Origin: an uncultured Chloroflexia bacterium
GTDB lineage: Bacteria; Chloroflexota; Limnocylindria; Limnocylindrales; CSP1-4
Reading direction: 5' to 3'
Length of the DNA stretch: 64,000 bases
Assembly: GCA_963823925.1 (NCBI GenBank)
Contig: CAWGNI010000007.1
Span: forward strand, 27,333-91,332
A program made the translations under genes and the position numbers. The notes below the pieces were generated by a model that saw only the letters and a list, made by a program, of their open reading frames with translations, was not told the origin of the DNA and did not search any database. Below are positions 1 through 64,000 of the stretch, in pieces (the stretch's first letter is position 1; each line of letters starts with the position of its first letter).

Positions 1-614
1 CCGAGGGGAGCCAAGGCGAGATTGTTGAATGCCGTGGCTCGATAGTCGCCTCCCAGCACAGTCGCGAAGGGTTGGCCGGTTCGTAGCGCGAGGACGCCCG
101 CCGCTATTGCGGTGTTCAACCCAAGAAGGACGGCGGATCCGGCCAGTGTCGCGACCAGGTCGATCGCCAAGTCCTGTCTGCCAGGTTGCCCGGCGAAAGC
201 CAGGATTAAGCTGCTCACGAAGCCGCCGAGAATGGCTGGAAGCGTAGCCCCCGCATGGTTGACTAGGGATCCATACCAGGGGATGCGCCCTCGAAGCTCA
301 CGCATCTCCGTCGATCCAATCGCTGCTACCCATCCCGCAACTGCCGGCCCACCAAGGGACATCGCCGCAATCAGGGGTGCCATTGCGACCGCCTGATGCG
401 TACCCATCGGGAGCTTGACTGGCAACGCGGAGGCAATGAGTGTCAGGGCGATCCAGAACGCGACGCCGAGCCAAATCTCGAAGATAGTCGGCGTTGGTCC
501 ACTCGAACCGAGGGCAATGTTCGGGTTCGCGGGAAACACAAGAGTCGCAACCAGGAGTGCAACAGCACTCACGGTCACGACTCCCGTGACGTAGGCCTTT
601 AGCGATTGCGGCAT
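1..614 (-). CDS. Polytopic membrane protein, N-terminal part (3' end lies beyond the left edge); resembles the membrane module found N-terminal to HD/HD-GYP phosphohydrolases
   Basis: Absent from the ORF track because it is open at the window edge. Own translation of the minus strand from ATG 612-614 gives MPQSLKAYVTGVVTVSAVALLVATLVF...IGSTEMRELRGRIPWYGSLVNHAGATLPAILGG... It has several hydrophobic helices, G/C-rich third codon positions, and AAGAGG 7 nt upstream of the ATG. Confidence 0.6.
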   Translation of the reverse strand, partial: MPQSLKAYVTGVVTVSAVALLVATLVFPANPNIALGSSGPTPTIFEIWLGVAFWIALTLIASALPVKLPMGTHQAVAMAPLIAAMSLGGPAVAGWVAAIGSTEMRELRGRIPWYGSLVNHAGATLPAILGGFVSSLILAFAGQPGRQDLAIDLVATLAGSAVLLGLNTAIAAGVLALRTGQPFATVLGGDYRATAFNNLALAPL

Positions 615-860
615 CGAGTGCCTCTTACGTTGGGACGAACACCAAAAACTGTATTACCTACAGCAGCGCTTGGTAATCGAGCCAAACGTACTAGAAGCCT
701 CGCAGTGACGCTCCGCCGGCCATTGCGATCAAGGCGACACTTGTTAGCGCCACCATGATTCGCGAAATCTTGAGCCTTCATTGGAAGGCCCTCTACCAGC
801 CCTTGCTGATCGTTTCTGGACTCACGCTCGATCCTCCTTCGCGGCCTTCGTGCTCCGAAG

Positions 861-891
861 AACACAAAAACCGACCTGACTTGTGGTCGGT
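861..891 (-). terminator. Rho-independent terminator (minus strand)
   Basis: Minus strand reads ACCGACC-acaagtca-GGTCGGT followed by TTTTTGTGTT. It lies about 160 nt downstream of the stop at 1053. Confidence 0.6.
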
Positions 892-975
892 CGGTTGCAC
901 TACTCGCTCTGCTCCACCCCAAGTGCCCATTTCAGGTGGTGCTTCAGCGCGTCCGAGCGTATTGACTCCGCTTCC

Positions 976-991
976 TAGTACTGGAGTACTA
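976..991. promoter_or_regulatory. 16-bp perfect palindrome TAGTACTggAGTACTA in a low-GC spacer (candidate operator)
   Basis: Read directly from the sequence. It sits in the AT-richer 615-1052 interval between two minus-strand genes. Confidence 0.25.
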
Positions 992-1052
992 CGAAGTCTC
1001 GGGACTATATGGACCCAAGAGTGAACCGGTCAATACGGAACCTTACCTATCC

Positions 1053-4000
1053 TCACAGGGAATCGAGGGCCGGGGGTTCGATGCCGAGCTGATCGCGGAT
1101 CGAAGTAGCGTAGTGCTCGTATTGCTCTGCCGCGGCATTGTGTGCGCTGCTTGCTTGGTACAGGCGGATCAGCGAAACCTCGATGTTGTCCGCTCCCGGA
1201 TCGATGTCCATCGCGCGTCTCGCCAGCTTGATGCCGCGCTCGAAGTGACCGGTTTCGAGGTCCCGTGTCACCGCTCGTTCGACGACCTCAAGGTATGACG
1301 CATGGAGCCAATCTCGATACGGGGCGGCCCATTCCTCATACTCGAAGTCGAGGGCGAACCGACCGTCGATATGTCTCAACAAGGGTTGGCAACCTGATCC
1401 GGGGTCGGCTCCGGAGGTAGCGCCTTGATCAGCTGTCGACACTCGTTGCTACGACTGGAGATCAGCTCCGGGTCAAGCCAGATGAGATCCGAATCGTGGT
1501 GCAGATATCCCGGCGAGAGGTCGTCGACATAGTTCTCCTCGATCACGCGTCGCAAGAAGTACACGGTCTGGTTGAGCGAATTGACGGCGTCCGGCGGGTC
1601 GAGATCCGGCCATAGCGCGTCGAGGACTTGATCCCGGGTGCTCGACATCTCTGCCTTCGTGAGCAAGAAACATAGGAGAGCGAGGACCTTCCGTCGAATC
1701 GTTGAGCCTGGCATGTGCCGATCTCCGACAACCACGGAGACACGCCCTTGATCTTCCACCGACCACAGGATCGGCAAGTCGCGCGGGCGAGGGCCCGACC
1801 CAAGCGATGAAGCTCCCGGTTGCCGACGATGAAGGCGGGCGAATGATCGAAGCCGCTGGACATCTTGCTTCTGTCCGATCGTCTCCAGCAAGCGGGCGGG
1901 CGGCCGAGGCTAGGCGCACCCGAAGACTCTGAGATGGAATTTCGGAGGACAAACCGCCAGCGTCCGGGGTGGAGTTCCGCCGCGCGCTGGATTGTCGCGA
2001 CTGCCGAAGTGTCGAGCTCGTGAGGCCGGCGGCGAAATCAAGTCCGAAAGCGAGGGTCACATTCCATGGCGATACGGCGCCCATGATGGCGATCGCGGAG
2101 CTCAGGTCGACATTGGAGCCTGAAAGTGCTCCGAGGAGTTCTGCAGCGCGACTCCACCGCGTCGCACCCTGGTCGGTTGCCATCCTCCAGGCCGCATCAG
2201 TGAGACTGCAGACCGGCGGGTCGAGTCGGCAGCGACCGCCAAGTAGGCCGCCGTTACCTGGCGGACGGTCGCGTATCCCATGAGGACGCCTTCGCCTTGC
2301 TTCGACTGATCCCAGGACGGACTGTGCTTCCTTGAGCCGCCGCGGCGAGCAAAGAACCAAGCCGACTGGATGATGTAGTGCGGCCGAGCATAGGCATCGG
2401 AACTGACGTCCAGTGTGCGAAGCATCTGCGCGGCAGCTTCCGGTTCGATGTAGCTGTCCGCCAGACTGCCCTCTCGTAGGCGGCCTCAACCTCGTCAAAA
2501 TTGGCTGCGCGCGAGGATTGCCTCTCGACTCTGGTCGACGAGCCCGAGGAGCGCCAGCGCGTAGCCGCGTGCCATCCATGCTGCTGACAGTTCCATGCTC
2601 GAAGACGTTCCGTCCAATGCCTCGATTGCCGCATCGGCGGCATCGATAGCGCCCTGAGGGTTGTCCTGGATCGTGGACGTCAGTGCGAGGTTGAGCATTG
2701 TCACGCCGTAGTAGTGCGGGTGGACATCGCGCTGGTGGCGAGCCATGGTCCTTAAGGTGGGCCGACATGGAATCGATGCTTCCATCGAAGGTCGCGTCGA
2801 TCATCAGACCTGTGCCTTTGGCGATGAGCCTCAGATGGTCGCTCGACGTTGTCTCGGCGAGCCGTCGTGCGAGGGGTAGAGAGTGTTGACCAAGTCCAGC
2901 CTGGAGATACAGGGTTACCAGGTTCAGCAGGGCATGGTCGCTCTCCTGGGATCCGGGCTCGACCGCCTCAAGGATCGCGTTGAGAGTCTCTGATCGCTGG
3001 TTCGTATTCTCGCCGCTGCATCTGGATTCGCGAGGCAACTAGGCTCAAGATCGGTGATCGCATCGTCATCGGGACGCGCTCGATCTCGTCGGCGGCCATG
3101 GCGTGTTGGCCGCTGCCCATGATCTCCGGGATGGCGCCGGCGATCGTGTTCGAGAGCGATTGGTACTCACCGGCCTCGCGGTAGTGGTAGGCAGCGACGC
3201 GCCAATCGCGTTCCGACGCCGCGTCGGCCACGCGTCTGTGGAGATGCGCGATGGCCGCGTCCCCGATGGTTGCTCGCAGACGGGCCTCCAGGAACTCGCG
3301 TACAAGCGGGTGATATCGCTGCGGGCCGCGCGATGAACGGGGCGCTCTGCTGAGCAGGGTCAGCCGCTCTGCCGCCGCCGTCAACCGGGTGACCTCCGAC
3401 GCTGCGACGTCTGCCGCTACGGCGGCCAGGTCAGGGGTGATGACCTGCAACACGGACGTCCGCATGAGGAAGTCCTGCAGGTCCGCGTCGAGATCGCCGA
3501 CCACCTCCTCGGCGAGGTAGTCGTAGAGCTCCTTGTCGGCCCCGGACAACCCTCGGACGAACCTCCGGGTCTCCGCGGGTGACCGATCCCGAAGGGCGGC
3601 CTGGACGAGTTGGAGTGATGCTGCCCAGCCCTCGGTCCGCGCGGCAACGTCCGCGATCACGTCGGGATCCAGCGTTCGTCCGTATGTCTCCGTGAACAGG
3701 CGGGCGGTTTCGTCGGCGTCGAATCGGAGGTCGTCCGTGCGAAGCTCAGCGAGCTCACCTGAGGCCCGCATCTGGGCGAGCGGGATGGTCGGGGCGCGCC
3801 GGCTGGCGAAGACGATCGATAGCCGCTCTGGCGCCCGGGCGATCAACTCCCTGACGATGAACCGGACATCCGCCGATCCATCCACAAGGTGGAAGTCGTC
3901 GAGGATGAGTGCGGCGCCCTGCTCGGCGATGGTCGGGAGTTCGCGGATGAACACCTCCGTCGCCGAGTCGCGAGTGGGTCCGCCGAGAGCGATGTCAGCC

Positions 4001-4449
4001 AGCAGGGCGGTCGTCCGTGGCGCGAACCCCGGGTCGTGCTCGCGACCCGCCGCCACGATGTGGCTCAGGAACGGGATCCAGTCGCGATCGTCCTCATCCA
4101 GCCGATACCAGAGCGTCCGGACCCGGGTTCGTCGCGAGAAGTCCGCGAGCAGCGTGGTCTTGCCGAAGCCGGCATCGGCAAGGATCAGGATCACCCGGTC
4201 GTGGATCCGCGCCGCCAGCCAGTCCAGCAGACGATCTCGGGCGAGGGTCTGGTCACGCAGTGGTGGTCGCTGGACCTTTGCCGGTTGGATCGGATGGCCG
4301 GTCATCCCGTCGCCGTGTGCCCCCTGCCTGAACGTTGCGACCACTTGGCGACCCGGTCCGACCGCGACCGACGCACGGGCGGGCCGCGCTGGGACCAGAT
4401 CGACCGTCGAATCGGGAGGTGGCATGGGCGCCATCCTGGCGCCGGCCAC
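1053..4449 (-). pseudogene. Disrupted giant regulator: MalT/STAND-type P-loop NTPase + TPR-like repeats + C-terminal OmpR/SARP-type winged helix + BTAD domain
   Basis: Coding signal hops between minus-strand frames. Segments: 2968-4449 (ILILADAGFGKTTLLADF Walker A; ALILDDFH Walker B); ~2760-3038 (NAILEAVEPGSQESDHALLNLVTLYLQAGL); 2495-2785 (ELSAAWMARGYALALLGLVDQS); patches in 1900-2490; 1376-1891 (KVLALLCFLLTKAEMSSTRDQVLDALWPDLDPPDAVNSLNQTVYFLRRVI); 1053-1442 (EYEEWAAPYRDWLHASYLE...LIRLYQASSAHNAAAEQYEHYATSIRDQLGIEP). Confidence 0.65.
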
Positions 4450-4492
4450 TCACCTCCCGATTAGCTGCGACCGATCGGTGGCTCCGGTCGGC

Positions 4493-4696
4493 TCAGCCCT
4501 CGTATTCGAACCCGATCTTGACGTCGACCCGGTACTCGACGATCTCTCCATCTCGCACGATCGCGGAGGACTTCACGACCTCCACCGTCTGGATGTTCCG
4601 GACGGTCCGCGATGCTGTCGCGACGGCCTGGCGGGCCGCATCGCTCCAGGAATCCGGGCTCGTCCCGACCATCTCCCGGATGATGATGACGCCCAC
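4493..4696 (-). CDS. Dodecin-family small flavin-binding protein
   Basis: ORF-track entry 4493-4891 is over-extended at the N-terminus (Arg-rich junk). From GTG 4694-4696 the product is MGVIIIREMVGTSPDSWSDAARQAVATASRTVRNIQTVEVVKSSAIVRDGEIVEYRVDVKIGFEYEG (67 aa). This is dodecin size and motif pattern. The start overlaps the upstream stop by 1 nt. Confidence 0.75.
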   Translation of the reverse strand: MGVIIIREMVGTSPDSWSDAARQAVATASRTVRNIQTVEVVKSSAIVRDGEIVEYRVDVKIGFEYEG

Positions 4697-5001
4697 TACG
4701 CGGTGACCGTCGCGCTTGACGTCTCGGCTCGGACCTTGTCGAAGCACGAGCTGCAATACACGGGTCGGTCGTTCCTCGGTGCGAACGGCACGATGGCCTG
4801 ACCCCCACAGGCCCCGCAGACCGCGGCGTGGAACTCGCGCGGTCCCTCGCTCGATCGCGCCCGCTTCGCGGCCGCCCGGCAGGACGGGCATCGCTGCGGG
4901 TCGTTGGTCAGCATCTTGCTGGCGAAGAAGGCCTGCTCGCCGGCCGAGAAGACGAACTCCTCTGAGCAGTCGCGACAGGTCAGACTACGGTCCTGATACA
5001 C
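4696..5001 (-). CDS. Small double zinc-ribbon protein (4 x CxxC)
   Basis: 101 aa with CRDC...CPSC and CGAC...CSSC pairs. GAGGAGGG lies 9 nt upstream of the GTG start. Third codon positions are G/C-rich. Confidence 0.7.
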   Translation of the reverse strand: MYQDRSLTCRDCSEEFVFSAGEQAFFASKMLTNDPQRCPSCRAAAKRARSSEGPREFHAAVCGACGGQAIVPFAPRNDRPVYCSSCFDKVRAETSSATVTA

Positions 5002-5207
5002 CCTTCCAGACCCTCCTCGGCTCGGGACCTACGACGGTCGAGGACCGCGACGCCGAGGGCAGAACGGGTCGGCGAAGAACGCGCGGACACAGGGGTGCGC
5101 GCTCGGCCGTCCCGGGCTCGGCTCCGGAACTCTTAGCGGTGAAGATACGCTCACCGTCAAGTCGGCTGAAAGGCCTGGGCGCGACTGCCGGGACCGGATC
5201 CCGCGGT

Positions 5208-6557
5208 TCAGCCCGCCTCGGCGTAGCGCTCGCCGGCGTAGCTCACGAAGCGCGTCTGGCGCTTCTTGAACCACAACTGGATCTCGCCGGTCGGTCCGTT
5301 GCGATGCTTGGCGAGCTTGAGGTTGATGACCTCGCCTTCCTGGTCCTGGTCGTCCTGACCGCGCTCCTTGTCGCGCCACAGGAACATGACCAGGTCCGCG
5401 TCCTGCTCGATCGCGCCGGACTCTCGAAGATCGGACAGGCGTGGTTCCTTCGACTCGCGCATCTCCGGCTGACGAGACAGCTGGGACAGGGCGATGACCG
5501 GGATCGACAGCTCGCGGGCCAGCGCTTTCAGCCCGCGTGAGATCTCCGAGACTTCCTGGACCCGGTTCGCATCGCGGTTGGTCGTCGTGGCCTGCATGAG
5601 CTGGAGATAGTCGACGATGACCAGGTCCAGACCCGCCTCCGCCTGGAGCCGTCTCGCCTTCGTCCGAAGCTCCATGGCCGAGATGTTCGGCGTGTCATCG
5701 ATATAGACCGGGGCCTCCGACAGCGCGTTCATCGCCGGTGCGATCCGGGCGAAGTCAAGCTCCTCGAGGAAGCCCGAGCGGAGCCGCTGCGAGTCGATAT
5801 TGGCGACGCTGGAGAGGAGCCGGAGGACGAGCTGCTCCTTGCTCATCTCCAGGCTGAAGACGCCGACGTGCTTGCGCTCGCGGACCGCCGCATGCTCCGC
5901 GATGTTGAGCGCGAAGCTCGTCTTGCCGACGGACGGACGGGCCGCGAGGACGACGAGGTCGCTCTTCTGCAATCCGGTCGTCAGCGTGTCGAGGTCCGTG
6001 AACCCGGTCCGGACGCCGCTGATCTCGCCGCGGTGGGCGTGGAGGTAATCGAGCCGGTCGTAGGCATCGTGGAGGAGCGACTTGAGCGGGCTGAACCCGG
6101 CATCGACGCGTTTCTGGCTGACCGCGAACAGCTCCGATTCGGCGCGGTCGATCGCTTCCTGGATCTCCGCGGGGTCCTCGTAGCCGATCCCGGCGATCCG
6201 TCCAGCGGCGCCGATGAGGTTGCGGAGGACCGCCTTCCGCTCGACGATCCGCGCGTACTGGGCGACGTGGACGGCGGTCGGCGTCTCGTTGGACAGGCCC
6301 GACAGGTAGGCTCGCCCACCGACCGCCTCGAGCTCCTCGCGGCGTTCCAGCGATTCCGCGACGGTCACGATGTCGATCGGCTCGCGCCGCTCATAGAGGT
6401 CGAGCACGACGGCATAGATCCGGGCGTTCGCCTGGCGATAGAAGTCGGCCGGGCGGAGGAACTCGGCGACCTCGATCACGGCGTCGCGGTCGATGAGCAG
6501 GGCGCCCAGGACCGACTGTTCGGCCTCGAGGCTCTGGGGTGGCAGGCGGTCGATCAC
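5208..6557 (-). CDS. dnaB: Replicative DNA helicase DnaB
   Basis: 449 aa. N-terminus PPQSLEAEQSVLGALLID, Walker A AARPSVGKTSF, then VIVDYLQLM and IALSQLSR, the canonical DnaB motif order. Confidence 0.95.
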   Translation of the reverse strand: MIDRLPPQSLEAEQSVLGALLIDRDAVIEVAEFLRPADFYRQANARIYAVVLDLYERREPIDIVTVAESLERREELEAVGGRAYLSGLSNETPTAVHVAQYARIVERKAVLRNLIGAAGRIAGIGYEDPAEIQEAIDRAESELFAVSQKRVDAGFSPLKSLLHDAYDRLDYLHAHRGEISGVRTGFTDLDTLTTGLQKSDLVVLAARPSVGKTSFALNIAEHAAVRERKHVGVFSLEMSKEQLVLRLLSSVANIDSQRLRSGFLEELDFARIAPAMNALSEAPVYIDDTPNISAMELRTKARRLQAEAGLDLVIVDYLQLMQATTTNRDANRVQEVSEISRGLKALARELSIPVIALSQLSRQPEMRESKEPRLSDLRESGAIEQDADLVMFLWRDKERGQDDQDQEGEVINLKLAKHRNGPTGEIQLWFKKRQTRFVSYAGERYAEAG

Positions 6558-6765
6558 GTCGGGGCGGGCTCCGTCAGCGAAGGGGGTCCTTCATTGTCAG
6601 AGGCAGGGACCAGCGGTGCCTCCACGAACTCGGTCGCGATCCATCCGATCGTCCACGAACTTGGCACGAGGGTGGACCGGATGTGGACAGTCCTGTTGAT
6701 ATCCACCGTCTTGCGGTGGCAGATCCCGCGCGCACGGGACTTGGGATCGCTCCAGCTAGCCGCGA

Positions 6766-7416
6766 TCAATCGAGCCGGCGGATGACGCCGATGAGCTTTC
6801 CCTGGATGCGGACATCGTCGTAGAACTGGACCGGGTAGGCGGGGTTGGCCGGTTGCAGCCGGATCTGGTCCTTCTCCTTGAAGAAGCGCTTGAGGGTGAC
6901 GGCGTTCTCTTCCACCTGGGCGACGACGATGTCGCCGTTGCGGGCAGTCGTCTGCGGGCGGATCAGGACGAAGTCGCCATCCGCGATGTGGGCCTCGATC
7001 ATCGAATCGCCGCGCACCCGCAGGACGTAGGCATCGCCACCCGGGGCGAGGACGTCCGGGATCGCCATCGTCTCCGTCGCGTCCTGGTAGGCCTCGATCG
7101 GCCCGCCTGCCGCGATCTCCCCGATGATCGGCACGACCTGTGCGTCCCCGGCCGTCGCCTGGGGGACCAGCTCGCTCGTGAGGCCGAGACGGATGGCCGC
7201 GGTGGGGGTCAGCCGGATGGCCCTCGATTGGGCTGCGCCGCGCTCCAGGTACCCCTCCCGCTCCAGGATCTGGAGGTGATGGTGGACGGCCGAGGTGGAG
7301 GCCAGCCCGACGGCCCGGGCGATCTCGCGGACCGACGGCGGATAGCCGCGCGCCCGCAACGTCGCGGCGATGAAGTCGAGGATCTTGAGCTTGCGTTCGG
7401 CGTCGTGTTTGGTCAC
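6766..7416 (-). CDS. lexA: LexA repressor
   Basis: C-terminal 216 aa of ORF 6766-8037. It contains KILDFIAATLRARGYPPSVREIARAVGLASTSAVHHHLQILEREGYLER (wHTH) and the S24 peptidase part (VRGDSM...GDIVVA...LKRF). I place the start at GTG 7414-7416 because AAGGAGG sits 5 nt upstream. ATG 7435-7437 is the alternative. Confidence 0.9.
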   Translation of the reverse strand: MTKHDAERKLKILDFIAATLRARGYPPSVREIARAVGLASTSAVHHHLQILEREGYLERGAAQSRAIRLTPTAAIRLGLTSELVPQATAGDAQVVPIIGEIAAGGPIEAYQDATETMAIPDVLAPGGDAYVLRVRGDSMIEAHIADGDFVLIRPQTTARNGDIVVAQVEENAVTLKRFFKEKDQIRLQPANPAYPVQFYDDVRIQGKLIGVIRRLD

Positions 7417-7435
7417 TCGCGCCTCCTTGTCAAGC

Positions 7436-7463
7436 ATGATAACGAACGGACGTTCGATGTCAA
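7436..7463 (-). promoter_or_regulatory. lexA promoter with SOS (Cheo) box filling the -35/-10 spacer
   Basis: Minus strand reads TTGACA-tCGAACgtccGTTCGt-TATCAT. The -35 is at 7458-7463, the perfect CGAAC-N4-GTTCG box at 7443-7456, and the -10 at 7436-7441. Confidence 0.75.
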
Positions 7464-7530
7464 GGCGAGGGCACGCAGGCCTGTCGCCATCGAGGCTGCT
7501 AGACTCCCGACCCGGGAGTGGAGGTACGGC

Positions 7531-8046
7531 GTGGGCCGAGGCGACAAGACTCGCAGCAAGCGATCGAGCGGTGGGGCGGGGATCGGCCGTGCCCTCTCGC
7601 TGCTCGCGTTCCTGCCGATCGCCAGTCGCGTGCCGATGTACACCCGGCTGATCACCGCGCTGGTGATGGATGAGCGGATGCCGAAGCAGCGCAAGGCCCT
7701 CCTCGTCGGTGCCGCGGGGTACCTCGTCCTCGGCCGGGACCTCATCCCGGATGACGTCCCGATCATCGGTGGGATCGACGACCTGATCGTCATCGTCCTC
7801 GCCGCGGAGCTCTTCCTCGATGGCGTGCCCGACGACCTGCTCGACGAGAAGCTCCTCGAGCTCGGGATCGAACGGGCTGAGTTCGATCGCGACGTCGCCC
7901 AGGTCCAGCGCTTGACGCCAAGCCCCGTCCGGCGGACCATCCGCCGGATCCCCGAGCTCGTCGGTGGAGTCGCCGACGCATTGAGACAGACCGGTCTGGT
8001 GCCGCGAACGCGGGCCTGGATCACCAAGGAGGATCACAGCGCGTGA
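7531..8046 (+). CDS. DUF1232 (YkvA-like) membrane protein, divergent from lexA
   Basis: 171 aa from GTG 7531, with GGAGTGGAGG upstream. It contains RMPKQRKALLVGAAGYLVLGRDLIPDDVPIIGGIDDLIVIVLAAELF, the DxIPDxxPxxGxxDD motif of DUF1232. The earlier part of ORF 6853-8046 is antisense to lexA. Confidence 0.7.
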   Translation: MGRGDKTRSKRSSGGAGIGRALSLLAFLPIASRVPMYTRLITALVMDERMPKQRKALLVGAAGYLVLGRDLIPDDVPIIGGIDDLIVIVLAAELFLDGVPDDLLDEKLLELGIERAEFDRDVAQVQRLTPSPVRRTIRRIPELVGGVADALRQTGLVPRTRAWITKEDHSA

Positions 8047-8489
8047 AGGTCATCCTGACGACGGACGTGCCGAAGGTCGGCAAGAGCGGCGAGATGAAGC
8101 AGGTCGCGGACGGGTACGCGACGAATTTCCTCATCCCGCAGCGGCTGGCGGTCCCGGCGGCCGGCGGTGCCTACCGCGCCTGGCAGCACGACATCGCGAG
8201 CCGCGAGGACAAGCGACAGCGAGAGCGCGAGGAAGCCGAGATCGCCGCGACCCGGATCGCCAGCACGACGCTGACGATGGGCGTCAAGGTCGGCGAGGCC
8301 GGCAAGCTGTACGGCTCGATCACATCCAAGGACATCGCCGACGCGTTGGCCCGCCGCGGGATCGAGGTCGATCGCCACAAGATCGACCTGGATGAGCCGC
8401 TCAAGACGCTCGGCACGTACAAGGTCGCGATCAAGGTCTTCACCGGCATGACGCCGGAAGTCACGATCATCGTCGAGCCGAAGGGCTAG
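8043..8489 (+). CDS. rplI: 50S ribosomal protein L9
   Basis: 148 aa, MKVILTTDVPKVGKSGEMKQVADGYATNFLIPQRLAV... The GTG start overlaps the preceding stop (GTGA). Confidence 0.9.
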   Translation: MKVILTTDVPKVGKSGEMKQVADGYATNFLIPQRLAVPAAGGAYRAWQHDIASREDKRQREREEAEIAATRIASTTLTMGVKVGEAGKLYGSITSKDIADALARRGIEVDRHKIDLDEPLKTLGTYKVAIKVFTGMTPEVTIIVEPKG

Positions 8490-10475
8490 CCCCCGGGACT
8501 CGAAGCGGCTCCTCGCCGCTCCCAGATCGTGACCCCGTCGACGTCGTAGACCGTCTCGAAGAGCGGGCTGTCAGCGAAGTCGGTACCGGGTTCGCCGGGG
8601 CACGGGATCCCGCCGCTCGACAGGACGTAGCGAGCGCCGTAGATCGCCATCCGCTCGGCGGCCACGTCCGCGCCATCGCAATAGATCGCCGTCGTGTCCA
8701 ACTCGCGTGGCGCCGGGTCATAGCCGAGATTCGAAACGTACGGTCCGAAGGTGGTGATCCGGAGGCGCCCGGCGAGGTCAACCGGGCTGTTGATGAAAGC
8801 GTCGGTGACGAAGACGGACCGCTCGGGCGTGTTCGCCGCGATCCATTTGGCGGCCACTTCCTGGGGCAGCGTCAACGCGACGTCGTGCGAGCGCAGGTGC
8901 CATCCGGCGATCAGGGCCGGCGACAGCGCCGACAGACCGATCACGAGGACGATCGCCCAGCTTCGCCATCGATGGATCAGCCAGGCCGCCAGGATGGCCA
9001 CGGCGATCCACATGATCTGGAAGTACTTGTTCATGTCGAACTCGACCGCGCTGGCCACGACGATGTTGGGCACGACGAACAGGGCGACCATCCAGGCGAC
9101 CAGGAACCAGCGTCGGGGCAGGTCGCGGGCCGTCAACGCGGCGACGACCGCCAGCGACGAACGGGATCCCAAGGTTGGTCAGGTAGAAGAACGCGACGGC
9201 AGCGGGACCATCGTCCATCCGCGCCTCGCTCCAGCCCAGGACGAAGCGGAATGACCCGATGTCGCTCTGCCGTCCGATCGCCGCGAGGATGAACGGAGCA
9301 GCGAGGACGATGGGGGCGAGGAACAGGACGGCGTCCCGCCAGACCGACCGCTCCCGCCAGGCTCCCGAGGTCAGGACGTACAACCCGACGATGAGGTAGG
9401 TGGCCGGAAAGGCGAAGAACTGGAACGGGGCGAGGAGTGCGGCCAGGACACCGGCGAGGAGCATGCCCAGCGGTCGCTTGCCGACGGAGGCCACGACGAC
9501 CAGGACGACCGTCACCAGCCCGGGCAGTCCAAGGGTCGTCGCCCGGTGGGGGAGGAAGCCGGTCCCGAAGATCGAGGCGACCTTGAAGAATGGCCAACCG
9601 TCCGCCCAGGTGTTGTCGTAGGACGTCCGGCTGACGAGATGGACGACCCCACCCATCCCCGCGATCACGTCACCGACCAGGCGGATCCAGCCGAGGCCAC
9701 CGCCGAAGCAGACGAGGATCGCGGCGATGGTCGCGACCCGCTGGCGCCCGGTCAGCCGAAGCGCCAGCGCCCACACGACCAGGGCGAGGACCCCGGCGAA
9801 CAGCGCACTCGTGGCGAAGTAGGTGCCGATCAGGTCCACGCCGGCCACGGTCGAGGTGATCGCGCCGTGGAAGTCGGCGAACCAGTGGTAGGTCAGCGGT
9901 TCCCCGGCGAAGTACGGCACGTCCGGCGGGAAGTTGCCCGCCGCGATGCTCGAGCCGATGGCGACGTGGACCAGGAGGTCGCTCCAGTTCCACCCACCCG
10001 CCACCCAACCGTCGGGCGTCGCCACCCAGCCGTTGACCATGAGGACGACGAGGACGGCCAGGCTGGCCGAGATGGCCACGATCCAGGCCGAGGCGTCTGC
10101 CCGGAGAGCGGACATGATCGACCGAAGGGTCGGCCGGGGGAGCGGTTCGAGCCAGCGGTGGTGGCTGCGCGCCACGGCGATCGACGCGAACGCCAGACCT
10201 GCAGCACTGACGATGACCGACTCGCGCCCGAACCCGGTGACCCGCGCCACGACGTCCACGAGATGGGCGGAGACGTACACGCTCGTGACGATCGCCCCAC
10301 CGACGGCGCCCGGAGTCGGCAGGTCGGGCACGACGCGGCGGATCACGATCCAGCCAGGAGCGAAGAACAGGATCGGCCAGATCAGGACGACCGACGTGAT
10401 CGGGATCGCCCAGGCGATCAGCGCGGCCATGACGACGGTCACGATCGCGGCGAGCGTGAACCCACGGGTGGCCAT
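8486..10475 (-). pseudogene. Large polytopic membrane protein (GT-C / PMT-like appearance, family not assigned) with one frame break
   Basis: Two pieces: the frame of ORF 8778-10670 from ATG 10473-10475 ([22 protein letters not shown]...WNWSDLLVHVAIGSSIAAGNFPPDVPYFAGEPLTYHWFADFHG...FFYLTNLGIPF), and ORF 8486-9172 (LAVVAALTARDLPRRWFLVAWMVALFVVPNIV...). They join seamlessly with a 1-nt change near 9150-9165. Could be an assembly indel. Confidence 0.5.
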
Positions 10476-10501
10476 CGCCGCAGGAGGTGTCACAGCGGAC
10501 G

Positions 10502-11822
10502 ATGATAGCGGCCATGACCGAGCGGACCATCCTGCACGTCGACCTCGATGCGTTCTTCGCCGCGGTCGAGCAGCGCGACCGGCCGGAGCTGCGCGGGCGT
10601 CCGGTCGTCGTCGGCGGAGCGGGCGGGGAAGATGCCCGGGGCGTGGTGTCGGCCGCCAGCTACGAGGCACGCCGGTTCGGGATCCACTCGGCGATGTCCC
10701 TGCGCGAGGCGTATCGACGCTGCCCCGATGCCGTCTTCCTGCCGGTCGATGGCCGGCGCTACCAGGCCGCCAGCCGCGACGTCATGAGCATCCTCCGGCG
10801 CTTCACGCCACTCGTCGAACCGATCTCGATCGACGAGGCCTTCCTCGATGTCACGGCCTCGTTCGCCCTGTTCGGTGACGGGCCGCACGATCGGCCGCCG
10901 GATCAAGGGCGAGGTCCAGGCGGAGGTCGGACTGACGGCGTCGGTCGGCGTCGCGAGCACCAAGCTCGTGGCCAAGATCGCATCGGACCTGCGCAAGCCG
11001 GACGGGCTGGTGGTCGTCCCCGTCGGGGAGGAGGCGGCGTTCCTGGCGCCGCTCCCGATCGGCCGTCTGTGGGGTGTCGGCGAGAAGACCGCGGCGGCCC
11101 TGGCCGAGTATTCGGTGCGCACCATCGGCGATCTCGCCGCCCTGCCACCGGACCTCGTCGTACGCCGATTCGGCAAGCACGGAGCGTCACTCGTCGAGCG
11201 CGCCCGCGGCATCGACCCGGATCCGGTCCACGACGGCGATCCGGCGAAGTCGGTCGGTCACGAGCACACGTTCGATGTCGATACGAGCGACCCGGAGGTC
11301 ATCGAGCGAACCCTCCTGGCGATGGCCGAGGGCGTCGCCGGGCGGCTCCGATCGGCCGGGGTCAGGGCGGGCACGGTCACGGTCAAGATCCGAGACGATG
11401 GCTTCCGCACGATCACCCGGCAGCGGACCCTGGCCGAGCCGACCGACCTGACCGACCCGATCTACGCGACCGCGCTCGACCTGGCTCGGCCGGAGCTGCG
11501 CGGGATGCGAGTCCGGCTGCTCGGCGTCACCGCCTCGAACCTCGGGGAGCGCGAACAGCTGGCGCTGTTCGATGCGACCGATCCGCGCCGTCGTCGGGCC
11601 GTCGAGGCGGCCGATTCGCTGCGGCGGCGGTACGGGGAGGGGACCGTCACCCGCGCCCGACTTCTTGGCGCAGGTCTGCCGGCACCGTTCGAACGCGATC
11701 CGCGGAACCCGCTGGATCGTCGGGCCCGTGGCGTTCCGGATGGAAACGACCCATCCGAGCCTCCGTTGCGTGACACCCAAGGTGACACGGAGCTGGACGA
11801 GATTCCACTCGACGAGGCTTGA
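10502..11822 (+). pseudogene. dinB: DNA polymerase IV (Y-family), one frame break
   Basis: [35 protein letters not shown]...[16 protein letters not shown] is in the frame of ORF 10487. It continues as [44 protein letters not shown]...[10 protein letters not shown] in ORF 10848-11822. The junction is at GGGCC near 10870-10880. Start ATG is 10502 or 10514. Confidence 0.8.
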
Positions 11823-11873
11823 CATCGAACACTTGTTCGGTCTAGTCTCCGGTCATAACCGAACAGACGTTCT
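11819..11873 (+). promoter_or_regulatory. Promoter with two LexA (SOS) boxes
   Basis: TTGACA (11819-11824)-tCGAACactTGTTCGgtc-TAGTCT (11843-11848). Box 1 CGAACACTTGTTCG at 11826-11839 lies in the spacer. Box 2 CGAACAGACGTTCT at 11860-11873 lies just past the predicted start site. The layout matches the lexA promoter. Confidence 0.7.
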
Positions 11874-11931
11874 GTCGAACGAGTGCCCCGGACGACACGA
11901 CCCAAGCGCCCCCGGAAAGGAGCCATCCCGC

Positions 11932-12204
11932 ATGGCATTCATCCGAGTCGATCCGGTCCAGGTCCAGGTCCGCACGAACTGGTTCAGCGGTCGCCCGCGA
12001 GAGGTCACCTGGGATGACCAGCGCTGGCCGATCACCCAGGTCATGGCCGTCCGCGAGGAGGCTGCCGCGTACCCGGTCATCAGCGGGCCGCGGACCCTCT
12101 TCGAAGTCGATACACCCCATGCCCGGCTCTCGCTCACGTTCCAGCACCGGTCGCGGCGCTGGACCGTCACGGGGCTGGACGAGGCGCACCGCAAGGCCGC
12201 TTGA
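11932..12204 (+). CDS. Unassigned 90-aa protein under the twin-SOS-box promoter
   Basis: ATG preceded by GGAAAGGAG (11914-11922). Product: MAFIRVDPVQVQVRTNWFSGRPREVTWDDQRWPITQVMAVREEAAAYPVISGPRTLFEVDTPHARLSLTFQHRSRRWTVTGLDEAHRKAA. Third codon positions are G/C-rich. ORF-track entry 11572-12204 starts too early, inside dinB. Confidence 0.6.
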   Translation: MAFIRVDPVQVQVRTNWFSGRPREVTWDDQRWPITQVMAVREEAAAYPVISGPRTLFEVDTPHARLSLTFQHRSRRWTVTGLDEAHRKAA

Positions 12205-12354
12205 TCCCAGGCGGCCGGGACCCTCCCTCCCGGGCTGCCGACCGTCGAGAGTTCGGGGTGGGTGCGCCGGTACCGCGCCCGCCCCGTCCTCCGACTCCTT
12301 CCGCGCTGCGCGACCCTCCGGACCGCGACCCGCCCGCAACCGTACAATCGGCAG

Positions 12355-13053
12355 GTGGAACCCCAAGACACGAGTTTCCGGGACCTGACCGTCGACCAGT
12401 TCGTCGCGCGACTTGCGTCGGCGGACCCGGTACCCGGCGGCGGCAGCGCGTCTGCGATCGCCGGGAGTCTGGGGGCGAGCCTGGTCGCGATGGTCGCTGG
12501 ACTATCCGTCGGCCGCGCGAAGTATGCGGATCACGAGCACCTGCTGCAGTGGGCCGCCGAGGCCGGCCAGCGCCTGGCTGATCGGTTCCTCGTCCTCGCC
12601 GACGACGACTCCGCGGCGTACGGTGGCTTTGCCGCGGCGATGAAGCTCCCGCGCGAGACGGACGAGGAACGCGAATCCCGCGCGCAGGCGCTTCGGGCGG
12701 CCGCCCGAAGCGCGACCGAGGTCCCGTACGCCTGTGTCGAAGCCTGCCTCGAACTCGTACAGATCGCCGAGGCCCTTGCCGGGCGCAGCAATCCGCATGC
12801 CTCGAGCGACCTCGACGTGGCCGCGCTGCTCGGCGAGGCCGCCGCGCGTGGGGCGGCGGCGAACGTCCTGATCAATCTGCCGTCCATCGGTGACCTGGGC
12901 TTCGAGCAGGAGACGATGGAGCGCGTCAGTCGGCTGCTCCATGATGTCGAGCGGCTGGCCTCCGAGACGCATGAAGCGGTCGGCAGTGGACTGGCTCGGG
13001 GACCGATCCCGGCGCCGGATACTGCGCCGGACGCCGACGCCGACCTCGCCTGA
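12355..13053 (+). CDS. Cyclodeaminase/cyclohydrolase family protein (FTCD C-domain-like; formimino-THF cyclodeaminase / methenyl-THF cyclohydrolase)
   Basis: From GTG 12355: [50 protein letters not shown]..., the PxPGGGSAxA signature of this family. TACAAT lies 6 nt upstream of the GTG. Confidence 0.75.
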
Positions 13054-13056
13054 TCG

Positions 13057-13971
13057 ATGGCAGATGGCGATGCCCGGCTGCTCGAAGGCAAGCCGATCGC
13101 CGACGAGATCCGGACCGCCGTTACCGAGGACGTCAGCTCGTTCACCGCGATCAATGGCCGGCCGCCTGGACTCGCCGTCGTCATCGTCGGCCGGGACGCG
13201 CCGTCGACCGTCTACCTCGAACGGATCCTGCGTGGCTGCGCCAGGGTCGGGATCAAGGCGGAGTTCGTCGAACTGGAGGGCGAGGCGACCGAACGGACGG
13301 TCGTCAGTGCGATCCGCAAGCTGAACGCCGACCCGACCGTCGATGGGGTCATCGTCCAGATGCCGCTGCCGCCCACGATCCGCCTGCGCGAGGTCATCGA
13401 TGCGATCGACCCGGCCAAGGACATCGACGGCATCCACCCGCTGAATGCCGGGCTGCTCCGACTGGGCTATGACGGGTTCCTCCCGGCCACGGCCCATGCC
13501 GCCGTCGAGATCCTCCGCCAGTCCGGGATCGAGATCGCCGGACGCGATGCGGTCGTGGTCGGTCGATCCGCCGTCGTCGGCATGCCGGCCGCGTTCCTCC
13601 TCGTTCGTGAAGACGCGACCGTGACGGTCTGCCATTCCAGGACCGCCGACCTGGCCGCCCACGTCCGGCGAGCCGACATCGTGATCGTCGCGGCGGGTCG
13701 GCCGGGGCTGATCACGGGCGACGACCTCAAGCCCGGCGCGGTCGTCGTCGATGTCGGGATCAACGTCGTGGACGGCCACATCGTCGGCGACGTGGATCTC
13801 CCGTCGGCCGTCAAGGTCGCCTCGGCGATCACTCCCGTCCCGGGCGGGGTCGGGCCGCTCACGAATGCACTGCTACTCACCCATCTGATCCGGGCCGCGG
13901 AGCGACAGGCGACCGCCCGCCGAGATCCCGCCGCACCGGAACCGACCGCCGCACTTCGAGGAGAACGATGA
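13057..13971 (+). CDS. folD: Bifunctional methylene-THF dehydrogenase / methenyl-THF cyclohydrolase
   Basis: 304 aa with GLAVVIVGRDAPSTVYL, DGVIVQMPLP, VVVGRSAVVGMP and PVPGGVGPLT. Confidence 0.9.
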   Translation: MADGDARLLEGKPIADEIRTAVTEDVSSFTAINGRPPGLAVVIVGRDAPSTVYLERILRGCARVGIKAEFVELEGEATERTVVSAIRKLNADPTVDGVIVQMPLPPTIRLREVIDAIDPAKDIDGIHPLNAGLLRLGYDGFLPATAHAAVEILRQSGIEIAGRDAVVVGRSAVVGMPAAFLLVREDATVTVCHSRTADLAAHVRRADIVIVAAGRPGLITGDDLKPGAVVVDVGINVVDGHIVGDVDLPSAVKVASAITPVPGGVGPLTNALLLTHLIRAAERQATARRDPAAPEPTAALRGER

Positions 13972-15674
13972 GCTTCCCGACCGATCTCGAGATCGCCCGC
14001 GCCGTGACCCCACGTCCGATCGGCGACATCGCCCGAGAGCTTGGCATCGCCGACGACGAGCTCGAACTGTATGGTCCCTCCAAGGCAAAGGTGACCCTCG
14101 ACGCGATCACCCGGCTTGAGGCAGAGCGGCCGCGCGGCAAGTACGTCGTGGTCACGGCGATCACCCCGACGCCGCTCGGTGAGGGCAAGTCGACCACGAC
14201 GGTCGGACTCGCCCAGGGCCTCAACAAGATCGGCCATCGGGCCTCGGTCAACATCCGGCAGCCCTCGCTCGGACCGGTCTTCGGGATCAAGGGCGGCGCC
14301 GCCGGCGGCGGTTACAGCCAGGTCATCCCGATGGAGGACTTCAACCTCCACCTGACCGGTGACGTCCACGCCATCGGGGCGGCCCACAACCTCGCCGCGG
14401 CGTTCCTCGACAACAGCCTCCACCACAAGAACCCACTGGGGATCGACCCACACGGGATCCTCTGGCCGCGCGTCGTGGACATCAGCGACCGGGCTCTCCG
14501 CCACGTGATCATCGGGCTCGGCGGACGCCAGGATGGTGTCCCGCGGGAATCCGAGTTCGTCATCACCGTCGCGTCCGAGGTCATGGCGGTGCTCGCTCTC
14601 GCCACCGACCTCTTCGACCTTCGGGCGAGGCTTGGTCGGATGGTCCTCGCGACGAGGGTCGACGGGACCGCGGTCACTGCGGAGGACCTCGGCGTCGCCG
14701 GCGCGATGACGGTCCTCCTTCGGGACGCCATCAAGCCGAACCTGATGCAGACCCTGGAAGGGGGGCCGGCTTTCGTCCATTGCGGGCCGTTCGGCAACAT
14801 CGCGCATGGCAACAACTCGATCATCGCCGACCGTCTTGCGCTCGTGACCAACGAGATCGTCTGCACGGAGGCCGGGTTCGGGGCCGACATGGGCGCCGAG
14901 AAGTTCTTCGACATCAAGTGCCGCGCGTCCGGCCTGGCCCCGGATGCGGCCGTCGTGGTCGCCACGGTCCGGGCGCTCAAGATGCACGGCGGCGTCGGCA
15001 AGATCGTGGCCGGCAAGCCGCTCGACCCGGCCCTGCTCGAGGAGAATGTCGAGGCGACCAGGCTCGGGGCGCAGAACCTGGCCAAACAGATCGAGAACGT
15101 CACGATGTTCGGGGTGCCCGCGGTCGTGGCGATCAACGCCTTCCCGACCGACACGCCGGCCGAAGTCGAGGCGATCCGCGAGGTCGCCCTGGCATCTGGG
15201 GCTCGGGCGGCCGTGGTCGCGACCCATTTCGTCGACGGCGGTGCGGGTGCGACGGACCTTGCCGAAGCTGTATGGGCGGCGGCATCGGACGGGTCGGCTG
15301 ACTTCAAGCTGCTGTACCCGGACGAGATGCCCCTGGCCGAGAAGATCGAGACGATCGTGACCCGGGTGTACGGGGGCGCGGGTGTCGACTTCCTGCCGGC
15401 CGCGCGCAAGTCGCTCCAGCAATACGAGGAACTCGGGTACGGGAACCTCCCGATCTGCATGGCCAAGTCGCAGTACTCGCTCAGCCACGACGGCTCGCTC
15501 AAGAACCGCCCGACGGGTTTCACCGTCCCGATCCGCGAGGTCCGATTGTCGGCCGGCGCCGGGTTCGTGTTCCCGCTCTGTGGCGAGATGCGGACGATGC
15601 CGGGGCTGCCGTCCCGCCCGGGTGGCGAGCGGATCGACATCGACGCAGACGGGAACACCGTCGGCCTGTTCTAG
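13968..15674 (+). CDS. fhs: Formate--tetrahydrofolate ligase
   Basis: 568 aa with VVVTAITPTPLGEGKSTTTVGL and FFDIKCR. The start overlaps the folD stop (ATGA). Confidence 0.95.
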   Translation: MSFPTDLEIARAVTPRPIGDIARELGIADDELELYGPSKAKVTLDAITRLEAERPRGKYVVVTAITPTPLGEGKSTTTVGLAQGLNKIGHRASVNIRQPSLGPVFGIKGGAAGGGYSQVIPMEDFNLHLTGDVHAIGAAHNLAAAFLDNSLHHKNPLGIDPHGILWPRVVDISDRALRHVIIGLGGRQDGVPRESEFVITVASEVMAVLALATDLFDLRARLGRMVLATRVDGTAVTAEDLGVAGAMTVLLRDAIKPNLMQTLEGGPAFVHCGPFGNIAHGNNSIIADRLALVTNEIVCTEAGFGADMGAEKFFDIKCRASGLAPDAAVVVATVRALKMHGGVGKIVAGKPLDPALLEENVEATRLGAQNLAKQIENVTMFGVPAVVAINAFPTDTPAEVEAIREVALASGARAAVVATHFVDGGAGATDLAEAVWAAASDGSADFKLLYPDEMPLAEKIETIVTRVYGGAGVDFLPAARKSLQQYEELGYGNLPICMAKSQYSLSHDGSLKNRPTGFTVPIREVRLSAGAGFVFPLCGEMRTMPGLPSRPGGERIDIDADGNTVGLF

Positions 15675-15693
15675 GGCGGCAGCGTCCGGGCTC

Positions 15694-15765
15694 GGTCGCG
15701 AGCCGGTCGGGAGTCGGCCGGAGCTGGTCGCGAGCCGGTCGGGTCAGAGACCGCCAGCCGGTCGG
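15694..15765. repeat. Short intergenic direct repeats
   Basis: GGTCGCGAGCCGGTCGGG occurs at 15694-15711 and 15726-15743 (32-nt period). A third AGCCGGTCGG is at 15756-15765. The cluster lies between convergent gene ends. Confidence 0.6.
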
Positions 15766-15780
15766 TCGAGACCGCCCGGG

Positions 15781-16032
15781 TCAGCTGAGGCCGGAGGTCG
15801 CCAGGACGAAACAGGCAGCCACGACCAGGCCGGCGATGACGCCGAGCAGCCCGGCGCCCCAGGCCGCGACGTCGATCGGGCCGAGTGGCTCCTCGGCGTG
15901 GGCGTGATCGTCGTGCCCATGGTCGTCGCCGTGGTCGCCCGTGTCGTGGTGGGTTTCGGCGCCGACGTGGCCGGGAACGTCCGTGTCGTGCGGCATCGTG
16001 CTCATCGTCCGGTGGTCCACCTCCGGCGACAT
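15781..16032 (-). CDS. Small His/Asp-rich protein with a C-terminal transmembrane helix
   Basis: 83 aa (start uncertain; internal ATG at 16005): ...PHDTDVPGHVGAETHHDTGDHGDDHGHDDHAHAEEPLGPIDVAAWGAGLLGVIAGLVVAACFVLATSGLS. Nearly all codons end in G/C, as in the real genes here. Confidence 0.55.
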   Translation of the reverse strand: MSPEVDHRTMSTMPHDTDVPGHVGAETHHDTGDHGDDHGHDDHAHAEEPLGPIDVAAWGAGLLGVIAGLVVAACFVLATSGLS

Positions 16033-16054
16033 TCTGGCAGACCTGGGCGCCGCG

Positions 16055-17359
16055 ATGCTTCCTCCCCGACCTGCCGCCCCTACACTCGCGGACGTGACCC
16101 AGAGCCCTGATCACGGCCTTGTCGCCAGCCTGCGCGGACTCGACCGCGACGGGCGGCTGCTGTTCGCGATGCGCACGCTCCGCATGTTCGGGTACGGGTT
16201 CCTCGCGGTCGTCCTGGTCCTCTACCTCGCGGCTGCCGGCCTTGATCCGCTCGCGGTCGGGATCGTCCTGACCCTGACCCTCATCGGCGACACGTTCATC
16301 TCACTCTGGCTGACGACCAATGCCGATCGCCTCGGCCGTCGACGGGTCCTCGTCGCCGGGGCGTTGCTGATGATCGTGGCCGGCATCGTCTTCGCCTGGA
16401 CCAGCTGGCTGCCGCTCCTGATCCTGGCCGGCGCCATCGGTGTCATCTCCCCGACCGGGAACGAGGTCGGGCCGTTCCTCGCCGTGGAACAGGCGGCCCT
16501 GACCCAGACCGTCCCCGACCGTCGCCGGACCGCAACGTTCGCCTGGTACAACCTCGTCGGCTACGTCGCGACGGCGACCGGAGCGCTCGGTGCCGGCCTG
16601 CTCAGCCAGGCCCTCCTCGACGGCGGCGTGGCCCCGCTGGACGCGTATCGAACGATCGTCCTCGGCTACGCGGTCATCGGCGCGTGCCTGGCGCTCGGCT
16701 TCTGGCGACTCGGCACCGCGATCGAGGCGCCGCCGGCGAGCGTCAGCACCGACGGGATCCGGCGCCGGTTCGGGTTGCATCGCTCCAAGTCGGTCGTCCT
16801 CAAGCTGTCGGTCCTGTTCTCGATCGATGCGTTCGGAGGCGGATTCATCCCGCAAAGCCTGATGGCGTACTGGTTCCATCTCCAGTACGGGGCGGATCCG
16901 GCCCTGCTCGGCGCGATCTTCTTCGCTGCGAACCTGCTGGCCGCGGTTTCGTCGCTGTCGGCGGCGCGGATCGCCGCGCGCTTCGGACTGATCAACACGA
17001 TGGTCTTCACCCATATCCCGTCGAACGTCCTGCTCATCCTCGTGCCGTTCATGCCGACGCTGCCGCTGGCGATCGCGGTCCTGTTGCTGCGCTTCAGCCT
17101 CAGCCAGATGGACGTACCGACCCGCCAGTCGTACGTCATGGCCGTGGTCGACCCAGATGAACGGTCCGCGGCGGCCGGCGTGACCGGCGTCGCCCGAACG
17201 ACCGGTGCGGCGATCTCGCCATCGTTCTCCTCCGTCCTCATCGCCAGCGCCGGCTATGCCGCGGTGCCGTTCTACCTGGCCGGCGGGCTCAAGATCGTCT
17301 ACGACCTGCTGATGTACCGCGAGTTCCGCAACGTCCGGCCGCCGGAGGAGCGCCACTAA
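16055..17359 (+). CDS. MFS transporter
   Basis: About 434 aa from ATG 16055, multi-TM, with the MFS-like loop TNADRLGRRRVLVAGA. The upstream part of ORF 15941-17359 overlaps the His-rich gene. Confidence 0.75.
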   Translation: MLPPRPAAPTLADVTQSPDHGLVASLRGLDRDGRLLFAMRTLRMFGYGFLAVVLVLYLAAAGLDPLAVGIVLTLTLIGDTFISLWLTTNADRLGRRRVLVAGALLMIVAGIVFAWTSWLPLLILAGAIGVISPTGNEVGPFLAVEQAALTQTVPDRRRTATFAWYNLVGYVATATGALGAGLLSQALLDGGVAPLDAYRTIVLGYAVIGACLALGFWRLGTAIEAPPASVSTDGIRRRFGLHRSKSVVLKLSVLFSIDAFGGGFIPQSLMAYWFHLQYGADPALLGAIFFAANLLAAVSSLSAARIAARFGLINTMVFTHIPSNVLLILVPFMPTLPLAIAVLLLRFSLSQMDVPTRQSYVMAVVDPDERSAAAGVTGVARTTGAAISPSFSSVLIASAGYAAVPFYLAGGLKIVYDLLMYREFRNVRPPEERH

Positions 17360-17370
17360 GAGACGGCCCG

Positions 17371-17475
17371 GGCTGCCCGCCCGTGCCGTGCTGCCCGCCG
17401 CCGGACCGTGCTGCCCGCCACCGACCGCCCTGCCGCGCTGCTGCCCGCCCGTGCCGTGCTGCCCGCTGCCGACCG
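17371..17475. repeat. Degenerate GC-rich tandem repeats (GCTGCCCGCC core x5; ~35-nt unit twice)
   Basis: GCTGCCCGCCCGTGCCGTGCTGCCCGC occurs at about 17372-17398 and 17439-17465, with related copies between. The region starts right after the MFS stop. Confidence 0.55.
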
Positions 17476-17711
17476 GCTTGGCCAGTACTTGGCAGTACGA
17501 TCGTGGGTGGACCGCTATGGCAAGAACCCGGGCCTGGTGCGACACGCGGCCGACGCTTCTGGGCGTGGGTCGTGCTCGACATCGGGCGATCCATGCCCGC
17601 AGCGAGCCCAGCTCGGCCGATCATCTGCCATAACGGTCTGTGCAAGAACGTTCTGCCAGGTTTGTCCTGGCCACGGCGGGTGGCGCCCACGTTTCTTGCC
17701 GACCGACGACC

Positions 17712-18389
17712 TCAGGGAGCTGGGTGGTCCCCGTCGCGGCGGCCGGGGCGGCCCGGCATGCCCAGCCGCCACCAGATGAAACCGACGACCGCCACCACCA
17801 CGACGACGGCGATGAGCATGTCGAACGGCTGGAGGGCCTTCCGGATCTGCTCCCAGTTGTCGCCGAGGAGGACGCCAGCCCAGACGAGCAGGCATGACCA
17901 CAGGAACGCACCCGCGGTCGAGTAGATGACGAACGTCGTCAGGCGCATCCGGGCGACGCCGGCCGGGAAGCTGATGAAGGTCCGGACGATCGGCAGGAGG
18001 CGGCCGATGAACACCGTCGCCCCGCCGTGGTCGGCGAAGAACTTGTCGGCCAGCTCGATCTCGTGCGGCCGGATGAGGAGGTACTTGCCGTAGCGCTCGA
18101 GGAACGGACGCCCGCCGTACGCACCGATGGCGTAGGCGACCAGCGAACCGAGCGTGTTCCCGATCGTCGCCACGATGACCACGATCCAGAAGTTCCAGGG
18201 TTGGCCGGTGATCGGCTCCAGCTGGCTCGGATCGGACACCAGGAAACCGGCGTACGGCAGGATCAACTCGGACGGCAGCGGGATCATCGCCGATTCGATC
18301 GCCATGGCCAGCATCACCCCGACGTAGCCGACGGCGCCGTACAGGTTGTTCAGGAACGGGATGACGATCTCATCGATGAAGGCGAGCAC
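17712..18389 (-). CDS. DedA-family membrane protein
   Basis: 225 aa with GYVGVMLAMAIESAMIPLPSELILPYAGF...GRLLPIVRTFISFPAGVARM, typical DedA/SNARE-associated motifs. Confidence 0.85.
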   Translation of the reverse strand: MLAFIDEIVIPFLNNLYGAVGYVGVMLAMAIESAMIPLPSELILPYAGFLVSDPSQLEPITGQPWNFWIVVIVATIGNTLGSLVAYAIGAYGGRPFLERYGKYLLIRPHEIELADKFFADHGGATVFIGRLLPIVRTFISFPAGVARMRLTTFVIYSTAGAFLWSCLLVWAGVLLGDNWEQIRKALQPFDMLIAVVVVVAVVGFIWWRLGMPGRPGRRDGDHPAP

Positions 18390-18411
18390 GCGGACCTCAC
18401 GGGGAGTTCTG

Positions 18412-18482
18412 GGTGGATCGGCGGTTCCGGGTGGAGTGGCGGTTCCGGATGGAGTGGCGCTTCTGGACGGGTGGTGCTTCTG
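18412..18482. repeat. Four tandem ~18-nt repeats in the divergent dedA/hutH control region
   Basis: GGTGGATCGGCGGTTCCG, GGTGGAGTGGCGGTTCCG, GATGGAGTGGCGCTTCTG and GACGGGTGGTGCTTCTG, arranged head to tail. Confidence 0.7.
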
Positions 18483-18520
18483 ACCGGGCGCGGCCGAGCA
18501 TAGCCGACTATCCTCGGGCG

Positions 18521-20128
18521 GTGACTGAGCCGGAGGTCCCGCACTTCTACCCGGACCGTCGGGCGGATCGCCCGGTCGTGCTGACCGGCGCCGATCTGAC
18601 CATCGACGATGTCGAGTCGGTCGCTCGGGGTGGCGCCGGCGCGACGCTCGATGTCCACGCTCGCGAGCGGATGCAGGAGGCGCGCGACCTCATCGAGGCG
18701 CTCGTGGCGGAGGGTGCGGTCGTCTACGGCGTGACGACCGGCTTCGGCGCCCTCGCCTCCACGACGATCGAGCCCGCCCAGGCGGGGCGGCTCCAGGAGA
18801 ACCTGCTCATGAGTCACGCGGCGGGGGTCGGTCCGGCCTTCCCGCGAGAGGTCGTCCGAGCCATGCTCCTGCTGCGGGCGAACACCCTGGCCCTGGGCCA
18901 CAGCGGCTGCCGGCCGTTGCTCGTGGACCGTCTGCTCGAGCTCCTCCGCTTCGGGATCCATCCGGTCGTCCCGGAGCAGGGGAGCGTCGGTGCCTCCGGG
19001 GATCTGGCCCCGCTCGCCCATCTGGCCCTGCCGTTGATCGGCCGCGGGGAGGTGGAGGTCGGTGGGACGGTCGTGCCGGCCGCGGTCGCACTGGGAGATG
19101 CGGGCCTGGAACCGCTGCGTCTCGAGGCCAAGGAAGGGCTCGCCCTGCTCAACGGGACCCAGATGATGGGCGCCATCGGCGCACTCGTCCTGGCCGACGC
19201 CGATCGGCTCGTCCGTTCGGCCAGCGTCGTCGCCGCGATCAGTGTCGAGGCGCTGCTGGGAACGGACGTCGCATTCGCCGCCGCCTACCAGCTGGCTCGG
19301 CCGCATCCCGGACAGATCGCCGTGGCCGCCGAACTCCGCCATCTCCTCCGTGACAGCGGGCTGCAGGCCGGCCACCACGGCCACGCCCACAAGGTCCAGG
19401 ACCCGTACTCACTGCGCTGCGTCCCGCAGGTCCACGGGGCGGTCCGCGACACCCTCGACCACCTGCGCCGCGTCCTCGATATCGAGCTCAACTCGGCGAC
19501 CGACAACCCGCTCGTCTTCCCGGGCGGAGGCGTGGCCGATGAGACGACCATCGCGACCGGCGGCGGTCGGGTGATCAGTGGCGGCAACTTCCACGGCGAG
19601 CCCATCGCCCTCGCCCTCGATTTCGCGAAGATCGCCCTGGCCGAGCTGGGTTCGATCAGCGAGCGTCGGACGGCGCTGCTCGTGGATCCGCGGCTCAACG
19701 GCGGTCTGCCACCGTTCCTGGCGGTCTCGTCCGGGATCGATTCGGGGATGATGATCTACCAGTACACGGCCGCCGCCCTCGCCTCGGAGAACAAGGTCCT
19801 GGCGCACCCCGCGTCGGTCGATTCGATCCCGACGAGTGCGAACCAGGAGGACCACGTGTCGATGGGTTCGATCTCGGCCCGCCACGCCCGGATGGTCCTG
19901 GAGCATGCCGAGCGGATCCTGGCCATCGAGCTGCTCGTCGCCTGCCAGGCCCTGGACCTGCGGCTCGCCGGCGCATCGGCCGGGTCAGCGGGTGCCGGCG
20001 TCGCCGCGGCGCTGGAGCGGGTCCGGGCGCAGGTGGCCCACCTGGACGGCGACCGGGAGCCCGGTCCGGACCTGGCCGCGGCCCACAGGCTGATCCACGA
20101 CGGCGTGCTCGTGGATCTCGCCGGCTGA
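18521..20128 (+). CDS. hutH: Histidine ammonia-lyase
   Basis: From GTG 18521, with TATCCT 6 nt upstream. It contains VVLTGADLTIDDVESVA, GVTTGFGALAS and the MIO-forming GASGDLAPLAHLA. Confidence 0.9.
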   Translation: MTEPEVPHFYPDRRADRPVVLTGADLTIDDVESVARGGAGATLDVHARERMQEARDLIEALVAEGAVVYGVTTGFGALASTTIEPAQAGRLQENLLMSHAAGVGPAFPREVVRAMLLLRANTLALGHSGCRPLLVDRLLELLRFGIHPVVPEQGSVGASGDLAPLAHLALPLIGRGEVEVGGTVVPAAVALGDAGLEPLRLEAKEGLALLNGTQMMGAIGALVLADADRLVRSASVVAAISVEALLGTDVAFAAAYQLARPHPGQIAVAAELRHLLRDSGLQAGHHGHAHKVQDPYSLRCVPQVHGAVRDTLDHLRRVLDIELNSATDNPLVFPGGGVADETTIATGGGRVISGGNFHGEPIALALDFAKIALAELGSISERRTALLVDPRLNGGLPPFLAVSSGIDSGMMIYQYTAAALASENKVLAHPASVDSIPTSANQEDHVSMGSISARHARMVLEHAERILAIELLVACQALDLRLAGASAGSAGAGVAAALERVRAQVAHLDGDREPGPDLAAAHRLIHDGVLVDLAG

Positions 20129-20134
20129 CGGTCG

Positions 20135-20935
20135 ATGGCGAGTCCGACCATCCGGATCGTCGAGGTGACCGACGGGGAGTCCTTCGGTCTCATGCCGCCC
20201 TGCGCCGACCCGGGGTTCGATCACCGCTCGTGCGACTACTGGGAGGAGGCGGACCGCGGATCGAAGGCAGCACGCCTGAGCTGGCTGGAACCGGTCGCGC
20301 CGCGCACCAGCACGGACCCGACGACGCCCGGCCGCGCCCGACCGGCGAACCCGTTCCTGGCCGATCGGGAGGCATCCGCGACTCCCGCCAATCCGTTCGC
20401 GTCGGGAGCAGGCCGGCCGGCCAATCCGTTCCTGACGCCGGGCGATGACGACGATGGCCCGCTCGAGAACCCGTTCGCGCCGAAGCCGGCCGCTCGTCCG
20501 ACGGTCGGGGCGGATGCGCCGCGGAAGCTGCAACTGCTGGGCCGCGGCCTCGGCGTCACCGGGAGCTTCGCGAAGGTCCTCCTCCGCGACGAACGGCCCG
20601 CGGTGTATGCGCAGTTCGGGCCACTGACGGCCTACCCGCGTGCCCAGCGCACCCGCGAGCTGTACCCGTCGCTGCCCGATCAGCCACTGCCGGCGGTCAT
20701 CACCTGCATCGCCACGACCGCCGATGCCCGGGGCGAAGGGCTGGCCCGCGTCCTCGTCGCGGCGGTCTGCGACGACCTGGAGACCCGTGGGTTCACCGCC
20801 GTGGAGACCTACCCGGAGATCGGCGCCCGGCCGGACGCGACCAGCGGCGCGACCCCCGAGTTCTGGGAATCGGTCGGCTTCGTCCGGGCGATCGCGGACG
20901 ACCGGTTCCCGGTCATGCGCCTCGAATTCGGCTGA
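20135..20935 (+). CDS. GNAT-type acetyltransferase-like protein with a low-complexity insert carrying four NPF motifs
   Basis: 266 aa. The C-terminal core contains ARGEGLARVLVAAVCDDLETRGFTAVETYP (GNAT motif A-like). The insert reads PANPFLADRE..PANPFASGAGRPANPFLTPGDDDDGPLENPFAPKP. Confidence 0.6.
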   Translation: MASPTIRIVEVTDGESFGLMPPCADPGFDHRSCDYWEEADRGSKAARLSWLEPVAPRTSTDPTTPGRARPANPFLADREASATPANPFASGAGRPANPFLTPGDDDDGPLENPFAPKPAARPTVGADAPRKLQLLGRGLGVTGSFAKVLLRDERPAVYAQFGPLTAYPRAQRTRELYPSLPDQPLPAVITCIATTADARGEGLARVLVAAVCDDLETRGFTAVETYPEIGARPDATSGATPEFWESVGFVRAIADDRFPVMRLEFG

Positions 20936-21038
20936 TCTGCGCGGTCGGGGCTCGGATGCCCGGCCGCGGCTCGGCCGATCTGCGCGGATGCTCGGCGACC
21001 TCGTCATCGCCGGTCTGCGCGGGTAACCTGTCACCACC

Positions 21039-22719
<1,681 letters not shown>

Positions 22720-22769
22720 TCCGTTGATCGTGTCGCGACCCGCGGGCGGCGGTTGCGCGGCTGTTGCGC

Positions 22770-22791
22770 GGCTCGCGCCCGGGCGCGAGCC
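22770..22791. terminator. GC hairpin between convergent genes (possible bidirectional terminator)
   Basis: GGCTCGCGCC-cg-GGCGCGAGCC is a perfect palindrome. It is preceded by the tandem GTTGCGCGGCT x2. Confidence 0.4.
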
Positions 22792-22798
22792 CGATACG

Positions 22799-25700
22799 CT
22801 ACGCCGGCCGGCCGACCTCGGCATCGGCGGCGTGGCTGGTCCGATCGGTAGCCCGGACCGGCGGTGTCGCAAGCGCACGCTCCAGCCGCTCGAGGAACGG
22901 TCGCATCCCAAGACGTTCGAAGGTCGCTCGCGCTTCGTCGGCCGCGCGCTGGCGTTCCGCCGGCTCCATCGCCCCGACGATGACCAGGTCGAGCTGGCAC
23001 ATCGCCAACGGGACGATGAGTCCCAAGTCCCGGAATTCCCGCTGGGCCTTCGCATAGGTCGCGCGCGCGTCGTCGTGACGCCCCTCGAGGGCTGCGAGCC
23101 CGGCATGCATGGTCGTCTCGAGCGCGGCAGTCTGTCGCCCTCGCCGTGAGGTGCGCCAGGCGTCGATCATCTCGGCGACGGTCTGCGCATCGCCGAGCCA
23201 CGTTGCCGCACGCGCCCCGTAGATGGCATCCGCTGGCCAATGATCCTGGATGGTGAGTCTGGCCCGGCACAGGTCGACGACCGCCTGGAGTTGACCGATC
23301 GCCAGGCCGACGGCTTCACGGGACTCTTCAACCAGGGAGATGTACTGGTCGTCGTCGAACGGAGCCGCGAGGTCCTGCAACTCCCGAAGGCGGGCGGAAA
23401 CGTCCTCACCGCGAGCTGCCTGGATCCGGACCTCGAAGCCCCCGAAGAAGATCTGGTCGGGCGCCTCGAGTTCGTCCCGCAGCTCGTCGCGGACCTGTTG
23501 CAGGATCCAATCCCAATCGCCGATCTGGAGTGCTCCCTCGCACGAGTTGCCGAGGAGATAGCGGATCGAGTGCCGCTGCCCGTACCGACGGGCGCGGGCG
23601 AGGCCGTCGAGGGAGATCTCCAGCCCAGCGCGTGGGTCGTCCGGTTCGTAGGCATAGCTCAGGTTGATCGACGCCCGCATGAATGCCTCCGTGAGGCCGA
23701 GCCGATCGGCGAGGATGCGGGCACCCGTCAGGGTCGTCACGGCCTCCAGCAGGCGATGGATGTTCGCCAGTGCCGTCCCACGCGTGATGAGCAGTTCCAG
23801 GGTGGCCGCATCATCCAGTCGCGCGGCCCCTGCCGCGAGCGCGCTGTCTGCCATGTCGATGCTCGGCTGGGATTCCCCGATCCGCATCAGGAACTTCGCG
23901 TTGATCGCGGCCAGTTCGAGATACCCCTCGTCGTCGGGCGTGAGGCCCGGCTCGTCGAGGGCCATCGAAACGAGCTTCATCCCTCGCTCCAGGTGGCCCT
24001 CGGTCAGGATCTCACCCAGGAAGGCGATCGCCCGACGCCGGCCGGGGTCATCCCCAGCCGCCGAGGCGAGCTCGATGGCCCGTTCGAAGTGGCTCGGCGC
24101 GGCCTCGAGCAATCCCGCATCGCGCGCACTCGCGCCGGCCGCCATGCGAAGGCCATATTCCTCGTCGGGCGAACCAACGACCTCAAGGGCGAGGAGCCAG
24201 TACCCGTAGGCGCTACGGTTGGACCCGAGGGCCGGCCGCTCGTTGCGCGGCGGCCCGAAGCGCAACGCGGGCCTGGGCCGCGACCGCCGACCCCTCCGGA
24301 CCGTCGGGCTGCGCTCGGTACGCCTCGAGGTAGTGCTGGGCGAGGACCCCGGCGACCTCGTCGTCGCCGACGGATTCGAAGTACCGCGCCGCCGCGAGGT
24401 GACGCGCCCGACGATCCCGCTTGGCGAGCGTCCCGTAGGCGACCTCCTGGATCAGGCCCTGGACGAACCGGTAGTGGCCGCGTTCGGGCGATCGTGGATC
24501 GACGTCCATGACGATCAACTCGCGAAGGGCGAGATGGCGGAGGGCGAGCCCGACGTCCGCCGGCGAGTCGTCGGCGACCGCAGCCAGGGCTTCGAGGGTG
24601 AAGGAGTGCCCGAGCACGGCCGCGTCCTGGAGGATGGTCCGCTCCTCCGGGGGAGACCGTCCATTCGTGCCGCGATGAGGGCGTGGAGCGACTCGGGGAC
24701 GGCGAGGTCCGTCAGATCGCCGATCGGTCGATAGACGTCGCCGTCGCGCTCGAGGCGCCCGTCGTTGAGCAGCATCCGGACGGTCTCGACCGCGTAGAGG
24801 GGGATCCCTTCCGCGCGCTCGAGGATCGTCGACATGGCCGCAGCCGGGAGACCCGGCACGAGTCCTCCGAGCATCTCCTCCATCTCGGCATCCTGGAGCG
24901 GCCCGAGGCCGATCGAGGTGAACGCGCGCTGGCCGGCCCCCCAATTCGGGCGTCGGTCGAGCAGCTCCGGTCGGGCGAGCGTGATGATGTAGATGGACCG
25001 CCCACGCGACCAGGCCAGCATCTCCTCGACGAAGTCGACCAGTCCGTCGTCGGCCCACTGGAGGTCCTCGAAGACGAGGACCACGGTCCCCTTCTCAGCG
25101 ATCCGCTCGAAGAACATCCGCCAGGCCGCGAACAATTCGTCGCGGTCGCGCCCCGGGACGTTCCTCGATGCCGAGCAGCTGGAGGAGGGCGCCCTCGACC
25201 ATGGCTCGCTCGTCGGCCGCCTCGACGAACTCGTCAAGGCACTCGGTCAGGCGCAGCCGGGTCGTGGCCTCGTCGTCGTCTTCCCCGACATGGAGCCGCA
25301 TCCGGACCATCTCGCCGAGCGCCCAGAACGTGATCCCGTCGCCATAGCTGGGCGACCGACCCTGGTGCCAGTAGACGTCTTCGCCGAGCCCGTCGATGTA
25401 CTTGAGGAACTCCCAGGCCAGACGCGACTTGCCGATCCCCGCCTGCCCGAGCACGGAGACGAGCCGGACCCCGTGCTCATGTGAGGTGGCGTGGTAGAAG
25501 TCCTTGATCAATCGGAGCTCGGCCTCGCGGCCCACGAACGGTGCCTCGAGCTGGTCGCTGCGTCCTTCGCCTCGCCGCTTCGCGATGACCCGGAGCGCCC
25601 GGAACGCGGTCACCGGTGTTTCCTTGCCCTTGAGTTCGTGGTCTCCGGCCGGCTCGTAGGCGATGGCATCGCTGGACGCACGCTGGGTCGCCTCGCCGAC

Positions 25701-26447
25701 GAGCACCCAACCGGGCGCGGCGACCGACTGGAGCCGGGACGCGGTATTCACGAGGTCACCGGCGACCATGCCCTGGTCGGTCGCCCCGAGCGTGACCGCG
25801 GCCTCACCGGTGAGCACCCCGGCACGGAGCGCCAGTCCCGGGACCTCGGCCTCTTCGCCGAGGAGTCGCACGGCCACGACCAGATCGAGCGCCGCCCGGA
25901 CCGCCCGCTCGGCGTCGTCCTCCTGGGCCACCGGCGTCCCCCACACGGCCATCACGGCGTCACCGATGAACTTCTCGACCGTCCCGTTGTACCGGGCGAC
26001 GATGTCGCGGCTCATCTCGAAGTAGCGTCCAAGAAGCTCGCGGACGTCCTCGGCATCGCGACCTTCGGCGAGCGTGGTGAACCCGACGAGGTCCGCAAAG
26101 AGGACACTGACGACGCGGCGCTCGGAGACGGGTGCCGCTCCGGATGGTCGGGAGGTCGCGGCGGGAGCCGCGCCGGCCGTGGTTCCCGGCCTGCCGAGGG
26201 CGCTCCCGCACTCCCCGCAGAACTTGGCGCCTGGCGCGTTGGCGGCACCGCAGGACGGGCAGGCGGCCATCAGCGGCGCGCCGCACTCGAGGCAGAACTT
26301 CCGTCCGGCCTCGTTCGGGGTGCCGCAGTTCGAGCAGGTCACGCGATCACGCTCTCCATCGGTGAGACCGCAGTATCGCGGGCGTGCTGGCCCACGGTCA
26401 ACGAACCAGGACGGCCGACCGAGCGCCGATGCGCGCCTCCGGCCCAC
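22799..26447 (-). pseudogene. Disrupted giant regulator: double zinc ribbon + class III adenylate/guanylate cyclase + AAA/STAND ATPase + TPR-like C-terminus
   Basis: Four pieces in alternating frames. 25095-26447: CSNCGTPNEAGRKFCLECG, VLFADLVGFTTL, FIGDAVMAVWG, VLGQAGIGKSRL. 24515-25237: VVLVFEDLQWADDGLVDFV. 24213-25058: PPEERTILQDAAVLGHSFTLEAL. 22799-24265: helical repeats. At 24649-24653 a G5 run would restore GLPPEERTIL if it were G6. Confidence 0.7.
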
Positions 26448-26478
26448 GGAGCACGACTGTGCGGACTAGCATCGTCAG

Positions 26479-27453
26479 ATGCTGATCGAGTCCGTCCCCA
26501 ACGTCTCCGAGGGCCGCCGACCGGACGTCATCGACCGCCTGGCCAGGGCGATCACGACCGGCGATGGGGTCTTTCTCCTGGATCGAACGAGCGACGCCAG
26601 CCACAACCGCTCGGTGTTCACGATCGCCGGGGAGCACGGACCGGTGCTGGACGCACTCGACCGGCTGGTCGGCACTGCGATCAGCGAGATCGACATGGAC
26701 CTCCACGTGGGCGAGCATCCCCGGATCGGGGCCGTCGACGTCATCCCGATCGTCCCCCTGGCGGACACCACGATGGACGACTGCATCGAGCTCGCCCAGA
26801 CGCTCGGCGAACGGCTCGCCGCGCGCCACGAGCTTCCGGTCTTCCTGTATGCGAACGCGGCGCGTCGATCCGACCGGGTCAAGCTGGCCGATGTCCGGCG
26901 CGGCCAGTACGAGGGCCTGAAGGCGGAGATCGGGCTCAGCGGACGAGAACCCGAGTACGGCCCATCGCGCCTCCATCCGTCGGCGGGCGCGGTCGCAGTC
27001 GGAGCGCGGCCGTTCCTCATCGCCTACAACATCAATCTCGACTCCGCGGACGTGGAACTCGCCAAGCGGATCGCCCGCCGGGTCCGCGAATCGGGAGGGG
27101 GTCTGCCGAGGGTCCAGGGCAACGGCTTCTGGATCGAGGAGCTGGGCCGGGCCCAGGTGTCGATGAACGTGCTCGACTTCGAGACGACACCGTTGTGGCT
27201 GGTGTGGGAGACGGTCCGCGACGTCGCCGCCGAGGACGGGGTCGAACTGGCGGAGTCGGAACTCATCGGACTCGCCCCGCTCGCCGCCTTCCTCGGGGTG
27301 GCCGACCGGGCCGACGCGCCCCCGGACGCTCCGGTCGAGGATCGACTCGCTGCCGCGGCCGCGTTCCTGCGCTTGCGGGACTTCTCCCCGCTGCAGGCAC
27401 TGGAGCTCCGCCTCGACGCGGCTATGGCCGGCCCGGACCGGTCGACCACGTGA
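26479..27453 (+). CDS. Glutamate formimidoyltransferase (FTCD N-domain type)
   Basis: 324 aa: MLIESVPNVSEGRRPDVIDRL...HNRSVFTIAG...HPRIGAVDVIPIVPL... Confidence 0.8.
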   Translation: MLIESVPNVSEGRRPDVIDRLARAITTGDGVFLLDRTSDASHNRSVFTIAGEHGPVLDALDRLVGTAISEIDMDLHVGEHPRIGAVDVIPIVPLADTTMDDCIELAQTLGERLAARHELPVFLYANAARRSDRVKLADVRRGQYEGLKAEIGLSGREPEYGPSRLHPSAGAVAVGARPFLIAYNINLDSADVELAKRIARRVRESGGGLPRVQGNGFWIEELGRAQVSMNVLDFETTPLWLVWETVRDVAAEDGVELAESELIGLAPLAAFLGVADRADAPPDAPVEDRLAAAAAFLRLRDFSPLQALELRLDAAMAGPDRSTT

Positions 27454-28823
27454 GCGGGGGCCAATTCCGACTGATCCACGGTGGCCGGAGCGACGACCCG
27501 ACACCCGGCCTCCTCATCGTCGGGGCCGCGGAGGTCGTGACCGTCGCCGGTGGGCTCCGGATGGGGCCGTCCCAGGCCGACGTCGGCCGGCTCGTGGCCG
27601 GGGATGTCGGGGGAGCCGAGGCCGCGGATGCGCCGGTCGTCGCCTGCTGGGAGGGCCGGCTCGTCGGGGTCGGGCCCCGGGCAGCGGTCGAGACGGCGCT
27701 CGAAGCCGAGGGCTACCCGCTCGGCCGGTTCGCTCGGATCGATGCCGCCGGTGGCACCGTGACGCCAGGTCTCATCGACCCGCACACCCATCTGCTGTTC
27801 GGTGGATCGCGCGAGCGCGAGTGGCAGGCCCGCCAGGCCGGTGCCAGCTATCTCGAGATCCTCGCTGCGGGCGGGGGCATCCTGTCCACCGTCGCAGCCA
27901 CGCGCGCTGCGACGCCGGACGAACTCCTCGTCCATGGCCGACGATGGCTGGACGAGATGCTCGGCCACGGGGTGACCACGATCGAGGCCAAATCGGGCTA
28001 CGGGCTCGACCTCGAAACCGAGATCCGGCTCCTCGATGCCGCACATCGACTCGGCGACGAGGGACCGATCGACATCGTCCCGACGTACCTCGGTGCGCAC
28101 GCGGTGCCGGCCGACTTCCGGGCCCGGCCCGACGGGACCGAGGCGTACGTCCGGTCGGTCATCGAGGATCAGCTTCCCGGCGTGGCCGCCCACGGCCGAG
28201 CACGGTACTGCGACGTGTTCTGCGAAGCCGGCGTGTTCAGTGCCGACCAGTCTCGACGGATCCTGCAGGCCGCAGCCGGGTTCGGGATGGGTGTCCGGCT
28301 CCACGCGGACGAACTGGCACCGTCGGGCGGCGCGGAGTTGGCGGCCGAACTCGGAGCCGCATCCGCTGACCACCTCGCAACGCCGTCGGATGCAGGGATC
28401 GACGCGCTCGCCGCCGTGGCCGGAGGGGAGCGATCCGTGGTCGCGACGGTCCTGCCGGCGACGACCTGGTTCCTGATGAAGGACCACGGGGCGCCGGCCC
28501 GAACCTTCATCGAACGTGGCATCCCGGTCGCGATCGGCACCGATTTCAATCCTGGGACCTCGCCGACGGCCAGCCTGCCACTGGCGATGACGATCGCCTG
28601 CCTGTCGCTCGGGCTCACGCCGGACGAGGCCCTGACCGCCGTGACGATCAATGCGGCACGTGCGCTCGGTCTCGACGAGGAGATCGGCTCGCTCGAGGTC
28701 GGCAAGAGCGCCGACGTCGTCATCTGGCGGGTCCCGACCTCGGAGCAGATCCCGTACTGGCCGGCCGCCGATCTGGTCAGGACGGTCATCAAGCGCGGTC
28801 GGATCGTCCTCGACCGGGGCTGA
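27450..28823 (+). CDS. hutI: Imidazolonepropionase
   Basis: The C-terminal 457 aa of ORF 25491-28823 from GTG 27450, which overlaps the upstream stop (GTGA). It contains GLIDPHTHLLFGG, VTTIEAKSGYGL, VRLHADEL and IGTDFNPGTS. Confidence 0.85.
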   Translation: MSGGQFRLIHGGRSDDPTPGLLIVGAAEVVTVAGGLRMGPSQADVGRLVAGDVGGAEAADAPVVACWEGRLVGVGPRAAVETALEAEGYPLGRFARIDAAGGTVTPGLIDPHTHLLFGGSREREWQARQAGASYLEILAAGGGILSTVAATRAATPDELLVHGRRWLDEMLGHGVTTIEAKSGYGLDLETEIRLLDAAHRLGDEGPIDIVPTYLGAHAVPADFRARPDGTEAYVRSVIEDQLPGVAAHGRARYCDVFCEAGVFSADQSRRILQAAAGFGMGVRLHADELAPSGGAELAAELGAASADHLATPSDAGIDALAAVAGGERSVVATVLPATTWFLMKDHGAPARTFIERGIPVAIGTDFNPGTSPTASLPLAMTIACLSLGLTPDEALTAVTINAARALGLDEEIGSLEVGKSADVVIWRVPTSEQIPYWPAADLVRTVIKRGRIVLDRG

Positions 28824-28841
28824 ACGAGGCTCGCCTCGCCG

Positions 28842-29516
28842 TCAGGCCTGCTTCCCGCGGGACTCCAGCAGGACGGTGATCGTTTCGCTCGGAAGGCTGG
28901 TCGCCGTGACCGACAACTTCGGCTGGAGCACGGCTTCCGCACCCATCTCATGGAAGAAGCGCTTGAGGGCCTCCGCGCAATCGGCTTCGTCCTCGCAGAT
29001 CGGCATCGGGACGACGATCTGTGGATCCAGCTGGGCGACGACGGCGGCGGCCTGGGCCGGCGAGAGCGACCCACCGAGCGGGACGCAGACGATGTCCACC
29101 GCCCCGAGATCCCCGAGCTTCTCCTCGGTCAGGAGGTGGCCGATGTCGCCGAGATGGATCGTATGGACCCCATCGAGCTCGACCGCGAAGGCGACCTGCT
29201 TGCCGGTCTCCGCTCCCTTGGCATCGTCCCGGTAGGTTCGGACGCCGGTCAGCAGGACCTCCTTGACCTCGTACTCGCCGGGTCCATCCAGGATGAAGGC
29301 GTCGTCCAGGCTGGACGGCAGCAGTGTCCGGCCATCGCGAGAATGCTTGCCCTTGCCTCTCGGGAGCGGGTGATCGTCGGGATGACTGAAGGTGACGATG
29401 TCGCCGGTGATCCCCCTTCCCGTCGGCCCCACGACGGATTGGAAGGGATCTGCCACCACGACCGCGTCCTTGCCTCGAAGGCGGATGCAGGTCCGCCCGT
29501 ACCAGGTGAGTTCCAT
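28842..29516 (-). CDS. MBL-fold metal-dependent hydrolase (UPF0173-like)
   Basis: From ATG 29514-29516: MELTWYGRTCIRLRGKDAVVVADPF...DIVTFSHPDDH...IVCVPLGG. Confidence 0.6.
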   Translation of the reverse strand: MELTWYGRTCIRLRGKDAVVVADPFQSVVGPTGRGITGDIVTFSHPDDHPLPRGKGKHSRDGRTLLPSSLDDAFILDGPGEYEVKEVLLTGVRTYRDDAKGAETGKQVAFAVELDGVHTIHLGDIGHLLTEEKLGDLGAVDIVCVPLGGSLSPAQAAAVVAQLDPQIVVPMPICEDEADCAEALKRFFHEMGAEAVLQPKLSVTATSLPSETITVLLESRGKQA

Positions 29517-29770
29517 CGCCTCGATTCTGACACAGCGGACGCTACGGCCGCTCCACCCGCGGCGCCGACCTGGCCCCGGACATGGAAAGACCGGAGGCGC
29601 CTGCCCAATCGGCGCCTCCGGTCGAGGGAGGGAGGGATGGAACCTTTTGGGTTCGTCCACGGCTTACCTTAGGAGCCGCTCGTTGCGGGTCGAGTCGGCA
29701 ACCGGTTAAGAAAGCGACACCAGGGGGCCGGACGCCGGTTTCCGGCAAGGGCCGTGCGACAATCCCGCCC

Positions 29771-31237
29771 ATGTCACGGACAAGGACGCTCCGCGTCGAC
29801 TCGGGTCACTCGCGCCTGGCCGTCCTGCTCGGGGTCGTCCTCGTGGTCGCGGCCTGCGGCTCGAGCCAGGGCTCACCCGTCCCGTCGTCCACGGTGGCGC
29901 CGGCTCCGTCGTCCACGGTGGCGCCGAGCCCGTCACTCGTCCCGTCGTCGAGCCCCGTCGCCGGTGTCGACGCCGTGTACGACACGATCGAGCAGCAGGT
30001 CGTGGCGATCCGCGGGCTGTCGCCGAAGCGACCGGTCGAGCGGGCGTTCATCGATGCGAACGAGCTTCGCTCGATGCTGACCGAACAGTTCGACACGGAG
30101 ACGCCACCGGCCTACCTGGCCGCGACCGAGCGGCTGTACAAGGCCCTCGGGGTCATCCCGGCCGACTCCGACCTGCGCGCCTTGAGCCTCGACCTGTTGA
30201 GCGGCGGGGTGGCCGGCTTCTACCGGAACGACCAGGGCAAGCTCTACATCGTGTCGTCGGACGGCGAGCCGGGCGCGGCCGAACGGTTCTACTTCTCGCA
30301 CGAATACGACCACGCGCTCCAGGACCAGAATTCGACGATCTTCACGGACCAGGACGGGATCCTGGACCAGAGCGACCGGATCCTCGCCCGGCAGGCGATC
30401 TACGAAGGTGACGCCACCCTGGTGATGACCCAGTGGGCGGCCGGCAACCTCAGCCAGACGGATCTGCTCGAACTCCTCAGCGCGGCGAGCGACCCTGCCG
30501 CCACGGCCGTGACCGATCGGACGCCGCCGTTCATGGTGGACACCCTGGAGTTCCCGTACACGACCGGGCTCGGCTATGTCTCCGCCGTCCAGGCCAGCGG
30601 CGGTTGGCCCGCCGTCAACGCCTACTTCGACCGGATGCCCGAATCGACCGAGCAGATCATCCATCCGGAGAAGTACACCGCGGCCGAGGCGCCGATCGCG
30701 GTGACGTTGCCGGCCGATCTGGCGACGCGACTCGGGGCGGGTTGGAGCGTGCCGCTGGAGGACACCTTCGGCGAATTCCAGACCCGTGCCTGGCTGTCCG
30801 AGTCGGGGGTCCCGACGGCCACTGCCACGGACGCTGCAGCGGGCTGGGGCGGTGACCGCCTGGCCGTGATCGAGGGTCCGAACGGGGCATGGGCCGTCGT
30901 CATGAAGACCGTCTGGGATACCGCGGCGGATGCGACCGAGTTCGAGGCGGCGGCCACGACGGCGATGGGCCAGGTCCTGGGCGTCGGCCAGGTGCTGCCC
31001 GGGGCTGGTGGCACGACGAGGTGGGTCCTGATCGCGAGCGACAGCGACACGGCCGGCTCGGGTGGCCGGGGTCCTCGGGCTCGCTGGCTAGCGCGACACC
31101 CCTACATCGACTCGGGGGCGGAGATCCCGAGCAGCCCCAGCACGTTCGCCAGCGTGATCCTGGTCGCCTCGGCCAGGGCGAGCCGCGACGCGGAACGTTC
31201 CGGTGCATCCGGATCCACGACTCGCGCATCGCGATAG
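29771..31237 (+). CDS. Lipoprotein with an HExxH zinc-metalloprotease motif
   Basis: From ATG 29771: MSRTRTLRVDSGHSRLAVLLGVVLVVAAC (lipobox VAAC), a Ser/Pro linker, then FYFSHEYDHALQD (HEYDH). The last ~50 codons look like junk and overlap argS. The true end may be TAG 31089-31091 after a 1-nt shift near 31055. Confidence 0.65.
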   Translation: MSRTRTLRVDSGHSRLAVLLGVVLVVAACGSSQGSPVPSSTVAPAPSSTVAPSPSLVPSSSPVAGVDAVYDTIEQQVVAIRGLSPKRPVERAFIDANELRSMLTEQFDTETPPAYLAATERLYKALGVIPADSDLRALSLDLLSGGVAGFYRNDQGKLYIVSSDGEPGAAERFYFSHEYDHALQDQNSTIFTDQDGILDQSDRILARQAIYEGDATLVMTQWAAGNLSQTDLLELLSAASDPAATAVTDRTPPFMVDTLEFPYTTGLGYVSAVQASGGWPAVNAYFDRMPESTEQIIHPEKYTAAEAPIAVTLPADLATRLGAGWSVPLEDTFGEFQTRAWLSESGVPTATATDAAAGWGGDRLAVIEGPNGAWAVVMKTVWDTAADATEFEAAATTAMGQVLGVGQVLPGAGGTTRWVLIASDSDTAGSGGRGPRARWLARHPYIDSGAEIPSSPSTFASVILVASARASRDAERSGASGSTTRASR

Positions 31238-32829
31238 AACCCGTGGAAGGTCGTCGCGAGATCGGTCGCATAGGCCGTGAGTCCAAGCGTTTCCTCGGCC
31301 GCGACGGCATCCTCGACGATCTCGGGGAAGCGGACGATCGCCCTGGCCAGGGCGGCTTCGGGCGCGCCGGTCAGCGACCCGACGACATCGGGAGCGGGTG
31401 CCAGGCCGGTCGACGCGGCCTTGCGCAGGATCGACGCGATCCGGGCGTGGGCATACTGGACGTAGTAGACCGGGTTCTCGTTCGTCTGCTTCTTGAACAC
31501 CTCGATGTCGAAATCGATCTCGGTCGTCACCGCCCGCGATGCGAAGAACCAGCGGGCGGCATCGGGGCCGACCTCGGTGAGGAAGTCGTCGAGGGTGACG
31601 AAGTCGCCGCGCCGCTTGGACATCGAAACCTGGCCGCCATCGCGCACGACGTGGACCCAGGCGTACAAGAGGATCTGGACCGCCTCCCGGTCATATCCCA
31701 TCGCACCCGCGGCGTTGCGCAGACGGGCGACCGTCCCATGGTGGTCGACGCCCCAGATGTAGATGAGGTGGTCGAAGCCGCGGCTGAATTTCTCGGTCAC
31801 GTACCCGAGATCCGCGGCGAAGTAGGTCGGCTCGCCGTTCGATCGTAGGATGACCCGGTCCTTGTCGTCACCGAACGTGGTCGACCGGAACCAGAGCGCC
31901 CCGTCCAGCTCGTAGACGTGGCCGTTCGCCCGGAGTCGCTCGACCGCACGGGTGACCCAACCCTCGTCGTGGAGCCGCGCCTCGCTCGTCCAGACATCGA
32001 AATGGACCCCGAGGGCCGCGAGGCTCGCCTCGATACCCGCGCGTACGCGCCCGGCCGCCCACTTGCCGATCAGCCCGTCGGTATCGGCGTCCGGTGCGGT
32101 CGCCGCGTCCCAGACCGGCCCGGGGAGCGACGTGACGAGGTCATCGACGTAGGCGCCCCTGTACCCATCCTCGGGGATCGGATCGCCGCGCCGAAGGGCA
32201 GCGACCGTGGCTCCCAGGTTCCGGATCTGTCCGCCTGAATCGTTGAAGTAGTACTCGCGGGTGACCCGCTGTCCGCCGGCTTCCAGGACCCGGCTGAGGA
32301 GATCGCCGATGAACGCCCCACGGGCATTGCCGACGTGGAGTGGCCCGGTCGGGTTCGCCGACACGAACTCGACGTTGACGGCCCGGTCGGCGCTCGTCGC
32401 GACTCGACCCCAAGCGCCCGGGTCGGCCAGGATCGTGGCGATCGTCGCTTCCAGCGCGCCATCGCGAAGCCGCATGTTCAGGAACCCCGGAGGCGCGACC
32501 TCGGCCTTTGCGACCGGAGAGACCGCCGACCGTTCGAGGCCGGACAGGCCGACCCCGGCCTTGTCCAATTCGGCCGCCAGCGCGGTCGCGATCGTGATGG
32601 GCGCCATCCGGTACGGCCGGGCGAGACGCATCGCCAGGTTGCTGGCGAAATCGCCGTGGGCTGTATCGGCCGGGCGCTCGACCTCCACCTGCGGGGCGGT
32701 TGCCTCGGGTGGGAACGGCGGCAGGGAGCCGGCCTCGATCGCGTCCGCCCAGGCGCGGCCGACTGCCGCCCGGACGTCGGTTCGGATCGGCGCGGTCACG
32801 GGCGACTTGGGATCGGACACGAAGCGCAT
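31102..32829 (-). CDS. argS: Arginine--tRNA ligase
   Basis: 575 aa from ATG 32827-32829, with [14 protein letters not shown] (HIGH-type) and [13 protein letters not shown] (KMSKS-type). The upstream part of ORF 31102-33012 is not coding-like. Confidence 0.9.
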
Positions 32830-33108
32830 GGTACCCGCTGGACGGCCCACGTCAGTCGGGGCGCCATCGGTACTACGCGAGTACTGGTCGCAACGTGCGG
32901 ATGCACTGGCGCCGCACCCCGTGCCCGATGGAAGTCCAGTGCCGTCTCGTGCGGTTCGATGGGGTCGATAGGGCGTCATTCGTACTGGACAAGGGTGGGT
33001 ACTCACCCGCATGATTACAGCGCACTAATAGCGTCCGCAGGTACGGCTCGCCTCATTGCCCATCATCCACGCCGTCCGTACCTGACAAGAGTGGGGAGAC
33101 TATCGAAC

Positions 33109-33927
<819 letters not shown>

Positions 33928-33976
33928 GGGGTAGCACCAGCCGCCGGTATCGCCGGCGAACGAACCCGGTTCTGAC

Positions 33977-34010
33977 GAAGGCCCGGCTCCACTGAGGGAG
34001 CCGGGCCTTC
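33977..34010 (+). terminator. 14-bp perfect stem-loop after paralog 1
   Basis: GAAGGCCCGGCTCC-actgag-GGAGCCGGGCCTTC. There is no U-tract. Confidence 0.5.
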
Positions 34011-34296
34011 AGATTCGACCGGTGGATCAGCGACGGCCCGGTCAGCTGGCGCCACAGGTCCTGGGCAGGTCCTGGTGGCGGTGTTCCGGTGCACCAATTT
34101 CGGTGGTTTGGTCCGTTGCGGGGTGGTGCCGACAGGGGGGTTCCGGGGCGGTCGGACGGTCGCCATCGGTACTAGACAGGCCCGGTACCCGGCCACATCA
34201 TCGAGTTCGCACTCATGACTAGCGGACTACGAACGGGCTGCCGCCAGTCGATCATCAATTCGGCCCGTACCACGTCAGAATCGGGGGATATCGAAC

Positions 34297-35226
34297 ATGA
34301 AGATCCGGAGAATCGGAGCGGTCGCCAGTGCGGCACTGCTCACACTCGGTGCGATCGGTGTGGCTTCGGCTGCGTCCGTCGAGCCGATCTTCCACGAAGG
34401 CAACATCACCGCCGACGGAACATATGCCGCGGCCTGCCCCAAGGGCAGCAGTGCGCTCGAGATCGCGGCAGGTGTCGGCTCCGGAGCGCTCGGTGCAGCC
34501 ACGGTCCACGTGACCTATCACGATGACAACACGATCGATTTCTCCGTCACCGGTGGTGCCGTCTCGGTCGCGTTCGTCAAGGGTGGCGACGCCTACAACG
34601 AATACGACTACTCGCCCGCCGCCACGTCGGACACGGACCTGGTGTCGCCGCTCAATGGTGGCAATCAGGTGCCGGCCGTGAGCCATACGGTCTTCTGTGT
34701 CGCCGAGGACGAGGTCCAGCCGACCCCAACCCCGACGCCGACGCCGACGCCTACACCCACGCCGACCCCGACGCCGGAAGTGACGCCGACGCCGACGCCT
34801 ACACCCACGCCGACCCCGACGCCGGAAGTGACGCCGACGCCGACGCCTACACCCACGCCGACGCCGACACCCACCCCGACGCCGACGCCTACACCCACGC
34901 CGACGCCGGAAGTGACGCCGACGCCGACACCCACGCCGACGCCGACACCCACGACACCCACCCCGACGCCGACGCCGACGCCGACGCCTACACCCACCCC
35001 GACCCCGACGCCCACGCCCACGCCTGAAGTGACGCCGACGCCGACCCCGACATCCACCCCGACCGGTGGCGTCGAGGCAGCGACCGACGTCCCGACAGCT
35101 CCGCCGACCGACGTGGCCGGTGGATCGACCAGCGGAACGAATGACATGCTGCCGATCCTGTTCCTGATCTTCGGAGCGGTCGGCGCCGGTGCCATCGTCC
35201 TGACCCCCAGCCGGCCTCGCCGCTAA
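34297..35226 (+). CDS. Secreted Thr/Pro-repeat protein, paralog 2
   Basis: 309 aa: [27 protein letters not shown]... It has the same domain order and the same C-terminal ...[35 protein letters not shown]. Confidence 0.7.
34719..35066 (+). repeat. Coding Thr-Pro repeat, longer than in paralog 1, with an exact 48-nt internal duplication
   Basis: GAAGTGACGCCGACGCCGACGCCTACACCCACGCCGACCCCGACGCCG occurs twice in tandem (about 34777-34872). Confidence 0.8.
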
Positions 35227-35275
35227 GGGGTAGCACCAGCCGCCGGTATCACCGGCGAACGAACCCGGTTCTGAC

Positions 35276-35309
35276 GAAGGCCCGGCTCCACTGAGGGAGC
35301 CGGGCCTTC
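35276..35309. terminator. Second copy of the 14-bp stem-loop, between convergent genes
   Basis: The sequence is identical to 33977-34010. It lies between the stops at 35226 (+) and 35340 (-). Confidence 0.5.
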
Positions 35310-35339
35310 AGATTCGTCCGATGGATCAGCGACGGTTGG

Positions 35340-35744
35340 TCAGCGGATGCCCGTGTCGTAGCTGAACTCGAGGACCGCGGTCGCTGGCGGGCCGACAACG
35401 ACCGGTTGCGACGGCGGTGTACCGAGCAATCCGTCGACGGGCCCCGGTCGCACGACATAACGACCCGCCGGGACACGTACGCTGAACGAGCCGTCCTGCT
35501 CGGTCGCGACCCGCGCCACCTCAGACCCTGCTTCGTCCACGACGATCAGCAGGGCGCCCACGACGGGGCGAGGTGCACAGTCCGGGTCGGGCGGGACGTG
35601 CTCGACGGGACAGACTGGACCCGCCATCGCGTGTCCGGTGATCTGGAAGGCATCGCCGGCAGAGGACCCGCTGGATCGGCCGCAGCCGGCGGCGATGACG
35701 ACCATGACGACGATCGCGATCAGGCTTCCCGTGCGCTGCTTCAT
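35340..35744 (-). CDS. Small lipoprotein (beta-sandwich / carboxypeptidase-regulatory-like appearance)
   Basis: MKQRTGSLIAIVVMVVIAAGC (lipobox AAGC)...DGSFSVRVPAGRYVVRP. Confidence 0.6.
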   Translation of the reverse strand: MKQRTGSLIAIVVMVVIAAGCGRSSGSSAGDAFQITGHAMAGPVCPVEHVPPDPDCAPRPVVGALLIVVDEAGSEVARVATEQDGSFSVRVPAGRYVVRPGPVDGLLGTPPSQPVVVGPPATAVLEFSYDTGIR

Positions 35745-35821
35745 GGTTGTCGGACGATGAGCCGTCGATCGAGGTTCCGAGGGAGTCCGGATCCAGGGCG
35801 AGTCTGCGACCCACGAACCGA

Positions 35822-37247
35822 TCAGCCTGCCGCCACCGTGGCCACGGTCCCATCGGCGATGGCCGCCAGGAAGGCCGCGTAGTCGCGCTCGTTCTGGTCT
35901 GCATACGTTTCGGCGAAATCGGCGATGGCACCATCGAACGTATCCGACGTCCCGAGATAGGCCGCGATCGCAACGGCGTCCCCGGTGCGCGCGTGAGCCC
36001 GGGCCAGGGACTGCGCGCAGAGCGCCCCGTAGAACTGCATCCCCGCGGGTCGCAGGGTGCTTGTATCGACGGATCCCTTCATGTCCCAGAGCTGCCTGAA
36101 GTAGAAGTCGCGACCCCCTGGCCCGCGCGTCCAGCCGAGGAAGATATCCGGCGTCGCCTGCATCAATCGCTGGCCGACCACGACCCGCTCCCCGTGGTTC
36201 TCGTAGCCGCTGTTCTCCAGGTACGGTTCAAGGACGGATGCCGTCGCCTCTTTCGCCTGGAGCAAGAGTGGATCGTCGCGGTCTCGACCCTCGAGCAGGA
36301 TGACGAAGCAGCGGGTCCCGACGCTCCCGACGCCCACGACCTTGAGGGCGAAATCCACGAACTGGTATCGCTCGATCAGTTCCCGGCGACTTGGGGCCAG
36401 GGTGGACCGATAGCCCTGGAAGGTCGCGTCGAGGCTGGAGGCCCCACCTGGAAGATCGATGTGGCTGACGATCGGCGGATCGTCGACGATCCGCCAGGTC
36501 CCGTCCACCACTTCGGTCAAGGCGCCCATCGCCTTCATCTGGTCCTTGCCGCGTGCCTTGTTGAAGAGGGCGTCGATCCGCTGCTCGGGAGGACTTGGCG
36601 TCGAACGAGCTCCCTCGGATCCCCTTCTCGATCTCCGCCTCGATGTCGGCTGCGGTCGTCTGGTCGTACCAGATATCGAGCAATCGCATCGTGGCGTACC
36701 GCGCCATCCGTTCGCGATACCCGGCGACCGTGGCCATCACGGACGCTCGCGTCTCCTTCGGCACGAATCCGTTGGCCCGGGCGGCGATGACGACGCTCGC
36801 CGCGAGTCGCTTCACGTCCCATTCCCAGGGACCCGGCAGCGTTTCGTCGAAGTCATTGGTATCGAACACGAGCGCTCGTTCCGGCGAAGCGAACAGACCG
36901 AAATTCGACAGATGGGCGTCGCCGCTCGCCTGCACCGTGATGTCCGACCTCGGGGTCGTGGAGAGGTCGAACGCCATCACGGCCGGCGCCCCGCGGTAGA
37001 ACGCGAACGCGGAGGCCGCCATCCGCTCATGGCGCAAGGGGACCAGCTCCGGCAGCCGATCCGCCTCCTGGGCCATGATGATCCCGATCGGGTCCCGGTC
37101 CGGCCCGAATGCCACGGTCGCCTGGCTCGTCCTGGGCGCCTGCTGGCGAGCAGCCTTCCCCAGGGCGATCCTTTCTTCCACCGGCACCCATGGGCGCGGC
37201 GTCCAGCCGCCCGATCGAGGTGGCGGTGGCGCCCAGGCCGCCTCCAC
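35822..37247 (-). pseudogene. DUF2252 family protein, one frame break
   Basis: ORF 36228-37247 contains FAFYRGAPAVMAFDL...VQASGDAHLSNFGLFASPERALVFDTNDFDETLPGPWEWDVKRLAAS. ORF 35822-36538 contains VVGVGSVGTRCFVILLEG...FYFRQLWDMKGS. The junction is at a CCC run near 36575. Confidence 0.7.
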
Positions 37248-37393
37248 CTCTCTGCGTCGTCGGCGTGCGGGGCTTGGCCGTCCGGCGACGGGCTGTGCTG
37301 GTGCGTCTCGGTTCGGTCACGCTGCGAAATCTAGCAGGTCATTGTCCGCGACACATCCGGGATCGCGAACGCCCTTCCGCGTACCATCTGCAG

Positions 37394-38536
37394 ATGAGCG
37401 CGACCTCGGACGAAGCCATCCCCGCAGCATCGATCCCGACGACGAAACCCCCGAGTCGCCGCGATGCGGTGCTCCGCATCGGCGTCGTGGTCGGCGTCCT
37501 GGTGGTCGTCTTCGGGATCATCCTGCCGCGGTACATCGACTATTCAGAAGTCGTCGCGGCGCTACAGGCGGTCACCATCCAGGAGTTCGCGATCGTCGGG
37601 ATCTTCGGACTTCTGGCCTGGGTGCTGACCGGTGCCGTCTTCACGATGCTCATCCCGGGGCTCGGCCTGCTCCGCGGCCTGCAGTCGTACCTGATCCTGA
37701 CCGGGATCGGGGCGAGCATCCCGCTCGGTCCGTGGAACATGGCCGTGCTCTGGGTGGTCATCCGCGGGTGGGGCCGTCCTGCGTCCACGACGACCAGCGG
37801 CATCCTGCTCTACGGGATCTTCGACCAGCTGAGCCGGTTCGGCCTGATGTTCCTGGCCGGACTCCTGCTGATCGTCGCGGAGGCCGCGAACCGCGGCGTG
37901 TCGGTCGAGACCGGTCTGATCGTCGGCTACCTCGTCGTCGGCGGTCTCCTGTTCCTCGGTCTCGGCGTCGGCATGATCCTCGTCGTGCGCTCGGAGCGTC
38001 TGGCACGAAAGCTCGGCCGGCTTGCCGAGCGAATTGCCGGTGTCGTCCTGCGCCGGATCGGGCGAGCGGTGCCCGACATGGAGGGCGCGCTCGTGCGGTT
38101 CCGGGTGACGCTCGGCGACGCCGTCCGCCAACGCGGATGGTCGTCGTTCAGCGTGGCGATGGCCTCGAAGTTCGCCTGGGTACTGCTCATGATCGTCTCG
38201 ATGCGGGTGGTCGGGGTTTCGTCGCAGACCCTGCCGGACGCGATCATCGTGGCGGCCGTAGCCGGCGTCTTCGTGATCACCGTCCTGCCCATCTCCCCGG
38301 GCGGGGCCGGTGTCCCGGACCTGCTCTACATCTCGTTCTTCACGACCTACACGGGTGGAAAGGATTCAGACCTGATCAGCGCCGGGGTCATGCTCTTCCG
38401 CGCCTTCCAGTGGTTCCTCCCGATCCCGCTGTCGTGGTTGTTGCTGGCCGTGTCGCGGCGAGGCAAGCCGCTCCTGCCCACCAAGGCCGAATTCCAGGGT
38501 GGGACCGAACCGGCGCCGAGCCCCGCCAGCGCGTAG
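37394..38536 (+). CDS. UPF0104 / lysylphosphatidylglycerol-synthase-TM-like (flippase-like) membrane protein
   Basis: From ATG 37394, about 380 aa, multi-TM, ending ...VLPISPGGAGVPDLLYISFF.... Confidence 0.6.
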   Translation: MSATSDEAIPAASIPTTKPPSRRDAVLRIGVVVGVLVVVFGIILPRYIDYSEVVAALQAVTIQEFAIVGIFGLLAWVLTGAVFTMLIPGLGLLRGLQSYLILTGIGASIPLGPWNMAVLWVVIRGWGRPASTTTSGILLYGIFDQLSRFGLMFLAGLLLIVAEAANRGVSVETGLIVGYLVVGGLLFLGLGVGMILVVRSERLARKLGRLAERIAGVVLRRIGRAVPDMEGALVRFRVTLGDAVRQRGWSSFSVAMASKFAWVLLMIVSMRVVGVSSQTLPDAIIVAAVAGVFVITVLPISPGGAGVPDLLYISFFTTYTGGKDSDLISAGVMLFRAFQWFLPIPLSWLLLAVSRRGKPLLPTKAEFQGGTEPAPSPASA

Positions 38537-38723
38537 CCCTGCCACTCGGCCCGCTGGGGCCGACCGGACGGCTCTGGTCAACTGCGCCCGTGTGAACCGA
38601 GCATGAGCGTGGCACTTTCGGCCGCGCTGCCGCCTGCAAGGACGCGATGGAGCGCGAAGACCCATACCCGGGCGTGCATTCGGGTCGTACCATCGAGTCG
38701 TCCATCAAGGGAGGTTGGATTCC

Positions 38724-39236
38724 ATGGATGACCGGTTGTATCGGTCCCGGGATGATCGGATGCTGGCCGGTGTCGCGGGTGGCCTGGCTGAACACTGGGA
38801 CGTCGACCCGTCGCTCGTGCGCATCGCCTGGGTCTTCCTGGCGATCTTCACCGGCGGTCTCGCCCTGGTCGTGTACATCGTCATGGCGATCGTCGTCCCG
38901 GAGCAGGATCCGGGAGGTTCGCCGGTGGGTCGCGCGACCGCCCGGGCGGCGCGCCATGAAGCGAGAGCGGCAAGACGTGCGAACCGACGGGCACGACGCG
39001 CCGCGGGCGAGCGGCCGATCGGTGGCGCACTCGTCTTCGGCGGGCTGCTCATCATCGTCGGGGCGACCTTCCTGGTCAGGGAGTGGTGGCCGCAGATCGA
39101 CTTCGACTGGCTCTGGCCGATCGCGCTGATCGTCCTTGGGGTCGTCGTCCTCGTCGCCGCGATGGGCAGGCGAGATCGCCCGGGTGAGCCACCCGACGCG
39201 ACCGGTCCGTCCGGGGCGTCCGGAGAAGGTTCGTGA
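38724..39236 (+). CDS. PspC-domain membrane protein
   Basis: AAGGGAGG lies 9 nt upstream of ATG 38724. Contains RLYRSRDDRMLAGVAGGLAEHWDVDPSLVRIAWVFLAIFTGGLALVVYIVMAIVVP. Confidence 0.8.
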   Translation: MDDRLYRSRDDRMLAGVAGGLAEHWDVDPSLVRIAWVFLAIFTGGLALVVYIVMAIVVPEQDPGGSPVGRATARAARHEARAARRANRRARRAAGERPIGGALVFGGLLIIVGATFLVREWWPQIDFDWLWPIALIVLGVVVLVAAMGRRDRPGEPPDATGPSGASGEGS

Positions 39237-40198
39237 ATACGGCGCGTCGCGGGCCCTTGATCGGCGCGACATGGCTGATCGGGATCGGGGTCATCTTTCT
39301 GGTCCAGCGGGGCATGGACTGGTCCTGGAGCCGGGCCTGGCCGATGTTCGTCATCGTCGCCGGTGTGGCCATGCTCGTCGGCGTCCTGGTTCGCGGCTAC
39401 GTCGGAGCGAGCACCCTCTGGTCGCTCACCTGGCCGCTCGTCTGGATCGTCGTCGGCGTGCTCCTGCTCGGGAGTACGACGGGCTCGTTGCAGGCGGCCC
39501 CCGGCGACCTGATCGCCGAATGGTGGCCGTGGGCGCTGGTCGTGCTCGGTGTCTGGTTCGTGATCGGTGCCCTGGTGACTGGGGGCCATCGAGTGGAGGC
39601 CCTGACGGTTCCCCTTGGCGACGCAAAGCAGGCCCGCGTCCAGATCAAGTTCGGCGGCGGAGAACTGGTGACCCATCGGGCAGCTGCCGGAGCGCTCGTC
39701 GACGGGTCGTTCCAGGGCGGGGTGCTTCACCGGCTGAGCGGGCCGGGTCAGGTGGACTTGCGACAGGACCTGGATGGGGGCGTTCCCTGGTCCGACGGTA
39801 GGTCACGCTGGGACGTCGGCCTCACCGCCGAGGTGCCGCTGGACCTGCGGCTCGACGTCGGCGCCTACCGAGGCACGGTCGATCTGCGAGAGCTTCGGAT
39901 CGCGTCTCTGGAGATCCACACCGGTGCGAGCGATACGATGCTCCGGCTGCCCCGCTCCGCCGGGGTCACGACGGTCCGGGCCGAGGTGGGAGCGGCGTCG
40001 ATGACCCTGGAGGTCCCCGCGGGTGTCGCGGCCCGGATCCGGACCCGGATGACGCTCGGGACCAGTCAGGTCGATGAGGCGCGATTCCCGCGGGTCGGCG
40101 ACGTCTACCAGTCGGTCGACTACGCCACGGCCGCGAACCGCGTCGACATCGATGCGCAGGGTGGGGTCGGGGCGATCAAGGTCGTCGGCGGCGCCTGA
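39233..40198 (+). CDS. Membrane protein with a C-terminal toastrack-like (LiaF/LiaG, DUF2154/DUF4097-like) beta-rich domain
   Basis: Four N-terminal TM helices, then repetitive beta-strand segments (DLRLDVGAYRGTVDLRELRIASLEIHTGASDTMLRL...VRAEVGAASMTLEV). The GTG start overlaps the pspC-like stop. Confidence 0.55.
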   Translation: MNTARRGPLIGATWLIGIGVIFLVQRGMDWSWSRAWPMFVIVAGVAMLVGVLVRGYVGASTLWSLTWPLVWIVVGVLLLGSTTGSLQAAPGDLIAEWWPWALVVLGVWFVIGALVTGGHRVEALTVPLGDAKQARVQIKFGGGELVTHRAAAGALVDGSFQGGVLHRLSGPGQVDLRQDLDGGVPWSDGRSRWDVGLTAEVPLDLRLDVGAYRGTVDLRELRIASLEIHTGASDTMLRLPRSAGVTTVRAEVGAASMTLEVPAGVAARIRTRMTLGTSQVDEARFPRVGDVYQSVDYATAANRVDIDAQGGVGAIKVVGGA

Positions 40199-40246
40199 CG
40201 CAGGGTCCAGCGGAAGTGCCCGGAGCGGGCCCGCTCGTCATCGGGC

Positions 40247-41635
40247 CTAGGCGCCCCGTGCCGCAAGGCGATCGCGGATGCGCGTCCGTGAGGCACCCCG
40301 GTGTCGCTCGATAAGGTCGAGCGTGAGGGCGGCACTCCAGCCGAAGCCGTCGCTCCCGTAGCCCGTGCCCTCCTCCGGATCGAAGTACTCGCGGAAACCG
40401 GACTTCTCGACGAGCCGGAGGCTGCTGGCGACGATGTCGTCGGTTTCCTCGTCGTGGCCGTGCTGGTGCAGACCCGACCAGAGGAGCCAGTTCGTGTTGA
40501 TCCAGATCGGACCGCGCCAGTAGCGGCGCCGGTCGAAGTCCTGGCCGAGGAGGTCGTAGCTGGGGACGACGAACGCGCGCGCCCGCTCCGGGTGGAACGC
40601 GGCCGAGCGGAGGTCGGCCATGATCGCGGCATGCTGCTCGCTGGGCAGGTCGGGGTCGAGGACCGGCGCGAAGGCGACGATCGTGTCCTCGACGCCGCGC
40701 TCCATCGTCCGGACGTCGAGCGCGGCGAAGCGGCGGGCCTCGGGGTCCCAAAGGTGCGTCAGGAGCGCCGAGTGGATCCGCTCCGCGGCCTCGCGGTGCG
40801 GCGTCGGATCCGCCCCCACGATGTCGGCGATCTCGGCCAGCGCGTGGGTCGACCACAGATAGATCGAATTGAAGAGGGGCTCGGCGATCGTGAATGGCAC
40901 CGCCTCGGTGAGCCGCGCGTCGTCGTAGCCGGTGTCCCGGTAGCGGACGACGAGGTAGACGAAGCGATCGTATGCCTCGTTCGACGGCCGGTCGGCCGGG
41001 TTCGCATGGGCGAGGTCGTGGCGCTCGTACGGTGGCAGCGAGCCCGGCGGGATCTCGAGCTCGGTCAGGTCGCGATCCCAGACCGGCGAGTTGTCGAGGC
41101 CGGTCTCCCACGGGTGCACGACGGATGCCAGCCCGATCCCGGTCGGGTCGCGATCGCGGGCGAGATAGCCGTGCTCTGCGGCGAGGCGAGGGTAGAGCCA
41201 GCGGAGGAAGGCGACCGATGAATCCTTGTCTCGCGCATGACGGTGCATCTGCAGCGCGGCCTGGGCATGGATCGGCGGCTGCGTGATGCCGGATGTCTCG
41301 ACGTCGCGGGGTGCGGCCGGAGATCGGGTCGAGGTTTGCCAGAACGTGGGGCCGGGGAAGTAGGCATCGTCGGGCACGCTTGGGTTGAACACGATCGAGG
41401 GGACCTTGCCGTTCGCCCACTGTGCCCCGAACAACGTCCGGAGTTCCTGCTGCGCTCGCTCCTGGTCGTACCACGATCGGCCGATGGCCATGAACGCCGA
41501 GTCCCAGCTCCACTGGTGCGGATAGAGCGACTTCGACGGCAGCGTGGACGATCCGAGCCAGTTCTCGTCGAGCACAGCACGGGCGCCGTCGCGCACGCGT
41601 GCGATCCGTTCCTCCAGGGACCCGCTTGCCTCCAT
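40247..41635 (-). CDS. GH63-like (alpha/alpha)6 glycoside hydrolase; resembles glucosylglycerate/mannosylglycerate hydrolases
   Basis: 462 aa with LYPHQWSWDSAF, HPWETGLDNSPVWD and YWRGPIWINTNWLLW. The assignment is from recalled family motifs, not a search. Confidence 0.55.
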   Translation of the reverse strand: MEASGSLEERIARVRDGARAVLDENWLGSSTLPSKSLYPHQWSWDSAFMAIGRSWYDQERAQQELRTLFGAQWANGKVPSIVFNPSVPDDAYFPGPTFWQTSTRSPAAPRDVETSGITQPPIHAQAALQMHRHARDKDSSVAFLRWLYPRLAAEHGYLARDRDPTGIGLASVVHPWETGLDNSPVWDRDLTELEIPPGSLPPYERHDLAHANPADRPSNEAYDRFVYLVVRYRDTGYDDARLTEAVPFTIAEPLFNSIYLWSTHALAEIADIVGADPTPHREAAERIHSALLTHLWDPEARRFAALDVRTMERGVEDTIVAFAPVLDPDLPSEQHAAIMADLRSAAFHPERARAFVVPSYDLLGQDFDRRRYWRGPIWINTNWLLWSGLHQHGHDEETDDIVASSLRLVEKSGFREYFDPEEGTGYGSDGFGWSAALTLDLIERHRGASRTRIRDRLAARGA

Positions 41636-41704
41636 GCGCCCCAGTCTACCGGGCGCGGAGGCCGTGCATCCGGCTGCACGCCCCCTCAGCCTCGTGCCAG
41701 GGCG

Positions 41705-42112
41705 CTACGGGAGGATCCGGAATCGTCCGCCGTCGAGCGGTCGCAGGACGTCGAAATGCCGGTGATCGAGGGTGACGATGGTTCGTGTCCGGTAGCGCTC
41801 GGCGAGGATCACGTTCGAAGCGTCCGCGACGCCGATGTTCAGGTCGGCGTACCGCTCGATCATGGCCCGAGCCTTGTCGAGCTCCTCGACACCGATCGCG
41901 GGCAGGTCCCAGGCACCGCCGCTCAGCTCCCGCAGAACGGCCAGCTCGGCCGAGACGCCGAGCCGGGACGCCACAAGGTAGTCGAGTTCCGCGACCACGT
42001 AGGGCGAGACGGCGAGCGGCTCCGGCGCCCTGCCGAGAACCGCGGAAACCGCCACATGATCGGGCTCGTCCGTGTCGAAGAACGCAAGGAGCGCGCTGGT
42101 GTCGACGATCAC
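41705..42112 (-). CDS. vapC: PIN-domain toxin VapC
   Basis: 135 aa, MIVDTSALLAFFDTDEPDH...VVAELDYL...GVADASNV...TLDHRHF. Overlaps the antitoxin gene by 4 nt. Confidence 0.8.
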   Translation of the reverse strand: MIVDTSALLAFFDTDEPDHVAVSAVLGRAPEPLAVSPYVVAELDYLVASRLGVSAELAVLRELSGGAWDLPAIGVEELDKARAMIERYADLNIGVADASNVILAERYRTRTIVTLDHRHFDVLRPLDGGRFRILP

Positions 42113-42324
42113 CGCTCGCCGAACCCAGGCAGGTGTTCATCTGCCTCGCGCGCGATCGGAGAGCGGCTCGCGAAGAGGCCACCGCGGGGGCGCGGTCGAT
42201 CATCGCCGACGGCGTCGCGGATCGAGTCGCGAATGACCTCGGCCTCCGACACCCCTCGCTGCCGGGCAACGCGCTTGACCGCGGACTTGAGCTCCGTCGG
42301 CAGGTAGACGGTCGTCTTGTCCAT
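42109..42324 (-). CDS. vapB: RHH/CopG-type antitoxin VapB
   Basis: 71 aa, MDKTTVYLPTELKSAVKRVARQRGVSEAEVIRDSIRD. TACCAT lies 6 nt upstream of the ATG. Confidence 0.7.
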   Translation of the reverse strand: MDKTTVYLPTELKSAVKRVARQRGVSEAEVIRDSIRDAVGDDRPRPRGGLFASRSPIAREADEHLPGFGER

Positions 42325-42524
42325 CGACGTATGGTACCACCGCTGGCAACCCCTTGGCGATGATCGGTCGGGCTACAGGCCCAGATGCAGACGCACGGCC
42401 TCATCGACTACTCGTGTCGCGTCGGGCGCCAAGCCTTGTGCTTAGTGCACGGAAGGGCCGGGCGACGACGTTCGGCTTGGGTGAAAGGCTGATGACTGAG
42501 CTCATCACCTATACTCGGGCTTCG

Positions 42525-42599
42525 GCCGACATAGCTCAGTGGTAGAGCAGCTGTTTCGTAAACAGCAGGTCCTCGGTTCAAATCCGAGTGTCGGCTCCA
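42525..42599 (+). tRNA. tRNA-Thr (anticodon CGU), CCA encoded
   Basis: Manual fold. Acceptor stem GCCGACA/TGTCGGC. D arm GCTC-AGTGGTA-GAGC. Anticodon arm GCTGT-TTCGTAA-ACAGC. T arm CTCGG-TTCAAAT-CCGAG. Discriminator T, then CCA. Confidence 0.95.
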
Positions 42600-42616
42600 G
42601 CGATCTGAACGTGAGA

Positions 42617-42634
42617 CCCGGCCGAGAGGCCGGG
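42617..42634 (+). terminator. Hairpin after the tRNA
   Basis: CCCGGCC-gaga-GGCCGGG. Confidence 0.45.
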
Positions 42635-42748
42635 ATCCGTGCACCAGGCGGCGCGTCGTGTAGCCAGGGGCCGGTAGACCGCCGAGCAGCCGCTCCGTCT
42701 GAGCGCCGCGACCCGCCGACGATCAAGCCGCCGGTAGCCAGGACGTCG

Positions 42749-45266
42749 TCACGCGGGCCCCGGGTCTGCCCGATGAACCCGTCTCAAGGATTTGGGACCG
42801 GCAAGATGCCTGTGGTCGCTGGAGCCTAAGACCTGCGTCCGCCCCGACCCGACGCGACGAACATCCGGCCTGCTTGCGAGCGTGACGCTTGGCGGCCACG
42901 GCCCCGGGCCACCGCCATCCTGTGGCCGTCCGAGGAGATAGCCCTGTCCGTACGGGATCGCAAGCGACCGAAGGGCTTCGAGCTCCGCCTCCGTTTCGAT
43001 CCCCTCGGCGATGAGCTTGATCCGCCGCTTCGTCGCGAAATAGACCATCCCGGCCAACAATGCCTGGCGGCCCTGATCACCGTCGAGCCCACGGACAAGC
43101 GCGATGTCGAGCTTGACCATCGCAGGACGCAACTCGAGGATATGGCGGAAGCTGGCATAGCCGGCACCCGCATCATCCACTGAGGCGCGAACCGATGGTC
43201 CGAGCGCTGCGAGCGCGGTCCGGAGCGCCTCGTAGTCGCTGATCGCGACGTGCTCGGTGATCTCCACGACAAGGGGGCGGTCCACACCGCGGAAGACCTC
43301 CCGGAGAACGCCTGAGATGATGATCCCCGGCGAGACATTCAAGCTCAGGAATGCCGCGGACGGAAGAGCGACCTCAGCTGTGGTGAGGGCGGCGCGCAGC
43401 GTGGCGAGCTCCAGCTCCGCGTCGAGTCCCGCCCGGACCGCGGCAGCGAACCGGAGGTCAGGCGGGACACCGTCGGCGAACCGACTGAGTGCCTCGTAGC
43501 CAACGACCGAGCCCGAGTGGAGGTCGACGATCGGCTGGAAGAACGGCGTGAAGGCGGATGCGTCGAGAACAGCCTGGATCGCCGAATGGTCTTCGGCATC
43601 TTGTCGCCGATCCTCGAGCTTGGGTCTGAGGAGGGCCCCAAGCGTCGATGCGAATGTGGCAAGGGCCGGCAGGTGCTCGACGAGCGCGGCGCGGTTGCCG
43701 GGTCATGGCTTGCAATACCCACGACTCCGATCACCCCGCTGGGGTCACGCAGCGGCGCATAGACCGTCGAAAGAAGGCCGGCAGCCGAGATGGCCTCGCC
43801 CACGGGCCCGGCGTCCGGGCTGGGTCGCCACTCCTCGAACCACGGCCCACCGGAGCCACGCTCCCGAAGATCGGCGACGCGGGCGCTCGAGATTGACATG
43901 CCCGGGACGAACACGGCACTGAGGGGTCCGGAGATTGCCAGGACGGTCCCTTCGACGTCCCCGAGGGCGAGCGCCATCGTCGAATCGACTCCCGGGAGTG
44001 CGGTGATCACCTCGCAGGCGGCGGAAGCGATCTCCTCGACCGTGCGCGTCGCATCGATCTGCGCCAGCGCGGTCTGGACCGCGTCGCGCTCGCGAGCATC
44101 ACGTTCGAGAGCGCGCTCGAGCTCGCGTTCGCGCGTGACATCGCGATCGGCCTGGACATAGCCCGCGAATCGACCGTCCCTCTCCTGGATCGCCGAGATG
44201 ACCAATTCGGTCTCGATCAGGCTGCCGTCCTTGCGCCGGTTGACGATGGTGCCGGTCCAGACCTGGTTCGACCGCACGGTAGCCCAGATGGCATCGAAGA
44301 ACGACGGACTCTGCATCCCGCTGCCCAGGACGGCGCCGGTCTGTCCAACAAGCTCGCTTGGCTGGAACCCGTACGCTCGGGTGAACGCGGGATTGACGTA
44401 GGTGATGACACCATCGGCGTCGCGCATCCAGATCGCGTCCCCGGTCTGCTCCACCGCCAAGATCAGGCGCGTCCGCTCCGCCTCAAGGACCTGGCGCGCC
44501 GAGATGTCACGAATGACCTGCTGCAGGCGACCGTCCGGCAACCGCGAGAATCCAACCTCGGCGGGGAGGCTGTCCCATCCTTCCTTCGGTAGCGTCGCTC
44601 GACCGGGAGACCCGTGGCAACGGCATCCGCAATGCGCGTTTCCAGATCCTCGGGTTTGAGTAGGTCGTCGGCGGCGGTGAGATTCGGGGAGGCGAGGGTC
44701 ATCAGCTCGTCGCGCGAGTAGCCCAGCATGCTGCAGACAGCAGCATTCGCCTCCACGTACCGGCCGCTCCGATCCGAGACAAGGATTCCGTCTGGGGAAT
44801 GCTCGACAAGCGCCCGATACAGTTCCTCGCTTGCCGCCTTCGCCAGGTCGGCCGTGACGCGCCTGGTCCTGAGGCGCGCACGGATTCGCGCTACAAGTTC
44901 GTCGAGCCGGATCGGCTTCGTCAGGTAGTCGTCGGCCCCGACACCGAGGCTCGCGATGAGCGGGTATTCGTCATCCCGGCCGGTCAGGACCATGATCGGG
45001 ATGGTGGCCGTCGCGGGTACCTCGCGAAGGCGCCGAAGCACGTCGGTTCCCGAGATCCCCGGCATCTGCATATCGAGAATCACGAGGCTCACTCGCTCAC
45101 GATCGATCAGGCTGAGGGCGTCCTCGCCCGTCGCGGCCTCGCGGACCTCGAACCCTTCGCGGCCGAGGTGCGTCGCCACGAGGTCGCGCGAAGCGGCGTC
45201 GTCGTCGACGATCAGGATCGGGAACTCGGTTCCCGGGTGTGCCGTTGCCGGGCGCTGCGTGCTCAC
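42749..45266 (-). pseudogene. REC - PAS - PAS/GAF-like - EAL (c-di-GMP phosphodiesterase) protein, at least 2 frame breaks
   Basis: 44463-45266: ILIVDDDAASRDLV...LDMQMPGISG...ADDYLTKP plus a PAS domain. 43345-44541: PAS and GAF-like up to GVVGIASHDP. The EAL frame runs from ~43700 to 42749 (AFLSLNVSPG...VVEITEHVAI...ASVDDAGAGYASF...IKLIAEGIETEAE...GQGYLLGRP). Junctions are near 44540 and 43700. Confidence 0.7.
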
Positions 45267-46854
45267 CCCAACACGGGCGGTGGGTGCCGACCGGACACGA
45301 CGTGGCTCGTCCGGCGAACCGATTGCGCCTGCCGGACCGCGATGACGAGTTGGCCCGATGTGACAGGCTTTGGCACGAATGTGGCGCCTCGAGCGGTGAT
45401 CTGCTCCAGGTTCAGCGTCTCTGCTGTATACCCGGAGAGCATCACGACGCCGACGTCCGGGTATCCATCCATGGCGAAGGTGGCGAGCTCGATGCCGGAC
45501 ATGTTGGCCATCACGACATCGGTGACGAGGACGTCGATCGGCTTGTCGGGCTCGGCTAGCAGCGCCATCGCGTCGCTGCCGTTGGAGACGGCGATCACCC
45601 GGTAGCCGGCTCGTGTCAACATCTGCGTCGTCATCTCGCGCACCACGGTTTCGTCCTCGACCAAAAGGACGGTGCCGGTTCCAACGGGGAGGGTCACAAG
45701 GGCCTTCGGCGGATCGGTCAAGCCGGGGTCGCTCGCTCGGGGAAAATAGAGCTTGAATGACGAGCCCATGCCGGGCTCGGAATTGACCCAGATGTGGCCG
45801 CCGGACTGCCGGACAATTCCGTAGGCCGTTGCGAGCCCGAGACCCGTCCCCTTGCCTACCTGCTTCGTGGTGAAGAACGGCTCGAAGATGTGCTCCCGCA
45901 CCGCGCGATCCATCCCGACGCCGGTGTCGCTGACCACCAGCTGGACATACTGCCCGGCCCGCAACTCAAAGTGGTCGATGGCGTACGGCTCGTCGACATC
46001 AACATCGCCGTCTCGATGGTGATCGTCCCGCCGTCGGGCATGGCGTCCCGTGCATTGACGACGAGGTTCACGATGATCTGGTCGAGCTGGCCGGCGTCGG
46101 CGCGTATGTGCCCGATCAGGACGCCCGGCCTGACGACCAGCCGCGTGGTCTCGCCGATCAGCTGGCGCACCATCGGCTCGAGGCCCTGGATGGCAACGTT
46201 GAGGTCGAGCACCGCCGGCCTGATCGGCTGCTGACGGCCGAAGGCAAGGAGCTGGGACGTGAGGGCGGCTGCCCGGCCCCCGGCTTCCTGGATGGCTTGG
46301 ACATTGCGGAGTGTCTCGTCCAGGTCAAGATCCCCCCGTCGCTCGGGGAGGAGGTCCTGGCCGAGCATCTCCGCATGCCCATTGATCACGAAGAGCATGT
46401 TGTTGAAGTCGTGGGCGATCCCGCCGGCGAGCCGCCCGATCAATTCGAGCTTCTGGGCCTGAAGCAGTTCCTCGTCGGCGTCCTTGCGAACGCTGATATC
46501 GCGGATGGCGGCGGTCACGAGGATGCCCTCTGCGCTGCTGAGCGGGCTGAGCATGATCTCGATCGGGAACTCGGTGCCGTCCCTGCGCCGACCCGCCAGC
46601 TCGATCCCCGTCCCGATCTGCTGGGCCAGGGCGTCGGCCGCCGAACGCAGGTCATCGGAGATGATTCGTTCCGCGAACCCGACCGGGATGATGTTCGTGA
46701 CCGGTTGGCCCAGCAGCTCGTCGCGGCGGTAACCGAACTGCTTCTCTGCCTGGACATTGAGCAGCACGATTTCGCCGGCCACGTTGACCACCACCATCGC
46801 GTCGGGTGCCGCCTCGAGCAGCTCGCGGTAGCGAGCCTCCGACTCGTTGTACAC
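45263..46854 (-). pseudogene. Hybrid sensor histidine kinase (PAS-HisKA-HATPase-REC), one frame break
   Basis: 45856-46854: PAS, then GGIAHDFNNML and [18 protein letters not shown]. 45263-45964: [31 protein letters not shown]...DVVM. The junction is near 46005. The stop overlaps the start of the downstream REC-EAL gene (GTGA). Confidence 0.75.
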
Positions 46855-47225
46855 CCGCGCCTCAGGCTGGTCCCACTACTGACCGCTCCTCGCAAAGTTG
46901 GCGATGCGACCGCCGCGCAACCGCACGGCAGCCAGTTCCCATTCACGTCCTCCATCGTCGCCCTGCGTCGGTTGGCTGCCATGACGAATCGTCATCTCCC
47001 GAAAACGTGGTCGAGCAGCCGGCTACGCGAAGTCGAGGTCATCACCGGCTGCGACCGTCACGTCGTCGCTCGGACCGGGCACAAGTCAACATGTCAGGCG
47101 GCTTCTGGCCGACGTCCTTCGCGCTAGCGGAGCTGACCGCCGCCGCCGAGGAACGGATCGCCGAGCTGGTCAAGAAGGCGGCGGGCTGAGGACCCGTATC
47201 GGGAGTAAGCCCTGGCCCTCGATGC

Positions 47226-47661
47226 TCAGCCCAGGAATGGAGCCGGGTGTCCCGTCTCGGCGTAGGCCTTGAGCGCCCCCACGATCCGACCCCACGTGTA
47301 GTTCACCCGAGCGTAGTCATCAGCCGGGTAGTCCTCCCCCCAGCCTTCGTGACGGAACGCCACCGTCGTCCCGCTGCCCGACGGTGCTGGCGCGAGCGAC
47401 CAGGTGATCGTCGTCCCCGCCCAGTGCGGGAAATCACCGAGACACGACCATCGGATCTCGTCGGGGCTCGATCCGTCCACCTTCATCCGCAGATCCACTG
47501 GCGCGGCCGGGAAGCCGAATCGGGCGATCGACCCGACCACTGGCTCGATGTCGCAATCGGACGTCCAGAAGGCGGCCGCTCCTGCCTTCGTTGTGATGGC
47601 TTGATAGATCGACGGTGCATCTCGCGATCCACGTCCACGGTGTGGAGCATCGGTCCGGTCA
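47226..47661 (-). pseudogene. SRPBCC / AHSA1-family protein, probable N-terminal frame break
   Basis: GAAGGAG plus ATG 47659-47661 gives MTGPMLHTVDVDREM... The domain (APSIYQAITTKAGAAAFWTSD...VAFRHEGW...) continues in the frame of ORF 47226-47687. The junction is near 47625. Confidence 0.5.
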
Positions 47662-47767
47662 TGCCGACTCCTTCTCTGCACGAGCACTCCAGGTTCTGCC
47701 TGTTTTAGGCACGGCTATATTAAAGGTCACAGACCGCTGTGTTCAAGTGGGCGCTAAAATACAGATC

Positions 47768-48073
47768 ATGGATGTGATCGCGGTCATCGCTGCGCCGCGA
47801 AGGCGAGAGATCCTGCACCTGATCTGGGATCGTGAGCTGAGCGCCGGCGACATCGCCGCTGCACTCCCGGTCACCTTCGGCGCCGTCTCCCAGCACCTGG
47901 CGGTCCTTCGGGACGCGGGGATCGTCGACGTCCGGCACGAGGGCACCTACCGCTACTACCGGGCCAACCGGGGCCGGATCGGTCCCCTCGCGGCCGTCCT
48001 CGAGGCGTACTGGACGGACGCCCTCGATCGGCTCGCCGCGGAGATCGAGCGCGACGAGGGGACCAAAGGATGA
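47768..48073 (+). CDS. ArsR/SmtB-family transcriptional regulator
   Basis: From ATG 47768, with TAAAAT 7 nt upstream. Contains PRRREILHLIWDRELSAGDIAAALPVTFGAVSQHLAVLRDAGIV. Confidence 0.8.
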   Translation: MDVIAVIAAPRRREILHLIWDRELSAGDIAAALPVTFGAVSQHLAVLRDAGIVDVRHEGTYRYYRANRGRIGPLAAVLEAYWTDALDRLAAEIERDEGTKG

Positions 48074-48531
48074 GTGCGCAGGTCGATCGCGTCATCGTGT
48101 CACGTCGGATCCGGGCGGTGCCCGAGCTGGTCTATGGGTACTTCACCGACCCGGCGCTGTGGGCGCGCTGGCAAGGCACGTCCGCGATCGTCGACCCTAG
48201 ACCCGGTGGCGTCCTCCGGATCACGATGGGCCTCGACGGATCCGGCCTGGCAGAAGGCCACTTTGTGGAGTTGGAGCCGTTCGAGCGGATCGTCTTCACC
48301 TGGGGTTGGGCGACGAGCTCGCAGTCGGCCCTACCGCCCGGTACGACGATCGTCACCATCGAGCTTCGTCCCGACGGCGACGGCACGCTCGTGACCCTGA
48401 CGCACGACTCGCTGCCGAAGGACGAGCGGGCGATCCACGAGGCCGGCTGGATGCTCTACCTGGATCGGCTCGTCACGGTCGCCGAAGGCGGCGATCCTGG
48501 CCCGGATCCATCCCTTGGAGGCGCTGGGTAG
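48070..48531 (+). CDS. SRPBCC / AHSA1-family protein
   Basis: 153 aa. The start overlaps the ArsR stop. Contains IRAVPELVYGYFTDPALWARWQG...IVFTWGW. Confidence 0.7.
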   Translation: MSAQVDRVIVSRRIRAVPELVYGYFTDPALWARWQGTSAIVDPRPGGVLRITMGLDGSGLAEGHFVELEPFERIVFTWGWATSSQSALPPGTTIVTIELRPDGDGTLVTLTHDSLPKDERAIHEAGWMLYLDRLVTVAEGGDPGPDPSLGGAG

Positions 48532-48742
48532 TCTTGCCGGATCAGCCGAAGGCGCCGACTCCGCCTACGGCACCACCGAAGCTCGGGCGCGAACTGGAAC
48601 CATCCGGTCATCGCTGGGTCCTCGCGGTGCCGTCGTAGCTCCGAAGGCGAAGACTGTGCGGGCCGGCGCAACACTGACCAGGCGGGAGGTTCACGATGTG
48701 AGCCTCCGCCTCATGGTCGGAGAACCCGCGAGTGGAGCCGTC

Positions 48743-50266
48743 ATGTTCGACCTAGCCGCCCTGGAGATCTGGTTCGTGACCGGCAGCCAGCACCTGTACG
48801 GGCCCGACGTCCTGGACCAGGTCGAGCGTCATTCGGCCGATATCGTCGGCGGCCTCGGCGCGGCGCCGGAGATCCCCGTCCGCATCGTGCAGAAGCCCGT
48901 ACAGACGTCCGCGGAGTCGATCCATGGGCTCCTGGTCGAGGCGAACGCGACGACGCAGTGCGTGGGCGTCATCGCCTGGATGCACACCTTCTCGCCCGCC
49001 AAGATGTGGATCGCCGGGCTCGACGCCCTCCAGAAGCCGCTGCTGCCACCTGCACACGCAGTTCAACCGCGACATCCCCTGGTCGACGATCGACATGGAC
49101 TTCATGAACCTGAACCAGTCGGCCCACGGCGGCCGCGAGTTCGGGTTCATCGCAGACCCGCCTGCGGCAAGGCGCGCAAGATGGTCGTCGGCCACTGGCA
49201 GGAACCGGCCGTCGCACGCGCGGATCGGCGTCGTGGACCCGCGCCGCCCGCGCCTGGCACGACGCGCAGGAGCCTGCAAGATCGCCCGCTTCGGCGACAA
49301 CATGCGCCAAGTGGCCGTCACCGAGGGCGACAAGGTCGAGGCCCAGATCGGCTTCGGCTTCTCGGTCAACGGCTACGGCGTCGGCGACCTGGTCGCCGGC
49401 GTCGACGCAGGTCGACGCGACGCCGAAGTCGACGCTCTGTCGCCGAGTACGACGACGCGTACGAAGTCGCGCCGGAGCTGCGGCCGGCGGGCGACGCCAC
49501 GAGTCGCTGCGCGACGCGGCCCGCGATCGAGCTCGGCCTGCGCGGCTTCCTGTCGAGGGCGGGCTTCGACGCCTTCACCGACACGTTCGAGGACCTGCAC
49601 GGCCTGAAGCAACTGCCCGGCCTCGCCGTCCAGCGGCTGATGGCCGACGGCTACGGCTTCGGCGCCGAGGGCGACTGGAAGACCGCGGCCCTGCGTGCGG
49701 GCGATGAAGGTCATGGCGGCCGGGCTGCCCGGCGGCACGTCGTTCATGGAGGACTACACCTACCACCTCGATCCCGGGCGGACCGCTGGTCCTCGGCGCC
49801 CACATGCTGGAGATCTGCCCGTCGATCGCCGCCGGCCGAGCCGTAGCTGCGAAATCCACCCGCTGGGGATCGGCGGCAAGGAAGACCCGGTGCGCCTGGT
49901 GTTCGACGCGCCGCCCGGGCCGGCCATCGACGCGGCCTCCTCGACCTGGGCGACCGCGTTCCGGCTGGTCGTCAACGAGATCGACGTCGTCGCGCCGCCG
50001 CAGCCGCTGCCGAAGCTGCCGGTGGCCCGCGCCGTGTGGCAGCCCCGCCCGAGCTCGAAGCGGCGGCCGCGGCCTGGATCCATGGCCGGCGGCCCGCACC
50101 ACACCGGCTTCAGCCAGGCGATCGACTCGAGTCATCGAGACTTCGCCGAAATCGCCGGCATCGAGCTGATCTCGATCGACGCCGACACGACCGACGCGCA
50201 GCTGAGCAAGGAGCTTCGCTGGAGCCAGGCGTACTACCACCTCGCCGGCAACCGCCGGGACGCTGA
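48743..50266 (+). pseudogene. araA: L-arabinose isomerase, heavily decayed (at least 6 frame changes)
   Basis: Recognisable AraA blocks are scattered over three frames: [155 protein letters not shown]. The 3' end is approximate. Confidence 0.8.
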
Positions 50267-50267
50267 C

Positions 50268-50983
50268 ATGACCTACGACCAGATCCGAGCCTAATCCGCG
50301 AACCTCAACCGGCGTATCGAGCGACAGGCCTCGTCGATCCTGTCATTCGGCAACGTGAGCGTCGCCGACCGGGCCGCCGGCGTCTTCGCGATCAAGCCGA
50401 GCGGTGTCCCGTACGAGGACCTGACCGACGACGACATCGTGGTCATCTCCATCGAGGACGGCACCACGGTGAGGTGTTCCCGACGACCATCGTCCGACAC
50501 TCCGACCCACCCTGTTCCTCTACAGCAGTACGCGGACCTGCGAGGCGTCGTCCACACCCACTCGCCGGCGGCCGTGGCGTGCGCACAGGCCCCCCGGTCG
50601 ATCCCGTGCCTCGGGACGACCCATGCGGATCATTTCACGGGCCGGTCCCGGTCACCCGGCCGCTGACGACGGCTGAGATCGAAGGAGAGTACGAAGCGAA
50701 CACGGGCCGGGTGATCGTCGAGCACTTCGAGACCGAGGGTCTCGACCACCTCCATACGCCGGGTGTGCTCGTCGCGTCCCACGGGCCGTTCACCTGGGGA
50801 GCCAGCGGGTCCGACGCGGTCACCAACGCCATCGCCCTCGAGGCGATCGCCGGGATGGCGATCAGCACGCTTGCCCTGGCGCCCGATCGGCCCCCGGTCG
50901 ACGACGCGCTGCTGGAGAAGCATTTCCAGCGGAAGCACGGTCCCGCCGCCTACTACGGGCAGCCGACCGACTCAACGCAGTGA
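50268..50983 (+). pseudogene. araD: L-ribulose-5-phosphate 4-epimerase, in-frame stop plus frame breaks
   Basis: MTYDQIRA-TAA(50292-50294)-SANL..., then FGNVSVADRAAGVFAIKPSGVPYEDLTDDDIVVI, PSSDTPTH, and in another frame PGVLVASHGPFTWGASG...ALEAIAGMA. Confidence 0.7.
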
Positions 50984-52574
50984 CGTGACGGCCTGGCGCT
51001 CGATCGCGAGCCCGGCCCGGTGGCGTGCGAAGAAGGCCGAGAACCCCTCGACATCGCGCGGGTCCGGGGCGATGGTCTCGCCCATGCTCGCCGAGACCCA
51101 CCGGTCAAGGAAATCCGGGAGCGTCTGGTCAGCGTCGGACCGGAGCAGGTACGCGGCCAGCACGGCCATACCCCAGGCTCCTCCTTCGCCGGCCGTCGCG
51201 GGGAGGCTGACCGGGACGTCGAGCGCGGCGGCCATGATCCGCTGGCCGGTGTCGCTGGCCTTGAAGAAACCGCCGTGGCCGCGGATCTCCTCGACGATCA
51301 CACCCTCCTCATCGCGGAGGATGTCCAGGCCCTCCCGCATGGCGCACAGCGAGGCGTAACACAGCGCCCGCATGAAGTTCTCCAGGGTGAACCGGCCATC
51401 CTGGTTCCGGGCGAACAGCGGGCGCCCCTCGGTGAAGCCGGTCAGGTGCTCGCCTGAGATGTAGTTGATCGGACAGGAGCCCGCCGGCGTCCGGATCGCC
51501 CTGGAGGGCGAGCGGCAGGATCTGCGCGTACAGCTCGTCGAGCCGCGTCTCGGCGCCGAGTGCGCTGGCGACCTGGCCGAACAGCGCCATCCAGGCATCC
51601 AGGTCTGACGTCCCGTTGTTGGAGTGGGCCATCGCCACTGGCTTGCCGTCGGGCGTGACCACGATGTCGATCTCGTCGTGGACCGAGACAGGCCCGTTCG
51701 AGGACGATCATCGCGAACATCGAGGTGCCGGCGGACACGTTCCCTGATCGCGGCCGGACCGCATTCGTGGCGACCATGCCCGTGCCGGCATCGCCCTCAG
51801 GTGGGCACATGGGGATGCCGGCCGAAGCGCGCCCGACCGGGTCGAGCAGCCTGGCGCCCTCGGCCTGAGCCGGCCCGCCGGCCGCGCCGGCCGGGCAGCA
51901 CGCGGGAAGGATGTCGCGGAGCTTCCAGCCCACGTTCCACGGCGCGAGGAGGTGTCGAATGCAGCGACTCGCTCGGCGTCCCAATCGCCCGTCCCGGGGT
52001 CGATCGGGAACATCCCCGACGCCTCCCCGACACCGACGACGTGCTTGCCGGTCAGCCTCCAGTGGATGTAGCCCGCCAGCGTGGTGAGGTGGGCGATCCG
52101 CCCGACGTGGGGCTGCCGCTCCAGGATCGACTGGTACAGGTGAGCGATGCTCCAGCGCTGGGGAACGGCGAAGTCAAGCCGAGGGGACAGCTCGGCGCAG
52201 GCCCTGCTGGTGATGTTGTTCCGCCAGGTGCGGAAGGGCACGAGGAGCTCACCTTGCGCGTCGAGGGCGATGTAGCCGTGCATCATCCCGCTGACGCCCA
52301 TGGCAGCGACGGCCTCGACGTCGACCGAATATCGTGCCCGCACGTCCTCGACGAGGGAATCCACGCACGCCGCGAGCCCATCGTGGACGTCCGCCATATC
52401 GTAGGTCCAGACGCCGTCCTCGAACCGGTTCTCCCAGAGGTGTGAGCCCGCCGCAAGGGGCGTCATGTCGGGTCCGATCAGCGACGCCTTGATCCGGGTA
52501 GAACCGAACTCGATCCCGAGGATGGCCGCACCCGATCGGATCCACTCCCGTGCGTCCGTCTGCCCCTGGTCCAC
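50972..52574 (-). pseudogene. FGGY-family pentulose kinase (ribulokinase/xylulokinase-like), several frame breaks
   Basis: 51708-52574: AILGIEFGSTRIKASLI...GVSGMMHGYIALD...[12 protein letters not shown]. Further pieces lie in 51442-51984, 51309-51662 and 50972-51598 (GHGGFFKASDTGQRIMAAAL), each in a different frame. Confidence 0.7.
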
Positions 52575-52814
52575 GGATCCCTCCTCGCCGCCGTCCCGTG
52601 CCCTGCGGGACCTGGCGGCCTACGGCCCGATTATCGGGTCATCAGCGACACGCGACTCGACCGCCCGTGATCTCCCGGTGGTGACCCCCGGACGGTGGGT
52701 GCGCCCGACCGGTTGTCTGACGCCTCGTCGGGAGTCGCTGGCGGATCGTGCTGCGCCAGGGTGGCCTGCCGCGACTCGGTTGCGATGAAGGTCGAACCCT
52801 GTCGTCGGAACCAC

Positions 52815-53054
52815 TCATGACGGGCGTGGTTCGGGTGTCGACAACGTCGGCGCGGGCCCAGGCTGCGGAGGCGGCCCTGCGCTGAGACTCTGCCCCTGAC
52901 CGGCGCCGGCCGAGAGCGACGCGATCATCACGGATGCCGCGAGGACCGACGCGGAGATGACGACCATGAGTGTGGTCCCGGCTGGGTCGAAGGCCCGTCG
53001 AGCGCCGTGCTCGCGCCGCGAAGGACCTGCGACTCGGACGATCCTCGTGCCCAT
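52815..53054 (-). CDS. Possible small membrane-anchored protein (weak call)
   Basis: GGGAGG lies 6 nt upstream of the ATG. 79 aa with one hydrophobic segment (LMVVISASVLAASVMIASL) and a Pro-rich tail. No family recognised. Confidence 0.25.
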   Translation of the reverse strand: MGTRIVRVAGPSRREHGARRAFDPAGTTLMVVISASVLAASVMIASLSAGAGQGQSLSAGPPPQPGPAPTLSTPEPRPS

Positions 53055-53242
53055 CAGTCGCCTCCCGCTCTACGGTCGCTGGACGCGACCTCCGATCAGG
53101 AGTCTCCGGCCGCGGTGATCTGGGGTCGCCAGTGCCGACCCCAGTACGACACCCGCCGATCCCAAGGGTCTGCACCGTGGTTCCGCCTTGACCCTGATGG
53201 CACGATGACCGGCATGTCGGCTGAACGATCGGGGTCGGGCAG

Positions 53243-55004
53243 GTGTCGGTGACTCTTGACCGGGTAGCACCAGGGCGCCCGAGCCCCGTCGCCATCGCGG
53301 CGGTCGTCACGGCCGGCGTCCTCGTCGGGGCGATCTGCCTCGCGCTCATGGCGGCGAACAGTGCGAACGGCGACAACGGCGACGGACATTGGTTCGTTCA
53401 GCTCGCTGCGAACCTGTTCACCATCGCGGTGGGGCTGGTCATGTGGTACTCGCGACCTGGCAACCGGGTCGGCCCACTCGTGATCTTGATGGGTTTCGCG
53501 GGCACGATCAACTTCCTGAGCTGGGATGGGGGCGACGCGCTCGTCTGGACCATCGGCAACATGTGGGTCCTCTTCGGGACAGTCGTCCTCGCCAACGTGT
53601 ACCTCGCCTTTCCAGAGGGGAGGACCGCTGGCTGGTCCCGGCGCCTGGTCATCGCCGCCTACGCCTGGTTCTTCCTGACGACCGTCAGCCAACGGCTCAT
53701 CGAGCCGTACCCGCCGACCTGGCCATTCGCGAACCCATTGCTCCTTTGGCCCAACGAGGGACTCGCCGACACCCTCGGCGTCGTCGCGAACCTCGGTGCG
53801 CTCGTCCTGTCCGTCCTGGTCGTCGCTGACGGTCCTCGATCGCTGGAGGCGCGGGACCCCCGCGGCCCGACGGGCGCTGGCCCCTGTCTTCTGGGTCAGC
53901 CCGATCACCCTGGTCGTCGTCGGGACGTTCTTCGTGGCGCAGGCCACCGGTTCGGACGCCTTGTTCGCGGCGTCGACGGGTCCAATCGCGCAGCTCTCCA
54001 ACTTCCTGCTGCCGATCGCGTTCCTGATCGGCCTGCTCCAGACCCGGCTCGAGCGCGGGTCCATCGCCGAACTCGTGGTCGACCTCGATCGCGTGAAGAC
54101 CGGCGATCTCGAGGCCGCACTCGCCCGGGCCGTCCACGATCCGACCCTTCGACTGGGGTTCCCGACGCCGGACGGAGGCGGATACGTCGATCCGACGGGC
54201 CGGGCGATCGCCATGCCCGATGACGGTGACCAGCGTGACATGACGCGGATCGAGGGAGCCGATGGCACGATCGCCGTCCTGATCCATGACCCTGCTGCAG
54301 ACCAGGTCCTCGTGGACAGCGCGGCGGCGGCATCGAGGTTGGCCCTCGAGAACGAGCGGTTGGCGGCAGAGTTGCGAGCGCAGCTCGAGGAGGTCCGCGC
54401 GTCCAGGGCACGGCTCGTCGAAGCGACGGACGAAGAGCGACGCAGGCTCGAGCGCGATCTTCATGATGGCGCGCAGCAGCGACTCGTGGCCCTCGGGTTC
54501 ACGCTTCGACGGGCGAACCGACGCGCCGATGCCGACCCTGAGCTCGGGCGCATCCTGGACGAGGCGAGTCGTGAACTGGAGGACGGACTTCGCGACCTGC
54601 GTGCGCTGGCCCGTGGGATCCATCCGACCGCCCTCATCGAGGGCGGGATCGCGCCGGCCGTGCGCGAGCTGGCCGATCGTTTCCCACTCCCGGTCGATGT
54701 CCGGATCGATGACCGGCGCCTTCCCGCTCCGATCGAGACGACGGCCTACCTGATCGTCTCCGAGGCCCTCACGAACGTCCTTCGGCACGCCGACGCGACG
54801 AGAGTGACCATCCACGGGCGCGTCGAGGATGACGCCCTGGAACTCGAGGTCGCCGACGACGGGCACGGCGGTGCCGACGTCGGAGCGGGCGGGACCGGCC
54901 TGCACGGGCTCATCGATCGAGCACAGGCTGTCGGAGGCACGCTCGCCGTCTCCAGCCCAGCAGGTGTCGGAACGACGGTCCGGGCCGTGCTCCCGTTGTC
55001 ATGA
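53243..55004 (+). pseudogene. NarL-class (HisKA_3) sensor histidine kinase, one frame break
   Basis: ORF 53243-54223 gives the N-terminal TM helices up to ALVLSVLVV. ORF 53796-55004 continues LTVLDRWRRGTPAARRALAPVFW...RRRLERDLHDGAQQRLVAL...EALTNVLRHA...DDGHGG. The junction is near 53820. Confidence 0.7.
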
Positions 55005-55669
55005 CGGCGTCGAACGAGCGCCGATCGCGGATCGTCCTGGTCGACGATTCCGTGCTCTTTCGCTCGGGCATGTCCCACCTGCTCGCGGACGAGGGTTTCG
55101 CGGTGGTGGGTGAAGCCGGCGACGCTGCGGGCGCGCTCGACGTCGTCGAACGAGAACGTCCGGACGTGGTCGTGATGGACATCCGGATGCCGCCCGGCTT
55201 CCAGACCGAGGGCCTTGAAGCGGCCATCGCCATCCGCGACCGCCATCCCACGGTGGCGATCCTCCTCCTCTCCGCGCATGTCGAGACCCGCCACGCGATC
55301 CGCCTGCTGCGAGCGGACGCGGCAGGGGTCGGCTACCTGCTGAAGGATCGGGTGCTGCGCGAGTCGGATCTGCTGGATGCGATCCATCGCGTCGCGGCTG
55401 GCGGCTCGGTGATCGATCCCGAGATCGTCGGGGAGCTGCTCGGCCGCGCCCGGCCGCACGGTCCGCTGGACGAGCTCACCCCGCGAGAGCGGGAGGTCCT
55501 CGCGCTGATGGCCGAGGGCCGCTCCAACCAGGCCATCGCCGAGCGGCTCGTCGTCGAACTGAAGACCGTCGAGGGGCATATCCGAACGATCTTCTCGAAG
55601 CTCGGGCTCGAGCCTGAGCCCTCGGACCATCGGCGGGTGCTGGCGGTGCTGTCGTATCTCCGCTCCTGA
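55001..55669 (+). CDS. NarL/LuxR-family response regulator
   Basis: 222 aa with IVLVDDSVLFRSG, VVVMDIRMPP and LTPREREVLALMAEGRSNQAIAERLVVELKTVEGHI. ATGA overlap with the kinase gene. Confidence 0.9.
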   Translation: MTASNERRSRIVLVDDSVLFRSGMSHLLADEGFAVVGEAGDAAGALDVVERERPDVVVMDIRMPPGFQTEGLEAAIAIRDRHPTVAILLLSAHVETRHAIRLLRADAAGVGYLLKDRVLRESDLLDAIHRVAAGGSVIDPEIVGELLGRARPHGPLDELTPREREVLALMAEGRSNQAIAERLVVELKTVEGHIRTIFSKLGLEPEPSDHRRVLAVLSYLRS

Positions 55670-55750
55670 CGCCGACGTCACCGGGGCCTGTCCGGTGCTG
55701 CGGTACGATGCCGACCCACGGCAGCCCGACCATCGAGGGACCCCGCACCC

Positions 55751-56743
55751 GTGAGTGAGCCGTCCGCCAGCCAGACCGATCCGAAGGCCGGGGAGCGTTT
55801 CTGGCGCGCGATGCGCGATTCCGTTCGTCAGGCGGTCGTCGTCGACGACATCGCGATCCGACTGCTCGCGGTCGCACTGCTGGCGCACGGCCATGCCCTG
55901 ATCGAAGACGTGCCCGGTGTCGGCAAGACGCTTCTGGCGCGAGCGTTCAGCCGCGCGCTCGGTCTGGACTTCGCACGGGTCCAGGGCACCCCCGACCTGC
56001 TGCCCGGAGACGTGCTCGGTGCGACGATCCTCGAGGGGTCGTCATTCCGGTTCATCCCCGGGCCGATCTTCACCAACGTCCTGCTCGTCGACGAGATCAA
56101 CCGGGCGACCCCGCGCACGCAGTCGGCACTGCTCGAGGCGATGGAAGAGGCGCACGTGTCGATCGAAGGCGAGACACGGTCCCTGCCCGACCCGTTCCTC
56201 GTCCTGGCGACCGAGAACCCGATCGAGCTCGAAGGCACGTTCGCGCTGCCGGAGGCCCAGCTCGATCGGTTCCTGGTGCGCGTCCGGATGGGCTACCCGG
56301 ATCGTGCGGATGAGGGTCGCATCGCGCGGCGCTACCGAGCCATGGCCGAACCACTCGACGACGTGTCCGTGATCGCGGCACGCGAGGACCTGCTCGGCAT
56401 GCGCGACGCGGTCCGCGCGATCGAGGTCAGCACCCCCGTCGAGGACTACATCGTCGACCTCGTCCGGGCGACCCGTGCGCGACCCGAATTGCGGCTCGGC
56501 GGCAGCCCGCGGGCCAGCGTCGCGCTGTACCGGGGGACCCAGGCGTGGGCATTCCTGGCCGGACGCGATTTCGCCCTGCCGGACGATGTCAAGGCACTGG
56601 CGCCGTTCGTGCTCGGCCATCGGATCGTGCTGGACATCGACCGCCAGCTGCGCGGCGCGACCACGGAGGACGTGATCGCGGACGTGCTCGGGTCAGTCCC
56701 GGCGCCGCCGGTGGAGACCGCCTCGGTCGCCGAACGGGCCTGA
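55751..56743 (+). CDS. MoxR-like AAA+ ATPase
   Basis: 330 aa with HALIEDVPGVGKTLLARA, VLLVDEINRATPRTQSALLEAMEE and ATENPIELEGTFALPEAQLDRF. Confidence 0.9.
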   Translation: MSEPSASQTDPKAGERFWRAMRDSVRQAVVVDDIAIRLLAVALLAHGHALIEDVPGVGKTLLARAFSRALGLDFARVQGTPDLLPGDVLGATILEGSSFRFIPGPIFTNVLLVDEINRATPRTQSALLEAMEEAHVSIEGETRSLPDPFLVLATENPIELEGTFALPEAQLDRFLVRVRMGYPDRADEGRIARRYRAMAEPLDDVSVIAAREDLLGMRDAVRAIEVSTPVEDYIVDLVRATRARPELRLGGSPRASVALYRGTQAWAFLAGRDFALPDDVKALAPFVLGHRIVLDIDRQLRGATTEDVIADVLGSVPAPPVETASVAERA

Positions 56744-57979
56744 GTGATGGGCGCTACTGCGCTGCTGGCGATCGGGTTGATCTTCGTCGGGGTGGCGCTC
56801 GGCGCCGGCGGCCTGCTCCTCGTCGGCGTCCTCATGGGTCTCGTCGTGGTCCTCCAGTCCATCTGGTCGAGGTACGGCCTCCGCGCGCTCGACTACGAGC
56901 GCCACATCTCCGCGCCCCGGGTTCCGTGGGGCGAGCGGATCGATCTGGATCTGGTGGTACGCAACGCCAAGCCCCTGCCACTTCCCTGGCTCCAGATCGA
57001 GGATCTCGTCAGCCACGGCGCGGAGGTCGTCGGGCGGCCGCTGATCCCCTCGGTGCGCCGCGGGTTCGACATCCTGCGGGGCACCTGGAGGGTCGGCTGG
57101 TTCGAACGGGTCACGCGGCGGTTCCAGATCGTCGGCAGCCGGCGCGGCACCTACCGCTTCGTCGAGGCGAACCTCCGGGTCGCCGACCTGTTCGCCCGAT
57201 CGAGCCGGCGCGAGGCTCGGGAACTGTCGACCGTCTACCACGTCGTCCCACGCGTCGTCGGGGTGCGCTCGACGGTGACGGACAGCCCCTCGGTCGGTGC
57301 TTCGCCCTCGGTCCGGGGGCTTCACGAGGAGCCGTCCCTGTTCGCGGGCGTGCGACCGTACCAGCCGGGCGATCCCCTGCGGCGGATCCACTGGAAGGCC
57401 ACCGCGCGGGTCGGCCGACCGGTCAGCCGCCGCTATGACCCGGCGCGTGAGCGAGAGGCGCTGATCGCCGTCGACATGCAGACCCTGTCCGGCCCGTCGT
57501 GGATGCTCAGCTGGGATGACGACCTGGCGGAGGGCCTGTGCGTCGCAGCGCTGTCCCTCGTGCGCTCGTACGTCGTGGATGGCATCGCTGCCGGGATCGC
57601 CGTGAATGCCTACAGCGAGCGTCCCCAGCGCACGGTCTTCCTGGCCCCCAGCGCGAACCAGCGACAGGTCGGAGCCATCGCGGACCTGCTCGCCGACGTG
57701 AGTCCGTTCGCCTCGCTGCCATTCGATCGCCTGCTTGCAAACCTGGCCCGTCGTGTCCCGACCGGCTGCTCGATCATCGCCCTCAGCGGCCGGGACCCGG
57801 AGGACTTCCTGGCGACCCTCCGAAGGCTCGGCGCCGACGGCTACGTCGTGAGCCACGCGGGGTTCGGTCCCGAGGCCGCGCGATGGACCGCGAGAGCCCG
57901 GGCGTTCGGCCTGCGCAGCGCCGCCTATCGTCTCGAGCCGGATTGGCAGACTGCAGATGCGCTCGAACGCATCGCTTGA
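56744..57979 (+). CDS. DUF58 (vWA-like) protein
   Basis: 411 aa with two N-terminal TM helices and FAGVRPYQPGDPLRRIHWKATAR, the DUF58 hallmark. Confidence 0.8.
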   Translation: MMGATALLAIGLIFVGVALGAGGLLLVGVLMGLVVVLQSIWSRYGLRALDYERHISAPRVPWGERIDLDLVVRNAKPLPLPWLQIEDLVSHGAEVVGRPLIPSVRRGFDILRGTWRVGWFERVTRRFQIVGSRRGTYRFVEANLRVADLFARSSRREARELSTVYHVVPRVVGVRSTVTDSPSVGASPSVRGLHEEPSLFAGVRPYQPGDPLRRIHWKATARVGRPVSRRYDPAREREALIAVDMQTLSGPSWMLSWDDDLAEGLCVAALSLVRSYVVDGIAAGIAVNAYSERPQRTVFLAPSANQRQVGAIADLLADVSPFASLPFDRLLANLARRVPTGCSIIALSGRDPEDFLATLRRLGADGYVVSHAGFGPEAARWTARARAFGLRSAAYRLEPDWQTADALERIA

Positions 57980-59300
57980 AGCGGGGATCGCGATCCTCGC
58001 GGCCTGCACGATGGAGGCGGCCTGGATCACGCTGGCCTATCTCGCGCTCGGCAGCCTCGCGACCCATGAGCTGCCGCCGCTGCCGATGCTCGCGTTCGTG
58101 GGCGGTGCCGCCATCGGCCTCGGCTACGCCCGATGGTCTGCCCATGCCGGTCGGAGCTATCGAACGCCGCTGGCCGCCCTGGTCATCGGCGCGGCGATCG
58201 TCGGCTGGTTGCTGCCACTCGGAGCCGCGGCGACCCGGCTGACCGACGACCCATGGTCCGTCATCGGGATGCACCCGGGCGGGGTCCTCCTCGGCCTCGC
58301 CGTGTTCCGCGGGTCGGCCCACGTCACCTCAGCAGACGACGCGCGCATCTCGGAGACCGTGCTCGGGCCGGGCCTCTGGGCGATCGCCGGGACATGGGCG
58401 TTCCTCGCGGCGACGGGCGCCACCGCTGACCCGGCGATCGTGAGCGCTGCCTTCTCGGCGACCATCGCGGTCGTGACCGCCGCGTTGCTGGGCATGGGTC
58501 TGGCGCGGTTGGCCGAACTGGAGGAGACCGGGATGCCACAGGGCGATCAACGGACCTGGGTGGCGTTGCTCGTGGCCGTCATCGCCTGCCTGCTGGCCGT
58601 TTCGGTGCCGCTTGCTGTGGTCCTCGGGATCCCTTCGTTCGACTCGCTCAGGGGCGTGCTTGGCCCCGTCGCCGACGTCATCGTCGTGATCGTCACGATC
58701 CTGGCCATTCCCGGTGGTCTACTGGCCGCTGCACTGGTGTTCCTGCTGGAATCGGTCCGGGGACCGCTGATCGGGTCGAGCGATCCTGGAGGCAGCCTCG
58801 CTCCGGGTCCACTCGAGCCTGGGAACTCGGCCGGTTCGAACGGCATCGAGGCCGTCGTCCTCGGCCTGGTGCCGCTGGTGATCGCGATCGTCGTGGCGTT
58901 CATCGTGGTCCGAGCCCTCCTCAACCGGCCGCGACTGGCGGCGGTCGAGGGCGATCTGGTGGAAACGCGCGAGACCGAAGGCCCGACGGGCGGGATCCGG
59001 CTCCACCGGCCACGTGTCACGATCCCGCGACGCCGGCCCGACCCCAGCACCGCGAGCGAGGCTTATGTCGCGTCACTCGAGATCCTGAGCCGGGTCCCGA
59101 ACGTGGCCCGTCTGCCGTCGGAGACGCCTTCCGAGCATGCGTATCGGACCCGAGCCCGCTCGAGCGCTTCGGGCGACCCGATCGGTCGCCTGGCTGCCGA
59201 CTATGCCCTGGCGGAATTCGGGCACCGCGACTTGACCCCATCCGAACATCGACGGGCGATCGAGCGATGGCGCCGACTCCGCTCGATGCCCCGGGAGTAG
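57957..59300 (+). CDS. Polytopic membrane protein with a C-terminal DUF4129-like domain
   Basis: 447 aa with many TM helices. The C-terminus reads ETPSEHAYRTRA...LAADYALAEFGHRDLTPSEHRRAIERWRRL. I could not see a transglutaminase Cys-His-Asp core. Confidence 0.6.
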   Translation: MRSNASLEAGIAILAACTMEAAWITLAYLALGSLATHELPPLPMLAFVGGAAIGLGYARWSAHAGRSYRTPLAALVIGAAIVGWLLPLGAAATRLTDDPWSVIGMHPGGVLLGLAVFRGSAHVTSADDARISETVLGPGLWAIAGTWAFLAATGATADPAIVSAAFSATIAVVTAALLGMGLARLAELEETGMPQGDQRTWVALLVAVIACLLAVSVPLAVVLGIPSFDSLRGVLGPVADVIVVIVTILAIPGGLLAAALVFLLESVRGPLIGSSDPGGSLAPGPLEPGNSAGSNGIEAVVLGLVPLVIAIVVAFIVVRALLNRPRLAAVEGDLVETRETEGPTGGIRLHRPRVTIPRRRPDPSTASEAYVASLEILSRVPNVARLPSETPSEHAYRTRARSSASGDPIGRLAADYALAEFGHRDLTPSEHRRAIERWRRLRSMPRE

Positions 59301-59369
59301 GGCCGACGGCGAGGCGCATGGGGTGCGACGGGCCGGCCACAGCGTCCGGCGAGCGACGACAATGCCACG

Positions 59370-60957
59370 ATGTCAGCAGTCGACGATCGACCCGAGACGA
59401 CGTCGGAGGACCAACCGGCCGGGCGCGGTCGTCGGGCGCGGGCGCACGACGCCTCGGCCCCAGCTCCCGCAGCGGTCCAACCAGGGCTGACCGGCGGCCT
59501 GTATCGGCCGTTGTCGGTCGCCGATATCGAGCGGATCTACACGACGGCCCTCGACGTCCTGGCGGACATCGGCATCGGGGACCCGATCCCGGAGATCCTC
59601 CGCTACGCCCTTCCCAGGGGCTGCACGCTCGATCCGGATGGGCGGCTTGCTGTTCCCGCGCGGGCTGGTCGAGGAGATGATCGGCGTCGCGTCGCGCGGC
59701 TACGTCCGATATGCGGTCGATCCGGCGAACGACATCGAGATCAGCGGCGAGCGCGTCTACTTCTGCACGTCGGGCGAGGCGGTCACGGTCCTCGACTACG
59801 CGACCCAGACATTCCGGCCGACCCGGCTGGTCGACCTGTACGACGCGGCCCGCCTGGTCGATCGCCTTCCCAACATCCACTGCTATGGGCAGCCGTTCAT
59901 CGCGGCCGAGTACAGCGAAGAGGTCTACGTCCACGACATCAACGTCGCGTATGCCGCGCTCGCGGGCCAGAACAAGCCGTTCGCGTTCAGTTGCGCGACG
60001 GTCGGCCACGTCGACGACCTCGTCGCGATGTTCGACCTGGTGGCCGGCGGCGATGGCGAGTTCCTGAAGCGACCGTTCTGCAGCATCGGTGGCTGCCCGA
60101 TCGTCTCGCCGCTTCGGTTCGGCAAGGACAACGCCGAGGTGCTCGTCCGGACGGCCGAACTCGGACTGGCCACGGACATCGCGATCGCCCCGCAGGCCGG
60201 CGCGACCGCACCTGCGGCCCTCGCCGGGACCCTCGTCCAGTGCTTCGCTGAGACGCTCGCCTGCCTGGCCATCGTCAACATGATCCGGCCCGGCAACCCG
60301 TTCGACTTCGGCATGTGGCCGTTCGTCTCCGATCTGCGCACCGGTGGGTTCACCGGCGGGGGCGGCGAGGAGGCATTGCTCATGGCGGCGAGCGCCCAGA
60401 TCGCCAACCACTACGGACTCGTCTCGTCGGTCGCTTCCGGGATGACCGACGCCAAGACGATGGACGCGCAGGCCGGCTACGAGAAGGGGATCACGATCAC
60501 GGCGGCGGCACTCGCCGGCGGCAACCTCGTGTCCGCCTACCCCGGGATCGTCGGCAGCCTGATGGGCCAGTCGTTCGAGGGGCTGGTCATCGACAACGAC
60601 CTGCTCGGCAACGCCCAGCGGCTGCTGCGCGGGATCGAGGTCAACGACGAGACCTTGTCGTACGAGGTGATCGCCGAGACCGTGGCCGGTGTCGGTCACT
60701 ACCTCGGCGCCGACCAGACCTTGAAGCTCATGCGAAGCGAGTTCCAGTACCCGGAACTCGCGGATCGCACGAGCCCGGGCGAGTGGGTGGACGGCGGGAG
60801 CCGGAGCATCTACGACCACGCCCACGATCGCGTCGAGGAGATCCTCGGCAGCCACTACCCGGAGTACCTCGACCCCGCCGTCGATGTGCGGATCCGCGAG
60901 CGGTTCCCGATCCGCCTCGACCCCGCCGACATGCGATCCGGCAACGGTCGCTGGTAG
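59370..60957 (+). pseudogene. MttB-superfamily (trimethylamine methyltransferase-like, non-pyrrolysine) protein, one frame break
   Basis: ORF 59370 gives ...LSVADIERIYTTALDVLADIGIGDPIPEILRYALPRGCTLDPDGRL. ORF 59638-60957 continues LFPRGLVEEMI...FGMWPFVSDLRTGGFTGGGGEEALL...GADQTLKLMRSEFQYP. The junction is near 59640. Confidence 0.7.
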
Positions 60958-61020
60958 GTCCGCCGAAGGACCTCGAGACCCGGATCGAACGGACCGGCCG
61001 CCCACTGCGAAGATGGTCGC

Positions 61021-61780
61021 GTGACCGAACCACCGATCGCGCACCCGGGACATGGCCCGCTCACGCTCAGGCTCATCACCCGCCACGCGCGGGCGATGCT
61101 CCGACTTGGCATCCTCCGCGTTTCGGTCGTTGCGTTCGTCCTGTTCGTGCCGCCGGCCTTCCTCGGTGTCGCGGCTGCGGCGGTTCGTCGAGGACCAGTC
61201 GAACCTGCTCGGTGGGCTCGGGGCCTTCCTGGCCCTGGGGATCGCGTTTCTGTTCCGCCTCCTCGGCCCCGTCGTCTTCGCGGGGTATCTCGACGAGGCG
61301 GTCGGCAGCCAGTACTTCCACGGCCGCCGCCTGCGCATGGGCGAGGTGCTCAGAACGCTGCCGTGGCTCGCCCTCCTGATCGCCGATGTCGTCGTGGTTC
61401 TCGGGACGTCCGTCGGTCTCGCCCTGTTCGTCGTTCCAGGGATCGCTTTCTACGTGTTCTTCGGGCTGGTCGGTCCGGTCATGGTCCAGGAGCGGCGTGG
61501 GGTTCGCGACGCCTTCGAGCGGACGTTCCGGATCAGCCGCACGGCCATCTATCCGGTCATCGCGCTGGTCGTCGTGCCGCTGGTCATCGAACAGGTCATC
61601 GACGAACTGGCGCACGAGGCCGTCCATGACGGCGGTATCCCGATCCAGATGTTCGTGGAATGGATCATCGCGGCGGTCGTCGGCGGGACCGTGGGCCTCC
61701 TTGAGGTCGCGCTCGCGACCGAGCTCATGACGCGCAACCCGGAGCCAGGGGCTGTCGCCGAGCCGCGTGCATATGGCTGA
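61021..61780 (+). pseudogene. Polytopic membrane protein (GDPD-membrane-domain/DUF975-like look), one frame break
   Basis: ORF 61021 gives MTEPPIAHPGHGPLTLRLITRHARAMLRLGILRVSVVAFVLFVPPAFLGVAAAA. ORF 61052-61780 continues FVEDQSNLLGGLGAFLALGIAFLF... The junction is at GCGGCGG near 61187. Confidence 0.5.
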
Positions 61781-61866
61781 AGTGATCGATCCTCCGACCT
61801 AGATCCGCCGACCTAGACTGGTGGTCGGTTGCTCCACGGATCCAGGATGAGAGAGGTCGGACGGCA

Positions 61867-62256
61867 ATGTTCTCCGCGATGCGGGCGATGTTCAGGGACC
61901 CCGAAGGCAAGTACCTGATCGTCGCGGCCATCTCGATGATCGCGCTCGGTACCGTCGTCTACATGTGGCTCGAAGGGTGGTCGGCGATCGATGCGCTGTA
62001 CTTCTCGGTCGTCACGCTCGCCACCGTCGGGTTCGGAGATCTCCATCCGACCACCGACCCAGCGAAGTTGTTCACCGTGTTCTACATCCTGTCCGGCCTT
62101 GGGATCCTGGCCGCGTTCGTCTCCGAACTCACGAAGTATCGGACCCCGCCAGGGGCGCGGCTTCGGGCGCGCCGGCGCGGCAGCCAGCTCGTGGGCGACC
62201 CTGAGCCGGATGACGAGCCGATGCCGGACGCGTCGGCGGACGAGGACCCAACCTGA
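61867..62256 (+). CDS. Minimal 2-TM potassium channel (Ion_trans_2 type)
   Basis: 129 aa: TM1, pore helix plus filter LYFSVVTLATVGFGD, TM2, and an acidic tail. Confidence 0.75.
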   Translation: MFSAMRAMFRDPEGKYLIVAAISMIALGTVVYMWLEGWSAIDALYFSVVTLATVGFGDLHPTTDPAKLFTVFYILSGLGILAAFVSELTKYRTPPGARLRARRRGSQLVGDPEPDDEPMPDASADEDPT

Positions 62257-62267
62257 ATCGGGTTCGA

Positions 62268-63168
62268 ATGCACGACGACGAGGTCGATACCGACGCCGCC
62301 CTCGTGCGGACTTTGCTCGCCCGGCAGTTCCCGCGGTTGGCCGATCTCGAGATCGTGCCCGTTCCGTCCGCGGGCACCGACAACGCGCTCTACCGGCTTG
62401 GCTCCGACATGGTCGTGCGCCTGCCGCGGATCGGATGGGCCGCGGGCGACGTGGCCAAGGAGCACCTCTGGCTGCCGCGCCTGGCACCGCTGCTCCCGGT
62501 CACGATCCCGACGCCACTTGCCCTCGGCGAGCCGGATCCCCCGTATCCCTGGCAGTGGTCCGTCTACCCGTGGCTCCCGGGTGAGAATCCTCGGGTCGAC
62601 TCGATCGGCGACCCGGAGCGCCTGGCCGTGGACATCGCCGGGTTCGTCACGGCGCTCCGGGCGATCGACCCGGCCGGTGGCCCGGGGGCCAGCCGCGGGG
62701 GTCCGCTCGCCGACCGTGATGATGCGACGCGCGCCGCGATCGAAGCGCTCGGCGACGAGATCGACCGCGAGTCCGTGATGGCGGCCTGGGCGGATGCGAT
62801 GGACGTTCCGGCGTGGACAGGTCCCCCGACATGGATCCACGGCGATCTGTCGCCGGGCAATCTCCTGTGTGTCGACGGGACCCTGACGTCGGTGATCGAC
62901 TTCGGCGGTCTGGGGATCGGCGATCCGGCGTGCGACCTGATCGTCGCCTGGAACCTCCTGCCGGCCCCAGCGCGCAGCGTCGTTCCGCACCGCGGTATCC
63001 ATGGACGAGGCGACCTGGCAGCGTGGACGCGGCTGGGCCTTGTCGATCGCGCTGATCCAATTGCCGTACTACCGGGAGTCGAACCCATCGCTCGCGACGA
63101 ACGCTCGACATGTCATCGCGGAGGTCCTCGCCGAACGGGTCGCACGCGCTCGCAGTAGGTTGGTGTAG
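62268..63168 (+). pseudogene. Aminoglycoside/choline-kinase-type phosphotransferase (APH family), one frame break near the C-terminus
   Basis: Contains GTDNALYRLG, WIHGDLSPGNLL and VIDFGGLGIGDPACDL. After ...LLPAPARS the sensible continuation (FRTAVSMDEATWQRGRGWALSIALIQLPYY...) is in another frame that ends at TAG 63166-63168. The junction is near 62985. Confidence 0.65.
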
Positions 63169-63177
63169 CTGCGTGCG

Positions 63178-64000
63178 ATGACCGAACCCTCGACCGCAGC
63201 CGACCGCACCTCCGCCATCAGCCGCTTTCGCAACTGGTTCTGGCGGCCACCTCGCGCCCACGGCGAGATCGACCCGGAACGGACCGTCAGCTTCCTGGAG
63301 CTGTTCTACGACCTCGTCTACGTCGTCGTCATCGCCCAGGCCGCGCACCACCTCGCCGGACACCTGACCATCGGCGGCTACGCCGAGTTCGCGGTCATCT
63401 TCGGCGTCATCTGGATCGCCTGGGTCAATGGCACGCTCTACTACGAGTTGCATGGTCGAGAGGACGGCCGGACACGCACCTTCGTCTTCATCCAGATGGG
63501 CATCCTCGCCCTGCTCGCGGTCTTCACCGGCGATGCGGCCGGCGAGGACGGGCAGGCGTTCAGCGTGGCCTACGCCGGGTTCCTCGTCGTCATGACCTGG
63601 CTTTGGTACACGGTCCGCCGGCAGGACCGGCCGGAGTACATGGCCGGGACCGCGCGCTACCTGACCGCCATGGCCGTGTCGCTGGTGGTCATCGTGGCCG
63701 GCATCTTCCTGCCCGCGAGGCGCGACTCGTCAGCTGGGCCGGATTCGTGATCGGCTGGCTCGTCCTGATGCTTGTCTTCGGCTGGCGATCACGACGCGGA
63801 CAAGTCCTGGCGATCGCACCGACCGATTCGATGGTCGAGCGCTTCGATCTGCTGGTGATCATCGTGCTTGGGGAAGTCGTCACCGGGGTCGTCGGTGGGC
63901 TGTCGTCGGTCGATCGAGATCCCCTCACGCTCGTGACCGGCCTGCTCGCGCTCGCCGTCGGCTTCGGCCTCTGGTGGATCTTCTTCGATGTCGCCGGCCG
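63178..64000 (+). pseudogene. LtrA-like (low temperature requirement A) membrane protein, one frame break; runs off the right edge
   Basis: Contains VSFLELFYDLVYVVVIAQ. After ...GIFLPA the continuation ARLVSWAGFVIGWLV...MVERFDLLVIIVLGEVV... is in another frame and is open to position 64000. The junction is near 63717. Confidence 0.65.

Follow-up and report, generated by a model that had tools for sequence, protein, structure and literature searches.

A twin-LexA-operator promoter precedes a probable SOS-controlled gene of a new small-protein family adjacent to dinB in Limnocylindria

LexA regulons beyond the model bacteria are small and variable, and their lineage-specific members tend to yield new damage-response biology. 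Earlier lineage-specific members include SulA, YneA, SidA, SosA, and ImuA/B. Many small proteins that modulate RecA are induced in the SOS response, and SymE, another SOS product, is a small, basic, beta-rich protein. In Dehalococcoides (Chloroflexi), the LexA motif is reportedly GAAC-N4-GTTC (Fernandez de Henestrosa and colleagues, 2002). LexA of the Firmicutes and Actinobacteria recognises the motif GAAC-N4-GTTC (PMC3323433). SOS proteins are described as broadly unstable, being ClpXP and Lon substrates, in a passage of PMC10165496 (Neher et al., 2006; Nagashima et al., 2006), and UmuD, UmuD′, and LexA are among these unstable protease substrates (PMC6590174). In E. coli there is precedent for modulation of DinB by UmuD and RecA (Godoy et al., as cited in a passage of PMC6590174). 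At the RNA level, 6C works through C-rich loops (PMC6486639), and in C. glutamicum mitomycin C raises its level about twofold and loss of LexA nearly threefold (PMC5014011). A search of the literature found no paper on the SOS response of Limnocylindria, on any small gene under LexA control behind dinB, or on DUF6504 (PF20114).

The window analysed here is a stretch of 64,000 nt from an uncultured bacterium of the class Limnocylindria (GCA_963823925.1, contig CAWGNI010000007.1). It had been predicted that a promoter with twin LexA operators precedes an intact, unassigned small ORF in this window. This core reading is supported by conservation, dN/dS, and family searches, and the ORF very probably represents a new gene induced by DNA damage. 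With a probability of roughly 70 %, its product would be an SOS effector from a new family, tightly repressed by LexA and probably short-lived, and its locus a self-contained transcription unit. An abundant uncultured soil class retains, unusually stringently, a doubly operated promoter before an orphan protein.

LexA operators, lexA, and dinB

All of the sequence features that the original prediction had placed before the ORF (11932–12204) were found there. On the plus strand, the −35 hexamer TTGACA (11819–11824) overlaps the dinB stop codon TGA (11820–11822) and is followed, after an 18-nt spacer, by the −10 hexamer TAGTCT (11843–11848; consensus TAnnnT). Between the two lies operator 1, the perfect 14-mer CGAACACTTGTTCG (11826–11839), which fills the spacer of the predicted promoter, as would be expected of a member of the LexA regulon. 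Operator 2, CGAACAGACGTTCT (11860–11873), has an exact GAAC-N4-GTTC core and starts 12 nt past the −10, at about +5 to +20 of the inferred transcription start. The exact cores of the two operators are at 11827–11838 and 11861–11872. Only three exact GAAC-N4-GTTC sites are present in the 64-kb window (0.67 expected), one in the lexA promoter and two upstream of the ORF. When up to one mismatch to the CGAAC-N4-GTTCG 14-mer is allowed, there are 15 matches in the window against 4.3 expected, a number reached by none of 100 shuffles. A generic promoter scan did not flag the promoter before the ORF, because its −10 agrees with TATAAT at just 3/6 positions; the −10 assignment rests on the conserved TAnnnT at constant 18-nt spacing. 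This −10 is weak, and the position of the transcription start is an estimate.

The lexA gene is on the minus strand (6766–7416), 4.4 kb from the ORF in the window, and was identified by the TIGR00498 equivalog model (203.5 bits, cut-off 111) and by Pfam LexA_DNA_bind and Peptidase_S24; the lexA neighbourhood is also seen in locus L004. Its promoter (7436–7463, minus strand) has a single operator, CGAACGTCCGTTCG (7456–7443), and reads TTGACA-T-CGAACGTCCGTTCG-T-TATCAT from 7463 to 7436, with matching promoters in L004, L050, and L083. A cognate lexA with its own GAAC-N4-GTTC box in the window also argues for a LexA regulon here. The layout upstream of the ORF had been described as the same as that of the lexA promoter; this is so for the arrangement of −35 and operator, but in the lexA promoter the spacer is 16 nt, which brings the −10 nearer by 2 nt.

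TTGACA-18-TAnnnT with two operators is present in every related locus whose upstream region is complete, about 89 in all, of which 80 are species-level Limnocylindria genomes. Both boxes are within 170 nt upstream in 85 of the 89 distinct upstream regions. In the remaining four, the boxes are farther upstream (L059 and L066), the first box is a one-base variant (L088), or the sequence ends at the contig edge (L002). The strict layout pattern fits 81 of the 89 upstream regions examined; in these 81, the −35 is TTGACA (78) or TTGACG (3), and the spacer between −35 and −10 is 18 nt in every one. T1, A2, and T6 of the −10 are fixed in the relatives and its inner bases drift, with TATGAT or TATAAC in the distant subfamily. 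The GAAC and GTTC of operator 1 are invariant and its central N4 is variable (ACCT, GCCT, ACTT, and others); operator 2 is seen across the relatives, usually 34 nt from operator 1. The promoter architecture is retained in the subfamily with just 31–37 % protein identity. Across 641 kb of related loci there are 180 exact GAAC-N4-GTTC sites, 174 in the promoter of the ORF, three in lexA promoters, and none before dinB.

Upstream of the promoter is dinB, encoding DNA polymerase IV (10514–11822, plus strand), with Pfam IMS, IMS_HHH, and IMS_C matches on two halves. It had been called broken, and in the window it is indeed interrupted, but by a single-base indel peculiar to this assembly, the relatives having intact genes (392–438 aa). 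Alignment with L007, L016, and L008 places one extra base at about 10885–10887, and the intact L007 orthologue exceeds the NCBIfam Pol IV cut-offs. The frameshift may be an assembly error. The original prediction was correct that dinB has no LexA box upstream, there being none in the window or in 88 related loci. The homologues surveyed for co-occurrence have dinB adjoining upstream in 88/89 loci and retain both operators, and in 88/89 loci the dinB stop codon lies inside the −35 of the ORF promoter. In L084, two genes have been inserted between dinB and the promoter, and the promoter remains with the ORF. No terminator accompanies the end of dinB. In mirror-tree comparisons, the distance matrix of the ORF protein correlates slightly better with that of DinB (r 0.52, partial 0.39) than with that of FTCD_C (r 0.43, partial 0.25), a weak signal, the gap between the two being small. 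The block dinB-ORF-fchA-folD-fhs is syntenic throughout the class, and the adjacency of the ORF to dinB may reflect inheritance, not function.

The 90-aa protein and its family

The ORF (11932–12204, plus strand) runs from an ATG at 11932 to a stop codon at 12202–12204 and encodes 90 aa ending in RKAA. A Shine–Dalgarno sequence, AGGAG (11918–11922), lies 9 nt before the ATG, and GGAAAGGAGCC is kept across the aligned relatives. That the ORF is an intact, real gene under purifying selection is borne out by a dN/dS of about 0.12 and by an entropy four times as high at third positions as at positions 1 and 2.

At E ≤ 0.01 the protein has 448 homologues, and there is a second large subfamily besides. 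The family forms 152 clusters at 50 % identity among 1.84 × 10⁹ proteins, is confined to the uncultured soil class Limnocylindria, and is represented by hundreds of database clusters, every one named 'hypothetical'. Mean pairwise distance is 0.19 for the ORF protein and 0.32 for the neighbouring FTCD_C, a metabolic gene product, the ORF protein being the better conserved of the two. With a pI of 10.6 (family median 10.9) it is very basic; it has no transmembrane segment (maximum 19-residue hydropathy, KD19, 0.57) and has conserved Arg and Trp residues (R41, R54, R76, W77). Two AlphaFold2 models (pLDDT 80.7 and 75.4) share a seven-strand topology, and the protein is predicted to be all-beta and soluble.

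Neither profile searches nor structure prediction placed the protein in a family or fold (Pfam, NCBIfam, PDB, Foldseek), and no relative in sequence or structure hints at what it does. The model with pLDDT 80.7 had no Foldseek match in PDB or BFVD at E ≤ 0.001, a profile found nothing under E 0.39 among PDB sequences, and PHROGs, PADLOC, Pfam, and NCBIfam gave nothing above threshold for the window protein and diverse members. Two PHROGs of unknown function matched the window protein (E about 0.006–0.008) and no other member, and were disregarded. The Pfam match to Peptidase_S24 that would be expected of a UmuD-like fold is absent, and neither SulA homology nor a membrane anchor or LysM domain is seen (Pfam, NCBIfam, hydropathy).

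It had also been suggested that the protein vaguely recalls short domains found beside, or fused with, Y-family or ImuB-type polymerases. This likeness is not supported, since the apparent fusions are artefactual and DUF6504 is sub-threshold. The best DUF6504 (PF20114) match of any member is 16.4 bits (E 0.011; cut-off 24.2), and the window protein has no match at E ≤ 1. The domain appears at E < 1 in 11/80 members, and the unrelated, evidently spurious Peptidase_S6 does so equally often. DUF6504 is similar in size (profile length 103), and its weak matches span most of the protein in some members. No genuine fusion of DinB with the ORF was found, the longer database versions being artefacts: P0166, P0188, P0212, P0221, P0229, P0237, and others are frameshifted or read-through gene calls. 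Several of these bogus proteins translate the operator region as '...LDIEHLFGLVSG.NRT.VLSDECP...'. Public gene calls repeatedly mistranslate the operator region in this way, and annotators gain a family worth naming.

A number of other candidates were rejected. P0217 is a giant cadherin/RTX adhesin, its match being treated as spurious (hhalign probability 0.12), and P0262 has MBG-domain matches only and is unconnected to the family. An internal duplication of the protein halves was rejected (hhalign E 0.13). Likewise, the conserved GPRTLF was dismissed as a clamp-binding motif; it sits in a predicted beta-strand and is GPRLTL or GPRVTL in the distant subfamily. A mobile origin was also rejected, there being no relatives in viral contigs and only chance-level tblastn matches in plasmids.

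The C-terminus is Ala-Ala in 235/261 family proteins and Val-Ala in seven, and Ala-Ala ends the protein in 82/89 loci. The tails after the last conserved Trp are 9–42 residues long and otherwise unconserved. The free Ala-Ala agrees with an ssrA-like degron (ClpXP C-motif 1), but the non-polar antepenultimate residue (Leu in ssrA) is not conserved with it, the endings being RAA (109), PAA (30), QAA (24), AAA (19), EAA (16), and LAA (3). The Ala-Ala is most likely a tag, still putative, for an AAA+ protease such as ClpXP.

Leader, 3′ UTR, and the downstream folate operon

The leader contains a near-invariant block, GTTCTGTCGAACGAGTGCCCCGGACGAC (11870–11897, plus strand), with a direct repeat CGGACGA-N7-CGGACGA in the relatives. 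Column identity in this block is about 0.9–1.0 over 80 distinct 5′ UTRs; synonymous divergence of the ORF is about 0.84. RNAalifold gave weak structure only for the 5′ UTR (−6.6 kcal/mol), and Rfam had no match for the 5′ UTR, ORF, or 3′ UTR.

Two plus-strand hairpins follow the stop codon. Hairpin A (12210–12239) has a C-rich apical loop, CCCUCCC, on stems that vary among relatives; the C-rich motif is within a hairpin loop in 60/71 distinct relatives, compared with 31/355 shuffles. Hairpin B (12254–12286) is terminator-like, with a 13-bp G+C stem and an invariant CCGGUAC loop. In the alignment, 99 % of its cells are paired, compensatory changes are seen in 11/13 pairs, and none of 500 shuffles equals it; its G-U pairs are compatible with plus-strand RNA only. 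The hairpin B motif is single in the window and is found 83 times in the loci, in 78 cases after the ORF, and its stem belongs to a −71 kcal/mol fold of 12199–12345. It is followed by GUCCUCCGAC, which has no U-tract, and a terminator scan finds nothing there. In the L004-type clade and the distant subfamily, which retain the ORF and both operators, the hairpins are either absent or of another form. The 6C model (RF01066) had no Rfam match on 12190–12345 even at E ≤ 10, and in place of the two C-rich loops of 6C there is one, hairpin A having CCCUCCC and hairpin B CCGGUAC. The locus also supplies a conserved 3′ UTR RNA motif.

Further downstream, a TACAAT −10 six nt before the GTG (12355) of an fchA-like FTCD_C gene marks a predicted leaderless promoter for fchA-folD-fhs (12343–12357, plus strand). 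TA[CT]AAT is a few nt upstream of the fchA start in most relatives, the distant subfamily included. The gap between the ORF and fchA has a median of 183 nt and a minimum of 43 nt, and in several genomes an insert of 1–2.6 kb separates the two, with the operators remaining beside the ORF. The original prediction held that the ORF is the only gene that the operators can control. The stem-loop after the ORF and the next operon's own promoter favour this, but read-through may occur, as there is no U-tract. With a covarying stem-loop behind the stop codon and a separate promoter for the folate operon, the transcription unit of the ORF looks monocistronic.

Proposed function and comparison with known systems

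In undamaged cells, LexA would be expected to occupy both the operator in the sigma-70-type spacer (TTGACA-18-TAnnnT) and the operator past the start. Bound to both, it would exclude RNA polymerase and stop read-through from dinB. DNA damage would cause RecA-stimulated self-cleavage of LexA, freeing the promoter, and the output would be a monocistronic mRNA of roughly 350 nt, made up of a 75-nt leader, 90 codons, and the two-hairpin 3′ UTR. The protein would last only while the promoter is open, by way of Ala-Ala-directed proteolysis. Taken together, double operators, conserved UTRs, and a putative degron look like the multilevel control seen for SOS products whose mistimed synthesis does harm.

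As to what the protein does, the leading guess, a tentative one, is that it partners or regulates Pol IV or translesion synthesis in a damage-gated way, because dinB has no LexA box in this lineage and the ORF stays so closely attached to dinB. The fullest version, in which the protein founds a new class of SOS effector, damage-induced, protease-timed, nucleic-acid-binding, and of a novel fold, and licenses or restrains a constitutive Pol IV in Chloroflexota, possibly with a dual-output transcript that includes the C-rich-loop RNA, is rather unlikely in all its parts. If Pol IV were controlled in this way, SOS control of translesion synthesis would act on an accessory factor instead of on the polymerase gene. 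A dinB without an operator and a neighbour with two point to unstudied wiring of translesion synthesis, or of a checkpoint, to damage. B. subtilis and mycobacteria use the identical operator, which would allow the regulation and the effect of the protein to be studied in them with no need to culture the organism.

The next guess after a Pol IV partner, although a doubtful one, is a cytoplasmic checkpoint effector analogous to SulA, which would transiently block division or replication initiation and then be proteolysed, its adjacency to dinB being incidental. A small LexA-controlled protein with double operators and a putative degron follows the logic of SulA and Lon, the lexA neighbourhood is close by (4.4 kb, in the window and in L004), and no other recognisable division inhibitor is near lexA in the window. 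However, there is no similarity to SulA or any Pfam family and no Foldseek match to an FtsZ- or DnaA-binding protein, and the Gram-positive-type inhibitors YneA, ChiZ, DivS, and SosA are membrane-anchored, whereas the 90-aa protein has no hydrophobic segment. Its strong basicity and conserved Arg and Trp, compatible with nucleic-acid binding, would also suit a modulator of the SOS signal such as DinI, RecX, or PsiB, acting on RecA filaments, LexA, or single-stranded DNA. This is quite unlikely: neither homology searches nor fold comparison linked the protein to DinI, RecX, or any DNA-binding fold, and DinI acts through an acidic helix, the opposite charge. A toxin of the SymE or TisB type, nucleoid-condensing or membrane-active and silenced by multilayer control, is highly improbable. 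The control is multilayered and the protein is small, basic, and beta-rich like SymE, but across the whole class the ORF is a core gene, syntenic and present in single copy; no antitoxin gene or antisense promoter was detected, the gene is not mobile, being absent from viral contigs and plasmids, and there was no PADLOC or AbrB-like fold match.

Two further explanations take the emphasis away from the protein. The 3′ UTR hairpins might be the main output, as a 6C-like sRNA pairing with G-rich ribosome-binding sites, the ORF being secondary or dual-function. The CCCUCCC loop of hairpin A is kept on variable stems in 60/71 relatives, and the covariation and invariant loop of hairpin B exceed the needs of a plain terminator. 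Strong purifying selection on the ORF, with its conserved Shine–Dalgarno sequence and tail, nonetheless means that the protein cannot be secondary; the L004-type clade and distant subfamily keep ORF and operators without these hairpins, Rfam does not recognise 6C, and only one of the two loops is C-rich. This explanation is unlikely. It is very unlikely that the operators mainly gate fchA-folD-fhs by read-through, boosting nucleotide precursors after damage with the ORF as a passenger. The ORF–fchA gap is short and a canonical U-tract terminator is absent, but the conserved TACAAT 6 nt before the fchA start suggests that the fchA transcript is leaderless and presumably constitutive, a conserved hairpin of great stability intervenes, and where inserts of 1–2.6 kb separate fchA the operators stay beside the ORF.

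Set beside known systems, the 90-aa protein, a probable SOS effector of a new family, shares features with several. Like UmuD, which as UmuD2 or UmuD′2 works with UmuC and DinB, it is small, its gene adjoins that of a Y-family polymerase, and its expression would be controlled by LexA and its lifetime by proteases. Unlike UmuD, it has no S24 peptidase fold and no self-cleavage site, and its gene follows that of the polymerase and has a predicted promoter to itself. In common with SulA, YneA, ChiZ, DivS, SosA, and SidA it is small and would be made only upon LexA cleavage, and it is probably proteolysed, as are SulA (by Lon) and SosA (by CtpA). It differs from the SulA- and YneA-type inhibitors in having no sequence or fold likeness to them and no transmembrane or LysM region, and in being highly basic and, by prediction, cytoplasmic and all-beta. 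The layered control of a small, basic, beta-rich protein recalls SymE of E. coli, which is controlled by LexA, antisense RNA, and Lon, but there is no homology to SymE and no antisense RNA was detected, and the gene is a conserved part of the chromosomal core, not a sporadic toxin. The stable hairpin with a C-rich apical loop on a LexA-tied transcript resembles actinobacterial 6C; it differs in being part of an mRNA, not a free-standing gene, in belonging to a different phylum, and in being missed by the Rfam model.

The closest match is in the promoter. In the Gram-positive-type LexA regulons (dinR/lexA, yneA, and recA of B. subtilis; Rv2719c of M. tuberculosis) the operator is the identical GAAC-N4-GTTC. 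As in those promoters, the operators here overlap the core promoter and the predicted transcription start, lexA would be autoregulated through the same box, and several operators would give tight repression. Unlike the genes of those regulons, the ORF is without a counterpart in any characterised regulon. Elsewhere, dinB is a classic SOS gene; here, dinB is without a box and its downstream neighbour has two.

Promoter and LexA operators

A promoter with two LexA boxes had been proposed directly behind dinB, and all of its features are present in the window on the + strand. The stop codon of dinB (TGA, 11820-11822) lies inside the -35 element TTGACA (11819-11824), followed by operator 1, CGAACACTTGTTCG (11826-11839), the -10 element TAGTCT (11843-11848), 18 nt after the -35, and operator 2, CGAACAGACGTTCT (11860-11873). 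A Shine-Dalgarno sequence (AGGAG, 11918-11922) is located 9 nt before the ATG (11932) of the small ORF, which encodes 90 aa and has a stop ending at 12204. A generic promoter scan of the window did not flag this promoter, because the -10 agrees with the consensus at just three out of six positions. Exact GAAC-N4-GTTC cores occur three times in the 64 kb window, against 0.67 expected, twice before the small ORF and once in the lexA promoter (7444-7455); allowing up to one mismatch, the 14-mer box has 15 matches, against 4.3 expected.

Based on TIGR00498 (203.5 bits) and the LexA_DNA_bind and Peptidase_S24 domains, the product of lexA (6766-7416, - strand) is a bona fide LexA. The lexA promoter in the window reads TTGACA-T-CGAACGTCCGTTCG-T-TATCAT and carries the same box, which is therefore the autoregulatory operator of the organism's own LexA. 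GAAC-N4-GTTC has been shown to be the LexA motif in Dehalococcoides, a member of the Chloroflexi, and B. subtilis, M. smegmatis, and C. glutamicum share this LexA box. It is also the established LexA motif in Firmicutes and Actinobacteria (PMC3323433).

Comparison of 89 distinct upstream regions from related loci of other genomes shows that two exact boxes within 170 nt are retained in 85. In L059 and L066 both boxes are present further upstream, behind a longer leader, the L002 region ends at the contig end, and the first box of L088 is a one-base variant (CGTAC for CGAAC). Box half-sites never vary across the 89 upstream regions, but the central N4 does (ACCT, GCCT, ACTT, GCAT, and others), and the distance from box to box is mostly 34 nt. 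Among the 81 upstream regions matched by pattern, the -35 is TTGACA in 78 and TTGACG in three, and the spacer to the -10 is 18 nt in every one; the -10 is TAnnnT across relatives, with drifting inner bases. A second, distant subfamily of the protein shares this promoter design and has a better-matching -10 (TATGAT or TATAAC). Related loci totalling 641 kb contain the exact box 180 times: 174 copies belong to this promoter, three to lexA promoters, and three are strays. None is upstream of dinB, in agreement with the original prediction that dinB has no LexA box of its own. It is very likely that the small ORF is regulated by LexA.

In locus L084 (1960-3880), two genes, one for an ECF-type sigma factor of 182 aa and one for a 516-aa product, have been inserted between dinB and the small-ORF promoter, yet the promoter, with the last codons of the dinB tail 5′ of its -35, remains beside the small ORF. 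The unit is therefore autonomous. Directly after operator 2 there is a leader block, GTTCTGTCGAACGAGTGCCCCGGACGAC (11870-11897), that hardly varies among some 80 relatives despite near-saturated synonymous sites and that in relatives includes the direct repeat CGGACGA-N7-CGGACGA. The block is not kept by the distant subfamily, has no Rfam match, and has only weak predicted structure; it could be the site of a second regulator or a leader RNA element.

The encoded protein family

Homologues of the 90-aa product number 448 at E<=0.01, and among the 120 matches listed (73-100 % identity) every given source name is 'hypothetical'. When 1.84 billion cluster representatives were searched exhaustively with a profile, only 152 clusters matched at E<=0.001, many of them fragments or frameshifted gene calls, and the distant subfamily (86-87 aa, 31-37 % identical) accounts for several hundred further clusters. 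Scanning one genome per GTDB species found 174 relatives. The best 80 of these are metagenome-assembled genomes, mostly labelled Limnocylindria/Limnocylindrales or generic Chloroflexota/Chloroflexia, with a few labelled otherwise (Thermomicrobiales, Anaerolineaceae, and two of the Patescibacteria group). No relatives were found in viral contigs or plasmids.

That the ORF is intact and coding, as originally predicted, is borne out by these homologues and by selection: in 75 orthologues, entropy at codon positions 1 and 2 is a quarter of that at position 3, with a dN/dS of approximately 0.12 (dS approximately 0.84). The mean pairwise protein distance (0.19) is similar to that of the C-terminal half of DinB (0.20) and lower than that of FTCD_C (0.32). 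Residues V13, R41, E43, P53, and W77 are invariant in both subfamilies, and P8, P22, A46, G52, R54, T61, and R76 are nearly so. By these measures the small ORF is a genuine gene that is conserved and restricted to this lineage. Public gene calls (P0166, P0212, P0221, P0244, P0245, and P0260) translate the operator/promoter region in frame ('...LDIEHLFGLVSG.NRT.VLSDECPGRHD...'), and frameshifts fuse dinB, the small ORF, and fchA into spurious database proteins of 190-390 aa; mistranslated operators and joined proteins are an annotation hazard at this locus.

The profile search and structure prediction suggested for the product leave it without a family. There is no match for the protein in Pfam, NCBIfam, or PADLOC, nor for the family profile among PDB sequences. 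AlphaFold2 models it as essentially all-beta with seven strands (pLDDT 80.7; same topology with a deeper alignment, pLDDT 75.4), and Foldseek with the first model found no match at E<=0.001 in PDB or BFVD. DUF6504 appears below threshold in 11 out of 80 members, as does an unrelated protease family, and membership is not demonstrable. There is no internal repeat. Two PHROGs, phrog_7703 and phrog_30446, match the window protein weakly (E 0.006-0.008), aligning residues 8-81 with internal parts of larger phage proteins of unassigned role; no other family member reproduces these matches.

With a pI of 10.6 (family median 10.9), the protein is strongly basic; it is also hydrophilic and lacks a membrane segment. 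Its C-terminus is the most telling feature, being Ala-Ala in 235 out of 261 family proteins, and Val-Ala in seven more, after a tail of 9 to 42 residues that is otherwise unconserved. A conserved Ala-Ala behind a variable tail fits the pattern of an ssrA-type C-terminal degron; this reading is kept tentative because Arg, rather than Leu, is usual at the antepenultimate position. Substrates of ClpXP and Lon are described as abundant in the SOS regulon (Neher 2006 and Nagashima 2006, as cited in PMC10165496; PMC6590174). The window contains no tmRNA gene, its sole tRNA being tRNA-Thr (CGT; 42525-42599, + strand).

dinB, the 3′ hairpins, and the folate operon

The description of dinB as broken holds. 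The gene is interrupted in the window, its halves carrying the Pfam domains IMS and IMS_C, but only minimally: in alignment with L007, L016, and L008, one extra base at approximately 10885-10887, outside any homopolymer, splits it into two frames. Orthologues in relatives are intact (392-438 aa), and that of L007 passes the Pol IV cut-offs. The extra base may reflect a real pseudogene or an assembly error. As for the suggested co-occurrence with dinB, the two genes are adjacent in 88 out of 89 loci.

DinB ends in an acidic tail (11790-11822; ...ELDEIPLDEA in the window, DLDEIPPDDA or MDDLPSDDA in relatives), the last codons of which are fixed by the overlapping -35. Its D-(D/E)-I-P motif may resemble the C-terminal tip of SSB, and LPAPFERDP or RRFDFGERP, upstream of the tail, may be a clamp-binding motif. 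In the window, only approximately 38 nt separate the start of dinB from a membrane-protein gene that runs divergently. From dinB to fhs, the segment does not change among relatives, unlike the genes 5′ of dinB, which are large membrane proteins in the window (8778-10476, - strand) and L001 and an LPG_synthase_TM gene in L004 (3343-4460).

Two conserved hairpins lie in the 3′UTR of the small ORF (12210-12296, + strand). Hairpin A (12210-12239) has the apical loop CCCUCCC, which is anti-Shine-Dalgarno-like; its stems vary among genomes, and a C-rich motif lies in a hairpin loop in 60 out of 71 distinct relatives, compared with 31 out of 355 shuffles. In hairpin B (12254-12286), a stem of 13 bp carries the invariant loop CCGGUAC. 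Here 99 % of cells pair and 11 of the 13 pairs have compensatory changes, a covariation level reached by none of 500 shuffles and by no slid control, with G-U pairs compatible with sense RNA only. The motif is unique in the window and lies directly after the small ORF in 78 of its 83 occurrences across loci. No U-tract follows hairpin B, and no Rfam family, 6C included, matches the 3′ hairpin region.

Further downstream, within 12343-12357 on the + strand, TACAAT (12343-12348) precedes by 6 nt the GTG start of an FTCD_C gene that is fchA-like and is followed by folD and fhs. This arrangement before a GTG or ATG start is kept in most relatives, including loci L087 and L089 and the distant subfamily, which argues for a separately promoted operon; fchA-folD-fhs appears to be transcribed leaderless from its own promoter in this class. 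Some genomes have an insertion of 1-2.6 kb between the small ORF and fchA. The small-ORF transcript is most likely monocistronic, and there may be read-through into the fchA operon. Elsewhere in the window there is a cyclic di-GMP-II riboswitch (880-963, - strand; 65.6 bits, gathering score 53.5).

Candidate targets and known SOS systems

At this locus two conserved LexA operators share one promoter, the leader and a 3′ stem-loop are conserved, the ORF is translated, the cognate LexA is autoregulated, and dinB is free of operators. LexA bound in the spacer and at approximately +5 to +20 would occlude the promoter, and would also block transcripts emerging from dinB, whose stop codon, being inside the -35, leaves no space for a terminator. 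Upon DNA damage the small protein would be made, and its Ala-Ala tail would restrict its lifetime. The combination of double operators, conserved untranslated regions, and a putative degron would suit a product that does harm when made at the wrong moment.

The range of candidate functions for the protein is constrained. Pol IV or translesion synthesis is ranked first as its target, at a probability of about 35 %, because dinB is the near-constant neighbour, is not itself SOS-controlled, and gives a slightly stronger mirror-tree signal; UmuD and RecA acting on DinB are a precedent (Godoy et al., cited in PMC6590174). Somewhat less probable is a cytoplasmic checkpoint of division or replication. 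It is rather unlikely that the output is RNA-centred, or dual-function, via the C-rich 3′UTR hairpin, a possibility that may overlap with the other targets; by analogy with 6C RNA (PMC5014011, PMC6486639), the 3′UTR would be similar in principle to the 6C-type sRNAs with C-rich loops, although it is not in that Rfam family. Modulation of RecA, LexA, or ssDNA is the least probable of these targets.

Overall, the original observation is confirmed and, within the limits set out above, its interpretation is supported: conserved boxes and an ORF under selection support a twin-LexA-box promoter before an unassigned candidate SOS gene. It amounts to a clean and testable SOS gene, not annotated before, from a lineage that is abundant but uncultured. 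The gene has no named relative, and no publication was found that deals with it or with the SOS response of this class. The chance that it represents something mechanistically new is modest. So far, nothing indicates a mechanism outside known SOS logic. The protein lacks the features that define inhibitors of the SulA/YneA type (no homology and no membrane anchor), it does not have the S24 fold of UmuD, and it is not demonstrably a DUF6504 protein; it is therefore classed as a new lineage-specific SOS gene family, and its regulatory design is a textbook case of Gram-positive-type SOS promoters.
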